From positions 101,060,001 through 101,124,000 of the forward strand of contig OZ024741.1 in the NCBI GenBank assembly GCA_964016885.1: a stretch of 64,000 nt of DNA. Direction: 5' to 3'. This DNA comes from Eledone cirrhosa (Eukaryota). Position numbers and translations under genes: made by a program. Under the pieces are notes generated by a model. The model was not told the origin of the DNA. It ran no database searches and worked only from the letters and a program-made list of their open reading frames with translations. Positions 1 to 64,000 of the stretch are shown piece by piece. Numbering within the stretch: the first letter of the stretch is position 1; each line of letters begins with the position of its first letter.

Positions 1-701
1 ACATGGATTACAGGTTAAAATATAGATATATGTGAAAGAAAAGAGGGTGTAGTTTATGGAACACCAAAATCATTTAGAAGTCGACCTTAAGTAGGAGCAA
101 TAACATTAAGACAGACATGAACGACCCACAACAGTGCTTTGAAAATTTTGAAAGTAGGTTTATAAGTATGAATTTTCATAAGATTTTCGTAGCTGTCTCT
201 GTGGTCTAGCGGTAGGTACTAGAGATGGTAGAGATCCTGACCTTGGGTTCAATCCTGGTCAAAAGGTACATGTAACCTTTTTTCAGTTTTTATTTTATAA
301 CCAGTAGAAAAAACTGAAAAGGCTTACCGGGAGCCCCACTCCAAGTAAGCCACGACACAGCTACAAAAGTCTAATGAAAATTGATGATTATAAACCTACA
401 TTCACAATCAAAGTTAAAAAGATGAGTTGTAGTTCATGGCTTTCCTAGAGCTATTAGTAATATTTAGGGTCGACTTCTGGTCATTATTGAAAGTCTATCG
501 ATTTCGCAAAATACACAATATTTTTATTGGAGAAGGAAAGATATTTTTCCGCAAAAATTTGATTGCACTGTCTTGTTTCCTCTTATGTATTTTTCGAAAA
601 TGTTATTTATTCATTATAAAAATTAAATGGTAGCATTCTATATGTAGGTGGGCCCCCTTCATCTCCTGGCAACCAATATTTTTAGACCCAGTCCGTCACT
701 G
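1..701 (-). mobile_element. Non-autonomous hAT-like element, partial (runs off window start); same family as 23839-24721
   Basis: 630-701 is the reverse complement of about 23839-23910 (terminus CAGTGACGGACTGGGTC). 55-480 matches about 24150-24605 in reverse. Confidence 0.7.
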
Positions 702-1127
702 TATATATATATATCCAAAGAAAGTGATAGAATAAAGATCTTATCCCATTTAATGCTTTGCATTACTACCGATTAGTACACATAGACAGAGTTCAAGAAG
801 CTGGAATGAAATTGTTTGCAATATGTCTATATAAGGAAGCAATGCCTCGTCAGAAGCAAATTAAGCAAAGAAAAATGGAAAAGTCGAGCCCTTTAGGGAA
901 AGATGGAGGCCAGTGGAGATTACATTTCAATATTACCAACAAAACAGATTAAGATGTATTACTACAAAAAAGTAACCGTTATATTTACGTCATAGGGACA
1001 CTAGCTAATTAATTGTTTAAGATAATTACGAAAATCCAAAATTAAAGTCTAAAATATAATTGTCAAAGAGAGATAACTGGTACTAACAGAAAAAATATTT
1101 CCCATCGCCCATATAGAGATATACATT

Positions 1128-1236
<109 letters not shown>

Positions 1237-1664
1237 GCGCGTTTATGTATTTGTTCTGCAAGATTCTTGATGTGAAGTCGTGTGTTGAAACCGATATTGT
1301 TATATTTGAGTATGGTCATTTTGCCAATATTGCCAATACCAAAGTTCTTTCGTCACCCATTCTGGGAAACCCTCAATGATTATTTGTTTTGTGCCTCCTC
1401 TTTTTCCTGGTCTTAAACTTCTACGCCAACTTGTCTTTGTTTTGTGGTGTGTTTTTTGTGTGTCGTGTCTGTGCATGCGTTTGCGTTTGCATCTCTGTGT
1501 GTATGTATTTTTGTGTTTGTATTTTTGTGTTTGTGCATGCGTTTGCGTTTGCATCTCTGTGTGTATGTATTTTTGTGTTTGTATTTTGTGTTTATATTTT
1601 TGCTACATGTGTTTTGTGTGCGTGGGTTTGTATCGTTTGCTGTTTGTGTTTTTATTCTATCTTC

Positions 1665-2075
1665 AGTCATTAAGTTGTGGGTTGTTACTATTCCACTCGT
1701 GTTTTCTGTTCAGGCTAGGACTATCTTCTATTATGTGTGTGGCCTCCGTAATTTGTCTGAGTGTTGCCATAGTTCTATGTGTGGACAGGATCTTTATTTC
1801 TATGTTATCTATTGAACCCTCGTGTTCTAGCGTGGCATGTTGGTTTATAACTGATGAGCTTTTTCTCCTCCTTAAGTTCTCGCCCGTGTTTCTTTAATCC
1901 CTCTCCTATACTATGGGCTGTCTCTCCTGTGTATGTCGTTGCATTGTTTCTGCATCGTCCCTCTCTACATCTTATCCTATAGACTACATTTCCAGTTTTA
2001 CAGTTTATCTGTCGGCTTATCTTACAGACTATACAGTTTCTATCAGTACAGGGTTTTTCCTAAAGCGGTATGTTC
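1665..2075 (-). pseudogene. Penelope-like element GIY-YIG endonuclease remnant
   Basis: Manual minus-strand translation: Cys linker CTDRNCIVCKISRQINCK, a frameshift, then NVVYRIRC...YTGETAHS, one stop, then HATLEH...LRQITEATHI...PSLNRKHEW. Not in the ORF track. Confidence 0.75.
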
Positions 2076-2176
2076 TACTGATTCAGGATTTTATGGTAGC
2101 TTCTGATTTTAGTCGCTGACCCGACCATGAAACAGGTTGTACTACAGTACGTGATACCAGTACCAGGCAGAGACAT

Positions 2177-2282
<106 letters not shown>

Positions 2283-3485
2283 CACATACATACATATACA
2301 TATATACATACATCTACACATATACGTACACTCATAACCACACAATACTCGTCAACAACCACACATCTCTGCCAATACATATTTCCATATGTATCTTCAC
2401 ATATATTTTTTTCATTTAAATATTTTTCAATATAAACTTGACAATATAAATGTAGATAGATGAATGTATACACACAAATCCGATATTTAAATGCATATAC
2501 CAGCAAATACAGTTATATAAACCCAGATGCATAAAAGTCTGTGTTCATACATATAAAGATATCAAATGGGGCCATAAATCCTATTGAGAAAATCCATAGG
2601 AAAGATGATGTGGACAATTAATAACTATTTGTTCCGATAGTTTAAGAGTTTATGTGCCAACATCGTGACAAAATACACCTCAGAAATACATAAAAGGCAA
2701 GATTTTTCTGTTTCCGTCATAAGCTTTTGCGGAACCTAATACAGAGCATTGAAGTCAATGGTTGTTTTGTTTTGTTTTTGTTTTTTTGTTGTTGACATTT
2801 TGAGAGAAGCAATACACTGAGCCAAGGAAGTAGATTTGCTAAGGTTCTCATTTTTAAAAGAACGTAGATGGCAATAGGTTGTAGCGTCTATATAAAAATT
2901 ATGTGCATTTTTATATTTAGATTTTTCTTAAGGCACTCTACAATTACATTCATAGTTAGGGTTAGAAAACCCAATTGAGGAAGAACAAGGCCTATTGTTA
3001 ACAGTTTTGTGGTTATGGTTTTTCAGATGGCGATCTAATTAGTTGTTGTCGTTTAAGCTACTATTACTATGCTAGTTACCTAAGACAATGTTAATAGTGT
3101 TGTTAGAAGTATAAGGTTTAGAAAGTTTATGGTGTTCGCTGAAAGCAATATAGTTAGCCAAACAGGGTGTTGTTGAGAAGGATAACGTAAAATATGATTT
3201 ATATATATATATATACAAGGAAAAAACATTGTTGTCTCTGATCGAGACGAAGCGCGAGTGTAATTTTTGAATTCATATAAAAATGAGAAAACTCATCGCT
3301 AGAACAGCTATTAAAACAGCCATATACTGTCAATGACAGCGATGGGTAAAAGTTCCACAGAGGACAGAAACCAACGGTCAGTGGCTGGTCAGCATAGAGA
3401 CAATCCAAGAGGTGGGCGACAGGCAGACGAAACATAGAAGATTGGAAGAGGATGAGGTCAAGGAGAAGTGCACTAGAGCACAGAA

Positions 3486-3630
3486 GCGATATACAAGACA
3501 AGTTCACACACATCTTCACCTTCATTAGCTCTCAAATCAGCAAAATGGTTTTGCCCGATTTGAAGCCATGGTTTGAGAGCTGATGAAGGTGAAGATGTGT
3601 GTGTGTGTGTCAACTTGTCTTGGACATCGC
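3486..3630. repeat. Imperfect inverted repeat, about 53-bp arms and 30-nt loop
   Basis: 3486-3538 is the near reverse complement of 3570-3630. The right arm contains CTGATGA. Confidence 0.8.
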
Positions 3631-4924
3631 CTTACCTTATTTCCCTCTTCTTCGCCGCTTTTGTCGAACATTCAACATTCAGAATATAAACAATACATAG
3701 AAATATAGAAAAGCTTTAACCTTATATGGGAGACATGTCAGTTGAAACTGCAAATAAAAATACACAGTTTACAAAAGTCATTGATGTTATTTCAGCGAAC
3801 TCCGCCCTACCCCTCTCACTCAATAAGACAATAAGCTTTCAGTTGTGAAACACCATCACGATGTTTAGCGTGCACACCTAATAGTTATATAGTGAGTACA
3901 ATGGCAGTGTTTTGGTAAAGATACATCATCTACCTAACTCCTGGACGGATTCCATTTCTATGCAATATTCTGCCCATCAACAGTTATTAAGACTGCAGTG
4001 TGCAGAAATTGCGCTTTAACAACAGATATTTGGCAATCAGGCTATTACATTTCCTCAGCAGATGATGCCCAATTCGACACATAGGTTCGTAAATCTAGCA
4101 GTCCTGCACTATCATGACCTATAAAATAGAGGAAGAACATTGTATTCTTTGCTTTGTTGTTTCCGTTTAACCTCGGCAGTATTTGACCATAAAGGGACAT
4201 AACTCTATGCTGGAAAGCATGGCGTCAAACCCTCTACCAATACTGCCAATAATATACAAGAATACTGAATGCACGGAATATTGAATTTTGTTCAGCACGG
4301 AAATATTTCTATGGATCGAAATAGCGAACTGGTTTATTGGGAATTGACGAAGTGTATCATGAAAAAGTGTGTGTGGGGGGAGGGGGGGTGCATTAAGGGA
4401 AAAGTAATAATATCAACATCAGTGTCAGAGAACAGTAGAGAAGAGCAGAGGGTGGTGGTGGAGTGGCGAAGTCAATAGGTTTAAAGAGACTCACAGAAAA
4501 TATATCGCAAACAACGTGCTCGCGGTGAAATTGGATTTCGAATATCCCTTCGATGCGAAACACGAAGAATATAGTGTTCGTGCTAAAGTACGTGCCATTT
4601 GATTGGCCTGAGTAGCAGGGGCACTGATGGATCATAGGGGCACGTGTTATCCGATTATAAGTAGCTGTTGGCAGTTTTTCAGCAGCATATTACTGCATTG
4701 TTCACGAGGAGCATCAGACAGGAAACGGCGGACTTTGTCCTTCGCCTTGATAGTCTGTTGTGAAGAATCAGAGTGCAGCGACAAACTGATTTCAGCAGTG
4801 CGATGGGAAAATTGATGGGAGGGGATTCTCTGTCCTATAGAGTTTATTGTAACTTGCCATATTTATTCGATACTGTCTTGACAGCTGTTTATTGCAAATA
4901 GCAGCTAACTGGGAGTTTTCCCAA

Positions 4925-5230
4925 ATGCATAAGCTGAAGTGTGATGCCGTTGTACATAATAAAAATCTTCATGGCCATATCTCTGCTGAACACAGAGTTG
5001 AAGATTTTGGCAAAGGTGGGCTTGAGACTCGGTACTTGGACCAAGGCTCTGGCTAAGATGCTCGGGGTCCAATTCAGACCAGATCTTCATGTAGATAAAA
5101 CCTGGGAAGAGACTGTAAGCAGTGTGACAGAACCAGTCTCACTTAGAAATAGGTTTTTAGGAAACTGTCCATAAAAGATCAGGGTGGAAATGGCTGCTGT
5201 TTATCTAACTTTGGTGATGACCTTGTCACG
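4925..5230 (+). mobile_element. Internally deleted Tx1-like LINE fragment
   Basis: LLNTELKILAKV, GLRLGTW and MLGVQFRPDLHVDKTWEE match separate parts of the ORF2 at 15701-19102. Confidence 0.7.
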
Positions 5231-6587
5231 GAAAAAACCTAAAAATTTGTTTGTTTTTTTCATGATTCCTTATCAATTTCCCTTTGTTTGTTTCTAAGTA
5301 ATTTTTTAATGCTGCTATTGTTATCTTGTAGTAGTTTTCTATTCGTATCAAATCCCACACTCCTTGTGTTAATATAGGTATATTCTTTCTATATCAGATT
5401 TAGAATACTGGCTTTGGAATGATGTCAGTAGTTCGCTGGATTATTCTAAGTTCTTCAAATCCCCTAATTTCCAGGTTTTTTTTCGGGGGGGGGGGGGGGG
5501 GGGGGTTGTAGAATAACAGAATAAATCTAATCTATTAGAAATGATTTCGACAAATTAAAAAAAGTATCAGTAAACATACAGCAAATGAAAATAGCATTGG
5601 AAAAGACTATAAATGCCATAAATGAGAGGAAAACGAGGGAGAGAGCAAGGACTATTAGTCAAAGGAAGAAAGAAAGGGGGATGGTTAGGGTGGTTTTTCG
5701 GCTGTGCCCCGGCATAGGCATTTCCACAGCGACACCCGCTGAAACAGCCACCCCACCTCGCGGGGCTGCTTCAGACAGGCTGCTGTCCTTCCGATTTTAC
5801 GAAGGAGGTCAGCTGTACGGGGTCCGAGAACGCCTGAGGTCTCAACGGCGACCGGAGCAAATGCTGAAGCTGTAATTTACAACAGAGATGGCTAGTTTAA
5901 TTATACATACTATATTATTCCTAGCATTGACTATAAATATACTTTTGACTTGTGTGTAGTATTACTTCCTATTTTTTTTTTTTTCATTTGTCTGCAATGT
6001 ATTTTATCAGTTTCGTTTACTAAGTATTTGTTCTGGTCTAATTCCCTGAATTCCGAATATATGTCTAATCTATTATTCTCCGCTTTAGTTGATTTACCTT
6101 TTCTTATAGTAGTTTTGTTTATTTATTTCTATACATACTTTTAACAGTTAAGAGTGTGTTATTGTTAGTAGCGCCACGAGTGACCAGTTCTGTAGAAAGA
6201 TGTGGTAAGAACATCGACAACGACTTTGTCTTGTTTTACATTATCTATTAACAAGGTTAAGCTATGTAGAGCTGAGTAGAGCAGGCATGCCAAGAGTTAT
6301 AAAACAAACGAATTAAGGATTTCAGAAGGCACGGTCCACTGGCTGAAGTGTTTCCAAGCCGTGGTTAAGTTGTTGTGTTACATATTGGCTAGTGATTTCA
6401 CGACGAAAGAAAGTTAGTTGTTTACCTTTTCACAGTCAGGATCCGAGAGACAGATTTCTCAAATCAAAGCGGGAATTTTTCCCTCAGGGCGCGTAGAGAT
6501 ACATTCTTCTACTGGCGCTGATTGGCTGAGCTGAGCCAAATCACGCACAGAGAATGTATGTGAGCCCGCGGAATGTAGGTCACTACA

Positions 6588-6600
6588 ATACTCCCCCTCT
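6588..6600 (-). other. Polypurine tract
   Basis: AGAGGGGGAGTAT immediately precedes the 3' LTR on the minus strand. Confidence 0.8.
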
Positions 6601-8015
6601 AGTCGTAAGACGATACAGATTATTGAATCAGCAGGAAAAAATGCTGAAAGAGCACATCAGTGAAAAAATAATTGAGCAGAAGGATGCATGCAAGAAAAAA
6701 AAATAAGGCGTTAAGGGCCGTGTTGAGCCGCTGTATCAAATGACTAGCTGTTTTGTAGTTTATTCGTGACCACGAAGGGTTTAACAGAAAACGGATAAAG
6801 TCTGACATGGGCGAAGTTGCTGTTCTTGCATTAAATGTTAATGGTAAGTGCTGTACCAGTAGCTGTGCGTGAAGCTGTTATGGTAGTTTACCAGTGCTGG
6901 CAAGAAGATGATGGGTAGGCGAGAAAATGTCGGCCTCCCAGATGTATTGCCGAAAGTGCTAGGCAGCCAGGAAAAAATGGCTGGTTGCTTTGAAAAGAAA
7001 AAAGCAAGTTGAATCTGTAGGTGGGTAGTAGTTGAAATGTAAATTCCATAATTCTGGCGAATCCATAGAAATGGTGGAAATGCTGACAGGTCCAGTTCCA
7101 TTCGTTATTTTCCCGGTGAGTCGAGTCAAGTAACAAGATGGAGGTTGTTATGGACGATGAGTATGCAACGAGATGCGAAACTGTTTGAGTTCAGCTGCAA
7201 TTAGCATTCTCGTGTTGCGGTGCAGGTGAATTAAGCTGCAAAGTGTCGATTGCATGTTTGGTGTCTCCACAAAGTGAGAAGGGATCTCGCAGAATGTTAC
7301 GACGTTTGAATATCATACACTAAGAACAACAACATGTTGGTGTGTGTCAAAGAAATATGTGTGCATATGCAGGCATGTAATACAGCAAAGAATGTGTGGG
7401 TGCAGTCATATATACAATGATAAAGAAAATGATGCTGTCATATATACAATGATAACATTTTTTTTTTCATATAATGCAGTTCTAAAAGAATAAATGTCCG
7501 GACATTGCCTGTAAATAGAGAAAGAAAGAAATAATTGTTTCTTGAAACAAAGTTCGCTTTTTCTTTTCTTTGGGATCGCTCTTACTAGGAAGCTAGTAGA
7601 GTTGTTGTTGTTGTTAAAGCAAAGTCACAGTGAATCTTCTGTAGAATCGAAGTCGAGCGCTGAAGAGCCTAGAGTCACCAATATGCCAGTCACGTTTGAC
7701 GCCATAGTGGTGAGAAGACTGATGTCTTAATTTCTCGAGTCCCTGTGGTAACGAGACAGAAGGTATGGTGGTTGCGTCGGTAAAGTTACAAGGCTGCCAC
7801 ATCGCTATTCCCTGGTGTTGGTTAGTAGTTAACCATGTGTTGTCGCTGCTGCTGATGTATTTGGTAGTGGTGAAAGCCATGTGTTGCTGCTGATGGCTGG
7901 TAGTAGAGAAGTACTTGGTGGTAACCATTTTGAAATTTCGTCGTGGCGAAAATTTTTTTAAATACTGCTAATTTTTTTTAATTTTAAAAGGAATATTTTG
8001 TATTTATGATATTCC

Positions 8016-8031
8016 TCACGTCAGGTCACCA
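8016..8031 (-). other. Primer-binding site complementary to the tRNA-Trp 3' end
   Basis: Minus strand reads TGGTGACCTGACGTGA; the tRNA-Trp complement is TGGTGACCCCGACGTGA. Confidence 0.8.
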
Positions 8032-8994
8032 ATTTAACCGTTAATATAATTAGTTCGGCAGGGTTATCAATTTTAACAGTTAAGATGTGTTATTGTTAGT
8101 AGCGCCACGAGTGACCAGTTCTGTAGAAAGATGTGGTAAGAACATCGACAACGACTTTGTCTTGTTTTACATTATTTATTAACAAGGTTGGGCTATGTAG
8201 AGCTGAGTAAAGCAGGCATGCCAAGAGTTATAAAACAAACGAATTAAGGATTTCAGAAGGCACGGTCCACTGGCTGAAGTGTTGCCAAGCCGTGGTTAAG
8301 TTGTTGTGTTACATGTTGGCTAGTGATTTCACGACGAAAGAAAGTTAGTTGTTTACCTTTTCAAAGTCAGGATCCGAGAGACAGATTTCTCAAATCAAAG
8401 CGGGAATTTTTCCCTCAGGGCGCGTAGAGATACATTCTTCTACTGGCGCTGATTGGCTGAACTAAGCCAAATCACGCACAGAGAATGTATGTGAGCCCGC
8501 GGAATGTAGGTCACTACATACTTTTATTTCAGCTGAATTTATTAATCATTTTTTATTAAGGTTTCCAGCTGAATATTATCTCTTGTAAACATCTTCAAGT
8601 CAACCATTAAGAGAAAATGGCTTATAGTTTTTCCGTAGTAACTTTACCCAATGGTGGTTTCGTTTAACAGTCTGGTTAATGTTTACCCCTATCGTTAGTA
8701 CAGAAACAAAAGAAATCAGACTGGTGGTACAAAGAAAGATTGCGTTTATTGAATCTGAACATACCGAAGTTTTTGGAGGTCTTATTCACGCCAGTCACTA
8801 CATCACTGGGTTGTGAGAGTTTTCTTGAGAACATGGGTGCATTGCTCCATCTCTCCCTAGTAGCTCACCGCTGATTGGTCTGAGGATGCTTATTCGTCCG
8901 ACAGGAGCCCTCTTATATCGCAAATAACAATCATATCTGGTGGCCGTATCGTTATCTGCCACTAGCGATCCGTTCTCTTGCATAACAGCTCTGC

Positions 8995-9440
8995 CAAGAA
9001 TACCTACCCATGCCTATGGTCATGAATATTCGGTAGTGACCGAAAGAGTACGACCGCAAATACAAGCGGCCGAAATGGGGTTTCTCCGAAGGGTCTTCGG
9101 AGTGACGTTATTCGACAGAGTGCGTAGCTTGGAGATCAGGGAGTCGCTTCAGGTAAGGCCGCTATTTCTCCGCATCGGAAGACCACAGTTCCGGCACTAC
9201 CGAGATGTGGTTAGAATGTTTTAGGGAAAATCGCGGGTCAGATTTTACGGGGAAAAGCAACTAACAGGAGACCCAGAGATAGTCCACGAGCAAGATGGTT
9301 GGATAACATCCATAAGCTCGGTTGGTCTCACTGGAGGAATTAGCTTAATTATTTGGAGACATTCGCTTCCCCAGACCATTTGGAAGGTGTGTCTGAAATC
9401 TCTTCCTTTACGACTCTCTCAGCAAGAAGAAGAAGAAGAA
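8995..9440 (+). mobile_element. RTE-clade LINE 3' fragment
   Basis: YGHE...IQAAEMGFLRRV.GVTLFDRVRSLEIRESL, followed by an (AAG)n tail. Confidence 0.8.
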
Positions 9441-9569
9441 GGTTTAGGCAAACAAAGTCTAGCTGGCTGGTACCATTTGAGGGTTTTCTACTGGAGAATT
9501 TTTCTTTTTCTGAATTTCATTATCTTTTTTGTTTTTGTTATTTCTAATTTTCGCCTGTTTCTATAAAAC

Positions 9570-9640
9570 AGCACTGTATCGTATTGTACCGTCCTTTTTG
9601 TAACCCCTTGTGGTTAATAAAGAAACCATCATTGTTATTA
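9570..9640 (+). mobile_element. Tx1-family 3' end fragment
   Basis: CCCTTGTGGTTAATAAAGAAA is shared with 19341-19361. Confidence 0.6.
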
Positions 9641-9644
9641 TTCT

Positions 9645-9850
9645 TAGCTTTGCCTCTCATCGTTATGGGGTCGACAAATAAAGCACCAGTAACGCACTGG
9701 GGTCGATTTAATCGATTTTCTCTTCCCCGAAAATTGCTACCCTTGTGCTTAAAGTAGAAACAATTATTATTACAGAGGTCGATAAAATAAAGTACCAGTA
9801 ATGTACTGGATAATTGCTGGCCTTGTGCCAAAAGTAGAAACAATTATTAT
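9645..9850 (+). mobile_element. SINE family A, 3' portions in tandem
   Basis: GGGGTCGA(T)AAA(A)TAAAGTACCAGT...CCTTGTGCC.AAAGTAGAAACAATTATT tail, as in 55613-55805. Confidence 0.8.
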
Positions 9851-9852
9851 TA

Positions 9853-10333
9853 CTAGCAGAAAAACAACCCTACGGGTGGTTTTCTGCTAGCATGTGTAAT
9901 GTGTATATTGATATTATACGCAAGTATATATACATGTAGATATGATCAAATAAAATCGTAATTGACAATAAACACAGAAATTAAACGAAGACTGTGTTAC
10001 CCTCTCTTATGTAATCAGTAACGTAATCCATGATACATTAAAAAAAGACGATATTATATATAAACTGCATTTGGAGGAGAAAATTAGTGACGGAAATATA
10101 TGAATATTTATTTAAGCGATCGCTAACCAGAAGTGTTGACATTTGAACATTTTAAAGAAGTGAATCTTTAAATAAACAATAAAATATATTTAATCAACAA
10201 CCACGAAATTTAGTAGATAAATTATGTAATATTCATTCATTATTTATTCAAAGTAATCCAACTTATTTTACTAATGGGATAAAAGATTATAAACCGTATG
10301 CAGTCCCGCGCTCCTTACTTTATTATAGTTTAG

Positions 10334-10334
<1 letters not shown>
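9853..10334 (-). mobile_element. Non-autonomous Helitron-like element
   Basis: Minus strand starts A|TC and ends CTAG|T with a subterminal hairpin (9853-9890). No TSD. A second copy lies at 49094-49736. Confidence 0.75.
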
Positions 10335-10389
<55 letters not shown>

Positions 10390-10390
<1 letters not shown>

Positions 10391-12780
10391 GTTGCATTTA
10401 TCTTGCTTTATGTTCATACGAGTTATCACCAAGTCACAACCAGTGACCTCGAGAAACAACAAAGTCCGCCATGTTCAAGAAAGAACATACATACACACAC
10501 ATGCATCTTTAGGTGTACTTATATTGACAGAATCTTCCTTAGTATATGGGCAGTTCCCATTAGTACTATCTTTTGTATTTCTCCTATACGCGGGTTTCCT
10601 GGGATTTGCGATAAGTAATCATTAGACCCCTTAGGTATCATTCCTAGAGCGCCTACAACCACTGGTATTGTTTTAGTTCTCAATTTCCACATTTTTCCAA
10701 TTTCTATCTCCAGGTCCTTATACTTGCTCAATTTTTCAAATGTTTTTATAGATACATTCTTGTCTATTGGAACGGACATATCAATTTTCAGGCATACCCT
10801 CTTTTTAAAGTCCTTCAGTATTATATTAGGTCTATTTGCATCTATTTTTCGGTCTGTTTGGATGCTAAAGTTCCACAAGATTGAGATGTGATCTTTTTCA
10901 AGTATGGGAGGTGGTTGATGCTCCCACCAATTCTTTTGATGGGGCAGGTCAAAATGCTTACACATTATCCAATGTATGTATTGTGCAGCTCTGTCATGCC
11001 TGTTTAGGTATTCGGTTGGAGCTATAAGACTGCACATTGAAATTATATGATCAATGGTTGTTTTTTACATACACGGCATAATGGGTTGCATCCATTTTTT
11101 ATTATGTTGGCTTGGTAATTTTTTGTTGGCAGACACTGATCTTGTGCTGATATAATCAGTCCTTCGGTCTCCGATTTCAGTCCAGAGGATGCCAACCACT
11201 GATGGGTTAAAGTTTTGTCAACATCAGGATTGTTAGCTCTTTCTGGGTATTTTTCCATACAGAGGCTTTTCTTGCCATTTCTTAGCCAGTTTCTGTAGCA
11301 GTTCTTTCTTTGCAGTTACTTTTACCTGCTTTTCTTTTTCTGTGTTTTCCATTTCAGCAGTAAATGGGACTTCTGAAATTTGTAGTCCATTACTGTATCT
11401 TTGTGCATCTTTTGTAATGGAGTATGATCTTTTGATGCTTTCGTGTTTCAAAACGAGTTTGATCATCCAATCATGTGATTCCCTTAGATATGTAGATAAT
11501 CTAATTGTTGCAGTTTTCAACGCAATATCTAACTGGATTAACCCACGTCCTCCTTCTTTCCTAGGGCGATATATTCTATCTGCATCTGCCTTAGGGTGAT
11601 GCATTCTGTGCATGGTTCAGAATTTTCTAATTTTTGTATCGATCCTACGGATCTCTGTGCTTGACCAGTTGATGACATTGTAACTGTAGGTTACTACTGG
11701 TATGGCAAGCGTGTTTATGGCATCGATCCTATTCCTTGCATTCAATTCCGTTCTTTAGATTGCTCTTACTCTGCGGTAACATTCCTTCCTTATCCTTTCC
11801 CTCATTGTCGAGTGCTTGATTCCGTCTCCTTCACAAACACCTAGATATTTGTAAGTTTCCTCTTGATCAAGTTCTCTTACCACATTCCCCCGATCAAGAT
11901 TAATGTCTGAACTTTTCAGCAGCTTTCCTCTGGTGAACGTTGCTTTGGCGCATTTATCTAGTCCAAACTCCATTTTAATGTCATCACTGAACTGCTCCAC
12001 AGTGGATAATAGCCCTTGCAATTGTTCATCATTTTTTGCAAATAGTTTCAGGTCATCCATGTAGAACAAGTGATTAATGGTTTTGTTATAGACTTTATAT
12101 CCATGTTTTGTTTCATTGAGCATTTTACTTAATGGTATAAGTGCAATGCAGAATAAAAGCGGTGATAAAGAGTCACCCTGAAAAATTCCACAATTAATAT
12201 TAACTTCTCCAGCTTCTAGTGATTTTTTTTCACTATTCAAAAGGAGTGTCGTTTTCCATGTCTTCATACTGAATGACAGGAACCTCCTGACAACGGGAGA
12301 TATTTTGAAAATCTCTAAACATTTTTCAATCCAACTGTGTGGCAAACTATCGAATGCTTTTTTATAATCTATCCAAGCAATTGATAGATTTTTGTGTCTA
12401 TTATGACAATCTTCCAGTATCATTTTGTTAACCAAAAGCTGATCCTTACAATCATATGAGCCTCGTTTACACCCTTTCTGCTCATTTGGAAATAGATCAT
12501 TTGTTATCAGGTGGTCATATGTATATTCAGTTAGGACTGATGTTAAAATTGTATACATTGTGGTCAAGCAAGTTATCGGTCTGTAATTTTGGGGATTGTT
12601 TGTCTCATCATTCTTCGGAAGCAGGAATGTAATGCCGTTAACTCGCCACAATGGTATCTTTTCTGGCTCCTTAACTATTTCATTGTAAAGTTGGGTTAAC
12701 AGCTCATGAGACTCTGTGAAGGCATTTATCCAAAAAATTTGGTATTTTGTCTTTTCCTGGGGATTTCAATTTGCTGGTTT
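10390..12780 (-). mobile_element. R4/Dong-type non-LTR retrotransposon family A (RT plus restriction-like endonuclease), 5'-truncated and disrupted
   Basis: RT motifs YRPITCL, IDYKKAFDS, GIFQGDSLSP and YMDD (11755-12651). C-terminal CCHC/RHD and RPNII..D..K-type RLE (10519-11037). One stop and two frameshifts. (TAA)n tail at 10335-10390. Confidence 0.92.
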
Positions 12781-12801
12781 TATTATTATTATTATTATTG
12801 T

Positions 12802-13324
12802 TCTTTGAGTCTCAGTCATTGATGTTGGTTAACTGGAAAGTTTATTGAAATGAATATCAAGCCACTACCTGCAGACTCAGATATTTAGGACGTATCGGAA
12901 GGTTCTTACTGTTCCCAGCAAGCATGCCTTTTGAAGTGTTCCAAAAAGCGGGGCGGGGCCAATTTTCTTTAACCATCCCTGGAAACTCTTTGAGATAGTA
13001 CCTAGTGCGCCTTTTTACCTCCCACTTTAAGTCCTGGAATCGGTTAATTTTCTCCTTCTCCTTCTCTTGCACTCTCGTGTCGAATGGGCAGGCCACATCC
13101 ACAATCAGACACGATCTTTTTTCCTTGTCCAAAACCACCAGGTCAGGTCTATTGTGTTCCAGTTTCTTGTCCGTCTGTACCCTAAAATCCCACAGCACCT
13201 TCACCTGATCGTTTTCTATCACCGACTCTGGCTTATGCTCATACCACTTCTCAGAATGTGGTAAATTGTTTACTTTGCATAGGAGCCAGTGGATCACCCT
13301 GCCCATCACATCATGTCTCCAGCC
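12802..13324 (-). mobile_element. R4/Dong-type family B, 3' fragment
   Basis: RLE motif HNRPDLVVLD..IVDVACPFD. Near copy of 19389-19952 with an internal deletion of about 60 bp. Flanked by (ATT)n. Confidence 0.9.
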
Positions 13325-13561
13325 TATTATTATTATTATTATTATTGAATGTTATGGTTGACGGAGGCTCGGCTCTGTAAGGTATTGTAAATTTTGAACG
13401 CTATAACAATTGTAAATTGTTTAAAACTTTAACGAACTTGTAGACAAAAACACCCTCCTCCTCGTGAGAGGGGTCTTTCTGCCCGTTATTTGGCCCTTTG
13501 GGGTTAAATAACTGCTTATTGGGGTTTTGTGCCCAATATTTATTTTAAACAAAAAAACAAC

Positions 13562-15665
13562 ATGTCTACGAAAAAGAATTTTCATAGGTCACTCCCACTC
13601 ATTCCGTCTTCTTCTTCCTCAATCATCACTACAGCAGAGAGAAGATTGTCTCTCTCCCTCCCTTCTTTAAATGTGTCTCTCTCCCTCCCTTCTCTTTCGC
13701 AAGCGACGACAGAAAAGAAAAGTCTCGTGCAAAGCGTGCAAGATTTCTCCACGACGACGACGACAACGACGAAACAGGTGTGCGGGAAATACGAAAACCC
13801 ATTTCATTCGTCTGACGTCAGGAATAATAGCAGTAGCAGCCGTAATAACAACAGCAACAGTGACAATGAAAACAACAGTAGCAGCCGCAACAGCATCACC
13901 AGCAGCATAAACAACAACAGCATTAGCAGCAGCAACACCAACAACAACCACAGCAACAGCGGCGGAGGCAGTAGTCGTAGTACCTGCAGCAACAACAAAA
14001 GTAACAGCAGCTCTGACGACAACAACAACAACAGCAGCAAAGAAAAACCAATCTCATTTGCAGGTATTGCGAAGAACCTGGAAACAATCCTCATAACAAA
14101 TGAGGAATTAGAGGAAGCGAAGAAGATGGTGACAAAGACTGCACACCGAGCAATCTGCAAGGCAGCGGAAAAACTTTTCGAAACCCAACAACACTGTACG
14201 GTCACGTACCGTACAGTAAGTACAAAATCCCGTAGGGTTGAAAGAGCCACAGAGGCTCAAATACAAAAAGCCTTGGGGTCTGTGTGGCAGCGGAAAACGC
14301 ACATCACCCGAGGCAAAAAATATGCCACCGTAGACGTACTTTTTGCCACACCCCAGGAGGCAAAGGCTCAATCCGTAGTGACCCTACGGAGCGAGGAAAT
14401 GGTGTTGGTGCCCTCCTACTGCGGGCAAAAAATTGTGAGGGTCAAACTGACCCACGTCCCCCCCGGGATGGCCCCTTCTTGGCTGGCCGCGTCTGTCCTC
14501 GTCGGAATCGAGGACAAAACAACTGTACTGCAAGTACAGAAAAAAGTAAGAGAAGATTGGGTCGGCACCTCCATTGAGATGCTAATCCAAACCAACGAGG
14601 AGTGCATCGAAGCTATCCCGGATGTGATAGACTTCGATAACGGCACTCAACTGCCCATAAGTGTTGAGGGCAAACGCCCGAAATGCTTTCGCTGTGGATC
14701 GAAGACTCACCTCAGGGCCTTCTGCAACGAGAAGACCCTGAGAAAGGAGAAAACCCCCCCTCCTTCCGAAACCGGCTCCACGGCTACCAGCAACAGGACA
14801 AGCGGCAACCAGGAACGATAGGTCCATGGCACCCATACCCACGCCACGGAAATCAAAAACAGCAGCAGCAGTGGAAATATTAACAACAACAACAGCAATA
14901 CCAAATGCAGCTGCAACAGAGACTCCAGTGCAAACATCACCAACAAGAAGAAGTGAAAGAGTGGAGCTGGTACCCCTCCCCGACCTCACAGAATCAGACA
15001 TGGAGTGTGAGGTGGGAGAGGGATGGCAAAAGGTCGTAAGAAGGCACAAACGCAGAAGCAGCGCATCGTCGCCTTTGAAAAGGGAGGAAAGAAATGAGAA
15101 AAGGGTAAAGTCTACTGCAAAGAGACTCACAGCAGCAACACCACCAACACCATCACCACCCACACTAGCACCACCATCACCACCGGCGACAACCCCACCG
15201 CCAACAACACCTTCAACACCACCACCACAAGCACCAACATCGCAAACACAACAACAAAACACACACACCCAGCAACAACGACAAGAAAATAGCAGAACCA
15301 CACCCCACCCCCAGAAAAACAAATGCACGGCAATAAATACACACAACAAGAAACTAATGACTTACATAATTGAACACACAGACATTTCACAACACGACTA
15401 CATAATACCAGCACCAATCAAAACGCCAACTAACATAAGACTGCTAAAAATAGCACAGAAACAATACACAAACATTAAAACGAAATTCCCCAACGCAGTT
15501 GGTGATTTCAGGGACCTAGGAGGAACTATCAATCGAAGAGTATATTCGGACATACTCATAGAAGAGCCGACGACCAGCCGAAGGGACGATTCAACGGTCC
15601 CTTCACCAGACGATCAAGTGAAAAGGGATGTAAAAACCATCCCTCCTCTACGAAAAGTACGGTAA
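13562..15665 (+). CDS. Tx1 ORF1 (gag-like, CCHC knuckle), split by a probable frameshift in the C-run at about 14754-14760
   Basis: ORFs 13529-14821 and 14826-15665 are in different frames. Knuckle CFRCGSKTHLRAFC. The second frame is open back to the C-run (LPKPAPRLPATGQ...). Confidence 0.75.
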
Positions 15666-15700
15666 GTGGTCTTTCCCATCTTTTCCACTCTATTTTAAAC

Positions 15701-18700
15701 ATGACCTCACTCAGAATAGGCAGCATAAATGCGCGTGGCTTGGGGTCGTCATGGAAGCAGGGTCACCTGCTCAACGACCTCAGGTCACCAAACATAGATG
15801 TAGTGGCCATCAGCGAGACCAGAATCTCCGAAGCACGGGCCTTCGCACCGATCTTCGGCGGCTACGATGTGTACGCATCTCCCAGCCGTCCTGGATCGGA
15901 GGGAGGAGTTGCTGTGCTTTTTCGGAGAGGTTTGGATCTCGCCATACGGGCCATCTTCCTGGTGGTGCTGGACGTGACCAGCGGAGACGGGCAAGCTTTC
16001 AGGCTAGTGGCCGTCTATGCCCCGACAGGAGCAGGGCGGCCTGATTTCTTCCGGCGTCTGGAGACCTTTCTTGGAACGTCCCGCTCTTTAGTGTTAGTGG
16101 GCGACTGGAACGGGATCTTAGATGCACGCTGGGACTGTGTGGGATTAGCGGATAGGGGTGGAGGGTGCAAGAGCCTCACCAACCTGCTCAGGCATTTTGA
16201 ACTGTCTGACAGGTACCGATTGGATTTCCCGAATGTGCCAATGTGGACTTGGACAAATCGCATAGGGTCATCCAGATCATATCTAGATAGAGTATTTTGT
16301 AGGGAAATAGATAGGTCTAGCATAGGCTGTCCACAATTCAAGATAGTCAGCTACACGGACCACAAATTCGTGATCTGTGTGCTTGACTTAGATAGGCTTC
16401 ATAGACGAGGACCCGGCTACTGGAAGCTAAACGCGTCCTTACCAGCGCGCAAGGCCTACAGAGACCGGATTAGCGAACTAGTTAAGCGGGCGTTGACGGG
16501 GGCCATCGTCAACAATAAGTGGTGGTTTGCTCTGAAAAGAGCGATTAGAATAGAATCGATTAGGTTTAGTAAGGCTTTAGCAATAGAGAAAAATAGAGCA
16601 GAGGGAGAACTAGTTAGAAAATTAGACGAGGCGCTCAGCAAAGGCATTGCGACCGACGTGCTTGCGGCGAAATTGGCCCTGGATCAATTCTTCAATGCAA
16701 AGCACGAAGGCTGCGTTGTCAGAGCAAGGGTGCATGCTCTCAGACACGAGGGGACGAAAGCCGTTCAATGGCCTCGAGTGGCGGAGGCGCGTCGTGGCAA
16801 CAAAGCCACGATCCGGTCTTTGGTGGACCACGACGGGCGCATGCTACTCGATCCCGGGCAAATGTGTGAAGCTTTTCAGCGACACTTCGCTCAGCTGTTC
16901 GGGGGCAGCGGTGGGCCGGGTCGAGGGATGGACTTTAGTGTCTACCTCGACGGACTGCCGCGGCTCTCGGCCACTGAGGCGAAGTGTTGCGAAAAGCCGA
17001 TAACAGCCGCTGAAGTAAGGGAGGCAATGACTGGCTGCACAAGGGGTAAATCGCCTGGTTTGGATGGTCTGCCATATGAACTTTACGTACAGATGCCAGA
17101 CTTGTTCGGAGGCCTCTTGGCGGACGTCTACTGCAACTGGCAACAGAACGGGAGAATTCCCAGTTCTGTGAGCCGAGGAGCGGTGGCACTGCTGAGAAAG
17201 GATCCGAACAAGGGGGATAACATAGACAATTTCCGGCCCATAACTCTGCTAAACACAGAGTTCAAGATTTTGGCCAAGGTGCTAGCAAAGAGGTTGGTGC
17301 TTGTCGTTGGTGGTCTGGTGGGAGAGGCGCAGACATGCGCCATTCCCGACAGATCCATCCACGACAACCTCCACCTCATGCGATACATCATAGAGAGGGT
17401 AGCTAAGGAACCTGGCACGGGTGGGTCCTTGATCAATTTAGATCAGTCGAAAGCTTTCGATAGGGTCGACCATCGTTACCTAGCGGCAGTCCTGAGGGCG
17501 GCTGGCTTTGGGCCCGTCTTCAGAGGCTGGATCGCTGCCATGCACAGCGACATCTGCTCTGTGGTGAGAGTGAACGGTCACCTGTCGGAACCGTTCAACA
17601 TCATGCGCTCGGTCCGCCAAGGATGTCCCCTCTCGTCCCTCTTGTACGTATTGACTCTCGAGCCATTACTGCACAAACTGGAGACGTTGAGGGGAGTCCC
17701 GCGCGAACTAGGATGCGGAAGATCCGTGTCAGCATATGCGGACGATGTCACCGTAGTGGTGTCGAACGCCAAACACATCGAGGCGATCGGCACTACACTA
17801 AGAGAATACGAAGCGGTGACAGGAGCAATGATCAACCAGGAAAAGTCAGTGGGCCTGCAGCTCGGCACCTGGAGAGGCAGGTCCATGCCGTCCAACAGCG
17901 TCGTCGGACGCTGGACGGACGGACCGGTTAAATTGCTAGGGTTCTGGTTCGGTCCGGACCTCCAGACGGACAAAAACTGGGACGAGGTGACGAGCAGGGT
18001 GGCTTCTCTCACCCAGAAATGGGCGGAGAGGAAGCTATCCCTGAAAGGTCGAGCGGAGGTGGCTAACGCGTACATCGCGTCTGTCATCTGCTACCGCCTG
18101 ACCGTCGTACCTTGTCCTAAGCCTCGCCTGACTGCGCTGGAGCGTTTGCTCTTTCGCTTTTTGTGGAAGGGACGTGCTCCGATGGTCAGGCGGTCCATCT
18201 GTTGTCAACACCCGCTACGTGGAGGACTGGGCATGCCGTGGCTGATGATGCGCAGGCACGCGCTCAGGCTACGACATCTCCACCTCTTCCTCGACGGTGA
18301 TCAGGTGTGGTCGCCGTTTGCTAGGCGCGTATTTCCCCAGCTCGTTTCCTTGACGGAGCTGCAGTCCTGGGTCAAGCGAAGACCGAGAGGGAGCGCCTGG
18401 AGACTGGAATGTCTTCAGGCGCTCACAGCCCTCGACCAATCGGGCAATGTGATCGGTGGAAACTCCACCTCGGCGTTCTATAGAGGATTAGTGGAGGGTA
18501 AGAGCGACGACGTACTTGGGGAAACTCTAGGCGTCGACGAAAATCAACTAGCCAATCTCTTCGGAAGAACTTTCGGGCCGGGGCCTATGGACAACTTCCA
18601 GAAATCTCTGGCCTGGCAGTGCTACCGAGGAGCCTTGCCAGTTCGGGATAAACTCTACAGGCATGGAGGTGCCGTCAGCCGGGCATGTCCGAGATGCGCG

Positions 18701-19102
18701 CAGAGCGACGAAACCGTCCTGCACGCACTCGTCCAGTGTCCGAAAATTGCTGACTTGTGGGTTTATGTCGAACACCTGCTGTCGCGTTTAGGACGGATCC
18801 GGCTATCATCTGAGTCCATCGTGAGGATTGCCCCGCCCTCCTCCTTTAGCCGGGAAGGGCAGGCAGTTTTTATCTGTCTGGTGGCCATGGCGAAAGAGAT
18901 AGTATGGTGGACACGTTTGAAAGGGCTGAAGACGAGCACTTACCTCTTCGGTGATGCTCTGATTGACTTTTTCAAATTTCATTTGAAAAGGAAAATCAGA
19001 GTAGAGAGGGAAGTGCTCTCTTCCCAGCATTTTGTTGAAAGATGGGTGAGAGAAGCAAGAATGGCCCGAGTGAATGGGCCTACTCTGAGTATATATTTGT
19101 AA
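15701..19102 (+). CDS. Tx1 ORF2: APE endonuclease, reverse transcriptase and C-terminal zinc finger, 1133 aa
   Basis: SINARG, SET, GDWN, YLDR and TDH (APE); FRPITLLN, LDQSKAFDRV, RQGCPLS and YADD (RT); CPRC..DETVLHALVQC. Confidence 0.95.
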   Translation: MTSLRIGSINARGLGSSWKQGHLLNDLRSPNIDVVAISETRISEARAFAPIFGGYDVYASPSRPGSEGGVAVLFRRGLDLAIRAIFLVVLDVTSGDGQAFRLVAVYAPTGAGRPDFFRRLETFLGTSRSLVLVGDWNGILDARWDCVGLADRGGGCKSLTNLLRHFELSDRYRLDFPNVPMWTWTNRIGSSRSYLDRVFCREIDRSSIGCPQFKIVSYTDHKFVICVLDLDRLHRRGPGYWKLNASLPARKAYRDRISELVKRALTGAIVNNKWWFALKRAIRIESIRFSKALAIEKNRAEGELVRKLDEALSKGIATDVLAAKLALDQFFNAKHEGCVVRARVHALRHEGTKAVQWPRVAEARRGNKATIRSLVDHDGRMLLDPGQMCEAFQRHFAQLFGGSGGPGRGMDFSVYLDGLPRLSATEAKCCEKPITAAEVREAMTGCTRGKSPGLDGLPYELYVQMPDLFGGLLADVYCNWQQNGRIPSSVSRGAVALLRKDPNKGDNIDNFRPITLLNTEFKILAKVLAKRLVLVVGGLVGEAQTCAIPDRSIHDNLHLMRYIIERVAKEPGTGGSLINLDQSKAFDRVDHRYLAAVLRAAGFGPVFRGWIAAMHSDICSVVRVNGHLSEPFNIMRSVRQGCPLSSLLYVLTLEPLLHKLETLRGVPRELGCGRSVSAYADDVTVVVSNAKHIEAIGTTLREYEAVTGAMINQEKSVGLQLGTWRGRSMPSNSVVGRWTDGPVKLLGFWFGPDLQTDKNWDEVTSRVASLTQKWAERKLSLKGRAEVANAYIASVICYRLTVVPCPKPRLTALERLLFRFLWKGRAPMVRRSICCQHPLRGGLGMPWLMMRRHALRLRHLHLFLDGDQVWSPFARRVFPQLVSLTELQSWVKRRPRGSAWRLECLQALTALDQSGNVIGGNSTSAFYRGLVEGKSDDVLGETLGVDENQLANLFGRTFGPGPMDNFQKSLAWQCYRGALPVRDKLYRHGGAVSRACPRCAQSDETVLHALVQCPKIADLWVYVEHLLSRLGRIRLSSESIVRIAPPSSFSREGQAVFICLVAMAKEIVWWTRLKGLKTSTYLFGDALIDFFKFHLKRKIRVEREVLSSQHFVERWVREARMARVNGPTLSIYL

Positions 19103-19388
19103 ATTAAAGGTGGAAAACTGGGAGAGGGCACTTGCCTTGGTGGTCAGGGTCATTGTGGCTTTTTACTGGGCTTTCTCCACAAATGTCCCTCCGAAGTCTC
19201 CCCCCTATTGGGGAATTTTTCATTGTTATTTTCATTGGTATTTTTGTTACATCCTCTGTTTTTGTTTTTTACACGCAGAAATGCCCATTTGTACCGTCCT
19301 GCATTGTCCTGCACTGTCCTTAATGTCTACTTTATGTAAACCCTTGTGGTTAATAAAGAAATCATTATTATTATTATTGTTGTTATTC

Positions 19389-21995
19389 CTTGAATCTCAG
19401 TCATTGATGTTGGTTAACTGGAAAGTCCGTTGGAATGAATATCAAGCCACTACCTGCAGCCTCAGATATTCAGGACGTATCGGAGGGTTCTTGCTGTTCC
19501 CAGCAAGCATGCCTTTTGAAGCGTTCCAAAAAGCGTGAAGGGGCCGATTTTCTTTAACCATCCCTGGAAACTTTTGGAGATAGTCCCCAGTGCGCCTATG
19601 ACAATCGGGATCACTTTGACTTCATGGCAGTTCCAAATCCTTTTCACCTCCCACTTTAGGTCCTGGTATCGGTTAATTTTCTCCCTCTCCTTCTCTTGCA
19701 CTCTCGTGTCGAAAGGGCAGGCCACATCCACAATCAGACACGATCTTTTTTCTTTGTCCACAACCACCAGGTCAGGTCTATTGTGTTCCAGTTTTTTGTC
19801 CGTCTGTATCCTAAAATCCCACAGCACCTTCACCTGATTGTTCTCCATCACCGCCTCTGGCCTATGCTCATACCATTTCTCAGAATGTGGTAAATTGTTT
19901 ACTTTGCACAGGTGCCAGTGGATCACCCTGCCCATCACATCGTGTCTCCAGCCCTTATAGTGGGTCTGGGCTAGGTGTTTACACTCGGACACAATGTGAG
20001 CCACAGTCTCCTCTCTCTCTCCACAGATCCTGCACAGTGGGCTAGCCTCCTCCTTGTAAATATGGTGCTTCAACCACTTCGTTTTGAGGGCCTGCTCCTG
20101 CGCAGCCATTAGCATTCCTTCTGTAGCCTTTTTGAGGTCTCCTCTTCTCAACCAGTTCCATGTCTGTGGATCTCTAAATTCAGTTTTCTCAAAGAAGGTA
20201 CTATGAAGGGATTTTCCCTTAAGGCTGCTCTTCCTCCTTCATGTTATTTCCTCCTTGGACATCCCCTGGCCTACTGTCCCCTCCTTCAGTACAGTTCTGA
20301 GCATTGGCTCCTTACTATAGGTCACGTATTTGTATAGGTTGTTTTTCTCCATCTGAACACAGTCCTCTATGCTGATAAGACCTCTTCCACCCTCAGATCT
20401 CCTTAGGTAGAGTCTATCGACATCACTCCTCTTGTTGAACATGTTGTAGATAGTCAATAGCTTCCTAGTCTTCCTATCCATTTCTTTTTGTTCAGCAACA
20501 TTCCATCTCAGAATTCCCGCACTGTACCTAATAATAGACACAGCTCGGGAATTTACTGCGCTTATGGCATTTCTGCTGTTCAGATGTGACTTCAATACGC
20601 TCCTTATTCTCCGAATGTATTCAGTTCTTAACAATTCCTTCATTTTTTTGTTCTTTATGCCATCAGCCTCCAGAACGCCCAAATACTTGTATCCTTCCTC
20701 AGAGTCAATTTCCTTTATCATCTCACCTGTTGGTATCTGGATCCCGTTACTTCTGCTCAACCTACCCCTCCTCATCACAATGACTCCACATTTACTAATA
20801 CCAAACTGCATACATATATCACTGCTGAAAATACGGACAGTGTCAACAAGCACATCCAACTCCTTCTCACTTTTCCCGAAGAGCTTAAGATCGTCCATGA
20901 AGAGGAGGTGATTGATGGTAAGCTCTCCCTTTCCCAACTTGTATCCTGCTCTCACTTTTCGCAGCATAATGGTCAAGGGCATCAGGGCAAGGACAAACAA
21001 CAGAGGGGACAGGCTATCTCCCTGGAAGATACCTCTCTTGATCTTCACGCTTCCCAAGGATACTCCACTTGATGTCAACTCTGTCTCCCAGGACCCCATA
21101 CTCCTGCCCAGCAACTGTCTGATGTTATCTGCCACCCTGAAGATCTCCAGGCTTTTGGTGATCCAAGAATGAGGCACCATGTCAAATGCCTTTCTGTAGT
21201 CTATCCATCCCATGGCAAGATCAGTGTGTCTCCTCCTGCAATTCCCCATTACCATCTTATCAATAAGTAACTGGTCCTTTGTACCACGTGACTTCTTTCG
21301 GCATCCTTTCTGTTCGTCCGGTAACAAGTTGTTTGTGTGGAGGTGATGGTAGATTTCCTCAGACACAATGCTCGTCAACAGTTTCCACATTACGGACAGA
21401 CATGTGATAGGTCTATAGTTGGTAACATCATTACCCTTGATTCGGTCTTTCATTATCAGAACTGTGGTACCTTTTGTCAACCACTCTGGCACCTCACCCG
21501 ACACCAAGCAGTCATTGAACATGGCCGTCAGCTTCGGGTGGAGGGATGTTAAATTTTTAATCCAATACCCCTGCACACCATCTGGGCCTGGTGATTTCCA
21601 GTTGGTTAGTTTTTTGGCCTGCCCCTTAAGAGTTTCAACTGTGATACTCAAATCAGTTTGTTGGTGTGCCTGCTCACCGATCTCCCTCTGTACTGTCTCA
21701 ATCCACCCTGCCTGGACATTATGTCTAACATCCTGCTCCCAAATTCCTCTCCAGAATGTTTTAGTTTGTTCCGCCCCAGGGATCAAGACGTTGCCTCTTT
21801 CTTTCCCCTCAAGCTGTCCAAACAGCATCTTCTGGTTGTTGTCGAACATGCGGTTCTGTTTATACTGACTGACTCTGTTCTCGTATCGCCTGATTTTTGC
21901 ACTCTTTGCTACAATGCGTTGCTTCAGTTCCTCTATGATAATATTTAGCTTTTTCCTCCTAGTTTTGTACTTTATTTCCAGTCTATTTTTAGTGT
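19389..21995 (-). mobile_element. R4/Dong-type family B LINE, 5'-truncated, single in-frame stop
   Basis: ORFs 20239-21849 (RT, FMDD) and 19462-20151 (CRICG..ETVAHIVSEC, RHD, RPD RLE) are in the same frame, separated by TGA at 20239-20241. Confidence 0.93.
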
Positions 21996-22104
21996 CCCAT
22001 TCAGTAGTGACTCAAGCTTTCCTATGTCATTTCTCATTTCCCCGATTTGACCACTCAGTCGTTTCTTCCACCACGGCTCTGCTCTTTCTTGTCTGTTGTT
22101 TCCT

Positions 22105-22290
22105 CGTGGATCGTATGAATCATTAGAGCGTCCGTCGGATAAAATGTATCACAATAATTGTTCCGGCTCTTTAAATTCTGAGTTCAAATCCTACCGAGGT
22201 CAGCTTTGCCGTGCATCCTTCCTGGGTCGACATAATCAATTTTCTCGTCCCTACAAATTACAGCCCTTGTGTCAAATGTAGAAACAATTA
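22105..22290 (+). mobile_element. SINE family A, diverged
   Basis: B-box GAGTTCAAATCC and tail CCCTTGTGTCAAATGTAGAAACAATTAT. Confidence 0.7.
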
Positions 22291-22559
22291 TAATCTGTAG
22301 CACATATTCTGACTAAATAGGTTAAATAAGCTAAATAGGTCACCCTGTATATTGTATGTCTTTCTAAGATGTACATGACTGGGTTTTAAGATAGCATGAA
22401 TTTGAACAATGTTTACTTTTACAATGTTTACTTTTGTAAGACGTAAACAGCACTTAGCTTAACTTTCAATAAAAATATTTTTTTGTTTGTAACTTGGTAA
22501 ACAAGCAAACAAAACATTTCTCTGTGTGAATCTCCCGACAAAACCATCAAGCAGATCAA

Positions 22560-24013
22560 GGCACGTGTGCAACATCAATTGAGAGCCATGCAAGATACCT
22601 GGTGGAGAAAAAAAGGCTGATGAAATCCAGAAAGCCTCAGATAGACATGATACAAAGCTGTTATACAATCTGCTCAGAGAGGTGTATGGTCCAACCGGTC
22701 CACAAATATCACCACTTCGCTCCAAAGAAATTGCACTCCAAAGGAATTGCTCAGAGATCCAAAGGAAATCCCTATCAGGTGGCATGACCACTTAGATGAG
22801 CTCCTAAACAGACCATCAGAAATCGATGATGAGTTCATTCGGTCGATTCCATCTAGACCTACAATGCTGGTAATGGCCGACCCTCCTTCATTTATTGAGG
22901 TGGCGAAGGCCATTGCCAAATTAAACAGCGGCAAGCCACCTGGAATAGATGGATTGAGTGCCAAGATTTTCAAGTGTGCTGGTGTGCTGGCGATGACTTC
23001 TTAAACTGCCTCACTGATCTCTTTGTGAATGTTTGGAATGAAGAAGGCGTACCGCAGGACTGGAAAGATGCATTGGTGGTGGTACTTTCCAAAGGAAAGG
23101 GAGCCAAAGATGACTGTGGCAACTACAGAGGTATTTCACTGCTATCTGTGGCTGGGAAGATCTTGTGCAGGATATTGTTGGACAGATTGATACAGCATAT
23201 TGCTGTTGAGGTACTTCCTGAGTCTCAATGTGGCTTTAGGAATGGTGACATGATTTTCTCAGCCAAACAACTCCAAGAGAAATGCATTGAGCAGCACATG
23301 GACTTATACCAAGTTTTTGTCGATCTGACCAAGGCATTCGACACCGTAAATTGGAAGGCTTTGTGGGTTATTTTGGAGAGATTGGGCTGTCCTGAAAAGT
23401 TTGCGAACATACTCAAGCTCTTCCACAATGACATGGGTAAACATCGGAGGTAAACTGTCTTAGCCAATCTCGGTTGAAAATCGTGTCAAGTAAGATGATA
23501 TATATGCACCAACTTTGTCTGCCTTGTATTTGGCAATGGTGTTTATCATGGCCTTCAAGGATTGTCAACACGGTATCTATCTCAGATATCGCACTTCCGG
23601 CAAGCTGTTCAACCTCAGGCATCTCACTGCCAACACTAAGGTACTGAGTACGTTGTCAGAGAATTTCTGTATGCAGATGATTGTGATCTCTTTGCACACT
23701 CTCAGAGTGACATGCAACATCTTATGGATTCTTTTTCCAATGTGTGCAGTGCTTTGGGACTGACAATCAGTCTGAAGAAGACTGTCGTCATGTACCAACC
23801 TGCTCCGGATAAAGTTTTCAATGAACCCTCTATATATGCAATGACTGACTGGGTCTATATATATATTGGTTGCCAGGAGATGAAGGGGGCCCACCTACAT
23901 ATAGAATGCTAGCATTGGCCCCTAAAATACCTATTACAGTGGGCCCTGCAATGCTACTGTGGACCCCCTAAGGCCCACTTGCCATTAGGCAACCTGGCAA
24001 CCTGGCCAGTCCG

Positions 24014-24070
<57 letters not shown>

Positions 24071-25465
24071 TGTTTGTTAAAAATAATCAAATTAAATTAA
24101 TTCATCAGTTAAACACACATAGGAATAATGAGGTTGTTACCAAAGAGCCAGAAGATTGACAAGTCGACCCTAAATATGACTAATAGCTCTTGGAAAGCCA
24201 TAAGCGACACCATATCTTTTTAACTTTGATTTTGAAAGTAGGTTTATAATTATAAATTTTCATTGCACTTTTGTAGCTATCTCGGTGGCCTAGTTGGAGG
24301 AATCATAGACGATGGTGATCCTGGTCGGGAGCCCTACTCTCGGTAAATCTTTTCAGTTTTGTTCTATGGATTGTAAAATAAAAACTGAAAATGATTACAT
24401 ATACCTCTCGACCAGGTTTGAACCCAAGGCCAGGATCTCCACCATCTCCAGTACCTACCGCTAGGCCGCAGAGACAACTACGACAATTTTATGAAAATTC
24501 ATACTTATAAAGCTACTTTCAAAATTTTCAAAACAAAATGATGTGGTGTCGTACATGTCTTTCTTAATGTTATTGCTCTAAATGATTTGGGTGTTCCATA
24601 AACTTTCTTTCTCTTAGACTTCAGGTATTTTTTGAAAGCTAAGAATTGTCTCCTAAAATACTACTCTGGGCTCCTGCAATGCTACCGTGGTACCCCTGGC
24701 AACTTGGCCAGTCCGCCACTGCATATATGTATACGGCCAAAAGCTGAAGGTTGCTGACATATTTGTGTATTAGGGGGTAATCTGAGTGTGACCTGCTCTC
24801 TGGATGCAGAAGTTGGTCTGTGTGTTAGGAAAGCAAGTGAGTCATTTGGAAGGCTCAACGACCGTCTTTAGTGCAGGTGAGGAATCAAACGAAGACCAAG
24901 GTGAAAGTGTATGCCGCATGTGTACTGTCAGCATTGCTGTATGCGTGTAAGACATGTGTAGCCTACAAACAGCATATAAAAAAACTGGAAAGATTTCACC
25001 AACAGTACCTCAGAAAGATGCTCGATATCAAGTAGCAGATGCATGTGAGTGATGTTGATGTCCTTGTGAGAAGTGAGTGTCGAAGCATTGAAAGTATCAT
25101 CCACCAACAATGTTTGCGATGGACCGGACACCTCAGCGGAATGGAGGATGATCGAATCGCGAAACAACTTTTGTAAGGCGAGCTTTGTAAAGGTAAGAGA
25201 CCACCTCACAAACCAAAGCTCCGATTCAAAGATTATGTAAGGACTCATTGAAAAAAAAATCGTTTGGTGGTGGCTGACTGGGAGATAGAAGCTCTTGAAA
25301 GAGAAACTTGGCGTGGAATGGTGAATTATGGGGTTCATAATTTTGAGGACAGACGCATAGAGCACGAGAAGATCAAACGGGATGTGCGTAAGCAATGCCC
25401 TGGTGTATCCCTCGAAACGATCGGTGTCTCCATTGAATTGGTGTGCCCTGAGTGTGGAAAGATTT
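22560..25465 (+). mobile_element. Degenerate RTE-clade LINE, interrupted by a hAT-like element
   Basis: KPPGIDG, NYRGISLLS, PESQCGFR, FVDLTKAFDTV and a C-terminal CPECGK. The frame NEPSIY|VYGQKLKV resumes across the insertion. Confidence 0.88.
23839..24721 (+). mobile_element. Non-autonomous hAT-like element with 8-bp TSD
   Basis: Termini CAATGACTGACTGG and CCAGTCCGCCACTG. TSD TATATATG (23831-23838) versus CATATATG (24722-24729). An extra internal right end lies at about 23940-24017. Confidence 0.8.
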
Positions 25466-25636
25466 GCTTATACATATATGATGATATATATATATATATA
25501 TATATGATGATTTTTCCTGAATGAAACAGTTCTAGTCTCGTAGAAGCCATTTCTATATTAAATATTTATACTCTGCTATGTATTGAGTACCTTACTTACT
25601 GCGCCCCCCCCCCCGATTGAACCCGGGATAAACTTC

Positions 25637-25679
<43 letters not shown>

Positions 25680-25870
25680 ATATAATAATGAAGAATGTCG
25701 GAATTTTATAACATGTTTTTAATTACACATATTTTGATGGTATCAATTATGCAATAGATACGACCTCACCAGATAGCTATTGTATAATTTTTTTAAATTT
25801 ATATTGATCCGGATGATTATTTTGATGTTGCTCTTTCAGCGCCCGGTTCACACACACACACACACACACA

Positions 25871-25933
<63 letters not shown>

Positions 25934-26349
25934 GCGTGCGTGCGTGCGTATGTATGTGTGTGTGTTTGCATGTATGTGTGTGCGTGTATGTATGTGCGTG
26001 TGTGTGTGCGTGCGCGCGTAATGTGTGTGCATGCTTATAAATGTATTTATTTCATAACATTTTTTTTTCTTAATTCAGATGGTCACTGGAAGAAAAGTGA
26101 AGACACTGAGAAATGAGACAACAAACCAGAAAGAAGACATGTTGAAATCTGATAAAAGATGCCACCATGTGTACATTCTAACCAAAAAATCGACTAAATG
26201 TTGTTCTTATTGGCAGAATTGTTAGTCTCAAACAAAATACTTTGTGGTATTTAGTTACCAACAGAGCTTAACTTTATCTTTCATTCTTCCGAGGTCGATA
26301 ATATAAAGTGCCAGTCAACTAAAGGGGTCCATTTAATGTTCTCACCCAC

Positions 26350-26380
<31 letters not shown>

Positions 26381-27962
26381 TCTAGTCTTGTGTCTATTTT
26401 TATTGTTATTGCTGCTGTTGTTTAGTTTTGTGTAATTCCTGATCAATCAAGATCCTTGTGTCAAAGACACTCCAGTCTTTCGTTCCGATACGGTCTGCTT
26501 ATGACTTAATTATCCAAGGTGTCCTTTTTAAAAAGACTGTGAGGTGTTTTGGTATGAGGATGATTTTGCAGCTTTTTAACGTAGGACAAGTAACTTCCTC
26601 GTTAACGTCTTTTGAACTAGCAACTAACGGGAGCAAATACGACAGCAAACAAACGTCGGAAGAAAGACATCGACATAACTAGCACATTATTCTATGTACT
26701 ATACATGCACCTTTGATGAGTTGTTGTGCACCTGAGCACTGTACACAATAATTTCATTATTATTATTATATTATTATTATTATTATCACAGGATATCAAT
26801 ACACGCGCACATACACATATATATACTCACACATACGCTCACCTACTACCCTCTCTCTCTCTCACACACATACACAGATTAACACACACAGATACACTCA
26901 CATACACACATACTCACATATACACACACACGAACACATACTCACATACACACACATACTCACATACACACACTCATACACGCATACATACGCACACACA
27001 ACGTACATACGCACACACAACGTACATACATTTGCCTGCCCCTCACTCACACACACACATACACACACACTCTCTATGTACAGATAGGTATAAAATATCT
27101 ATATATCTATGTGTATCAATTGGCTAATGTTATAACAGAAACAAAACCACTATTCTATTATTTTACTGAATTCCTATTTCAGTGTATGGTGATATTCTTT
27201 AATATACAGGAACAGTAACTCCTACATAACACAATCATTTTCTTTTAATATCATCACAATATTTTATGCTATTCTTTAGATATTTATTGTAATAATTTCT
27301 TAACATATCAAGCAGCTGGAAAGCCGTGCATATTTGAAAATCCGGCGCTACAGATTCAATTAATTGCATACATGTTATTGAGTTTCAATGCAATTTTTAA
27401 AAGTATTATGTCGATATAATAATTTTCAAAGATTGTAAGGCCAAATATTGCACTTAAAATTTCATATTCAAGTGTTTTCTTTTGTTTGGTGGTTTTACAT
27501 TTTAAACAACCCCAGAGTTTACTATTTACATGAATAATATCTGTTGATCGACGTTTTTTAACACAATATATTAGTGGTTTTATTGTATTTAGTACGCAGG
27601 ATGCTCACCTAAAGTATTTTCCATCAGCTAGATTGTTCATAGTTAGAATTTGTGTCACTGCGTTACCCATCCCCACTCTCTCTCTCCGCCCCATATATTG
27701 ATCACTCTTAGTCTTGCCAAGTGAAGCTACTGAAGAGATCTAATAAGAGCGAAACACATCCGGTGCTTTCATTAGTTGGCTCTCTTGACTAGATCCAATC
27801 AAACTTGTGTTATCTATATTCTTTGAAAAATGTCAATTAATTGAAATAATTGGATTTATCTCCCTGGATTGTTGTTTGTAGATATTAAACATCTCGAAAG
27901 AGGAGTTTTGTCTATTAATTGCAGTGACAATTTCAATTAATCCAAGTAATCAGTAGTATCAT

Positions 27963-27963
<1 letters not shown>

Positions 27964-28015
<52 letters not shown>
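27964..28015. repeat. (CTA)n trinucleotide repeat abutting the kinase start codon
   Basis: Seen directly; followed by ACAAATGG. Confidence 0.95.
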
Positions 28016-28016
<1 letters not shown>

Positions 28017-28019
28017 ACA

Positions 28020-28883
28020 ATGGGTTCTAAATTTTGGAAAACTGTCAAAAAGATCCAAATTGCCACTGGCGTTCATCCTTATAGACATTTAACTTTAGAG
28101 AATCTAGAATTACCAATTCTGGAAATGGAATTTCGGTACTTGGCACGCACCGATGGAGACAAAGAGTTAGTTGGTAAGGGCACATACGGCCGAGTTTACC
28201 TGGGTAGATGTAAAGGATTGTCACATTTAGTGGCTGTGAAATGCTTCAAGAACAAAGACATGAAAGAAATCTACGCTGAAGCTAAAATCATGAACCATTT
28301 GTCGGAAACAGGAGTGGTGCCAAAATGTTTCGGTTTGATTTCTGAAAATGGAGAAATCCAACCGTGTTTAGTTCAAGAATACTTCGGTCAAGGTATAACG
28401 CTTTCAAAGTTCCTCTGTGATTTACGTATTACGCTTACAAACAAAAGTTGTTTAGGGATTTGCTTGCAGCTTTCTCGTGGTTTAAAGAAAATACACGCTC
28501 AAGGCATTTTATTAAATGACATCAAAACTGATAACATACTTATAGATCGATACAGTCTGGATTTTCAAATACGTTATATAGATTTCGGGTGTGCTAGCAC
28601 ACTGAAAGGAATGTCGTTTGATATTCCAGAAGACGAAAGTTGTTATCACCTTGCGCCAGAAGTCAAAGTCAAAACTCCAACCAGCATTTCGTCCGATGTG
28701 TTCAGCCTAGGTCACGTCTTCGATGCCATTCAAGATCTGATGAGGGTGGATTGTCTCATTCCCCTCGTTAGCAGCTGCACAATGGTCAACCCTAAAAAGC
28801 GCATCAAACTTCAAGATCTCATAGAAGACCTCAAGTCTCTTCATCACGAAATATTTTATCGAGAAATGAGAAGCTGGGATTAA
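28020..28883 (+). CDS. Intronless protein kinase, 287 aa, non-RD, probably Ser/Thr type
   Basis: GKGTYGRV, VAVK, alphaC Glu (AEAK), catalytic loop LNDIKTDN, DFG, APE and SDVFSLG in one uninterrupted ORF. Candidate AATAAA at about 29413. Confidence 0.9.
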   Translation: MGSKFWKTVKKIQIATGVHPYRHLTLENLELPILEMEFRYLARTDGDKELVGKGTYGRVYLGRCKGLSHLVAVKCFKNKDMKEIYAEAKIMNHLSETGVVPKCFGLISENGEIQPCLVQEYFGQGITLSKFLCDLRITLTNKSCLGICLQLSRGLKKIHAQGILLNDIKTDNILIDRYSLDFQIRYIDFGCASTLKGMSFDIPEDESCYHLAPEVKVKTPTSISSDVFSLGHVFDAIQDLMRVDCLIPLVSSCTMVNPKKRIKLQDLIEDLKSLHHEIFYREMRSWD

Positions 28884-28960
28884 ATACACACGCGAGCATC
28901 AAAAAATTACAGAGACACGAGACATAGGCACACACCAGTATATATATATATACAGAGAGA

Positions 28961-29005
<45 letters not shown>

Positions 29006-29589
29006 AGACTGGAAGTTACCAGTTTAGACCAGTAAGACCATCGTTCAGCTAAGTACTCAATACTTGGGAAGGCAGAGTATGATATATATAGTTCTAAAGT
29101 TAGAAAAACAAAGTAGATTAATTAAAATAGCAAGTCTCAAGAATGTCTAGAACGCCAATTAATTAATATACAAAATACAACACCAAAGAGTCTTCAGAAC
29201 TTCCTTTGTTTTATATTTTTATAATTTCTTCTCAAAACCTTCCAATTTGTTTTGGCATTTAGAGAACTATGTTAAAAGGAGGCTGTAGATACGAGGCTGC
29301 CCTCACACGATGTAACTCCCTTAAAAGGTTTTCTGTATAATCTATATTAGAGGAAAGATATATTATCTTCCCAATTCTATGAGTTGAAGTGAAATATTTA
29401 TGAGGATATGTTAATAAATGTATTTATTTATATATTTATTATATTCGTTTTGAGTAATTTATCTATCTGTCTGTCTTTCTATCTATTTTTGTATGCCTGT
29501 CTACCTAGATTTATGTGGGTGTGTACCTATAAATTCATATATACATAAATGTATACATTTACATATATGTATGTGTGTGTGTGTGTGTG

Positions 29590-31125
<1,536 letters not shown>

Positions 31126-31167
31126 ATCTTCTATACACAATCATACACACCCGTGTATATTTACCTA

Positions 31168-31229
<62 letters not shown>

Positions 31230-31242
31230 ATATATATATTAT

Positions 31243-31316
<74 letters not shown>

Positions 31317-31353
31317 TATATATATATATTATATTATATATATATATATATAT

Positions 31354-31387
<34 letters not shown>

Positions 31388-31533
31388 ATATATATATTAT
31401 ATATGGAAAGTTATATTTAAATTGTTGGGTTACAACTAGTAAATATTTATAACTGATATAAAAGCACTCGACAAGTATTTGGAGTATATTTACAATATTA
31501 AATAAGTGGAAACTATATTTATAAAACCATATT

Positions 31534-31599
31534 TATTTCATTATATATATTTCAGGGATGTCATATTAACAATATGCTATGCCTTCCTCAGACAAAATA
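31534..31599 (-). ncRNA. Type I hammerhead ribozyme motif (left arm)
   Basis: Mirror of 31785-31850 with one stem II substitution. Confidence 0.65.
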
Positions 31600-31784
31600 C
31601 AATATAAACAGTTTTTATAGATAAATAGATTTGACATACCGTAACAACATCGACTTGTATTTGAAAAGTTGAATTGGCAGTTCAACTTTTCAAATACAAG
31701 TTGATTGCCAATTCAACTTTTCAAATACAAGTCGATGTTGTTACGGTATGTCAAATCTATTTATCTATAAAACTGTTTATATTG

Positions 31785-31850
31785 TATTTTGTCTGAGGAA
31801 GGCATAGCATATTGTTAATATGATATCCCTGAAATATATATAATGAAATA
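31785..31850 (+). ncRNA. Type I hammerhead ribozyme motif (right arm)
   Basis: Stem I TATTTTGT/ATGAAATA (8 bp, 2 GU); CTGAGGA; stem II 12 of 14 bp with loop GTT; GAAA; palindromic stem III (ATATATAT); AUA cleavage triplet. Confidence 0.7.
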
Positions 31851-31904
31851 AATATGGTTTTATAAATATAGTTTCCATTTATTTAATATTGTATATATAT
31901 TATA

Positions 31905-31978
<74 letters not shown>

Positions 31979-32008
31979 ATATATATATATATATATTATA
32001 TATATATA

Positions 32009-32165
<157 letters not shown>

Positions 32166-32211
32166 ATATATTATATATATATTATATATATATAATATAT
32201 TATATATATAT

Positions 32212-32272
<61 letters not shown>

Positions 32273-32280
32273 ATATATAT

Positions 32281-32369
<89 letters not shown>

Positions 32370-32392
32370 ATATATATTATATATATATATAT

Positions 32393-32423
<31 letters not shown>

Positions 32424-32524
32424 ATATATATATATAAGGGAACATTTTGAACAGGGACAAAACAGAGAGGCAGTACAACGAATGTTTATTAATTTCACGC
32501 TCTGGAGAGTGGGGTGTTGGTGGG

Positions 32525-32560
32525 GGACGACGTTTCGGGCATAAGCCCTTCCTCAGGTGA
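32525..32560 (-). ncRNA. Minimal hammerhead-like motif in an island of about 140 bp (32436-32575)
   Basis: Minus strand CTGAGGA-A-GGGC-TTAT-GCCC-GAAAC-GTC. Stem I is only 2 bp. Confidence 0.5.
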
Positions 32561-32679
32561 GAAGTGTGTGGGATATTATATATATATTATATATATATAT
32601 TATATATATTATATATATATATTATATATATATTATTATATATATATATTATTTATATATATATATTATATATATATAT

Positions 32680-32710
<31 letters not shown>

Positions 32711-32726
32711 AAATATATAATATATA

Positions 32727-32777
<51 letters not shown>

Positions 32778-32800
32778 ATATATTATATATATATATATAT

Positions 32801-32853
<53 letters not shown>

Positions 32854-32859
32854 ATATAT

Positions 32860-32891
<32 letters not shown>

Positions 32892-32907
32892 ATATATATT
32901 ATATATA

Positions 32908-32939
<32 letters not shown>

Positions 32940-32945
32940 TATATT

Positions 32946-33010
<65 letters not shown>

Positions 33011-33062
33011 TATATATATATTATATATATATTATATATATATTATATATATATATATATTA

Positions 33063-33116
<54 letters not shown>

Positions 33117-33183
33117 TATATATATATTATATATATATTATATATATATTATATATATATATATATTATATATATATATTATA

Positions 33184-33232
<49 letters not shown>

Positions 33233-33326
33233 ATTATATATATATATTATATATATTATATATATATTATATATATATATATATATATAATATATATATA
33301 TTATATATATATATATATAATATATA

Positions 33327-33371
<45 letters not shown>

Positions 33372-33452
33372 ATTATATATATTATATTATATATATATAT
33401 ATATATATAATATATATATATTTATATATATATATATATAATATATATATAT

Positions 33453-33483
<31 letters not shown>

Positions 33484-33509
33484 ATATATATATATATATA
33501 TATAATATA

Positions 33510-33559
<50 letters not shown>

Positions 33560-33661
33560 TATATTATATATATATATATATTATATATATATTATATATA
33601 TATTAAATATATAATATATATATATTATATATATAATATATATATATATTATATATATATA

Positions 33662-34310
<649 letters not shown>

Positions 34311-34324
34311 ATTATATATATATA

Positions 34325-34405
<81 letters not shown>

Positions 34406-34473
34406 ATATATTATATATATATATATATTATATATATATTATATATATATTAAATATATAATATATAATAATA

Positions 34474-35506
34474 ATTTTTCTCTCTCTCTCGTCTGCGACT
34501 TCACAGAACTTATGTTTACCGAATTCGTAGACAAGATCCCTTCTTCCTCCCGTTAGACCTGTGCGAAATTCCTTCCTTGCTCACATTTCAACCAGGTTTG
34601 ATGGTCTTTATTCTCTCGTTCACGATTTCACCGAATTTATATTCATAGAAATCTGGGACTTGTCTCTTTCTTCTCACTTTCTGTTGCTTAAACCATTTTG
34701 TTTGTTTACTCTAGCGTCCCCTTTATTTACGTGTCCCAACGACTTTTTTTAGCCGTTGCTCGCACCAACCTGAGGTATATGGCCTTTAAAGCGATGAAAT
34801 GCCTACGACGGTTGGAAGGCCACTGATGAAGGACAAACTTTTTCATATGTAACCCATTTGCAACGCCGCAGCTCCATTATTATCATATTTACACATATTT
34901 TTTCCTCTGCTGCTACCCGTCTGTTTCGTTCTTTGTATCTTTACCCTTTCTAGCAGTCTCTCTCTCTCTCTGTTAGCCTCATCCTCACCTTTCACTCACT
35001 CATTCTCTGTCACTACCTCTCCTCCTCCCCTTTCTTCCCGTTTGACCTGTCCGAATTCTTTTCTCGCGCGTTCTTGGCCAAGCCGGTATGAATTTTTTTC
35101 TCTCTCTCTCGTCTGCGACTTCACAGAACTTATGTTTACCGAATTCATAGACCAGACCCCTTCTTCCTCCCGTTAGACCTGTGCGAAATTCCTTCCCTGC
35201 TCACATTTCAACCAGGTTTGATGGTCTTTATTCTCTCGTTCACGATTTCACCGAATTTATATTCATAGAAATCTGGGACTTGTCTCTTTCTTCTCACTTT
35301 CTGTTGCTTAAACCATTTTGTTTGTTTACTCTAGCGACCCCTTTATTTGCGTGTTCCAACGACTTTTTTTAGCCGTTGCTCGCACCAACCTGAGGTATAT
35401 GGCCTTTAAAGCGATGAAATGCCTACGACGGTTGGAAGGCCACTGATGAAGGACAAACTTTTTCATATGTAACCCATTTGCAACGCCGCAGCTCCATTAT
35501 TATCAT
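34474..35506 (+). repeat. Tandem duplication with a 620-bp period (about 1.7 units), with degenerate hammerhead-like boxes
   Basis: 34474-34886 recurs at 35094-35506. Each unit has CCAAC-CTGAGGT...GAAA...GTTGG and a downstream CTGATGA. Confidence 0.85.
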
Positions 35507-35754
35507 ATATATATATATTATATATATATTATATATATATATATTTATTATTCTCCGTTATGTAGAGAACAAATCCGTTGTTCTATTTAGCTGCTATTTT
35601 TTTAGTAGTAATATAGACAACACGTCTATGGTTTCCCACTTTTACTTCAGACCGGTTCACATACGGGTCACTTTCACGACCTTATCAGACCCGTGTTAGC
35701 TGGCGGAAGGCGATATATTTTATCGTTCCTGGGTCTTTAGCCCTAGGAAAGGAA

Positions 35755-35843
35755 AATGGTTCTCTGAAGAACTTTGGTTTTCCATTAGATATCCATTGGA
35801 TTTCTGGTGTTTTACAAAGCGAAACTGATCAGTAAGGGCCATT
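35755..35843 (+). ncRNA. Type I hammerhead ribozyme motif
   Basis: Stem I AATGGTTCT/AGGGCCATT (9 bp, 2 GU); CTGAAGA; stem II CTTTG/CAAAG with a large loop; GAAA; palindromic stem III ACTGATCAGT; GUA triplet. Confidence 0.78.
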
Positions 35844-35918
35844 AGAAGAGGTAAATATTTATATTATATTTTTTAATTTATTTAAAAAATTGGTTAAATT
35901 TTGCTTGTTCTGCTTATC

Positions 35919-35994
<76 letters not shown>

Positions 35995-36031
35995 ATTAAA
36001 TAAATGGAAACTATATTTATAAAACCATATT

Positions 36032-36097
36032 TATTTCATTATATATATTTCAGGGATATCATATTAACAATATGCTATGCCTTCCTCAGACAAAATA
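36032..36097 (-). ncRNA. Type I hammerhead motif at the putative 3' end of the Penelope-like element
   Basis: Same sequence as 31785-31850, on the same strand as the PLE ORF. Confidence 0.7.
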
Positions 36098-37465
36098 CAA
36101 TATAAACAGTTTTATAGATAAATAGATTCGACATACCGTAACATCTACTTGCATTTGAGAAGGTTGATTTGGTAGTGACAAAATTGTACACAAAGAGAAA
36201 GAAAGAGAGAGAGAAAGAGAAAAAAAGAGAGAAAAAAGGAAAGAAAGACAGAAAACGAAGAAAAAGAAAAAGAAGAAATGCATGGAACAAAATAGAGAGA
36301 TGGAAAGATAGATAAAGAGAAGAACTTCATGTAAAGAAACAGAAAGAGATATATATATATATAGAGAGAGAGGAAATAGAGATAGATATATATATATATA
36401 GAAAGCTAGGTAGTGGGACGACTGTTGAATAACGTATCAATGATACATTTATTTATTTATTTATTTATTTAGCTCTAGTATTAATGTAAGGGAGATATAT
36501 GGAGGGAAAACCAGCTGTTATATAGGGAGAGAAAAATATAGAGAGAGAAAAAAGAGAGAGAAAAAATTCAAAAATATCCAGACACAGGCGAGGCGTAAAA
36601 AACCTCTGTTTTAATATAGAGGTATTAGTATTTACAAAACCAGCCTCTACATTGTAAATATCAGTATTCCTGAATGAGATATGTATCCACAATGTGTGAA
36701 AATTAATGATCTTATGTTTAGTTTTTTAAAAACTTCATATGTTTATGTGATAATTACAAACATCTATGTGAATGTACATGATCAATTCTGCAAACCTTAA
36801 GTTCACGGAAAGTATTCTCAATGTGGTATAAAAATTTAAGTATACATATATGTGTATATAGAGTCAATATTACTATTTCAGTCTATCAAGCAAAGATAGA
36901 GCAGATTTCAATATACTAATAAAAATAAAAATAAAAATATATCGGAAACAAAACTAAAAATAACAATAATAATAATAAGTAATAATAAAATAGAAAACTA
37001 AGAAATATTACGAAAGCATATTACATATTAAAAATATTACATATTAAAAAAAATTTACATATTAAGAATATTAAAAATAAAAATTAGGAAATACTACAAT
37101 AATAAAAATAAAATAAACCACAAAGATCAACCCTTCAAAATTAATTGACAATATATTGCCAAGTTCATTATAAACATCAGAGTCGAAAAACAGATAAAGC
37201 CAAAAATTATCTATCAAATCGCATCTAGTAAAGATCATTTCAAAAAGTATAGGATGCCCAATTTGGTCTACATGTGTTCTTATATTTAATATAGAAGTTT
37301 ATCTAGTGTAACGTTTATTTGAAATATTTGCAGCATCAACTTTTAGGATAGCTTAATTTTTCATGAAGAATGTTTAAATAAATAAAATAAAAATAAAAAG
37401 AATAAAAAGAGAATCAAAGATTTATCGGCTAGTTTCTCATATAATTATAAATCAAACTAAATATA

Positions 37466-39357
37466 CTACATTTTAAATTTAAATTTATATTTAAACGTTG
37501 AGTTTAATCTATGTTTGCAACAACTGAATAAATTTGTCCGTAGATTAAGGGAATTTTTAGATTTTAGTATAAAGAATATCTCATCTGCGCAGAGGTCACA
37601 TGTCTCAGAGGATGAATTAAAAGGAATCCCTTTTGAGACTATATTCCAAGCCGTCGAATATCTAACGTTATCTAGCTTAAGTTGCCATAGTACGCCTGAT
37701 AGTGCCGTTGAAGATTTTTTACTTGGATCTGTGAAAGAATTCTTGTGGTTATTATAGCGAAGTTTAAATTCCGTCGATGTGGAACCGACGTAGTTAAAAG
37801 AATTAGAGTCAGTATTAACATTACAATTGTATACTATATTTTTAACTAAGCAGTTGTTATTTAACGGACATTTAGATCTATCTCTACAGTTACATTTGTT
37901 AACTTGTATATTATTTATGCTGTTATCACTAGGTTTTAAGTTCCTATTATTTATTCTATTGATATTTTGTGCTAAATTTTTGGTGGATGAGTAGGTTAAT
38001 TTAATTGTATGTCTATTGAAAATTGAGTGATATCTATGTGTTCTAGGGAAGCGATTATCAAGAGCTTTAAAAAATAGTTTAGCGATGTGGGTTTTAATGT
38101 TTAGTGAGAAGGGGGGGGGGGGGCAAACCAAATTATGTTCCTAGTTCTATTTCTTTTTTGGCCTTTGGAATTATTGTAATGCTTTCTATTATAGTTGTTA
38201 AGGATGTTGCCGTAATTAAAAAAGTTGTTACTTTGTTTAGTTTGTCTATCATTATCTATGTACACAATCTTATCAGCATATCCTGCTCTAGCTAATGCTT
38301 CATTGTAGTATTGGGCTTTTTCGTCGAAAATCTTTCTATTCGACGAGATCCTAGAGATACGTTTTTGGACAGAGTTTACTATAGTGTTTTTGACAGATCT
38401 GGGGTGGTTAGAGTTAAAGTTTACATAGTTTAAGTTTTCATTCAACTTGTGAAAAGGATAGTGAAGACATGTGTTGAGATTTAATGTTATATCTAGGAAA
38501 TTGACTATTCTATGGTTGTTTTCAATTTCTATTTTAAGATTAAAATAATTAAAAAATTGTGTAATTTGTTTACATTTTCTATTTAGTTCAGAGTTATTAT
38601 TATCAATAAGTAAAAGCATGTCGTCTCTATATAAACCTCCGGTAGTACCGGGTATTTTCCTATGTAGCGAATTGATTAAAAATAAACCCACAAGGTCAGT
38701 TACCTGGGCTGAGTCGGATGATCCCATAGTAATGTCAAAATTGCTATCTCTATCTGCTCTGGTCCATAGTTGGTCATTAAATTCTATCAAAGTTTTCCTA
38801 GCCGATAATATAATATGCATTTCATTGCTAGTTAGGTCAGTATGTTTGAATGCGTAATTTAGTGCCTTATTTAGTAGATTAGGGGTAATAGAAGAATAAT
38901 AGTTAGCTATATCAAGTTGAATAAACTTATTATTATTGTTATATTTAATTTGCTTAAACCACTCAACGACCTCTCCAGTTCCCTTCCACAAGCTCAGGTT
39001 AGATAAACAATCCAAGTTCTTAATTTGCTGTATCACCCTGTCAAGAATGTTTTTGCTTAATTTGCCCAGGTCCGATTTTGATGGTGCGATCAATCTAACT
39101 GGCAGGTCATTTTCAAAATTCCGCTTGTTATCTTTCATATTGATCTTCGGTTTCCTGGGCACGAAAGGTTGTGTTCTGTTCTCAATTTCCAACTCGTGCA
39201 TTATACAAGATGCTTCGACATTCATTTTCTCAAGCTCGGCCTTATCTGCTACCTTGTACTTTTTCCTCATCTCTTTCAGTATGAGGCCATTATACATGTC
39301 TTTCTGCACTCCATAGAGGTTGTTGGTCTTGTCTTTTAATTGATATGTATTCTCCAT
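37466..39357 (-). CDS. PLE reverse transcriptase plus GIY-YIG endonuclease, frameshift in the G-run at 38111-38123
   Basis: QLDIANYYSSI, FDITMGSSDSAQ, GLYRDD, FLDITLNL, SNHP; then CNCRDRSKCPL..C..NIVY...YVGST...RYNNH...CDLC..E...CKH. Confidence 0.9.
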
Positions 39358-39526
39358 CCCTTACGTAGACAATATGTTTTTCACTCTGGTGGTATTCTAT
39401 CCCCTATAATTGAACACATACCTTTTTGTGTATTTTTCTCTATATACTGTCTTATAAAGAGCCCGGTTTCTACTCCTTGAGCTCATTAAATTGCAGGGGA
39501 TTAACGCGAGTCTTTAACTCTGTTTT

Positions 39527-39636
<110 letters not shown>

Positions 39637-39997
39637 AATTATAAGAAACGAAAGGGGCTGTGTGGTTACTGTAAACAAAGTTTAAGATGGTAATATGGAC
39701 GAAACAAGAGAAGAAAAGAAATCCTCTTATCTGCTGTAAACCGAGATCATAGATGTTTTGGCGCTTAATACAGGACATCTAAAAGCCATCAGCGGCGCAC
39801 CCATATACATATATATATATGAAAAAAAGTAAAAAATGAAAACGGGCCACGGAGCACTCGATCAAGCTTTCTGTATAGAAAGCAAATACAAAGGCTGGAG
39901 AGAGTTGGGCTCCGCCAGGTTTAAAAGTGCCCTAGACACGCCGTATGACTCTGCCTCTACGACTCCACAAGGAGTTATGGGGTCTTTATCTTTTATA

Positions 39998-40120
39998 TGA
40001 AGGCGCGTGGCTGAGTGGTTAGAGAATTGGATTCGCAATCGTGAGGTTGTGAGTTCGATTGCTGGACCGGGTGATGCGTTCTGTCCTTGAGCAAGACACT
40101 TTATTTCACGTTACTCCTTC
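39998..40120 (+). mobile_element. tRNA-derived SINE family B head; copies at about 45687-45830, 50360-50670, 60330-60625 (minus), 60846-61075 and 62994-63250
   Basis: A-box TGGCTGAGTGG, B-box GAGTTCGATT, and conserved TCCTTGAGCAAGACACTTTATTTCAC. Confidence 0.8.
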
Positions 40121-40235
40121 TACCTGGAGTTGACCGATAGATAGTATTAGCAATTGGAAAGACCAACGGAAACATTGTTTCCTCGGTCCAATTTGACGAA
40201 AGTCGATCGACTGTCAAATATATATATATATATAT

Positions 40236-40500
<265 letters not shown>

Positions 40501-41863
40501 GGCATCGGATATGACCGATGTACCTTCGATCGTTTTCCCACTCACTCAATGATTTAATTAAGTCAGTATCATTAAGATACCAACCCAAAGGAAAGCAGAG
40601 TGGACAGTAATACGTTAAATAGTGAGAAAAACGATTTCGTGTGGGTTGAGAACTTGATTCTCTGGCCCCGAACATTAGTTTCTGCTACTCCATCTGGTGG
40701 CGACAGTCCATATGGAACTGGTGTGCATAGCAATTAGGTAAAAATATAAGGAAAATAAATTGAAAATGTAACTGGAGTCTTTTAAGAATATTTATTTACT
40801 ATACAGGTTTAACAGTTCTTATGGTTTTATACGAAACAAAGTTCTTTCTGTTTTATACGAAAAGAGTGGCTCAGATTGCTATTTCTTTAGAGTATGACAG
40901 TGACAACCTCCCCCCCCCCCCCAGGAATCCTGACGACGGCGAGAGATGGATAATATCCGGGAAAAAGGGATCTCAAGAAACATGAAAGTCGCCGCGACAT
41001 TTGAGAATTTAAACGTATTTTAAGGGAAGTAACTCTGAGTGATCATGGTGGTGTTGGCTGCGGCAGTCGCACTGTTGTCGTTCCACCGCTACTATGACTA
41101 CCAACGTGAATTTCTTAACCCAAGAAAACGTTTCAAAACAGAGATAACGAATTGAAGTTCCAGTCAAATCTTGTCGAGATGGAACAGAATCCCCATATGG
41201 TTAAATGCACAAGTCTACGATATCCAAGTGGCTAAAAGTTTCCAGCAGAAAAGCAGGCAGGAGTCATAACCTGAATGGGGCTCGGCTCCCTTAGAGTGTA
41301 AGAAGTTAAAGGCCAAAACCCTTGTATGAGGTGGGGCTTCTTCTCTGAAGACTTGCTGTCCAACACTCTCGAGGATTTCTTAATATCCTATGTATTAAAA
41401 AAAAAACCAAAGAGTTTTCCTTTCACTATGTTCTGTGATGCTGCTTATTTTCCAATCTTCCAGATCTTAGCACATGGACCTTACCTCGGATTTATTTGAT
41501 CTGCAGGATAATAATAACACATGGAGCTTCCCATCATCTTGTTTAGTCGAAACTAAGTTGGATATCTCCATTTATACATGACACCAATAGTATGAAGTTG
41601 TATAACTACTATCGATTAGTTAACATACCGATACATTTTTTGTTTTTGTGTGTGTCCGTGTCCGTGAGTGTACGTGTGTTTTTTATTTGTGCGATAAGAT
41701 ATATTTTAATAAAATTTAACATGTTAGGCGAAATGTAGTGTGGTGTTTGGTCCGTCTCTGCATTCTGTGTTGAAATTTCGCTACTGCCTTCTTGTGTGGT
41801 AGACTTAATCCGTCGCCTGGATGAATACTACCTGGCCCTTGAATGCTTTTAGCAGAATCTTAC

Positions 41864-42009
41864 CAGCCATGTGCAAACTACGGCCCGTTTCGCTTTCTGA
41901 ATGGCACACTTAGTTTCAAAATTACCTTGATTTGTTTAGCAGTGCGGCCCGCTTTATGGTGAGCTACATTATATGCGACCCACTGTTTGAAAAAAGTTGC
42001 CCATGCCTG
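41864..42009. mobile_element. hAT-Charlie-like MITE (partial relative at about 63497-63604)
   Basis: TIRs CAGCCATGTGCAA and TTGCCCATGCCTG. Flanks ATCTTAC and ATCTATAC resemble a degraded 8-bp TSD. Confidence 0.65.
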
Positions 42010-43134
42010 ATCTATACTGACGCAAGCATTCTGACAATGTATTTAGTTTGACCCCCCCCCCCCCCGCCTACAATCCTGACCTCGGGGGCTAAACACAAAA
42101 CAAAAAATAAATTAATAACCTTCTTCCATAGCTTTAGGTCAACTAAAGCCATATGATTGAAATTTGCTGAAGAGAAACAATGTTAACTGGAGGGCTTATC
42201 ACCACTACTTGGGCCGTGGGTGTCTATAGTGAAATCTATTCGATTGCAAGTATTTGTATCATGTCTCCCATCTGTGGATGATAATTTCTTCCCTTCCACC
42301 AGTCTCAGAGATTCTGAAAAAGGGTAACGGATGCTGTTCTTGCTTTTCTAAGCAATTAAAAGAAAGAAGAAAATAAGGAAGGAAGACAGCTTGAATCACA
42401 ATATCGTAAAATAGAGAACGAGAGTTATCGTTCTTGAATACAAGCATCCTAGTTACGATGTAAACTTTGCCAAACTTGGTTTATTTAGAAATTACTACTA
42501 TGATACATTATAAATAAGGGTTATGTGTTGATGATGGATTTTGAATGATGAAAACACACAGGTTAGTTGATTCTTTCTTGTTTCTGCCATTATTTAAATT
42601 TATTAAGACGTAAGAAAAAAATAAACGAATTTGTTATGTTGTAGCTAACTAACGCTATTGGTTTCTAAGTAAACTACTAAAATATCGACGTTTTGTCCTC
42701 GAATCATTTTCGATTTCAGATGAATTCATATTTGATGCTTTTCGAGCCTATAAGGAAGTATATACACGATTGCTCAACACGCTAAAAAATAAGACAGATC
42801 CCCTTTAAACTACACCTAAAAAATAAGGTTGCATTGGATTAGGTAGTTCGAAATATACTCTATCTAAAAAAATATATATATAAAGATGGCATGGTGATGT
42901 ATTTGACGCCTTTGATCATACGTCATTTCAACTAAAATGATATAAAGTACCAGTCAAGCATTGAAGTTAATACATTATCCCTACAAGTGTATTGTAGATG
43001 GGAATGAGACATTATTGATTTATTTTGCGACCGCAGAAGAATTTTTACGCTGTGCTACGGTCAGCTGGTTTTGTGTAGAAGTGTTTGGAAGTTTGACCGA
43101 CTTTATTTTTTAATGTATTAAGTTTGACAGAGAG

Positions 43135-43410
43135 AAAGAAAAGGGCGGGACGGAGGAGGAAAACTCTTACTTTGGTCTGACGGTATATCTCAGCTGCACC
43201 ATGCGGACAAGATGGCGAAAAGGTTACCGCGGAGAATAGCCAGCGATACTCGTTACATCAGCCATTCCACCCTGTGAAGTTCCTTGTTCAAGCGTGATAC
43301 CCTCGTCCCATTTTGACAGAGGAAAATGACAATCTGGGGACCGAGGACCCCAGAGGTTCTAACGGTGATTGGAACAAAAAGGAAACGGTTAGTCAATACC
43401 TAGTATGTAG
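43135..43410 (+). promoter_or_regulatory. Candidate promoter and first (non-coding) exon, possibly of SPATA7
   Basis: Locally CpG-rich unique sequence, GGGCGG at about 43143, YY1-like AAGATGGCG at about 43209, and donor-like GTTAGT and GTATGT at about 43387 and 43403. Confidence 0.35.
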
Positions 43411-44044
43411 CTATCATCCGCTCCTCCGTGCTGTGGACATAACTCGAGACATCGAACTTCTTAGAAACATGACTGAATACCTTCTTTTATTCTTTTACTG
43501 GCTTCAGTCAATAGGCTACGGCCACATTGGAGCACCACCTTGATTTAGCTAACTATATCAGCCCCAGTACTTATTTTATCAAGCCTGCTACTCTCAGATC
43601 CCAAATAATGGAGGGGGGGGGGGATAATTTTCCTAAGTTGTCTACGTTGATTTTTTTTTAAACCAAAATAGTCGTTTAGTTTACATATTGAGACCCCAAC
43701 CCATCCTATTTATATTATAACGTATGGGATTTCTAGTCATGTATAGTGTTTTTTAATGTATAAAGAAAATTAATCGTCGCATGAATGCTACCCCTTAAAA
43801 TAAAATTTCGCCGGCGATAGATTAGCAAAATGTAATAAGGGTTGGTTGGAATAAGAGTGGGGTAGTGATGGAAAAAAAATCTGAAAAATTAATAAGCGAG
43901 GGGTGGGGTGGGGGGTACTGGAAACCCAAGAGTACTTATTTTATCAGTCTCTCTCTCTCTTTTTTTTTTGTCAAACTGCTATGTAACAACATAAACACAA
44001 ACACGGATCAGCATACACTTCCATATATATATATATATATATGA

Positions 44045-45410
44045 CAAGGAAAACAGCATCTCGGACAACATGCTAGACACCCTAGAACACCTACCCATCA
44101 TGGAAGAGTTAGATGCATTGCCGGCTGCTGAAGAAAACTGTGCAGACCATTAATGGCTTCCCTGCTGGGAAGGCACAAGGATCGGACAGCGTCTCAGAGG
44201 TCATCAGGTGTGCAAAGGGAACACTACTTAGCCACTTGTTGAAACTACTGTGTCAGTACTGAAAGGAGGGAACAATCCCACAAGACATGAGTGACTGGAA
44301 CATTGTCACTCTCTATGAGAACAAAGAGGACAGAAACAACTGCAATAGCTACCGAGGCATCTCGCTGCTAAGCATCGTTGGGAAGGTCTTTACCTGCATG
44401 GTCCTGAACAGACTACAGAAAATCACTGATAGAGTATACCCCAAATCTCAGTGTGGTTTCAGGTCAGAACGCTCCATCAACATGATCTTCCCTTTGATAG
44501 CTACAGGAAAGTGCCAAGAGCAAAGGCAACCCCTCTACATCACCTTCATTGACCTCACAATGGCATTCGATCTAGTTAGTAGAGACGGCCTGTTCAAGAT
44601 CCTTGTCAGGATTGATTGTCCTCCAAGACTTCTTAGGATGGTCCAGTTGTTTCATGCAGATATGAAAAGCGTCGTTCAATTTGATGTCTCTTCTTCAGAG
44701 GTATTTAAAATATGTAGCGGTGTGAAGCAGAGCTGTGTGCTAGCTCCCACCCTGTTTGGCATCTTTTTTGCAGTCATGCAGAAACAGGCATATGGAACGG
44801 CAGTTGAAGGTGTCTACCTCCACACCAGATCAGATGGGAAGCTGTTTAGTCTGTCAAGGCTGAAAGCGAAATCCAAGGTTGGTCAGGTACTCATCATAGA
44901 AATGCTGTTTGCAGATGATGCAGCATTGGCAGCGCACTCTGAGGAGCAAATGCAGCACCTTATGAACAAACTTTCGAGGGCCTGCCAGGAATTCAGCCTG
45001 ACCATTAGTCTAAAGAAAACCAACATACTGGGCCAAAGTGTCAAGCACACCCCTACCATTACCATCAAGAACAACGAGCTAGAAGTGGTAAACAAATTCA
45101 TTTGCCTCAGCTCTACCATCACTGACAACCTTTCCCTGGACCCCAAGATCAGCAGAAGAGTTGGATGAGCAACCTTCACATCTGCCAGGTAGACCAAGAG
45201 AGTCTGGGAGAACAGAAAACTAACCACAAACACCAAGATTGCTGTCTTCAAGGCATGTGTTTTCAACACACTACTTCACAGCTGCGAGACATGGATCCTC
45301 TACTTAAGACAGGAGCAGCGTCTCAATGTCTTCCGCCTTCGTAGCCTGAGATGCATTCTGGATATCAAGTGGACTGACCAAGTCACCAACACTGAATTCC
45401 TCAATCAAAT
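44045..45410 (+). mobile_element. Degenerate RTE-clade LINE
   Basis: YRGISLLS, PKSQCGFR, GVKQSCVLAPTLF and FADD. Confidence 0.88.
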
Positions 45411-45969
45411 TACAAAATATGAGGAAATAATAAACAAAAATATAATGCAACTCTGCATTATAAAAATGCATCATCGTTGTGAGGCAAATCAGCTTTTCAA
45501 GAGACATCTCAGGAAAAAGGAATGTTTCGCCAACGCATTTGCAGCAAGTGAGAAAATCTCTATAGGCGGAGGAAAGAATTAACACATGATACATTGGTCA
45601 AGAAAAAGGACTGTTTCTATTGTAGCAAGTGAAAATACCTCAAGAGGTGGAGGGAGAAATTAATACATGATTCATTGGTCACATTGTGAAGGCACATGGC
45701 TTAGTAGTTAGAGCATTGGCTTTGCAATTGAAAGGTTGTGAGTTCAATTCCTGGACCGGGTGATGTGTTGTTTCCTTGAGAAGACACTTTATTTCACGTT
45801 GCTCCAGTTTACTCATCTGTAGAAATGAGATGATAGGACTAGGGTCCCTATCATTAAATCACCCAAGACACCTCCAACGAGATATACTTTGGAGGAGGCC
45901 AGCTAAACATGCATAGGTGTGAGCTGTCACACATACACACACGGGTATTAAGGTGGACAGGAAGTGAAT

Positions 45970-46009
<40 letters not shown>

Positions 46010-46012
<3 letters not shown>

Positions 46013-46230
46013 GTAAAGAAGTGCCAGGAAACGCCAGTTGAAGGAAGACGTGGTAGAGGTAGACCACGAAAAACATGGGCGGAGGTGGTGAGAACAGACC
46101 TCAGATCGCTGAAGCTCACGGTGGAGATGACGAAGGGCCGTGACAAGTGGAGAGATGTTGTGCTGAATAAGACCCGTCCCACCCTTGCAAGCAGGCAGGG
46201 AAGAGCGGACGTAAAATGATGATGATGATG
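46010..46230 (+). mobile_element. RTE 3' end (another copy at 57315-57493)
   Basis: GRRGRGRPRKTW..VV..DL and a (GAT)n tail. Confidence 0.75.
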
Positions 46231-48020
46231 ATATATATATATACATTAAAAACAACAACAGAAGGTCAGACTGGAAACTATAATTTTAATTCCATGTAAA
46301 CAGTATACATGTTTCAATGGCCCTGCTTCATCATCTGAATATGATGCAAGACCCAGATGATTTTATCAGGTGTAAATAACAGAATTAGTTATATAAGAGA
46401 ACAAGATTTTGGTGAATACAAACAGTGAATAGAAAATGTATATATATATGTGTATGTAGGAAGGGCTTCTTCCATTTCCATCTACAAAATTCTACTCATG
46501 AGGCATTAGTTACTTACCCAAAATGTCACACAGCAGGACTGAATCTAGAAACACATGGTTGCGAAGAGAACTCTCTTTTTCTTTTCTTGAGTAAAATTAG
46601 ACAAATTATTCAACGTATAATGTACTATTTTTTCAAACCAGTTACCAATTAGATTAAAGTGATTCTCGGACACTTTCTAGATGTGTTCATGAAAAAAAAA
46701 CCCCAGGACAAAATCCCCACCACTACGATATGTGTGTGTGTATATATATATATATGTGTGTGTGTGTATAAACAAGAGTAATAAGTTGAGAGATCAAACT
46801 TGGTTGAAATATGCCAAGAAGATTTGAAACTATGTTTCTACAATCCGCAAATAGAGCAACCTGATTCATCCAAGATGTAATCCATTGGGTAAATTAATCC
46901 AGAACGAGTGTAAGGTTACAGAGCTTAAATGATAAGTAATAAAACCAAGGGTTCAGAAGAAATTTACGTTTTTATTTGTAGAGGGTCAGATGCCATGCTT
47001 TGCAGCATAGTGTTACATCCCTTTATGGTCTGAGTTCAAATCCCGCTGAGGTTAACTTTGCCTTTCATCTTTACGGGGTCGATAAAATAAAGTACCAGTA
47101 ATACACTGGGATAATTGCTGGCCTTGTGCCAAAAGTAGAAACAATTATATGCATTTCTACAAATGAAATAAAAAGTAGGATTAGTTAAAAATTCTCATTT
47201 AGGTAAGATTCCTGTATATGAAAGTAAATCCATATACTTATCAGGCTTGAAACAAAATGTTGTAAATTCTGTCTAGGAGAAGCTCACTCTGATATAAAAC
47301 CTGTGACTTCGTTTGCATCATATGTAGACCAGTTCTACTTTTTGGGCAAATGCATTCGATGTTCAGAGAGTGGGATTGGCCCCGTGTAAAGCCTTTCCTC
47401 ACTTAAAAAAGCTTCAAGCACAGGCATCACTTGATTTGTGACATTTTTTGCATTGCATGACATGGCTACCCATAGGCAAGTCTCTAGCAGGAATAAAAAG
47501 CCAAGTCCGTGATGCTCATGCTTAAGTATCAAGTGATGGCATTACTTGAAATTGAGTTGCAGCCATCATATCATCATATATATATATAGAGAGAGAGGGG
47601 GAGAAAAAGAGGTTATGCCAGTGACATGAGAAATGTACCCAGTTTATCCTGTAGGGTACTCATGCTGGTGACACACAAAAAGCACTCAGTCCAACCTATA
47701 AGAGGGTTGTCGTGCTGTGACACGACAAAAAGCACCTAATCCACACTGTAACATGGTTGGTATTAGGAAGGACATGTAGCCATAGAAACCAAACCAAAAT
47801 ACAATCTGTATGAGGAAGACGTGTCTCCTGACCTGAATTATCTTATAATGTGAAAACCTGTCTAACCCATGCAAGCACGGAAAATGGACGTTAAAAGATG
47901 ATGACATATATATATGTATGTGTGTGTATGTATGTATGTCTTTCCAATATAAAGCATGAAACTAATAAGACTTTTTGTACCTGTTTGTTGTCTCCTTGAA
48001 CTATATATATATATATATAT

Positions 48021-48276
48021 AGAAAAAGAGATGAAATCGAAAATGCAACTGGAGTCTTATTTTTTTAAAAAATATATATATTTATTTGGTTCCTTTACCG
48101 GTTTCGCAGTTCTTCTGCTTTTCAAAAGGTGAGTTGAGAAAAACCACAGACCCTCCATCTCAACTCACCTTTTGAAAAGCAGAAGAACTGCGAAACCGGT
48201 AAAGGAACCAAATAAATATATATAGTTTTTAAAAAAATAAGACTCCAGTTGCATTTTCGATTTCATCTCTTTTTCT
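48021..48276. repeat. Palindrome with 119-bp arms and an 18-nt spacer, plus a one-sided tail (48277-48341), in (TA)n
   Basis: 48021-48139 versus 48158-48276, one mismatch seen. Confidence 0.93.
48168..48205 (+). ncRNA. Minimal type I hammerhead with U3-A8 core variant (mirror at 48092-48129, minus strand)
   Basis: CCTT-TTGAAAA-GCAG-AAGAA-CTGC-GAAA-CCGG-TA-AAGG. Confidence 0.7.
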
Positions 48277-48336
48277 TTATACTTTCACTCGTGTAGGACA
48301 CCTCGGTTATTTTTCATTTTGTAAAAAAAACCTCAC

Positions 48337-48378
<42 letters not shown>

Positions 48379-48960
48379 ATAAATTATCGAGATTCGCATT
48401 TCGGCCCACAAAATAACGAAAAACAACCTCCGAGATGTGAGGCAAGTGCTCAATGATTCAGATGAACCAGAGCTATAACAAACGTTAAAGGCCAAACACA
48501 TATATATATATATATATATAATGTGCCAAAAAAAAAAAGAAAGGGTTCAGAGAACTTTTCAGTTATGCCAAGAGTATGGCAACCTCTCTAGTGAGACAAT
48601 AAAATGCACCCAGTGTACTCTGTAAAGTGGTTGGTAATTGGAAGTGCATCCGGCTGTAGAAAACATGCCAAACAAAGGGTGATGAGGACTTCAGTTGTGT
48701 CAAAGATAAGATATCTTTCCTAGTGCTAGTGCCATGATAAAACCTACAGTGCTCTCTGTAGAGTGCAAGAACATACATAAATGAGTTGTAGCCCCTGGCC
48801 CATCTGTGAGATCAGTGGCTCTGATTAAGTACTTTGTCTATGACTACTCATCCAACCCACACTAGTAGGGAAAATGGATGTTATAGGATGATGATGATAT
48901 GTTGAATGTCTTTATCAATGTCGTTCCATCTTCATTACAAATGATTTTCTATTTGAACAG

Positions 48961-49026
48961 AAGCAATAAATTATAATATTCCAACAATGACTGGTACAAA
49001 GAGAAGCACCCTGTTACAAAGTAACT
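48961..49026 (+). CDS. SPATA7: SPATA7 homologue, candidate exon (in-frame ATG at 48987)
   Basis: Acceptor GAACAG and donor GTGAGT. MTGTKRSTLLQSN; the phase joins the next exon. Confidence 0.55.
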
Positions 49027-49093
49027 GTGAGTATATATTTACATGTATATTTTTATACACACACACACACACACATATCAACCATTAAACTAA

Positions 49094-49736
49094 CTACCAG
49101 AAAAACCACCGTTCGGGTGGTTTTCTGCTAGCATGTGTAGTGTGCATATTGATATTATACACAAGTATATATGCATGTAGAGATGATACATCAAATAAAA
49201 TCGTAATTGACAATATACACAGAAATTGAACGAAGACTGTCTTATTTAATCAGTAACGTAATCCATGATACATTAAAAAAAAGATGATATTATATATAAA
49301 CTGCATTAGGAGAAAATTAGTGACGGAAATATATGAATTTTTATTTAAGCGATCGCTAACCGGAAGTGTTGACATTTGAAAATTTTAAAGAAGTGAATCT
49401 TAAAATAAACAACAAAATTATATTTAATCAAGAATAACGAAATTTAGTAGATAAATTATGTAATATTCATTTATCGGTAGAGGGTCGGACGCCATGCTTT
49501 GATGCATAGAGTTACGGCCCTTACCATTCTGAGTTCAAATCCCGCCGAGGTTAACTTTGCCTTTCATCCTTATGAGGTCGATAAAATAAAGTACCAGTAA
49601 TACACTGGGTAATTGCTGGCCTTGTGCCAAAAGTAGAAACAATTATTTATTCAAAGTAATCCAACTTATTTTACAAATAGGATAAAAAATATATTCTCGA
49701 CGCAGTCCCGCACTCCTTACTTTATAATAGTTTAGA
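49094..49736 (-). mobile_element. Helitron-like copy 2, with a SINE A inserted at about 49473-49646
   Basis: Colinear with 9853-10334 except for the SINE. Confidence 0.8.
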
Positions 49737-50869
49737 TATATACATATCTTCATTGAAATGTATCATTAACTGTGGTGTTTTCTGTTTACTTTCCACATAC
49801 ACACACACACACATACACGCACATATATATATATATATAAGGTCTTTGTTTTGCAGTTTTCCCCATCTTTGAACTTAGAACACTTCATAAATAGAGAGAA
49901 GAAGTGGATTTATCATCATTGATTTTTCTGCACCAGTTTGATATGTACTGTGCTAAATTTCTTATCTGTAAGCAGGATGAAATCAATTTTCAGTTCAACT
50001 GACAGGGTTACAATCATCTTAGTTCAATATTCATTAATAATTTCTACATATATAATAGAAAACCCAAGTATTGAATTTCATCTCTCTTGTGTTTGTGTTC
50101 AAATAGCACTGGCCCAACTTTTGCATGAGGGAGGTAACAGTCAATAAAATGAATACTAACACCATTTTCCTTCCTTGGGCATTTTAAAACCTGACAACAC
50201 CCATCCCTTTCCAGGTATGACTGTAGCTGATTTATTGAAAAAAGGTTGTTTGGGAGTGAGAGGGAAGGCAAGCCCAAGATAACCCTGGGTGGCACAAGCT
50301 CTATACACACCACATGAGATATCAACTTGACCAAATTCTAGCTACACCATATGACAGTTGTGAAGGTATGTGGTCAAATGGTTAGAGCATTCAACTCACA
50401 ATTGTATTGTGAGTTCAAACCATGGTAGCATGTGTTCTTGAGCAAGACATTTTATTTCATGTTACTCCAGTTTACCTAGCTGGCTCAAATGAGTACTCCA
50501 TGTAGTTTAAAATATCAGCTTTGTCACATACTGTGTCATGCTGAATCTCCCTGAGAATAACATTAAAGGTAGATATGTCTGTGAAATGCTCACTCACTTA
50601 CATGTTAATATCATGAGCTGTTCTCTTGTTTGAACAACTGAAACACTCGTCATTGGAACCAAAAGATGCCCAGCAGCATGACTCTGCAAACTACTCAAAC
50701 TTTACACCACATGACATACCAACCTAACCAAACTATAGCTACACCACATGATGTACTAACTTAACCAAACTAACTAAATTCATGTATTTCACTAAATTCA
50801 TGACCCTGTATCATTAAAGCCTTCATCCTTTCTCGTTGTTGAAATTAACTCTTTCTTTATCCATTGTAG

Positions 50870-50959
50870 TGTGGTCTCCAGCATCCAATAAGCTAACTTC
50901 TCAGTATATTGTGAAAAACAACCTTACTCACCATTATAAATTACTTCAGAATGTTTCAT
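50870..50959 (+). CDS. SPATA7: SPATA7 homologue exon
   Basis: AG/GTAAGT boundaries. WSPASNKLTSQYIVKNNLTHHYKLLQNVS resembles SPATA7 LSTLQLVKNHMAVHYNKILSAK (recalled sequence). Confidence 0.8.
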
Positions 50960-51979
50960 GTAAGTATTTGTCTCTGTTCTTGTATTTTTTTTTTTAGTAG
51001 GGTCTGGTCTGGTTTAGTTTTTGGTGTTTTTGTTGTTGTTTAACCCCTGGTCAGCTCTGACCAGGAAGTAGGCCTATAATCAAAGGCATTTCATCTGTGA
51101 CCATCTCATCTTTTAGTAGAGTATCTAGAACTACATTATTTAATGTGTCGTTTCCCTTTCTAAATCAGTAAGGTGTTATTTGAGAAAGATTCAGCAGCTA
51201 TTTCAGGCAGCTTATTTACTTTCATTTACATACACTCATTTAATTCTGGTTGCTGTTGTTGTTTGGCTCTGCGTTAGTCCTGAACAAGAAGCAGACCTCT
51301 GATTAAAGGTATTCCAGCTGCATCTATCTCATAAGAGGCATCCTCAAATGGCTTAATCAGAAGTGAGTGACCTATGGTCTTTTCATGATTTCTCTACCTG
51401 ATCAATTGAAGGATCAGAGAAAGAAGAGACAGCAATCATGATCTTTTCATAGCTTCTGGGACTGCTGAGGATCAGAGGCAGAAGGGACAGCATTCATGAT
51501 CTTTTCATGGCATCAGGGAATGGTGAGTGGAAGAGAGAAATTTATCCTAAGACTGGTCCAAATACTCGCAACATAGGTACTTTTACATGGTTACTGAAGG
51601 GTCAGCTTAATCGTTTTGATACTGTCCAAAACCATCTCTGGTTCCATGGAATGAAATGACTCATTTTAAAGGATTTCTATTTAAATTAAAACCTTTCAAC
51701 ATAATTTTATATAATAACCTTTTGTTATGTTACAAATACCATCTTAATGATGAAATGAAAATCCTTCCATATTCTTCATTAATTAATTGAAATACAATAT
51801 ATTTTATTAGAAATATAGTAATGAAAGAGTTAAACTGGATGGCAAGGTAAGTCTCCTATCGAACAGCATGAATGACTTTACTGAATTAATAGAATTCTAG
51901 TTTCTATTATCACTTTATAAATCATTCATTTCATTTTTTCCCCTTTTGTTTTAATACTCATCTTTATCTTATTCCTTAG

Positions 51980-52027
51980 CTTGCATTGATAATTCCACCC
52001 CAGAGTCACTGCTTAAAAGCCAGAAAA
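51980..52027 (+). CDS. SPATA7: SPATA7 homologue exon
   Basis: AG/GTAAGT boundaries. CIDNSTPESLLKSQK resembles AVDCSVP.S.STSIK. Confidence 0.8.
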
Positions 52028-52891
52028 GTAAGTTTTAACTTTAATTTACATAACCTGTAATTCTAACCTGATGTCTGTCAATCAGCATGAGTCTGTCTGA
52101 CCATGAATATTTAAAAACTGTAATCATCATAATCATCATCACTGTTTTGCATGCTAGCTTGGGTTAGATGAGTTGTCCCATAGTGAGACAAGCTAGGTCA
52201 GATGACCATGTCTTGCTCATACAGAACTGATTTTAGGTTAGTTTCTCTGGCTGGATGCCCTTCCTAACGCCAACCACAATTACAGTGTGAGCTGGGCGCT
52301 TTTTGTTGCAGCGTCAAAACGATCACTTTACAATGTGGACTAGGCACTTGGGTGGGGGATGTCCATGAGATTTGAGGAGGTAGATCTAGGGACGTGGGTG
52401 AGGAGGGGAGTGTTAAGACATGAGTAGGTGTGACGACAATGAAAGGTGTATGGAAGGAGGTGCATACTAGATGTATGCTTCTACCCGTGCACATGGGAAG
52501 GTAGGTCTTCTGTATTACCACTATCTCATTAACAAAGGAAAAGAACCTGACAGTACTGTGTCGTGTAGGCATCGTGACAAAAAGACATGTAAAAAGTGGC
52601 CGTGTAGGTGTCATGATAAAAAGACATGTAAAAAGTGTCCAGCCCACATTGTAAAGTGGTCATGTAGGTATCATGACAAAAGCACCCAGCACACACTGTA
52701 AATTTGGTTGGCGTCAGTAAAAACATCAAGCCCTAGGAACCAAACCAAAATCAGTTCTCTGTGAGTGAAACACGGCCTTTCGACCTGATCTCTCACAAAG
52801 GGACAGCCCATCCTACTCATGCTGGTGTGGAAAATGGAGATTAAAAGATGATGATGAAGCTGATGATATATATATATATATATATATATAT

Positions 52892-53072
52892 AATTGTTTC
52901 TACTTTAGGCACAAGGCCAGCAATTACCCAGTGCATTACTGGTACTTTATTTTATCGACCCCGTAAGGATGAAAGGCAAAGTCAACCTCAGCGGGATTTG
53001 AACACAGATCGTAAAGGGATGTAACTATGCTGGAAAGCATGGCGTCCGACCCTCTACCGATACTGCCAATAC
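52892..53072 (-). mobile_element. SINE family A
   Basis: Reverse complement of 55620-55803. Confidence 0.85.
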
Positions 53073-53099
53073 ATTATTGATGATATATATATATATAAT

Positions 53100-54715
53100 A
53101 AGTAAGGCGATCAAAGACATGAAGACGGGCAAGGCGGCCGGGCCTTCGGAAATAGTTGCTGAAATGCTGAAAGCATCTGGAATGGTGGGACACACTATGG
53201 TCACTCGGATAGTAAACCAAGTCATACAGAATGAGGTTGTTCCGAAGGACTGGCGCAGCAGCATCATCATTAACTGCTACAAGGGTAAAGGTGATGCCCT
53301 AGATAGGGGAAACTATAGAGGCATTAAATTAATTGACTAGGTCATGAAGGTCATAGAAAAAGTAATAGCGCAACTAATCAGAAAGCAGTTCGGGTTTGTG
53401 TCAGGTAAAAGTACAACAGACGCTCTCTTCATTGTACGACAACTACAGGAGAAGTACCTAGCTAAAAGTAAACCCCTATACTTAGCCTTTGTTGACTTGG
53501 AGAAAGCCTTTGACAGAGTACCCCGCTCGATTATCTGGTGGGCCCTTAGAAAACTAGGTGTTGATGAATGGCTTGTGAGAGCTATACAAGCCATGTATAA
53601 AGAAACAGTCAGCAAGGTTAGAATTAACAACGAATATAGTGAAGAGTTTAGCGTAAAAGTTGGTTCATCAGGGCTCTGTCCTTAGCCCCCTACTATTTAT
53701 TATTGCCCTTCAGGCTATAACAGAGGAGTTCAAGACCGGCTGCCCATGGGAACTCCTATATGCAGATGATCTAACACTCATAGCTGAATCAATGGCGGAA
53801 CTAGAGAAGAAATTCCAAACATGGAAGCATGGCCTAGAATCAAAAGGCCTTAAAGTTAACTTGTCTAAGACTAAAGTTCTAGTTTGTAGGAAGGAAAATA
53901 GGGCACCGGTCCCATCTGGGAAATGGCTATGCTCAGTGTGTAGGAAAGGAGTAGGCAGAAACTCCATTTTATGTCCCAAATGCAAAGTATGGGTGCATAA
54001 AAGATGTAGTGGGATCACAGGTAAGCTAACTAAGAATATAGATTTTATATGTGGCCGGTGCTCTGGTGCAATAAGTAGCAGCAAGTGCCCACAGAATACT
54101 AGCTCATTCCATTGCACAGATGGTTCTATAGAAATAGTGGACAGCTTCCATTACCTGGGTGACAAAATCAGCAGTGGGGGAGGGTACTCTGAAAGTACAG
54201 TAGCTAGAGTCAGAACGGGATGGAAAAAGTTCAGAGAGCTTATACCACTATTGGCCGCTAAAGGGTTCTCTCTAAAAGTGAAAGGCAGGCTGTATGATGC
54301 CTGCATACGAACAGCAATGTTACATGGCAGTGAGACCTGGGCATTGTGTGCAGAGGATATACGCAGACTGGAGAGAAACAAAGCTTGCATGCTCCGCTGG
54401 ATGTGTAATAGTAATATACGTGAACGGCAAAGCATAAACGAACTAAGGGAGAAATTAGGAATAAGAGGGATCAGATGTTGTTTACTCGAGAGAAGACTAC
54501 GTTGGTACGGTCACGTGATGCGCGTGAAAGACGACAGCTGTATAAAAAAGTGCAGGCCGATAAAAATAGACGGTAGCCACGGAGTAGGCAGACCCAGAAA
54601 AATCTGGGACGACTTGATAAATTCCGACCTCACACACTTACACCTCTCCAAGACAATGTCACTGGACCGAGATCTTTAGCGCCACACAGTTATACAAAAG
54701 ACCCGCCTTGCCTAA
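53100..54715 (+). mobile_element. RTE-group LINE fragment with a PHD-like finger inside the RT region
   Basis: KAAGPS, NYRGIKL, FVDLEKAFDRVP, QGSVLSPLLF and YADD; then CSVC...CPKCKVWVHKRC...CGRC. Confidence 0.88.
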
Positions 54716-54849
54716 GTACAAAGCGAAACCTACAGTCAGTAGGCACCTCTAACAAAATACACCCCCGTCCCACTACCCCCACCCCATCCACACCACCCCC
54801 TTAAATGTGAAGTTATGTTGGTACCACAACATCCAGTCCGAAACAAATG

Positions 54850-55225
54850 AGGTCGTGTAGGTGTCACAACAAAAAAACACACAGTCCACGCTGTAATGTG
54901 GCCGTGTAGGTAACACAGTAAAAACCTCCCAGTACACACTGTAAACGTGGTTGGTGTTGAGAAGGGCACCCAGCCGTAGAAAACCCGCCAGACGTGTAGG
55001 TGTCACGACAATAAAACACACAGTCCACGCTGTAATGTGGCCATGTAGGTAACACGGTAAAAACCTCCCAGTCCACTGTAAACGTGGTTGGTGGTAGGAA
55101 GGGCATCCAGCCGTAGAAAACCCGCCTGACAGTCCTGAGCAAGACAACCAATCTTGCCTCAAGTAGAACAATTCCCGTCCAGACCCATGCTAGCGTGGAA
55201 AATGGACGTTAAACGATGATGATGA
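54850..55225 (+). mobile_element. SINE-like repeat with internal tandem units and an RTE-type (GAT)n tail; relatives at about 47610-47905, 48590-48898, 52130-52330 (minus), 52555-52858, 58861-59110 (minus), 59980-60212 and 63620-63860
   Basis: Shared GGTTGG.GTTAGGAAGGGCATCCAGCCGTAGAAA and GAAAATGGACGTTAAA.GATGATGAT. Confidence 0.75.
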
Positions 55226-55369
55226 TATATATATATACAAAATAATAATTTTGATCAATACTTAAAATATTGATCGTATTGTCTGACAATCACATGGGCC
55301 AACAGGAATGCTGTATATCTATTTATATATGCATGGTCTTAGATACATTTAGTCTTGGCAATATTAACT

Positions 55370-55805
55370 GATGGCGATTGGCTGTATAAGTAGAGCATCG
55401 GAGAAAATGCTTTGCGGCATATTGCTACTGCACTTTATGTTTTGAGTTCAAATCCCGCTGAGGTTAGCTTTGCCTTTCATCCATATGGGGATGATAAAAT
55501 AAAGTACCAGTAATGCACTGGGGTTGTTTTAATCGACTTTCCCCTCCCTTTCAAATTGCTGGCCTTGTGCCTAAAGTAGAAACAATGATTATTATCATTA
55601 TTAATATATAGAGGGCGGTGGATTGGCAGTGTCGGTAGAGGGTCGGACGCCATGCTTTCCAGCATAGTTACGTCCCTTTACGATCTGAGTTCAAATCCCG
55701 CCGAGGTTGACTTTGCCTTTCATCCTTACGGGGTCGATAAAATAAAGTACCAGTAATGCACTGGGTAATTGCTGGCCTTGTGCCTAAAGTAGAAACAATT
55801 ATCAT
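55370..55805 (+). mobile_element. Two tandem tRNA-derived SINE A copies (55370-55600 and 55613-55805); another at 46977-47148
   Basis: A-box TGGCAGTGTCGG, B-box GAGTTCAAATCC, and an (ATT)-like tail. Confidence 0.85.
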
Positions 55806-56659
55806 TATTAATATATATATAATATAAAAGTAACGAAATCGCTGGTATTAAGTCAACGTTCTCTGGCCAATGTCTAGCTCACTCAACGAATCTGCTGAAT
55901 TGCAGTAATGCAGCTGCAATCAGCTGTTCAGAGTGCATACATTTAGTTAATAGCAGATACGGTGGCTGTGTTTTGGTAGTGATAAAAGTAAACATCTCAA
56001 ATCCTGGACGATATCGTTTCTGTGCAATATAACTTCACAAATGCAGATATTACATCCGTAATGTTCAGAAAGTTACGCAATATCAGCTGATATTTACGTA
56101 ACCGGACCATTACAGGTCTTCAGCAGGTGGCCCAATTCATAAGAATGCAGTGTGTGTTAGCCATTACTACTGGATAAGGTATCCAGCATTTCTTGTCATT
56201 CTCACACTCTGCCTCTAATGAAAAAAGGAAGAATTCTATCGTAGACTAAAACACATGGTTTGGTGGTTGAATTGAAACAAAGGAATTTGTGCCAAACAAA
56301 GCACTCAACTAGCTTCTCATATATGCACATATATCCATAATGAGGTTTATGCATATATATATAGTACAAATTTGGTATAAATATCCAAGGGTTTAGAGCA
56401 CTCAGTCCATAAGATGAATTAAGTAAATTAGTTATAACAGTGACATCCACAGGTACTTAAGTTTTGTTGAATTATTTATCCCAACTCATTCAGTCTGTCA
56501 GGAAAAGAAAAATGGTTTTTATCTGTGGAGATTTTAGAAAGAGTTCTAAGGGCAGGTAATCCCAGTTAGATAAATACCTTAAATATTGTAAATGAAAAGG
56601 GAGGAGACTAATGTAGGGAGACAATTCCTGGCCCTCTTAGATCTTCACTTCCCTGTTGG

Positions 56660-57193
56660 CCATAATTACCTGCAAATATTCAATCGCCACACAGTACCAA
56701 AAGCATAATATCCCTCATCACCAACAAACACAAAATCGTTCTGCCTTAATGATGCTCATGCAGAAGGCCAGAGACATGCCCCTTGGACCAACAGTGCAAC
56801 ACTCCAGCAGTGATATATCAAGCAGAAATGACCTTCATCAATCAAAACCATCAAACTGAAGCCTGGACTTATGTAGGAATGTCTGAGAATTGGTCCAACA
56901 GCCGTTTTCTGAACCACAAAACGACCTTCAGACATCTTGACAAAAATGATACCACTCGGCTCACGAACCATGTGTGGAACCTCAACGAAAATAGTGCAAC
57001 ATTTTCCATTAAATGGAAGATACTGGAAAGATTCATCCCCTACGTCAGTTGGGTGAAATTTTGTCAGTTGTGCAACTCAGAGAAGTGGAATATATTCTCA
57101 CAGCTGTCTTCAAAGAAATGCTGCTTAAATATATGGCTCAACTGCTTCAATTGCTGTCCCCATGAAGCAAAATTTGTACTGAAAATGGTCTAG
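56660..57193 (+). pseudogene. Penelope-like GIY-YIG fragment
   Basis: CPLDQQC..AVIYQA...YVGMSE...RFLNHKTTF...CQLCNSEK...CPH, homologous to 37466-38131. Confidence 0.85.
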
Positions 57194-57614
57194 ACCAGAC
57201 TAATTTAATTTATTTTTTCGACCTTTCAATCTAACCCCTGGGCTCCCTGTGAAACACAAGTTTTTTTTATAGTTACCTCCCTTGTCATTTACAATATTTA
57301 AGATATTTGTTAAGGAAGACAGTAGAAGACCACAGAAGACATGGGCAGAGGTGGTGAGAGCTGACCTCAGATTGTTGAAGCTCACAGAAGAGATGACGTA
57401 GGACCATGACAAACGGAGAAACACTGTGCTGAAGCGGACCCGTCCTACCCTTGCAAGCAGGGAAAAGTGGACGTAAAATGATGATGATGATGATTTGTCT
57501 ATACTTTCTAGAATCTCCATGGATAGAAGCCATTTCTCTTTTCATGACAGGCTGAATGAGTTGTGTTAAACAACCCAATGAAACTAAAGTACCTGAATAT
57601 GTCACTGTTGTAAC

Positions 57615-57703
<89 letters not shown>

Positions 57704-57809
57704 TGATGTAGGGGCTGATGATGATAATATTGTTGTCAATGCTGTAATTGTTATTGATGTTGTTGTCATTTACTCATTCCTCCTCTGTTTCTTCTCAATT
57801 CTATTTTAG

Positions 57810-57955
57810 TTCGGGACAGAAATAAGCAGAAAAAAAAGCCGACATCACGTCCTTCAACAACGTCTTCAGTATACACTCCCACAAAGTCAAGGCCAACCTC
57901 ACAGATACAAGATGTGTACTACGGAGATTATTCATATTTACAACAGGACTGGAAG
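57810..57955 (+). CDS. SPATA7: SPATA7 homologue exon
   Basis: Pyrimidine tract plus AG, donor AAG|GTTTCT. IRDRNKQKKKP...QQDWK; phases fit both neighbouring exons. Confidence 0.7.
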
Positions 57956-58006
57956 GTTTCTTACACTTTACTGTGCCGTCTTGAAATTGTTCTGGTTTTT
58001 GTTCTT

Positions 58007-58070
58007 TAACGCTTAATGTCCTCTAACGCTTAATGTCCTCTAACGCTTAATGTCCTCTAACGCTTAATGT
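58007..58070. repeat. 17-bp minisatellite TAACGCTTAATGTCCTC, about 3.8 copies
   Basis: Seen directly. Confidence 0.9.
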
Positions 58071-58519
58071 TCTGTAATGCAACAGCAAGACATTCTTGAA
58101 AAGTACAAAATAACACTATGACTACATCACATTAATGATTAGTCTTTAGTCTAATGCTGCAAATTTTCACAATGATCTGACCACTAGTAAAGATACTACA
58201 AATATTTGAACTAACTAACCCATTTGGGGATATTTTTTGTGAAATCTAAATCATTAGAGGATGTTAAGAGTTAACCCCCTCCCACACACACACACAACAC
58301 ATGTACAGACACAACACATACATCATACATGATATATGCACAATGCACACACATGCTGCACTACACACAAACACGACATAGACTGCGCACTCAGCACATA
58401 TGCATGCACACACGACACCAACATACAAGATACTCATATATGTAATGAGAATGTAAATATCAGCCAAGCCCTAAGAGCCTTTTGTATGTGTGTGTGTGTG
58501 TGCATGTTTGTAAGTATTT

Positions 58520-59600
58520 GATACAGTGAATAGAACTGCCTTAATGAAGATTTTGACTAAACTCAGTTCTCCTGACAAGTTTGCATCAGTTCCGAGAGGT
58601 TTTCATGATGGTATGCAAGCGTGTGTCAATACAGGTGAACAGGTGTTAGATCCCATTTTTGTTGAAAATGGGGTAAAAGGAGGGGATATATCAGCACCTA
58701 CACTGTTTGTATTGTATTTCTCTATGGTTTTCCTAATGGCATTTGATAAATAAGAAGGGCGTCTCTGGTGTCAACAAAGAATTTACATTGATACAAAGTT
58801 AAAGATGTACAGATGTGTATTGTCTTCATTGTTGTATGCATGTGAAACTTGAGTCACTTACCATCATCATCATCATCATCAACGTTTAACGTCCGTGTTC
58901 CACGCTTGCATGGGTTTGGACGGGGGTATTCCCACTTGAGGCAAGAGTGATTGTCTTGCTCGCATAGGACTGTCTGGCAGGTTTTCTACAGTTGGATGCC
59001 CTTCCTAACACCAACCACATTTACAGTGTGGGTCTGGGAGGTTTTTACCGTGTTGCCTACACGGCCACATTACAGCGTGGACTGTGTGTTTTTTTGTCGT
59101 GACACCTACACGATCTCAGTGAAATATAAAAATGTTTGAACATTTTTATCAACAATGTTTTCACCAAATACTCAGTATCCATTTGCAATCACATATGAGT
59201 CATGTTGTAGTACTGGAACAAAGTCGTTTTAATTCAATATAGATTGCACTGGAACAACCATGTTGTAAGAATGGCGGATCATTGTATTCCTAAGCAGTTT
59301 CTGTACAAGGAGTTGGTCAAAGGCAAACAGCCAAGGTATAAACCAAAACTCAGGTATGAAGACTGCATCAAAGAGCTTTGATAAAGTCAAAAATAAGAGA
59401 AGATAACCGGGAGGACATTGTCTTAGATCGATCATCTTGGAGGAATACAGTGTTTAAAGGAAAACAGGAATTTGGAAAATTTTCGTGTACAGCATGAAAA
59501 ATTAAAGAGGGGTCTGCATAAGTGTCTACACGATATTATTTTACCTCAATATTTGGTTGTTCAAAATTACTTTATGTGCAATGAGTGTGGCTGAATTTAC
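58520..59600 (+). mobile_element. Highly degenerate RTE fragments
   Basis: FHDGMQA...VENGVKGGDISAPTLF, similar to the 23.3-25.4 kb element. Confidence 0.65.
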
Positions 59601-61414
59601 CTCAGTAGAGCTGAGAAGTTATCATAGAAGCCATATACGAAATGTTGCCAATTATGGTCACTTTGGCATTTCTTCCTGTTGGAAGTATGGAAAACAATGT
59701 GCCTTGGATCCTAACATCATTTGAAGGCTCAACAAAACAAAACAGTGAACTAAAATGGAAGTAATGTTCATCACTGCTGCATATGCAGAAAGGAATGTAA
59801 ATCCCTGGCAGGGCTAAAGAATCATGTTCATGCCACCCATGTGTGAGATGGTGGTAATTCTTGAAATCAAGATGCAGCCATCATGTATGTGAATATATAT
59901 ATGGTGTTAGGAAGGGCATCCAACCAGTATAATAAAAGCCAAAATTATGAGCACAACAAATAATAAAATGAAGGGTGTTGCGCTGGTGACACGACAAAAA
60001 AGCACCCAGTCAACCTTGTATGGTGGTCATGCTGGTGACATGACAAAAAACGCATTGTAATGTGGTTGTGCCAGTGATAGAACAAAATCAATTCAATCCA
60101 TCCTGCTCCGTAGGAGCAAAACAAGGTCTCCTGACCTGACTTGTCTCATAATCTGACAACCCATCTAAGCCATGTAAGTATGGAAATGGATGTTAAAGGA
60201 TGATGATGATGATAATATATATACCCATATTTAATTATAGAAGGAAGAGCTGAGTCTAACCTTTACATGACTTTTTGAGACTGTTGGAGAAAATGGAGGA
60301 AATAACCTGTGAAATATTGTTAAAAAAAGATTAATGTTCCTCCGAAGACTGAAAGATCATCAGACCAGAGCTTATACAAGCTTCATTGGCTTTAAGTGGT
60401 TGAGAATACAAAACACCCCACCTAAACAGGATGCTACTCCCTTGCAGGGTTAATCCCCATCTGCCACTGCTGCTGCAGGTATTCATTTTCAGCTGAGTTG
60501 ACAGGAGCAATGTGAAGTGAAGTGTTTTACCCAAGACCATAGCACACAACCTGGTCCAGAAATCAAGCCCATGGCATTATGATCATAATTCCAACACCCT
60601 AACCATTAGCTTTGCAAGCCCTCCATGAAACAGAGGCGGCCCCTAACTATTACTGCAGTTTTTCTAAGTAGTAACCCAGCTGGAGGTAAGTGTCCACACA
60701 GTTAAGAGCCTGACACTAACCAACCAGAGTGACCTCCCTTTGCATTTATCAAGGGGGAATCAAACCAGTCATATTTGTTTGTGAGTCTCCACTGTGAAAT
60801 TACCTCTACCTGTTGCGGTTGTTGTTACAGCTTATATAGGTTTAGTGAAGACACATGGCTTAGTGGTTAGGATAATGGGCTCACAATCCCAAAGTTGTGA
60901 CTTTGATTCCTGAATTGGGCAGCATGTTGCTCCAGTCCACTTTGCTGCTAAAATGAGTTCTATCTAATTCAAAGAGCCAGCCATGTCACACACTGTATCA
61001 TACTGAATTTCCCTGAAAATTACATTATAAGTATGCGTCTGTAGAATGCTCAGCCACTTGCATGTTAGTTTCCCTAGCAAGCTTGAATCGCCTTAAGCCC
61101 TTGTCTTCGGAAAAGATGGCGGTTCAACAACCTAAGTTCTTTCAGCTGACCTATGAGGTTGCATCTCAGAAAGTTTCTTGAATCTTTTAATAAAAGGGGC
61201 CCTAGTTATTACTTGCACCTGTACCCTCTAACAAATAATGGTGTTAGTCTTGGTGATGGTGGTGGTATTGGTATGATAGGTATACCATTCAAAGTTATGT
61301 ATGAAGAAACAATGTAATATGGTGTGAGAAAAAATATTTTATTAAACAAAATCTCATTTAGAGCTCAAAATTGCTGATATCTATATTTTTATTTTTAATA
61401 TTTTCAATTTACAG

Positions 61415-62301
61415 GAAGCTTTCAAAAATGATGAAGATGACGATGATGATGAACTCTACCAGATTGTTGAAGCTACTCTAGGAAAAAAGCCTGACCAAAT
61501 TTCTATGACAGATTATCCTTCTGATGATAGCTGTTATGGGTTCAGCCAAAGTGCTAGGCTGTCCAACTACTATGATAAAAACTCTTCTAATGTCCCATCA
61601 TCTTCCTGTCAGTCTCGTGCCTTCAGTTCTACCAGCAGATCGACAAAAGCCTCCAAGAAATCAAACATTTTTCCCATGAAAGACCAACCAGGGGATGTCC
61701 TCCAAAGTAGGACTCATGTATTTACTCAACCTGAAAAAGAGTTCACACCTAGGATCTTAAAAACCAGTAAACAGTCCCTGTTGAGTCAATGTAAGTACTA
61801 TAACCCACCAAAACATCGTAAGGAAAAAGCAAAACCTGGATCTAATAACAGCAAGAAGGAAACTTCAAATGTATCTGAAAATTATCCTGAACCAGAATCA
61901 ATGACAGAAATGTCCTATAACTCTTCGCAGTTGTCTAAAACCTCTTCTACCTTAGTTGAAGAACCTGTACCCAAGTTAGACCTTTCATCAGGCAAAGAAG
62001 AGAGAAGGGCTAAAGTTAAACCTAAGAAAGCTACACAAAGTGAGTTTAATGTTAAAAAGAAAACATCAGTTACTCCAGATGTCGGCATCTCTAAGGAGAA
62101 TAATATGTCAGAAGAAGAAAACATTGATATAAAGAAGAACATGCTGAGAAAATATAGATCTTCACTGAATTCCACAGATAGTACCTTCAAACAACCATCA
62201 ATGCAACATTTTTCATCTAAATCACTTTCTGATATATACCAGTCTAATGAAACAAACAGCCATCTTGAAAATCAAAAAGTATATAATGAAATTAACCAAA
62301 G
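61415..62301 (+). CDS. SPATA7: SPATA7 homologue, large exon
   Basis: TTTACAG acceptor in frame with ORF 61505. GDVLQSRTHVFTQPEKEFTPRILKTSKQSLLSQCKYYNPP resembles SPATA7 GDLLDKHSELF...FTPRTLKTEAKSFLSQYRYYTP (recalled). Donor AG|GTGATT. Confidence 0.85.
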
Positions 62302-63352
62302 GTGATTGTTAATTTTATTTTACTAGGAATACAATTTTTAGTCTCTGATAAAATTTGTATATTATCCAACATGCTACAGCCACCAGCCCACTGAGCTTTT
62401 ATAGAGTTGCTTGATCAGTTAGGGTTAAAGATAGATTGCACTATAATTTATTATTGTACCCCTTTGTTTGGTACCTACCTTTCCCTTGGACAACATTGGT
62501 AGAAAGGAGAATGGAGAGAGGAGACTTGAATACATGAGTAACTACTGATCTTCCACAAAAAGACATTGCCTAGGTCGGCATGTTGTAGAACTTTCCAGGT
62601 GCAGATCCCTGGTCTCAAAAGATATACAGATCTGTTTCATTACTATGTAACCTGCTGTTTCAGTTAACCTTTTTGATACCAAACTGCTTGAAACTACCCT
62701 CTGGATTTATGATACATTATTGTTAGTTATAAAATATTTATATTTTCCTAAAAACTTTCCATCATAATTTGATGTAAGAATCTTTGTTAATTTATGTTCC
62801 AAACACCAGCTTAATAATGACAAAGTTTGTTATATCATTAAATCCCTCCAAATTCTTGATTATTTTCAACATTATTTAAAAACCATAGGCAGTGTATTTC
62901 ATTAGAAATATGGTAATGAAAATGTTAAAATATCAGTTCTTTACTATTTAAACAGCAGTTTTCTATATTTCACTATTGACATATTTTCTATTTATGAAGA
63001 CACAAACTAGTGGCTAGAGTGTTGGGCTCACAATTGCAATATCGTAGGTTCAAGTCCTGGATCAGGTGGCATGTCTCCTTTAGCAAAACACTTAACTTCA
63101 CAGTGTTTCAGTTAACAGCTAAAAAATAGTACAAGCAGTAGCTGGAGATTAAACCTGTGATAAATTGGTGCTCTGTCTGGAGAATCTTGTACTCTCAGTT
63201 ATTTAATGTCAATAAAATCAAGATAAGCTCCATTCTAATGAGCCTCTGGATTTGGGGCAGACTTTAACCTTCTTTATTTTCCATTGATTGATTATTCACC
63301 TATTTTCTATAAATAATTAATATAATTAAATGAGTATCTGTCTGTCTTTCAG

Positions 63353-63427
63353 CAGTGAATGTGAATACATCAACTTCATGAAACATGTCACTGAAGATAT
63401 TTTACTCAAAGGTTTATTCACAAACAG
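63353..63427 (+). CDS. SPATA7: SPATA7 homologue exon (gene continues beyond the window)
   Basis: ECEYINFMKHVTEDILLKGLFTNR resembles EELLYLSFIEDVTDEILKLGLFSNR. CAG|GTAAAG donor. Confidence 0.85.
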
Positions 63428-64000
63428 GTAAAGTAACTCCTCCATCTCGTTCCAGCTCTCCCTTCATGTAAACACATAGAGTAGGAATAGCCTAGTGCAG
63501 TAATGGGTAAACTGCAGCCTACAAGCTGCATGTGGTTTGTTTCGCTTTCTGAATGACATGCCTAATTTCAAAATTGCTTTGAATTTTTTTAGTAGTGCAT
63601 CCTGTCTCATGATGAGTGCCACAATAAAATACACCTAGTCCACTCTGTAAAGAAGGTAATGCTACTGTTACAATAACATGCCCCCTTCTTACTCTGTAAA
63701 GTGATTGGCATTAGGAAGAGTATCTAGCTGGAGACACCATGTCAGACCGGAATGTATGAGCAGGACATAGTCATCCAACTTGTGTTGTCACTGAGGATAA
63801 CAACACGTTCAACCCTTGCCAGTATTAAAAACAGAAATAAAACAGGGATGATGATGATGATAAATATATAAGTTTAGAAATTTAGATGTGTATGTATAGG
63901 AAATTAGAAACTTACCATTGCTTTTCTTTTTGGGAAGCCAACCTAATGCAAATAGTTATGAATAATAGTTGACACAGGTCTACAGAAAAAAAAAAATTGA

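What the first reader, a model, noticed from the sequence alone, without database searches (positions are those of the whole stretch)
48021..48341. Palindromic unit whose hammerhead has a compensatory U3-A8 core
Seen: both arms read CCTT-UUGAAAA-GCAG(aagaa)CUGC-GAAA-CCGG-UA-AAGG, with stems I and II intact and a palindromic stem III. Known: C3-G8 is a tertiary Watson-Crick pair in active hammerheads, and U3-A8 is a rare tolerated swap. Inference: the double change in both arms was inherited from the template and points to selection for cleavage. Searches requiring CUGANGA would miss this family. It lies about 0.6 kb upstream of the first recognised SPATA7 exon, possibly in an intron. A diverged relative of the arm lies at about 40750-40820.
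Basis: partly seen in the sequence, partly recalled or inferred. Interest (0 to 1): 0.75.

Follow-up and report, generated by a model that had tools for sequence, protein, structure and literature searches.

The report
Penelope retrotransposon stub with U3-A8 hammerhead
This palindrome is a short fold-back fragment of a very abundant Penelope-type jumping gene; it carries a hammerhead RNA motif with an already-published U-A swap in its core, kept across a whole group of related elements, that likely cuts weakly in the parent RNA but is predicted to be inert in this copy.

Summary
The motif is real, but the two arms lie on opposite strands: they are one inverted duplication, not two witnesses. 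The unit is a 5'-truncated fold-back insertion of a Neptune/Nematis-type Penelope-like retroelement (96% identical to the 3' end of a copy with a 775-aa RT plus GIY-YIG frame; about 20,000 core matches in this genome). U3-A8 hammerheads are published (Schistosoma Cercyon elements; Perreault 2011), and this scan met them before in at least 7 other genomes. Within the family, changes at 3 and 8 are independent decay (0 C3-G8 among 100 position-3 variants). Better support for selection comes from sister families at 44-58% protein identity: all keep U3-A8 while position 7 varies and stem II is rewritten with intact pairing. Against strong cleavage: 70 of 96 tandem copies read through the site, one abundant sister carries A13C in 13 of 14 copies, and 5' ends pile up 57-76 bases upstream of the cut (67 of 113 arms; likely the RNA start), not clearly at it. 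In this copy a 119-bp hairpin is predicted to bury the motif. No RNA data were available. Known kind; modest interest.

The parts
48021..48139 (-). Inverted, 5'-truncated arm of the element end, stopping at the inner ('short') terminus
   Evidence: 118 of 119 bases match 48158-48276; 92.7% to the 3' region of parent copy L073
48092..48129 (-). Hammerhead motif of the left arm (sense on the minus strand)
   Evidence: descriptor scan
48140..48340 (+). Long arm of the element end (pseudo-LTR): begins 62 bases before the predicted cut, inside the zone where most copies begin, and runs to the outer ('long') terminus about 30 bases before the element's start codon in tandem copies
   Evidence: 95.8% over 213 columns to L073 3' region, E 2e-96; start zone; junction copies
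48168..48205 (+). Minimal type I hammerhead motif, U3 (48172) and A8 (48177), predicted cut between 48201 and 48202
   Evidence: cleavage untested
48277..48340 (+). 'Tail' present on one arm only (about 65 bases)
   Evidence: long+short arm pairs in 18 of 30 loci (loci overlap in pairs); loose TA ends behind 48281 in 3 runs
48002..48020 (.). (TA)n flank, left
48343..48375 (.). (TA)n flank, right
40738..40828 (-). Older, decayed relative of the arm; hammerhead core lost
   Evidence: 68.5% identity, E 8e-7; sequence
48961..49026 (+). Putative exon of the host SPATA7-like gene (context only)
   Evidence: splice-like ends by eye; no Pfam match; HSD3 exon at 61580-62080 on the same strand

Best explanation
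The unit is a 5'-truncated, fold-back insertion of a Penelope-like retroelement into a (TA)n repeat, likely made by reverse transcription of the element's uncut 5' RNA leader from two fixed start sites, and the U3-A8 hammerhead it carries is a clade-wide motif that likely cuts only weakly, as a dimer, in the parent RNA and is predicted to be buried in a long hairpin in this copy. Shown: identity with the end of an RT plus GIY-YIG element, the two fixed outer ends, the pile-up of inner ends 57-76 bases before the predicted cut, and retention of U3-A8 in sister families. Inferred: that the pile-up marks the RNA start, that the two outer ends are reverse-transcription starts (by analogy with PMC11167929), that pairing of the palindromic stem III between two motif copies (upstream and downstream pseudo-LTR, about 4.7 kb apart, or two RNAs) gives the active fold, and that cleavage occurs at all.
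For: Parent: L073 holds an open 775-aa frame with RVT_1 (E 1.3e-6, just under the cut-off) and GIY-YIG (E 7e-6, over it), a DKG motif and a Cx4CxxC linker, with the motif 1.1 kb after the stop and an inverted truncated copy at its 5' side; window arm 95.8% identical. 19,756 core matches at up to 2 mismatches, control 0; 11,672 exact; 606 copies reach the ORF end. 99 of 100 junction copies examined run on into the ORF start. Sister families at 44-58% protein identity (B, C, D, E) keep U3-A8 with position 7 = C, A, A, U and different, still paired stem II; family F (156 hits) is U3-A8 with C7 in the large majority of the 100 rows listed, linked to an upstream ORF. Genome-wide descriptor counts: C3-G8 41,114, U3-A8 22,305, U3-G8 902, C3-A8 847; controls 69, 411, 126, 131. 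67 of 113 arms begin at -76 to -57, 0.037 per base against about 0.002 elsewhere. Probability of stems I and II in the whole insertion 0.0, hairpin -198.5 kcal/mol. U3-A8 ribozymes are natural and active in vitro according to PMC3088659.
Against: No cleavage was measured and no RNA run was available. Stem I is 4 bp here, 3 bp in the older subfamily, and forms with probability about 0.05 in the parent context. 70 of 96 tandem copies read through the site, 55 of 70 with an intact core, and core changes are not enriched (11 of 765 against 97 of 3952 in flanks, p 0.09). Family C has A13C in 13 of 14 copies. The genome-wide 2x2 table rests on a few amplified families, not on independent events. Families were sampled with one RT motif, so close C3-G8 sisters with another motif could be missed; the quick tree did not resolve a root.
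Confidence: 0.78

Rival explanations
1. The motif is kept as a folded signal in the RNA leader (protein binding, template choice or translation control) and no longer needs to cut; U3-A8 is a tolerated, weakened state.
For: Most copies were made from uncut RNA; family C carries A13C in 13 of 14 copies and is still abundant; stem I is poor in families B and H; in the anole element hammerhead mutants did not impair insertion in vitro (PMC11167929).
Against: The positions kept across families are the catalytic ones (3, 4-6, 8, 9, 12-14, 15.1-16.1), position 7 is free and position 17 is A or C in families A, C, D and E; starts at the predicted cut are the highest of six positions sampled (105 raw).
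Confidence: 0.3
2. U3-A8 is two ordinary AT-ward mutations that hitch-hiked with a successful lineage, with no selection on the pair.
For: C>T and G>A are the commonest decay changes seen in the discordant lists; the U3-A8 families appear to form one related group, so the swap may be a single event.
Against: Both bases stayed fixed while proteins diverged to 44-58% identity, position 7 took A, U and C, and stem II was rewritten; no large discordant family was seen in the 200 rows listed; a further, unplaced element in L190 also has U3-A8 with G7.
Confidence: 0.1
3. This copy acts on the host SPATA7-like transcript, as an intronic ribozyme or an edited hairpin.
For: It lies 620 bases before a putative exon, on the gene's strand; the hairpin is long and near-perfect.
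Against: It is a young copy among about 20,000; the hairpin removes the hammerhead fold; the single arm difference is not an A-to-G change.
Confidence: 0.04
4. The unit is a MITE-like DNA fold-back element or a retrozyme monomer.
For: Palindromic, non-coding, high copy; hammerhead tandem arrays are abundant in this genome.
Against: Spacers vary from tens of bases to kilobases, inner ends vary, outer ends are unequal, and long copies run into an RT plus GIY-YIG frame.
Confidence: 0.02

Closest known systems
U3-A8 minimal hammerheads of Cercyon Penelope-like elements, Schistosoma mansoni (Cervera and De la Pena 2014, PMC4209133; parts 1-2 of 4 read)
   Same: Type I minimal motif in the pseudo-LTR, U3-A8 in place of C3-G8, short helix I (4-5 bp), G10.1-C11.1, palindromic helix III region, mostly in truncated copies, pairs on opposite strands about 100-700 bp apart, predicted dimer.
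   Different: About 20,000 matches here against about 1,300; helix II is 4 bp with no extra base after A9 (7-8 bp and an extra base there); here U3-A8 is the state of a whole group of families; host is an octopus-like genome (inferred from repeat content, not from a call).
Neptune/Nematis clades of C-terminal endonuclease Penelope-like elements (Craig et al. 2021, PMC8557442; passages read)
   Same: RT then GIY-YIG, CX2-5CxxC linker, pseudo-LTRs, inverted 5'-truncated copy, one-sided tail, (TA)n targets.
   Different: Tail about 65 bases (30-40 in the paper); 3' region about 1.2 kb with a decayed duplicate of the ORF end; not placed on a reference tree, so Neptune versus Nematis is open.
Poseidon element PAc of Anolis (Frangieh et al. 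2024, PMC11167929; parts 1-2 of 4 read)
   Same: Two fixed ends downstream of the hammerhead that bound the tail; uncut RNA as the main template.
   Different: In PAc the ORF starts inside the hammerhead and the core is C3-G8; here the start codon is about 170 bases after the predicted cut and both ends lie before it.
Natural U3-A8 hammerheads (Perreault et al. 2011, PMC3088659; passages read)
   Same: Covariation C3-G8 to U3-A8, stated to be active in vitro.
   Different: The paper suggests variant cores are offset by tertiary contacts; none is evident in this minimal motif.

Membership tests
C-terminal EN+ Penelope-like element | RT domain with DKG motif followed by GIY-YIG endonuclease in one frame | tested here: met
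   P0001, 775 aa: RVT_1 E 1.3e-6 (28.7 bits, cut-off 29.6), GIY-YIG E 7e-6 (26.7, cut-off 22.6)
C-terminal EN+ Penelope-like element | Pseudo-LTR both upstream and downstream of the ORF | tested here: met
   147 junction matches; 99 of 100 examined continue into the ORF start; L420 and L212 place two same-strand motifs about 4.7 kb apart by coordinates
C-terminal EN+ Penelope-like element | Inverted 5'-truncated copy and a one-sided tail | tested here: met
   18 of 30 loci long+short, 7 long+other, 2 other+short, 3 single; tail about 65 bases, longer than the 30-40 described
Neptune/Nematis clades | CX2-5CxxC linker before the endonuclease and (TA)n targeting | tested here: met
   Cx4CxxC at residues about 647-655 of P0001; TA repeat after the long end in 49 of 57 cases
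Neptune/Nematis clades | Placement on a tree with reference elements | not tested
   No reference proteins on hand; the tree holds only this genome's families and is a quick tree
Minimal type I hammerhead of PLEs | Canonical C3 and G8 | tested here: not met
   U3 and A8; this is the published Cercyon variant
Minimal type I hammerhead of PLEs | Other core bases, G10.1-C11.1, helices I and II, H17 | tested here: met
Minimal type I hammerhead of PLEs | Palindromic helix III allowing a dimer | tested here: met
   six-base palindrome; active-type dimer fold -21.1 against best cofold -22.5 kcal/mol
Minimal type I hammerhead of PLEs | Extra base between positions 9 and 10.1 | tested here: not met
   absent in family A; present in families E and H with a matching extra base before G12
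Minimal type I hammerhead of PLEs | Self-cleavage after N17 | not testable with these tools
   no assay; genomic proxy inconclusive
Rfam hammerhead families | Covariance-model match | tested here: not met
   no hammerhead family among 37 matches at E<=1 over the window
Non-LTR retrozyme | Non-coding tandem repeats with a hammerhead in each unit | tested here: not met
   no tandem array here; parent encodes RT and endonuclease

The most novel reading that the evidence does not exclude
A whole group of Penelope-like families has run for a long time on a U3-A8 hammerhead placed about 45 bases after the RNA start, and the group records the ribozyme turning from a cutter into a structural leader element: templates are mostly uncut, one successful family fixed A13C, and an old family shows a one-base core insertion with the 3-8 pair still covarying. 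The series would be a natural mutant panel for asking what these hammerheads are for.
Probability: 0.25. Interest if true: 0.55.

Novelty: new member of a known kind. Interest (0 to 1): 0.27.

Why it matters
The function of hammerheads in Penelope-like elements is open (PMC8557442, PMC11167929). This copy adds nothing by itself, but the set of sister families gives natural variants (U3-A8 with different stems, A13C, weak stem I) and a mapped candidate RNA start that make the question testable. It also shows that searches fixed on C3-G8 would miss about a third of the motifs counted by this descriptor in this genome (22,305 of 65,168 matches).

Tried and rejected
1. Covariation among copies: 0 C3-G8 among the 100 of 101 position-3 variants listed (hand count C 51, G 23, A 26); 47 position-8 variants all keep U3 (G 23, C 14, T 10). 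Rejected as a test: dead copies decay independently. 2. 'Only broken motifs are read through': suggested by 3 loci, rejected by 55 intact of 70. 3. A U3-G8 wobble family as intermediate: suggested by 3 loci; family F proved U3-A8, with 1 U3-G8 row among the 100 listed; a small old U3-G8 branch is not excluded. 4. Pile-up of 5' ends at the cut: raw counts and share of true junctions were +1: 105 (18 of 30), +3: 62 (17 of 20), -6: 18 (13 of 18), -14: 30 (13 of 20), about -44: 65 (12 of 20), about +33: 24 (14 of 20). Highest at the cut, but microhomology, CpG loss and pausing at the hairpin are uncontrolled; inconclusive, and under about 0.5% of copies. 5. Expression: no RNA holder listed; contigs of runs guessed to be RNA gave no cover; no evidence either way. 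6. Tree: careful search did not finish, outgroups on long branches. 7. A per-family summary table of the motifs was not computed; the family statements rest. 8. Papers not held: Lunse 2017, Przybilski and Hammann 2007, Nelson and Uhlenbeck 2008; they may describe this variant's activity. Supplements of PMC4209133 and PMC8557442 were not opened and may list cephalopod motifs. Searches for a cephalopod or Neptune U3-A8 report returned only PMC4209133 for the term U3-A8.

Full report
Observation. The motif described is at 48168-48205 on the plus strand and at 48129-48092 on the minus strand. U3 is 48172, A8 is 48177, the predicted cut is between 48201 and 48202; stems I and II have four standard pairs each and stem III is a six-base palindrome. 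The arms 48021-48139 and 48158-48276 differ at one of 119 bases. No shuffle of the window gave a match. Rfam found no hammerhead. Because the arms face apart, they are one inverted duplication and give no independent evidence for the double change.

What it belongs to. A 28-base core has 19,756 matches at up to two mismatches in the 3.0-Gb own genome, control 0, 11,672 of them exact with position 7 free. Many come as opposite-strand pairs with spacers from tens of bases to kilobases. Long copies lead back to an ORF end found 606 times. Locus L073 holds an open frame of 775 residues with reverse transcriptase and GIY-YIG domains, a DKG motif and a Cx4CxxC linker; the motif lies 1.1 kb after its stop, and an inverted truncated copy sits at its 5' side. 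The window's long arm is 95.8% identical to that end. These are the marks of Neptune/Nematis-type Penelope-like elements in Craig et al. 2021 (PMC8557442, passages); the clade was not confirmed on a reference tree.

How the stub likely arose. One arm ends at a long terminus and the other at a short one about 65 bases inside it in 18 of 30 loci (loci overlap in pairs), both usually into (TA)n (loose ends behind 48281 in three runs). Frangieh et al. 2024 (PMC11167929, parts 1-2 read) showed for an anole element that such a tail is bounded by two internal reverse-transcription starts; I infer the same here. In tandem copies the long terminus runs on into the start codon (99 of 100 examined of 147), so this sequence is also the element's 5' leader. 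Among 113 arms from loci picked by the core alone, 67 begin 57-76 bases before the predicted cut, with a sharp edge at 73 and a rate of 0.037 per base against about 0.002 elsewhere (the peak was already visible). The window's long arm begins at 62. The simplest reading is that this is the RNA's 5' end and that the short palindromes are copies of the uncut leader; a strong polymerase stop would look the same. An earlier scan note on another genome (e1-8612152) prompted this reading.

Is U3-A8 selected? Within the family, no: position-3 variants number 101 (100 listed, all A8) and position-8 variants 47, which is independent decay. Across families, probably yes. An RT motif search gave 2,139 hits in several families; I fetched 42 stretches and read their 3' regions. 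Families B (44% protein identity to L073), C (57%), D (58%) and E (53-56%) all carry U3-A8, with position 7 as C, A, A or U and with stem II rewritten but paired; A, C, D and E share the same stem III palindrome. Not every stretch showed a motif: several B, E and F stretches were cut or interrupted before it. Family F (156 hits) is U3-A8 with C7 in most of the 100 rows listed and family H mostly U3-A8; both link to upstream ORFs. A distant element at 27% identity (L290, L026) has C3-G8. One descriptor over the genome gave C3-G8 41,114, U3-A8 22,305, U3-G8 902 and C3-A8 847, with controls of 69, 411, 126 and 131; these counts reflect a few amplified families, and the C3-G8 matches listed are largely tandem arrays. 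The quick tree did not fix a root, so a single origin is likely but not shown.

Does it cut? Untested. For: catalytic positions are the conserved ones; U3-A8 ribozymes are stated to be active in vitro (PMC3088659, passages); an active-type dimer fold is within 1.4 kcal/mol of the best cofold. Against strong cutting: stem I forms with probability about 0.05 in the parent context; 70 of 96 scored tandem copies read through the site, 55 with an intact core, with no excess of core changes (4 of the 100 were dropped as non-ORF, duplicate or N-masked, and 1 of the 96 did not align); family C has A13C in 13 of 14 copies; published minimal motifs cut weakly and, in the anole element, only with protein. 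Starts exactly at the cut are the most frequent of six positions sampled but not clearly beyond microhomology scatter.

This copy. On either strand the insertion folds into a 119-bp hairpin (-198.5 kcal/mol) in which stems I and II have probability 0.0, so it is predicted to be inert. A SPATA7/HSD3 exon lies at 61580-62080 on the plus strand; a putative earlier exon starts at 48961 and a CpG-rich stretch with a donor-like site lies near 43200-43390 (by eye), so the insertion is probably in an early intron. No RNA data bear on this.

Comparison and verdict. Cervera and De la Pena 2014 (PMC4209133, parts 1-2 read) report U3-A8 minimal hammerheads in Schistosoma Cercyon elements, about 1,300 hits, and opposite-strand pairs. 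The scan itself lists 11 such findings in at least 7 genomes. I found no paper on this cephalopod-like group (an Octopus vulgaris repeat paper, PMC13282606, has no occurrence of 'ribozyme'), but three relevant papers were not held and supplements were not opened. The finding is a new member of a known kind. What is worth keeping is the family series and the candidate RNA start. Interest 0.27.

Noticed in passing
L355-L384 and the listing (family H): Some old copies have two bases instead of one between stem I and U4. Hand count of 34 such rows among 100 listed, first base against position 8: U with A 18, C with G 7, U with G 7, C with A 0, other 2. This may be a one-base core insertion with the 3-8 pair still covarying, or CpG decay.
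   Followed up: partly
L182, L183, L184, L208 (family C): An abundant sister family carries A13C in 13 of 14 copies seen, a change expected from general knowledge to impair cleavage.
   Followed up: partly
G000:C1:5738327-5752443 and many others: About 41,000 C3-G8 matches, many in tandem arrays of about 420-500 bases with a short inverted arm: retrozyme-like; earlier scan notes cover these.
   Followed up: no
L073:2305-3021 and 2934-5258; also L057, L112, L140: The N-terminal frame and the RT frame overlap in the same way in several copies, suggesting a conserved frameshift rather than decay.
   Followed up: no
L073:5357-5423: The 3' region holds a decayed duplicate of the ORF end (84% over 69 bases).
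   Followed up: partly
L608, L609: An inverted pair of this family with several A-to-G changes in and after the motif, resembling RNA editing fixed in DNA.
   Followed up: no
window 37500-39360, minus strand: A second, more distant Penelope-like element, broken by frameshifts; 27% to P0001, no Pfam match for the 419-aa frame.
   Followed up: partly
L190 (minus strand) and L206: An unplaced element with U3-A8, G7 and an eight-base palindromic stem III; and another with C3 and U8 in both arms.
   Followed up: no
window 30463-30600, 31640-31745, 3485-3631: Other long inverted repeats that give sub-threshold microRNA matches; probably fold-back stubs of other elements.
   Followed up: no
G000:C1:348863669-348949713 (L095-L101): One damaged copy repeated at about 9.6-kb spacing, a large tandem duplication that inflates variant counts.
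   Followed up: no
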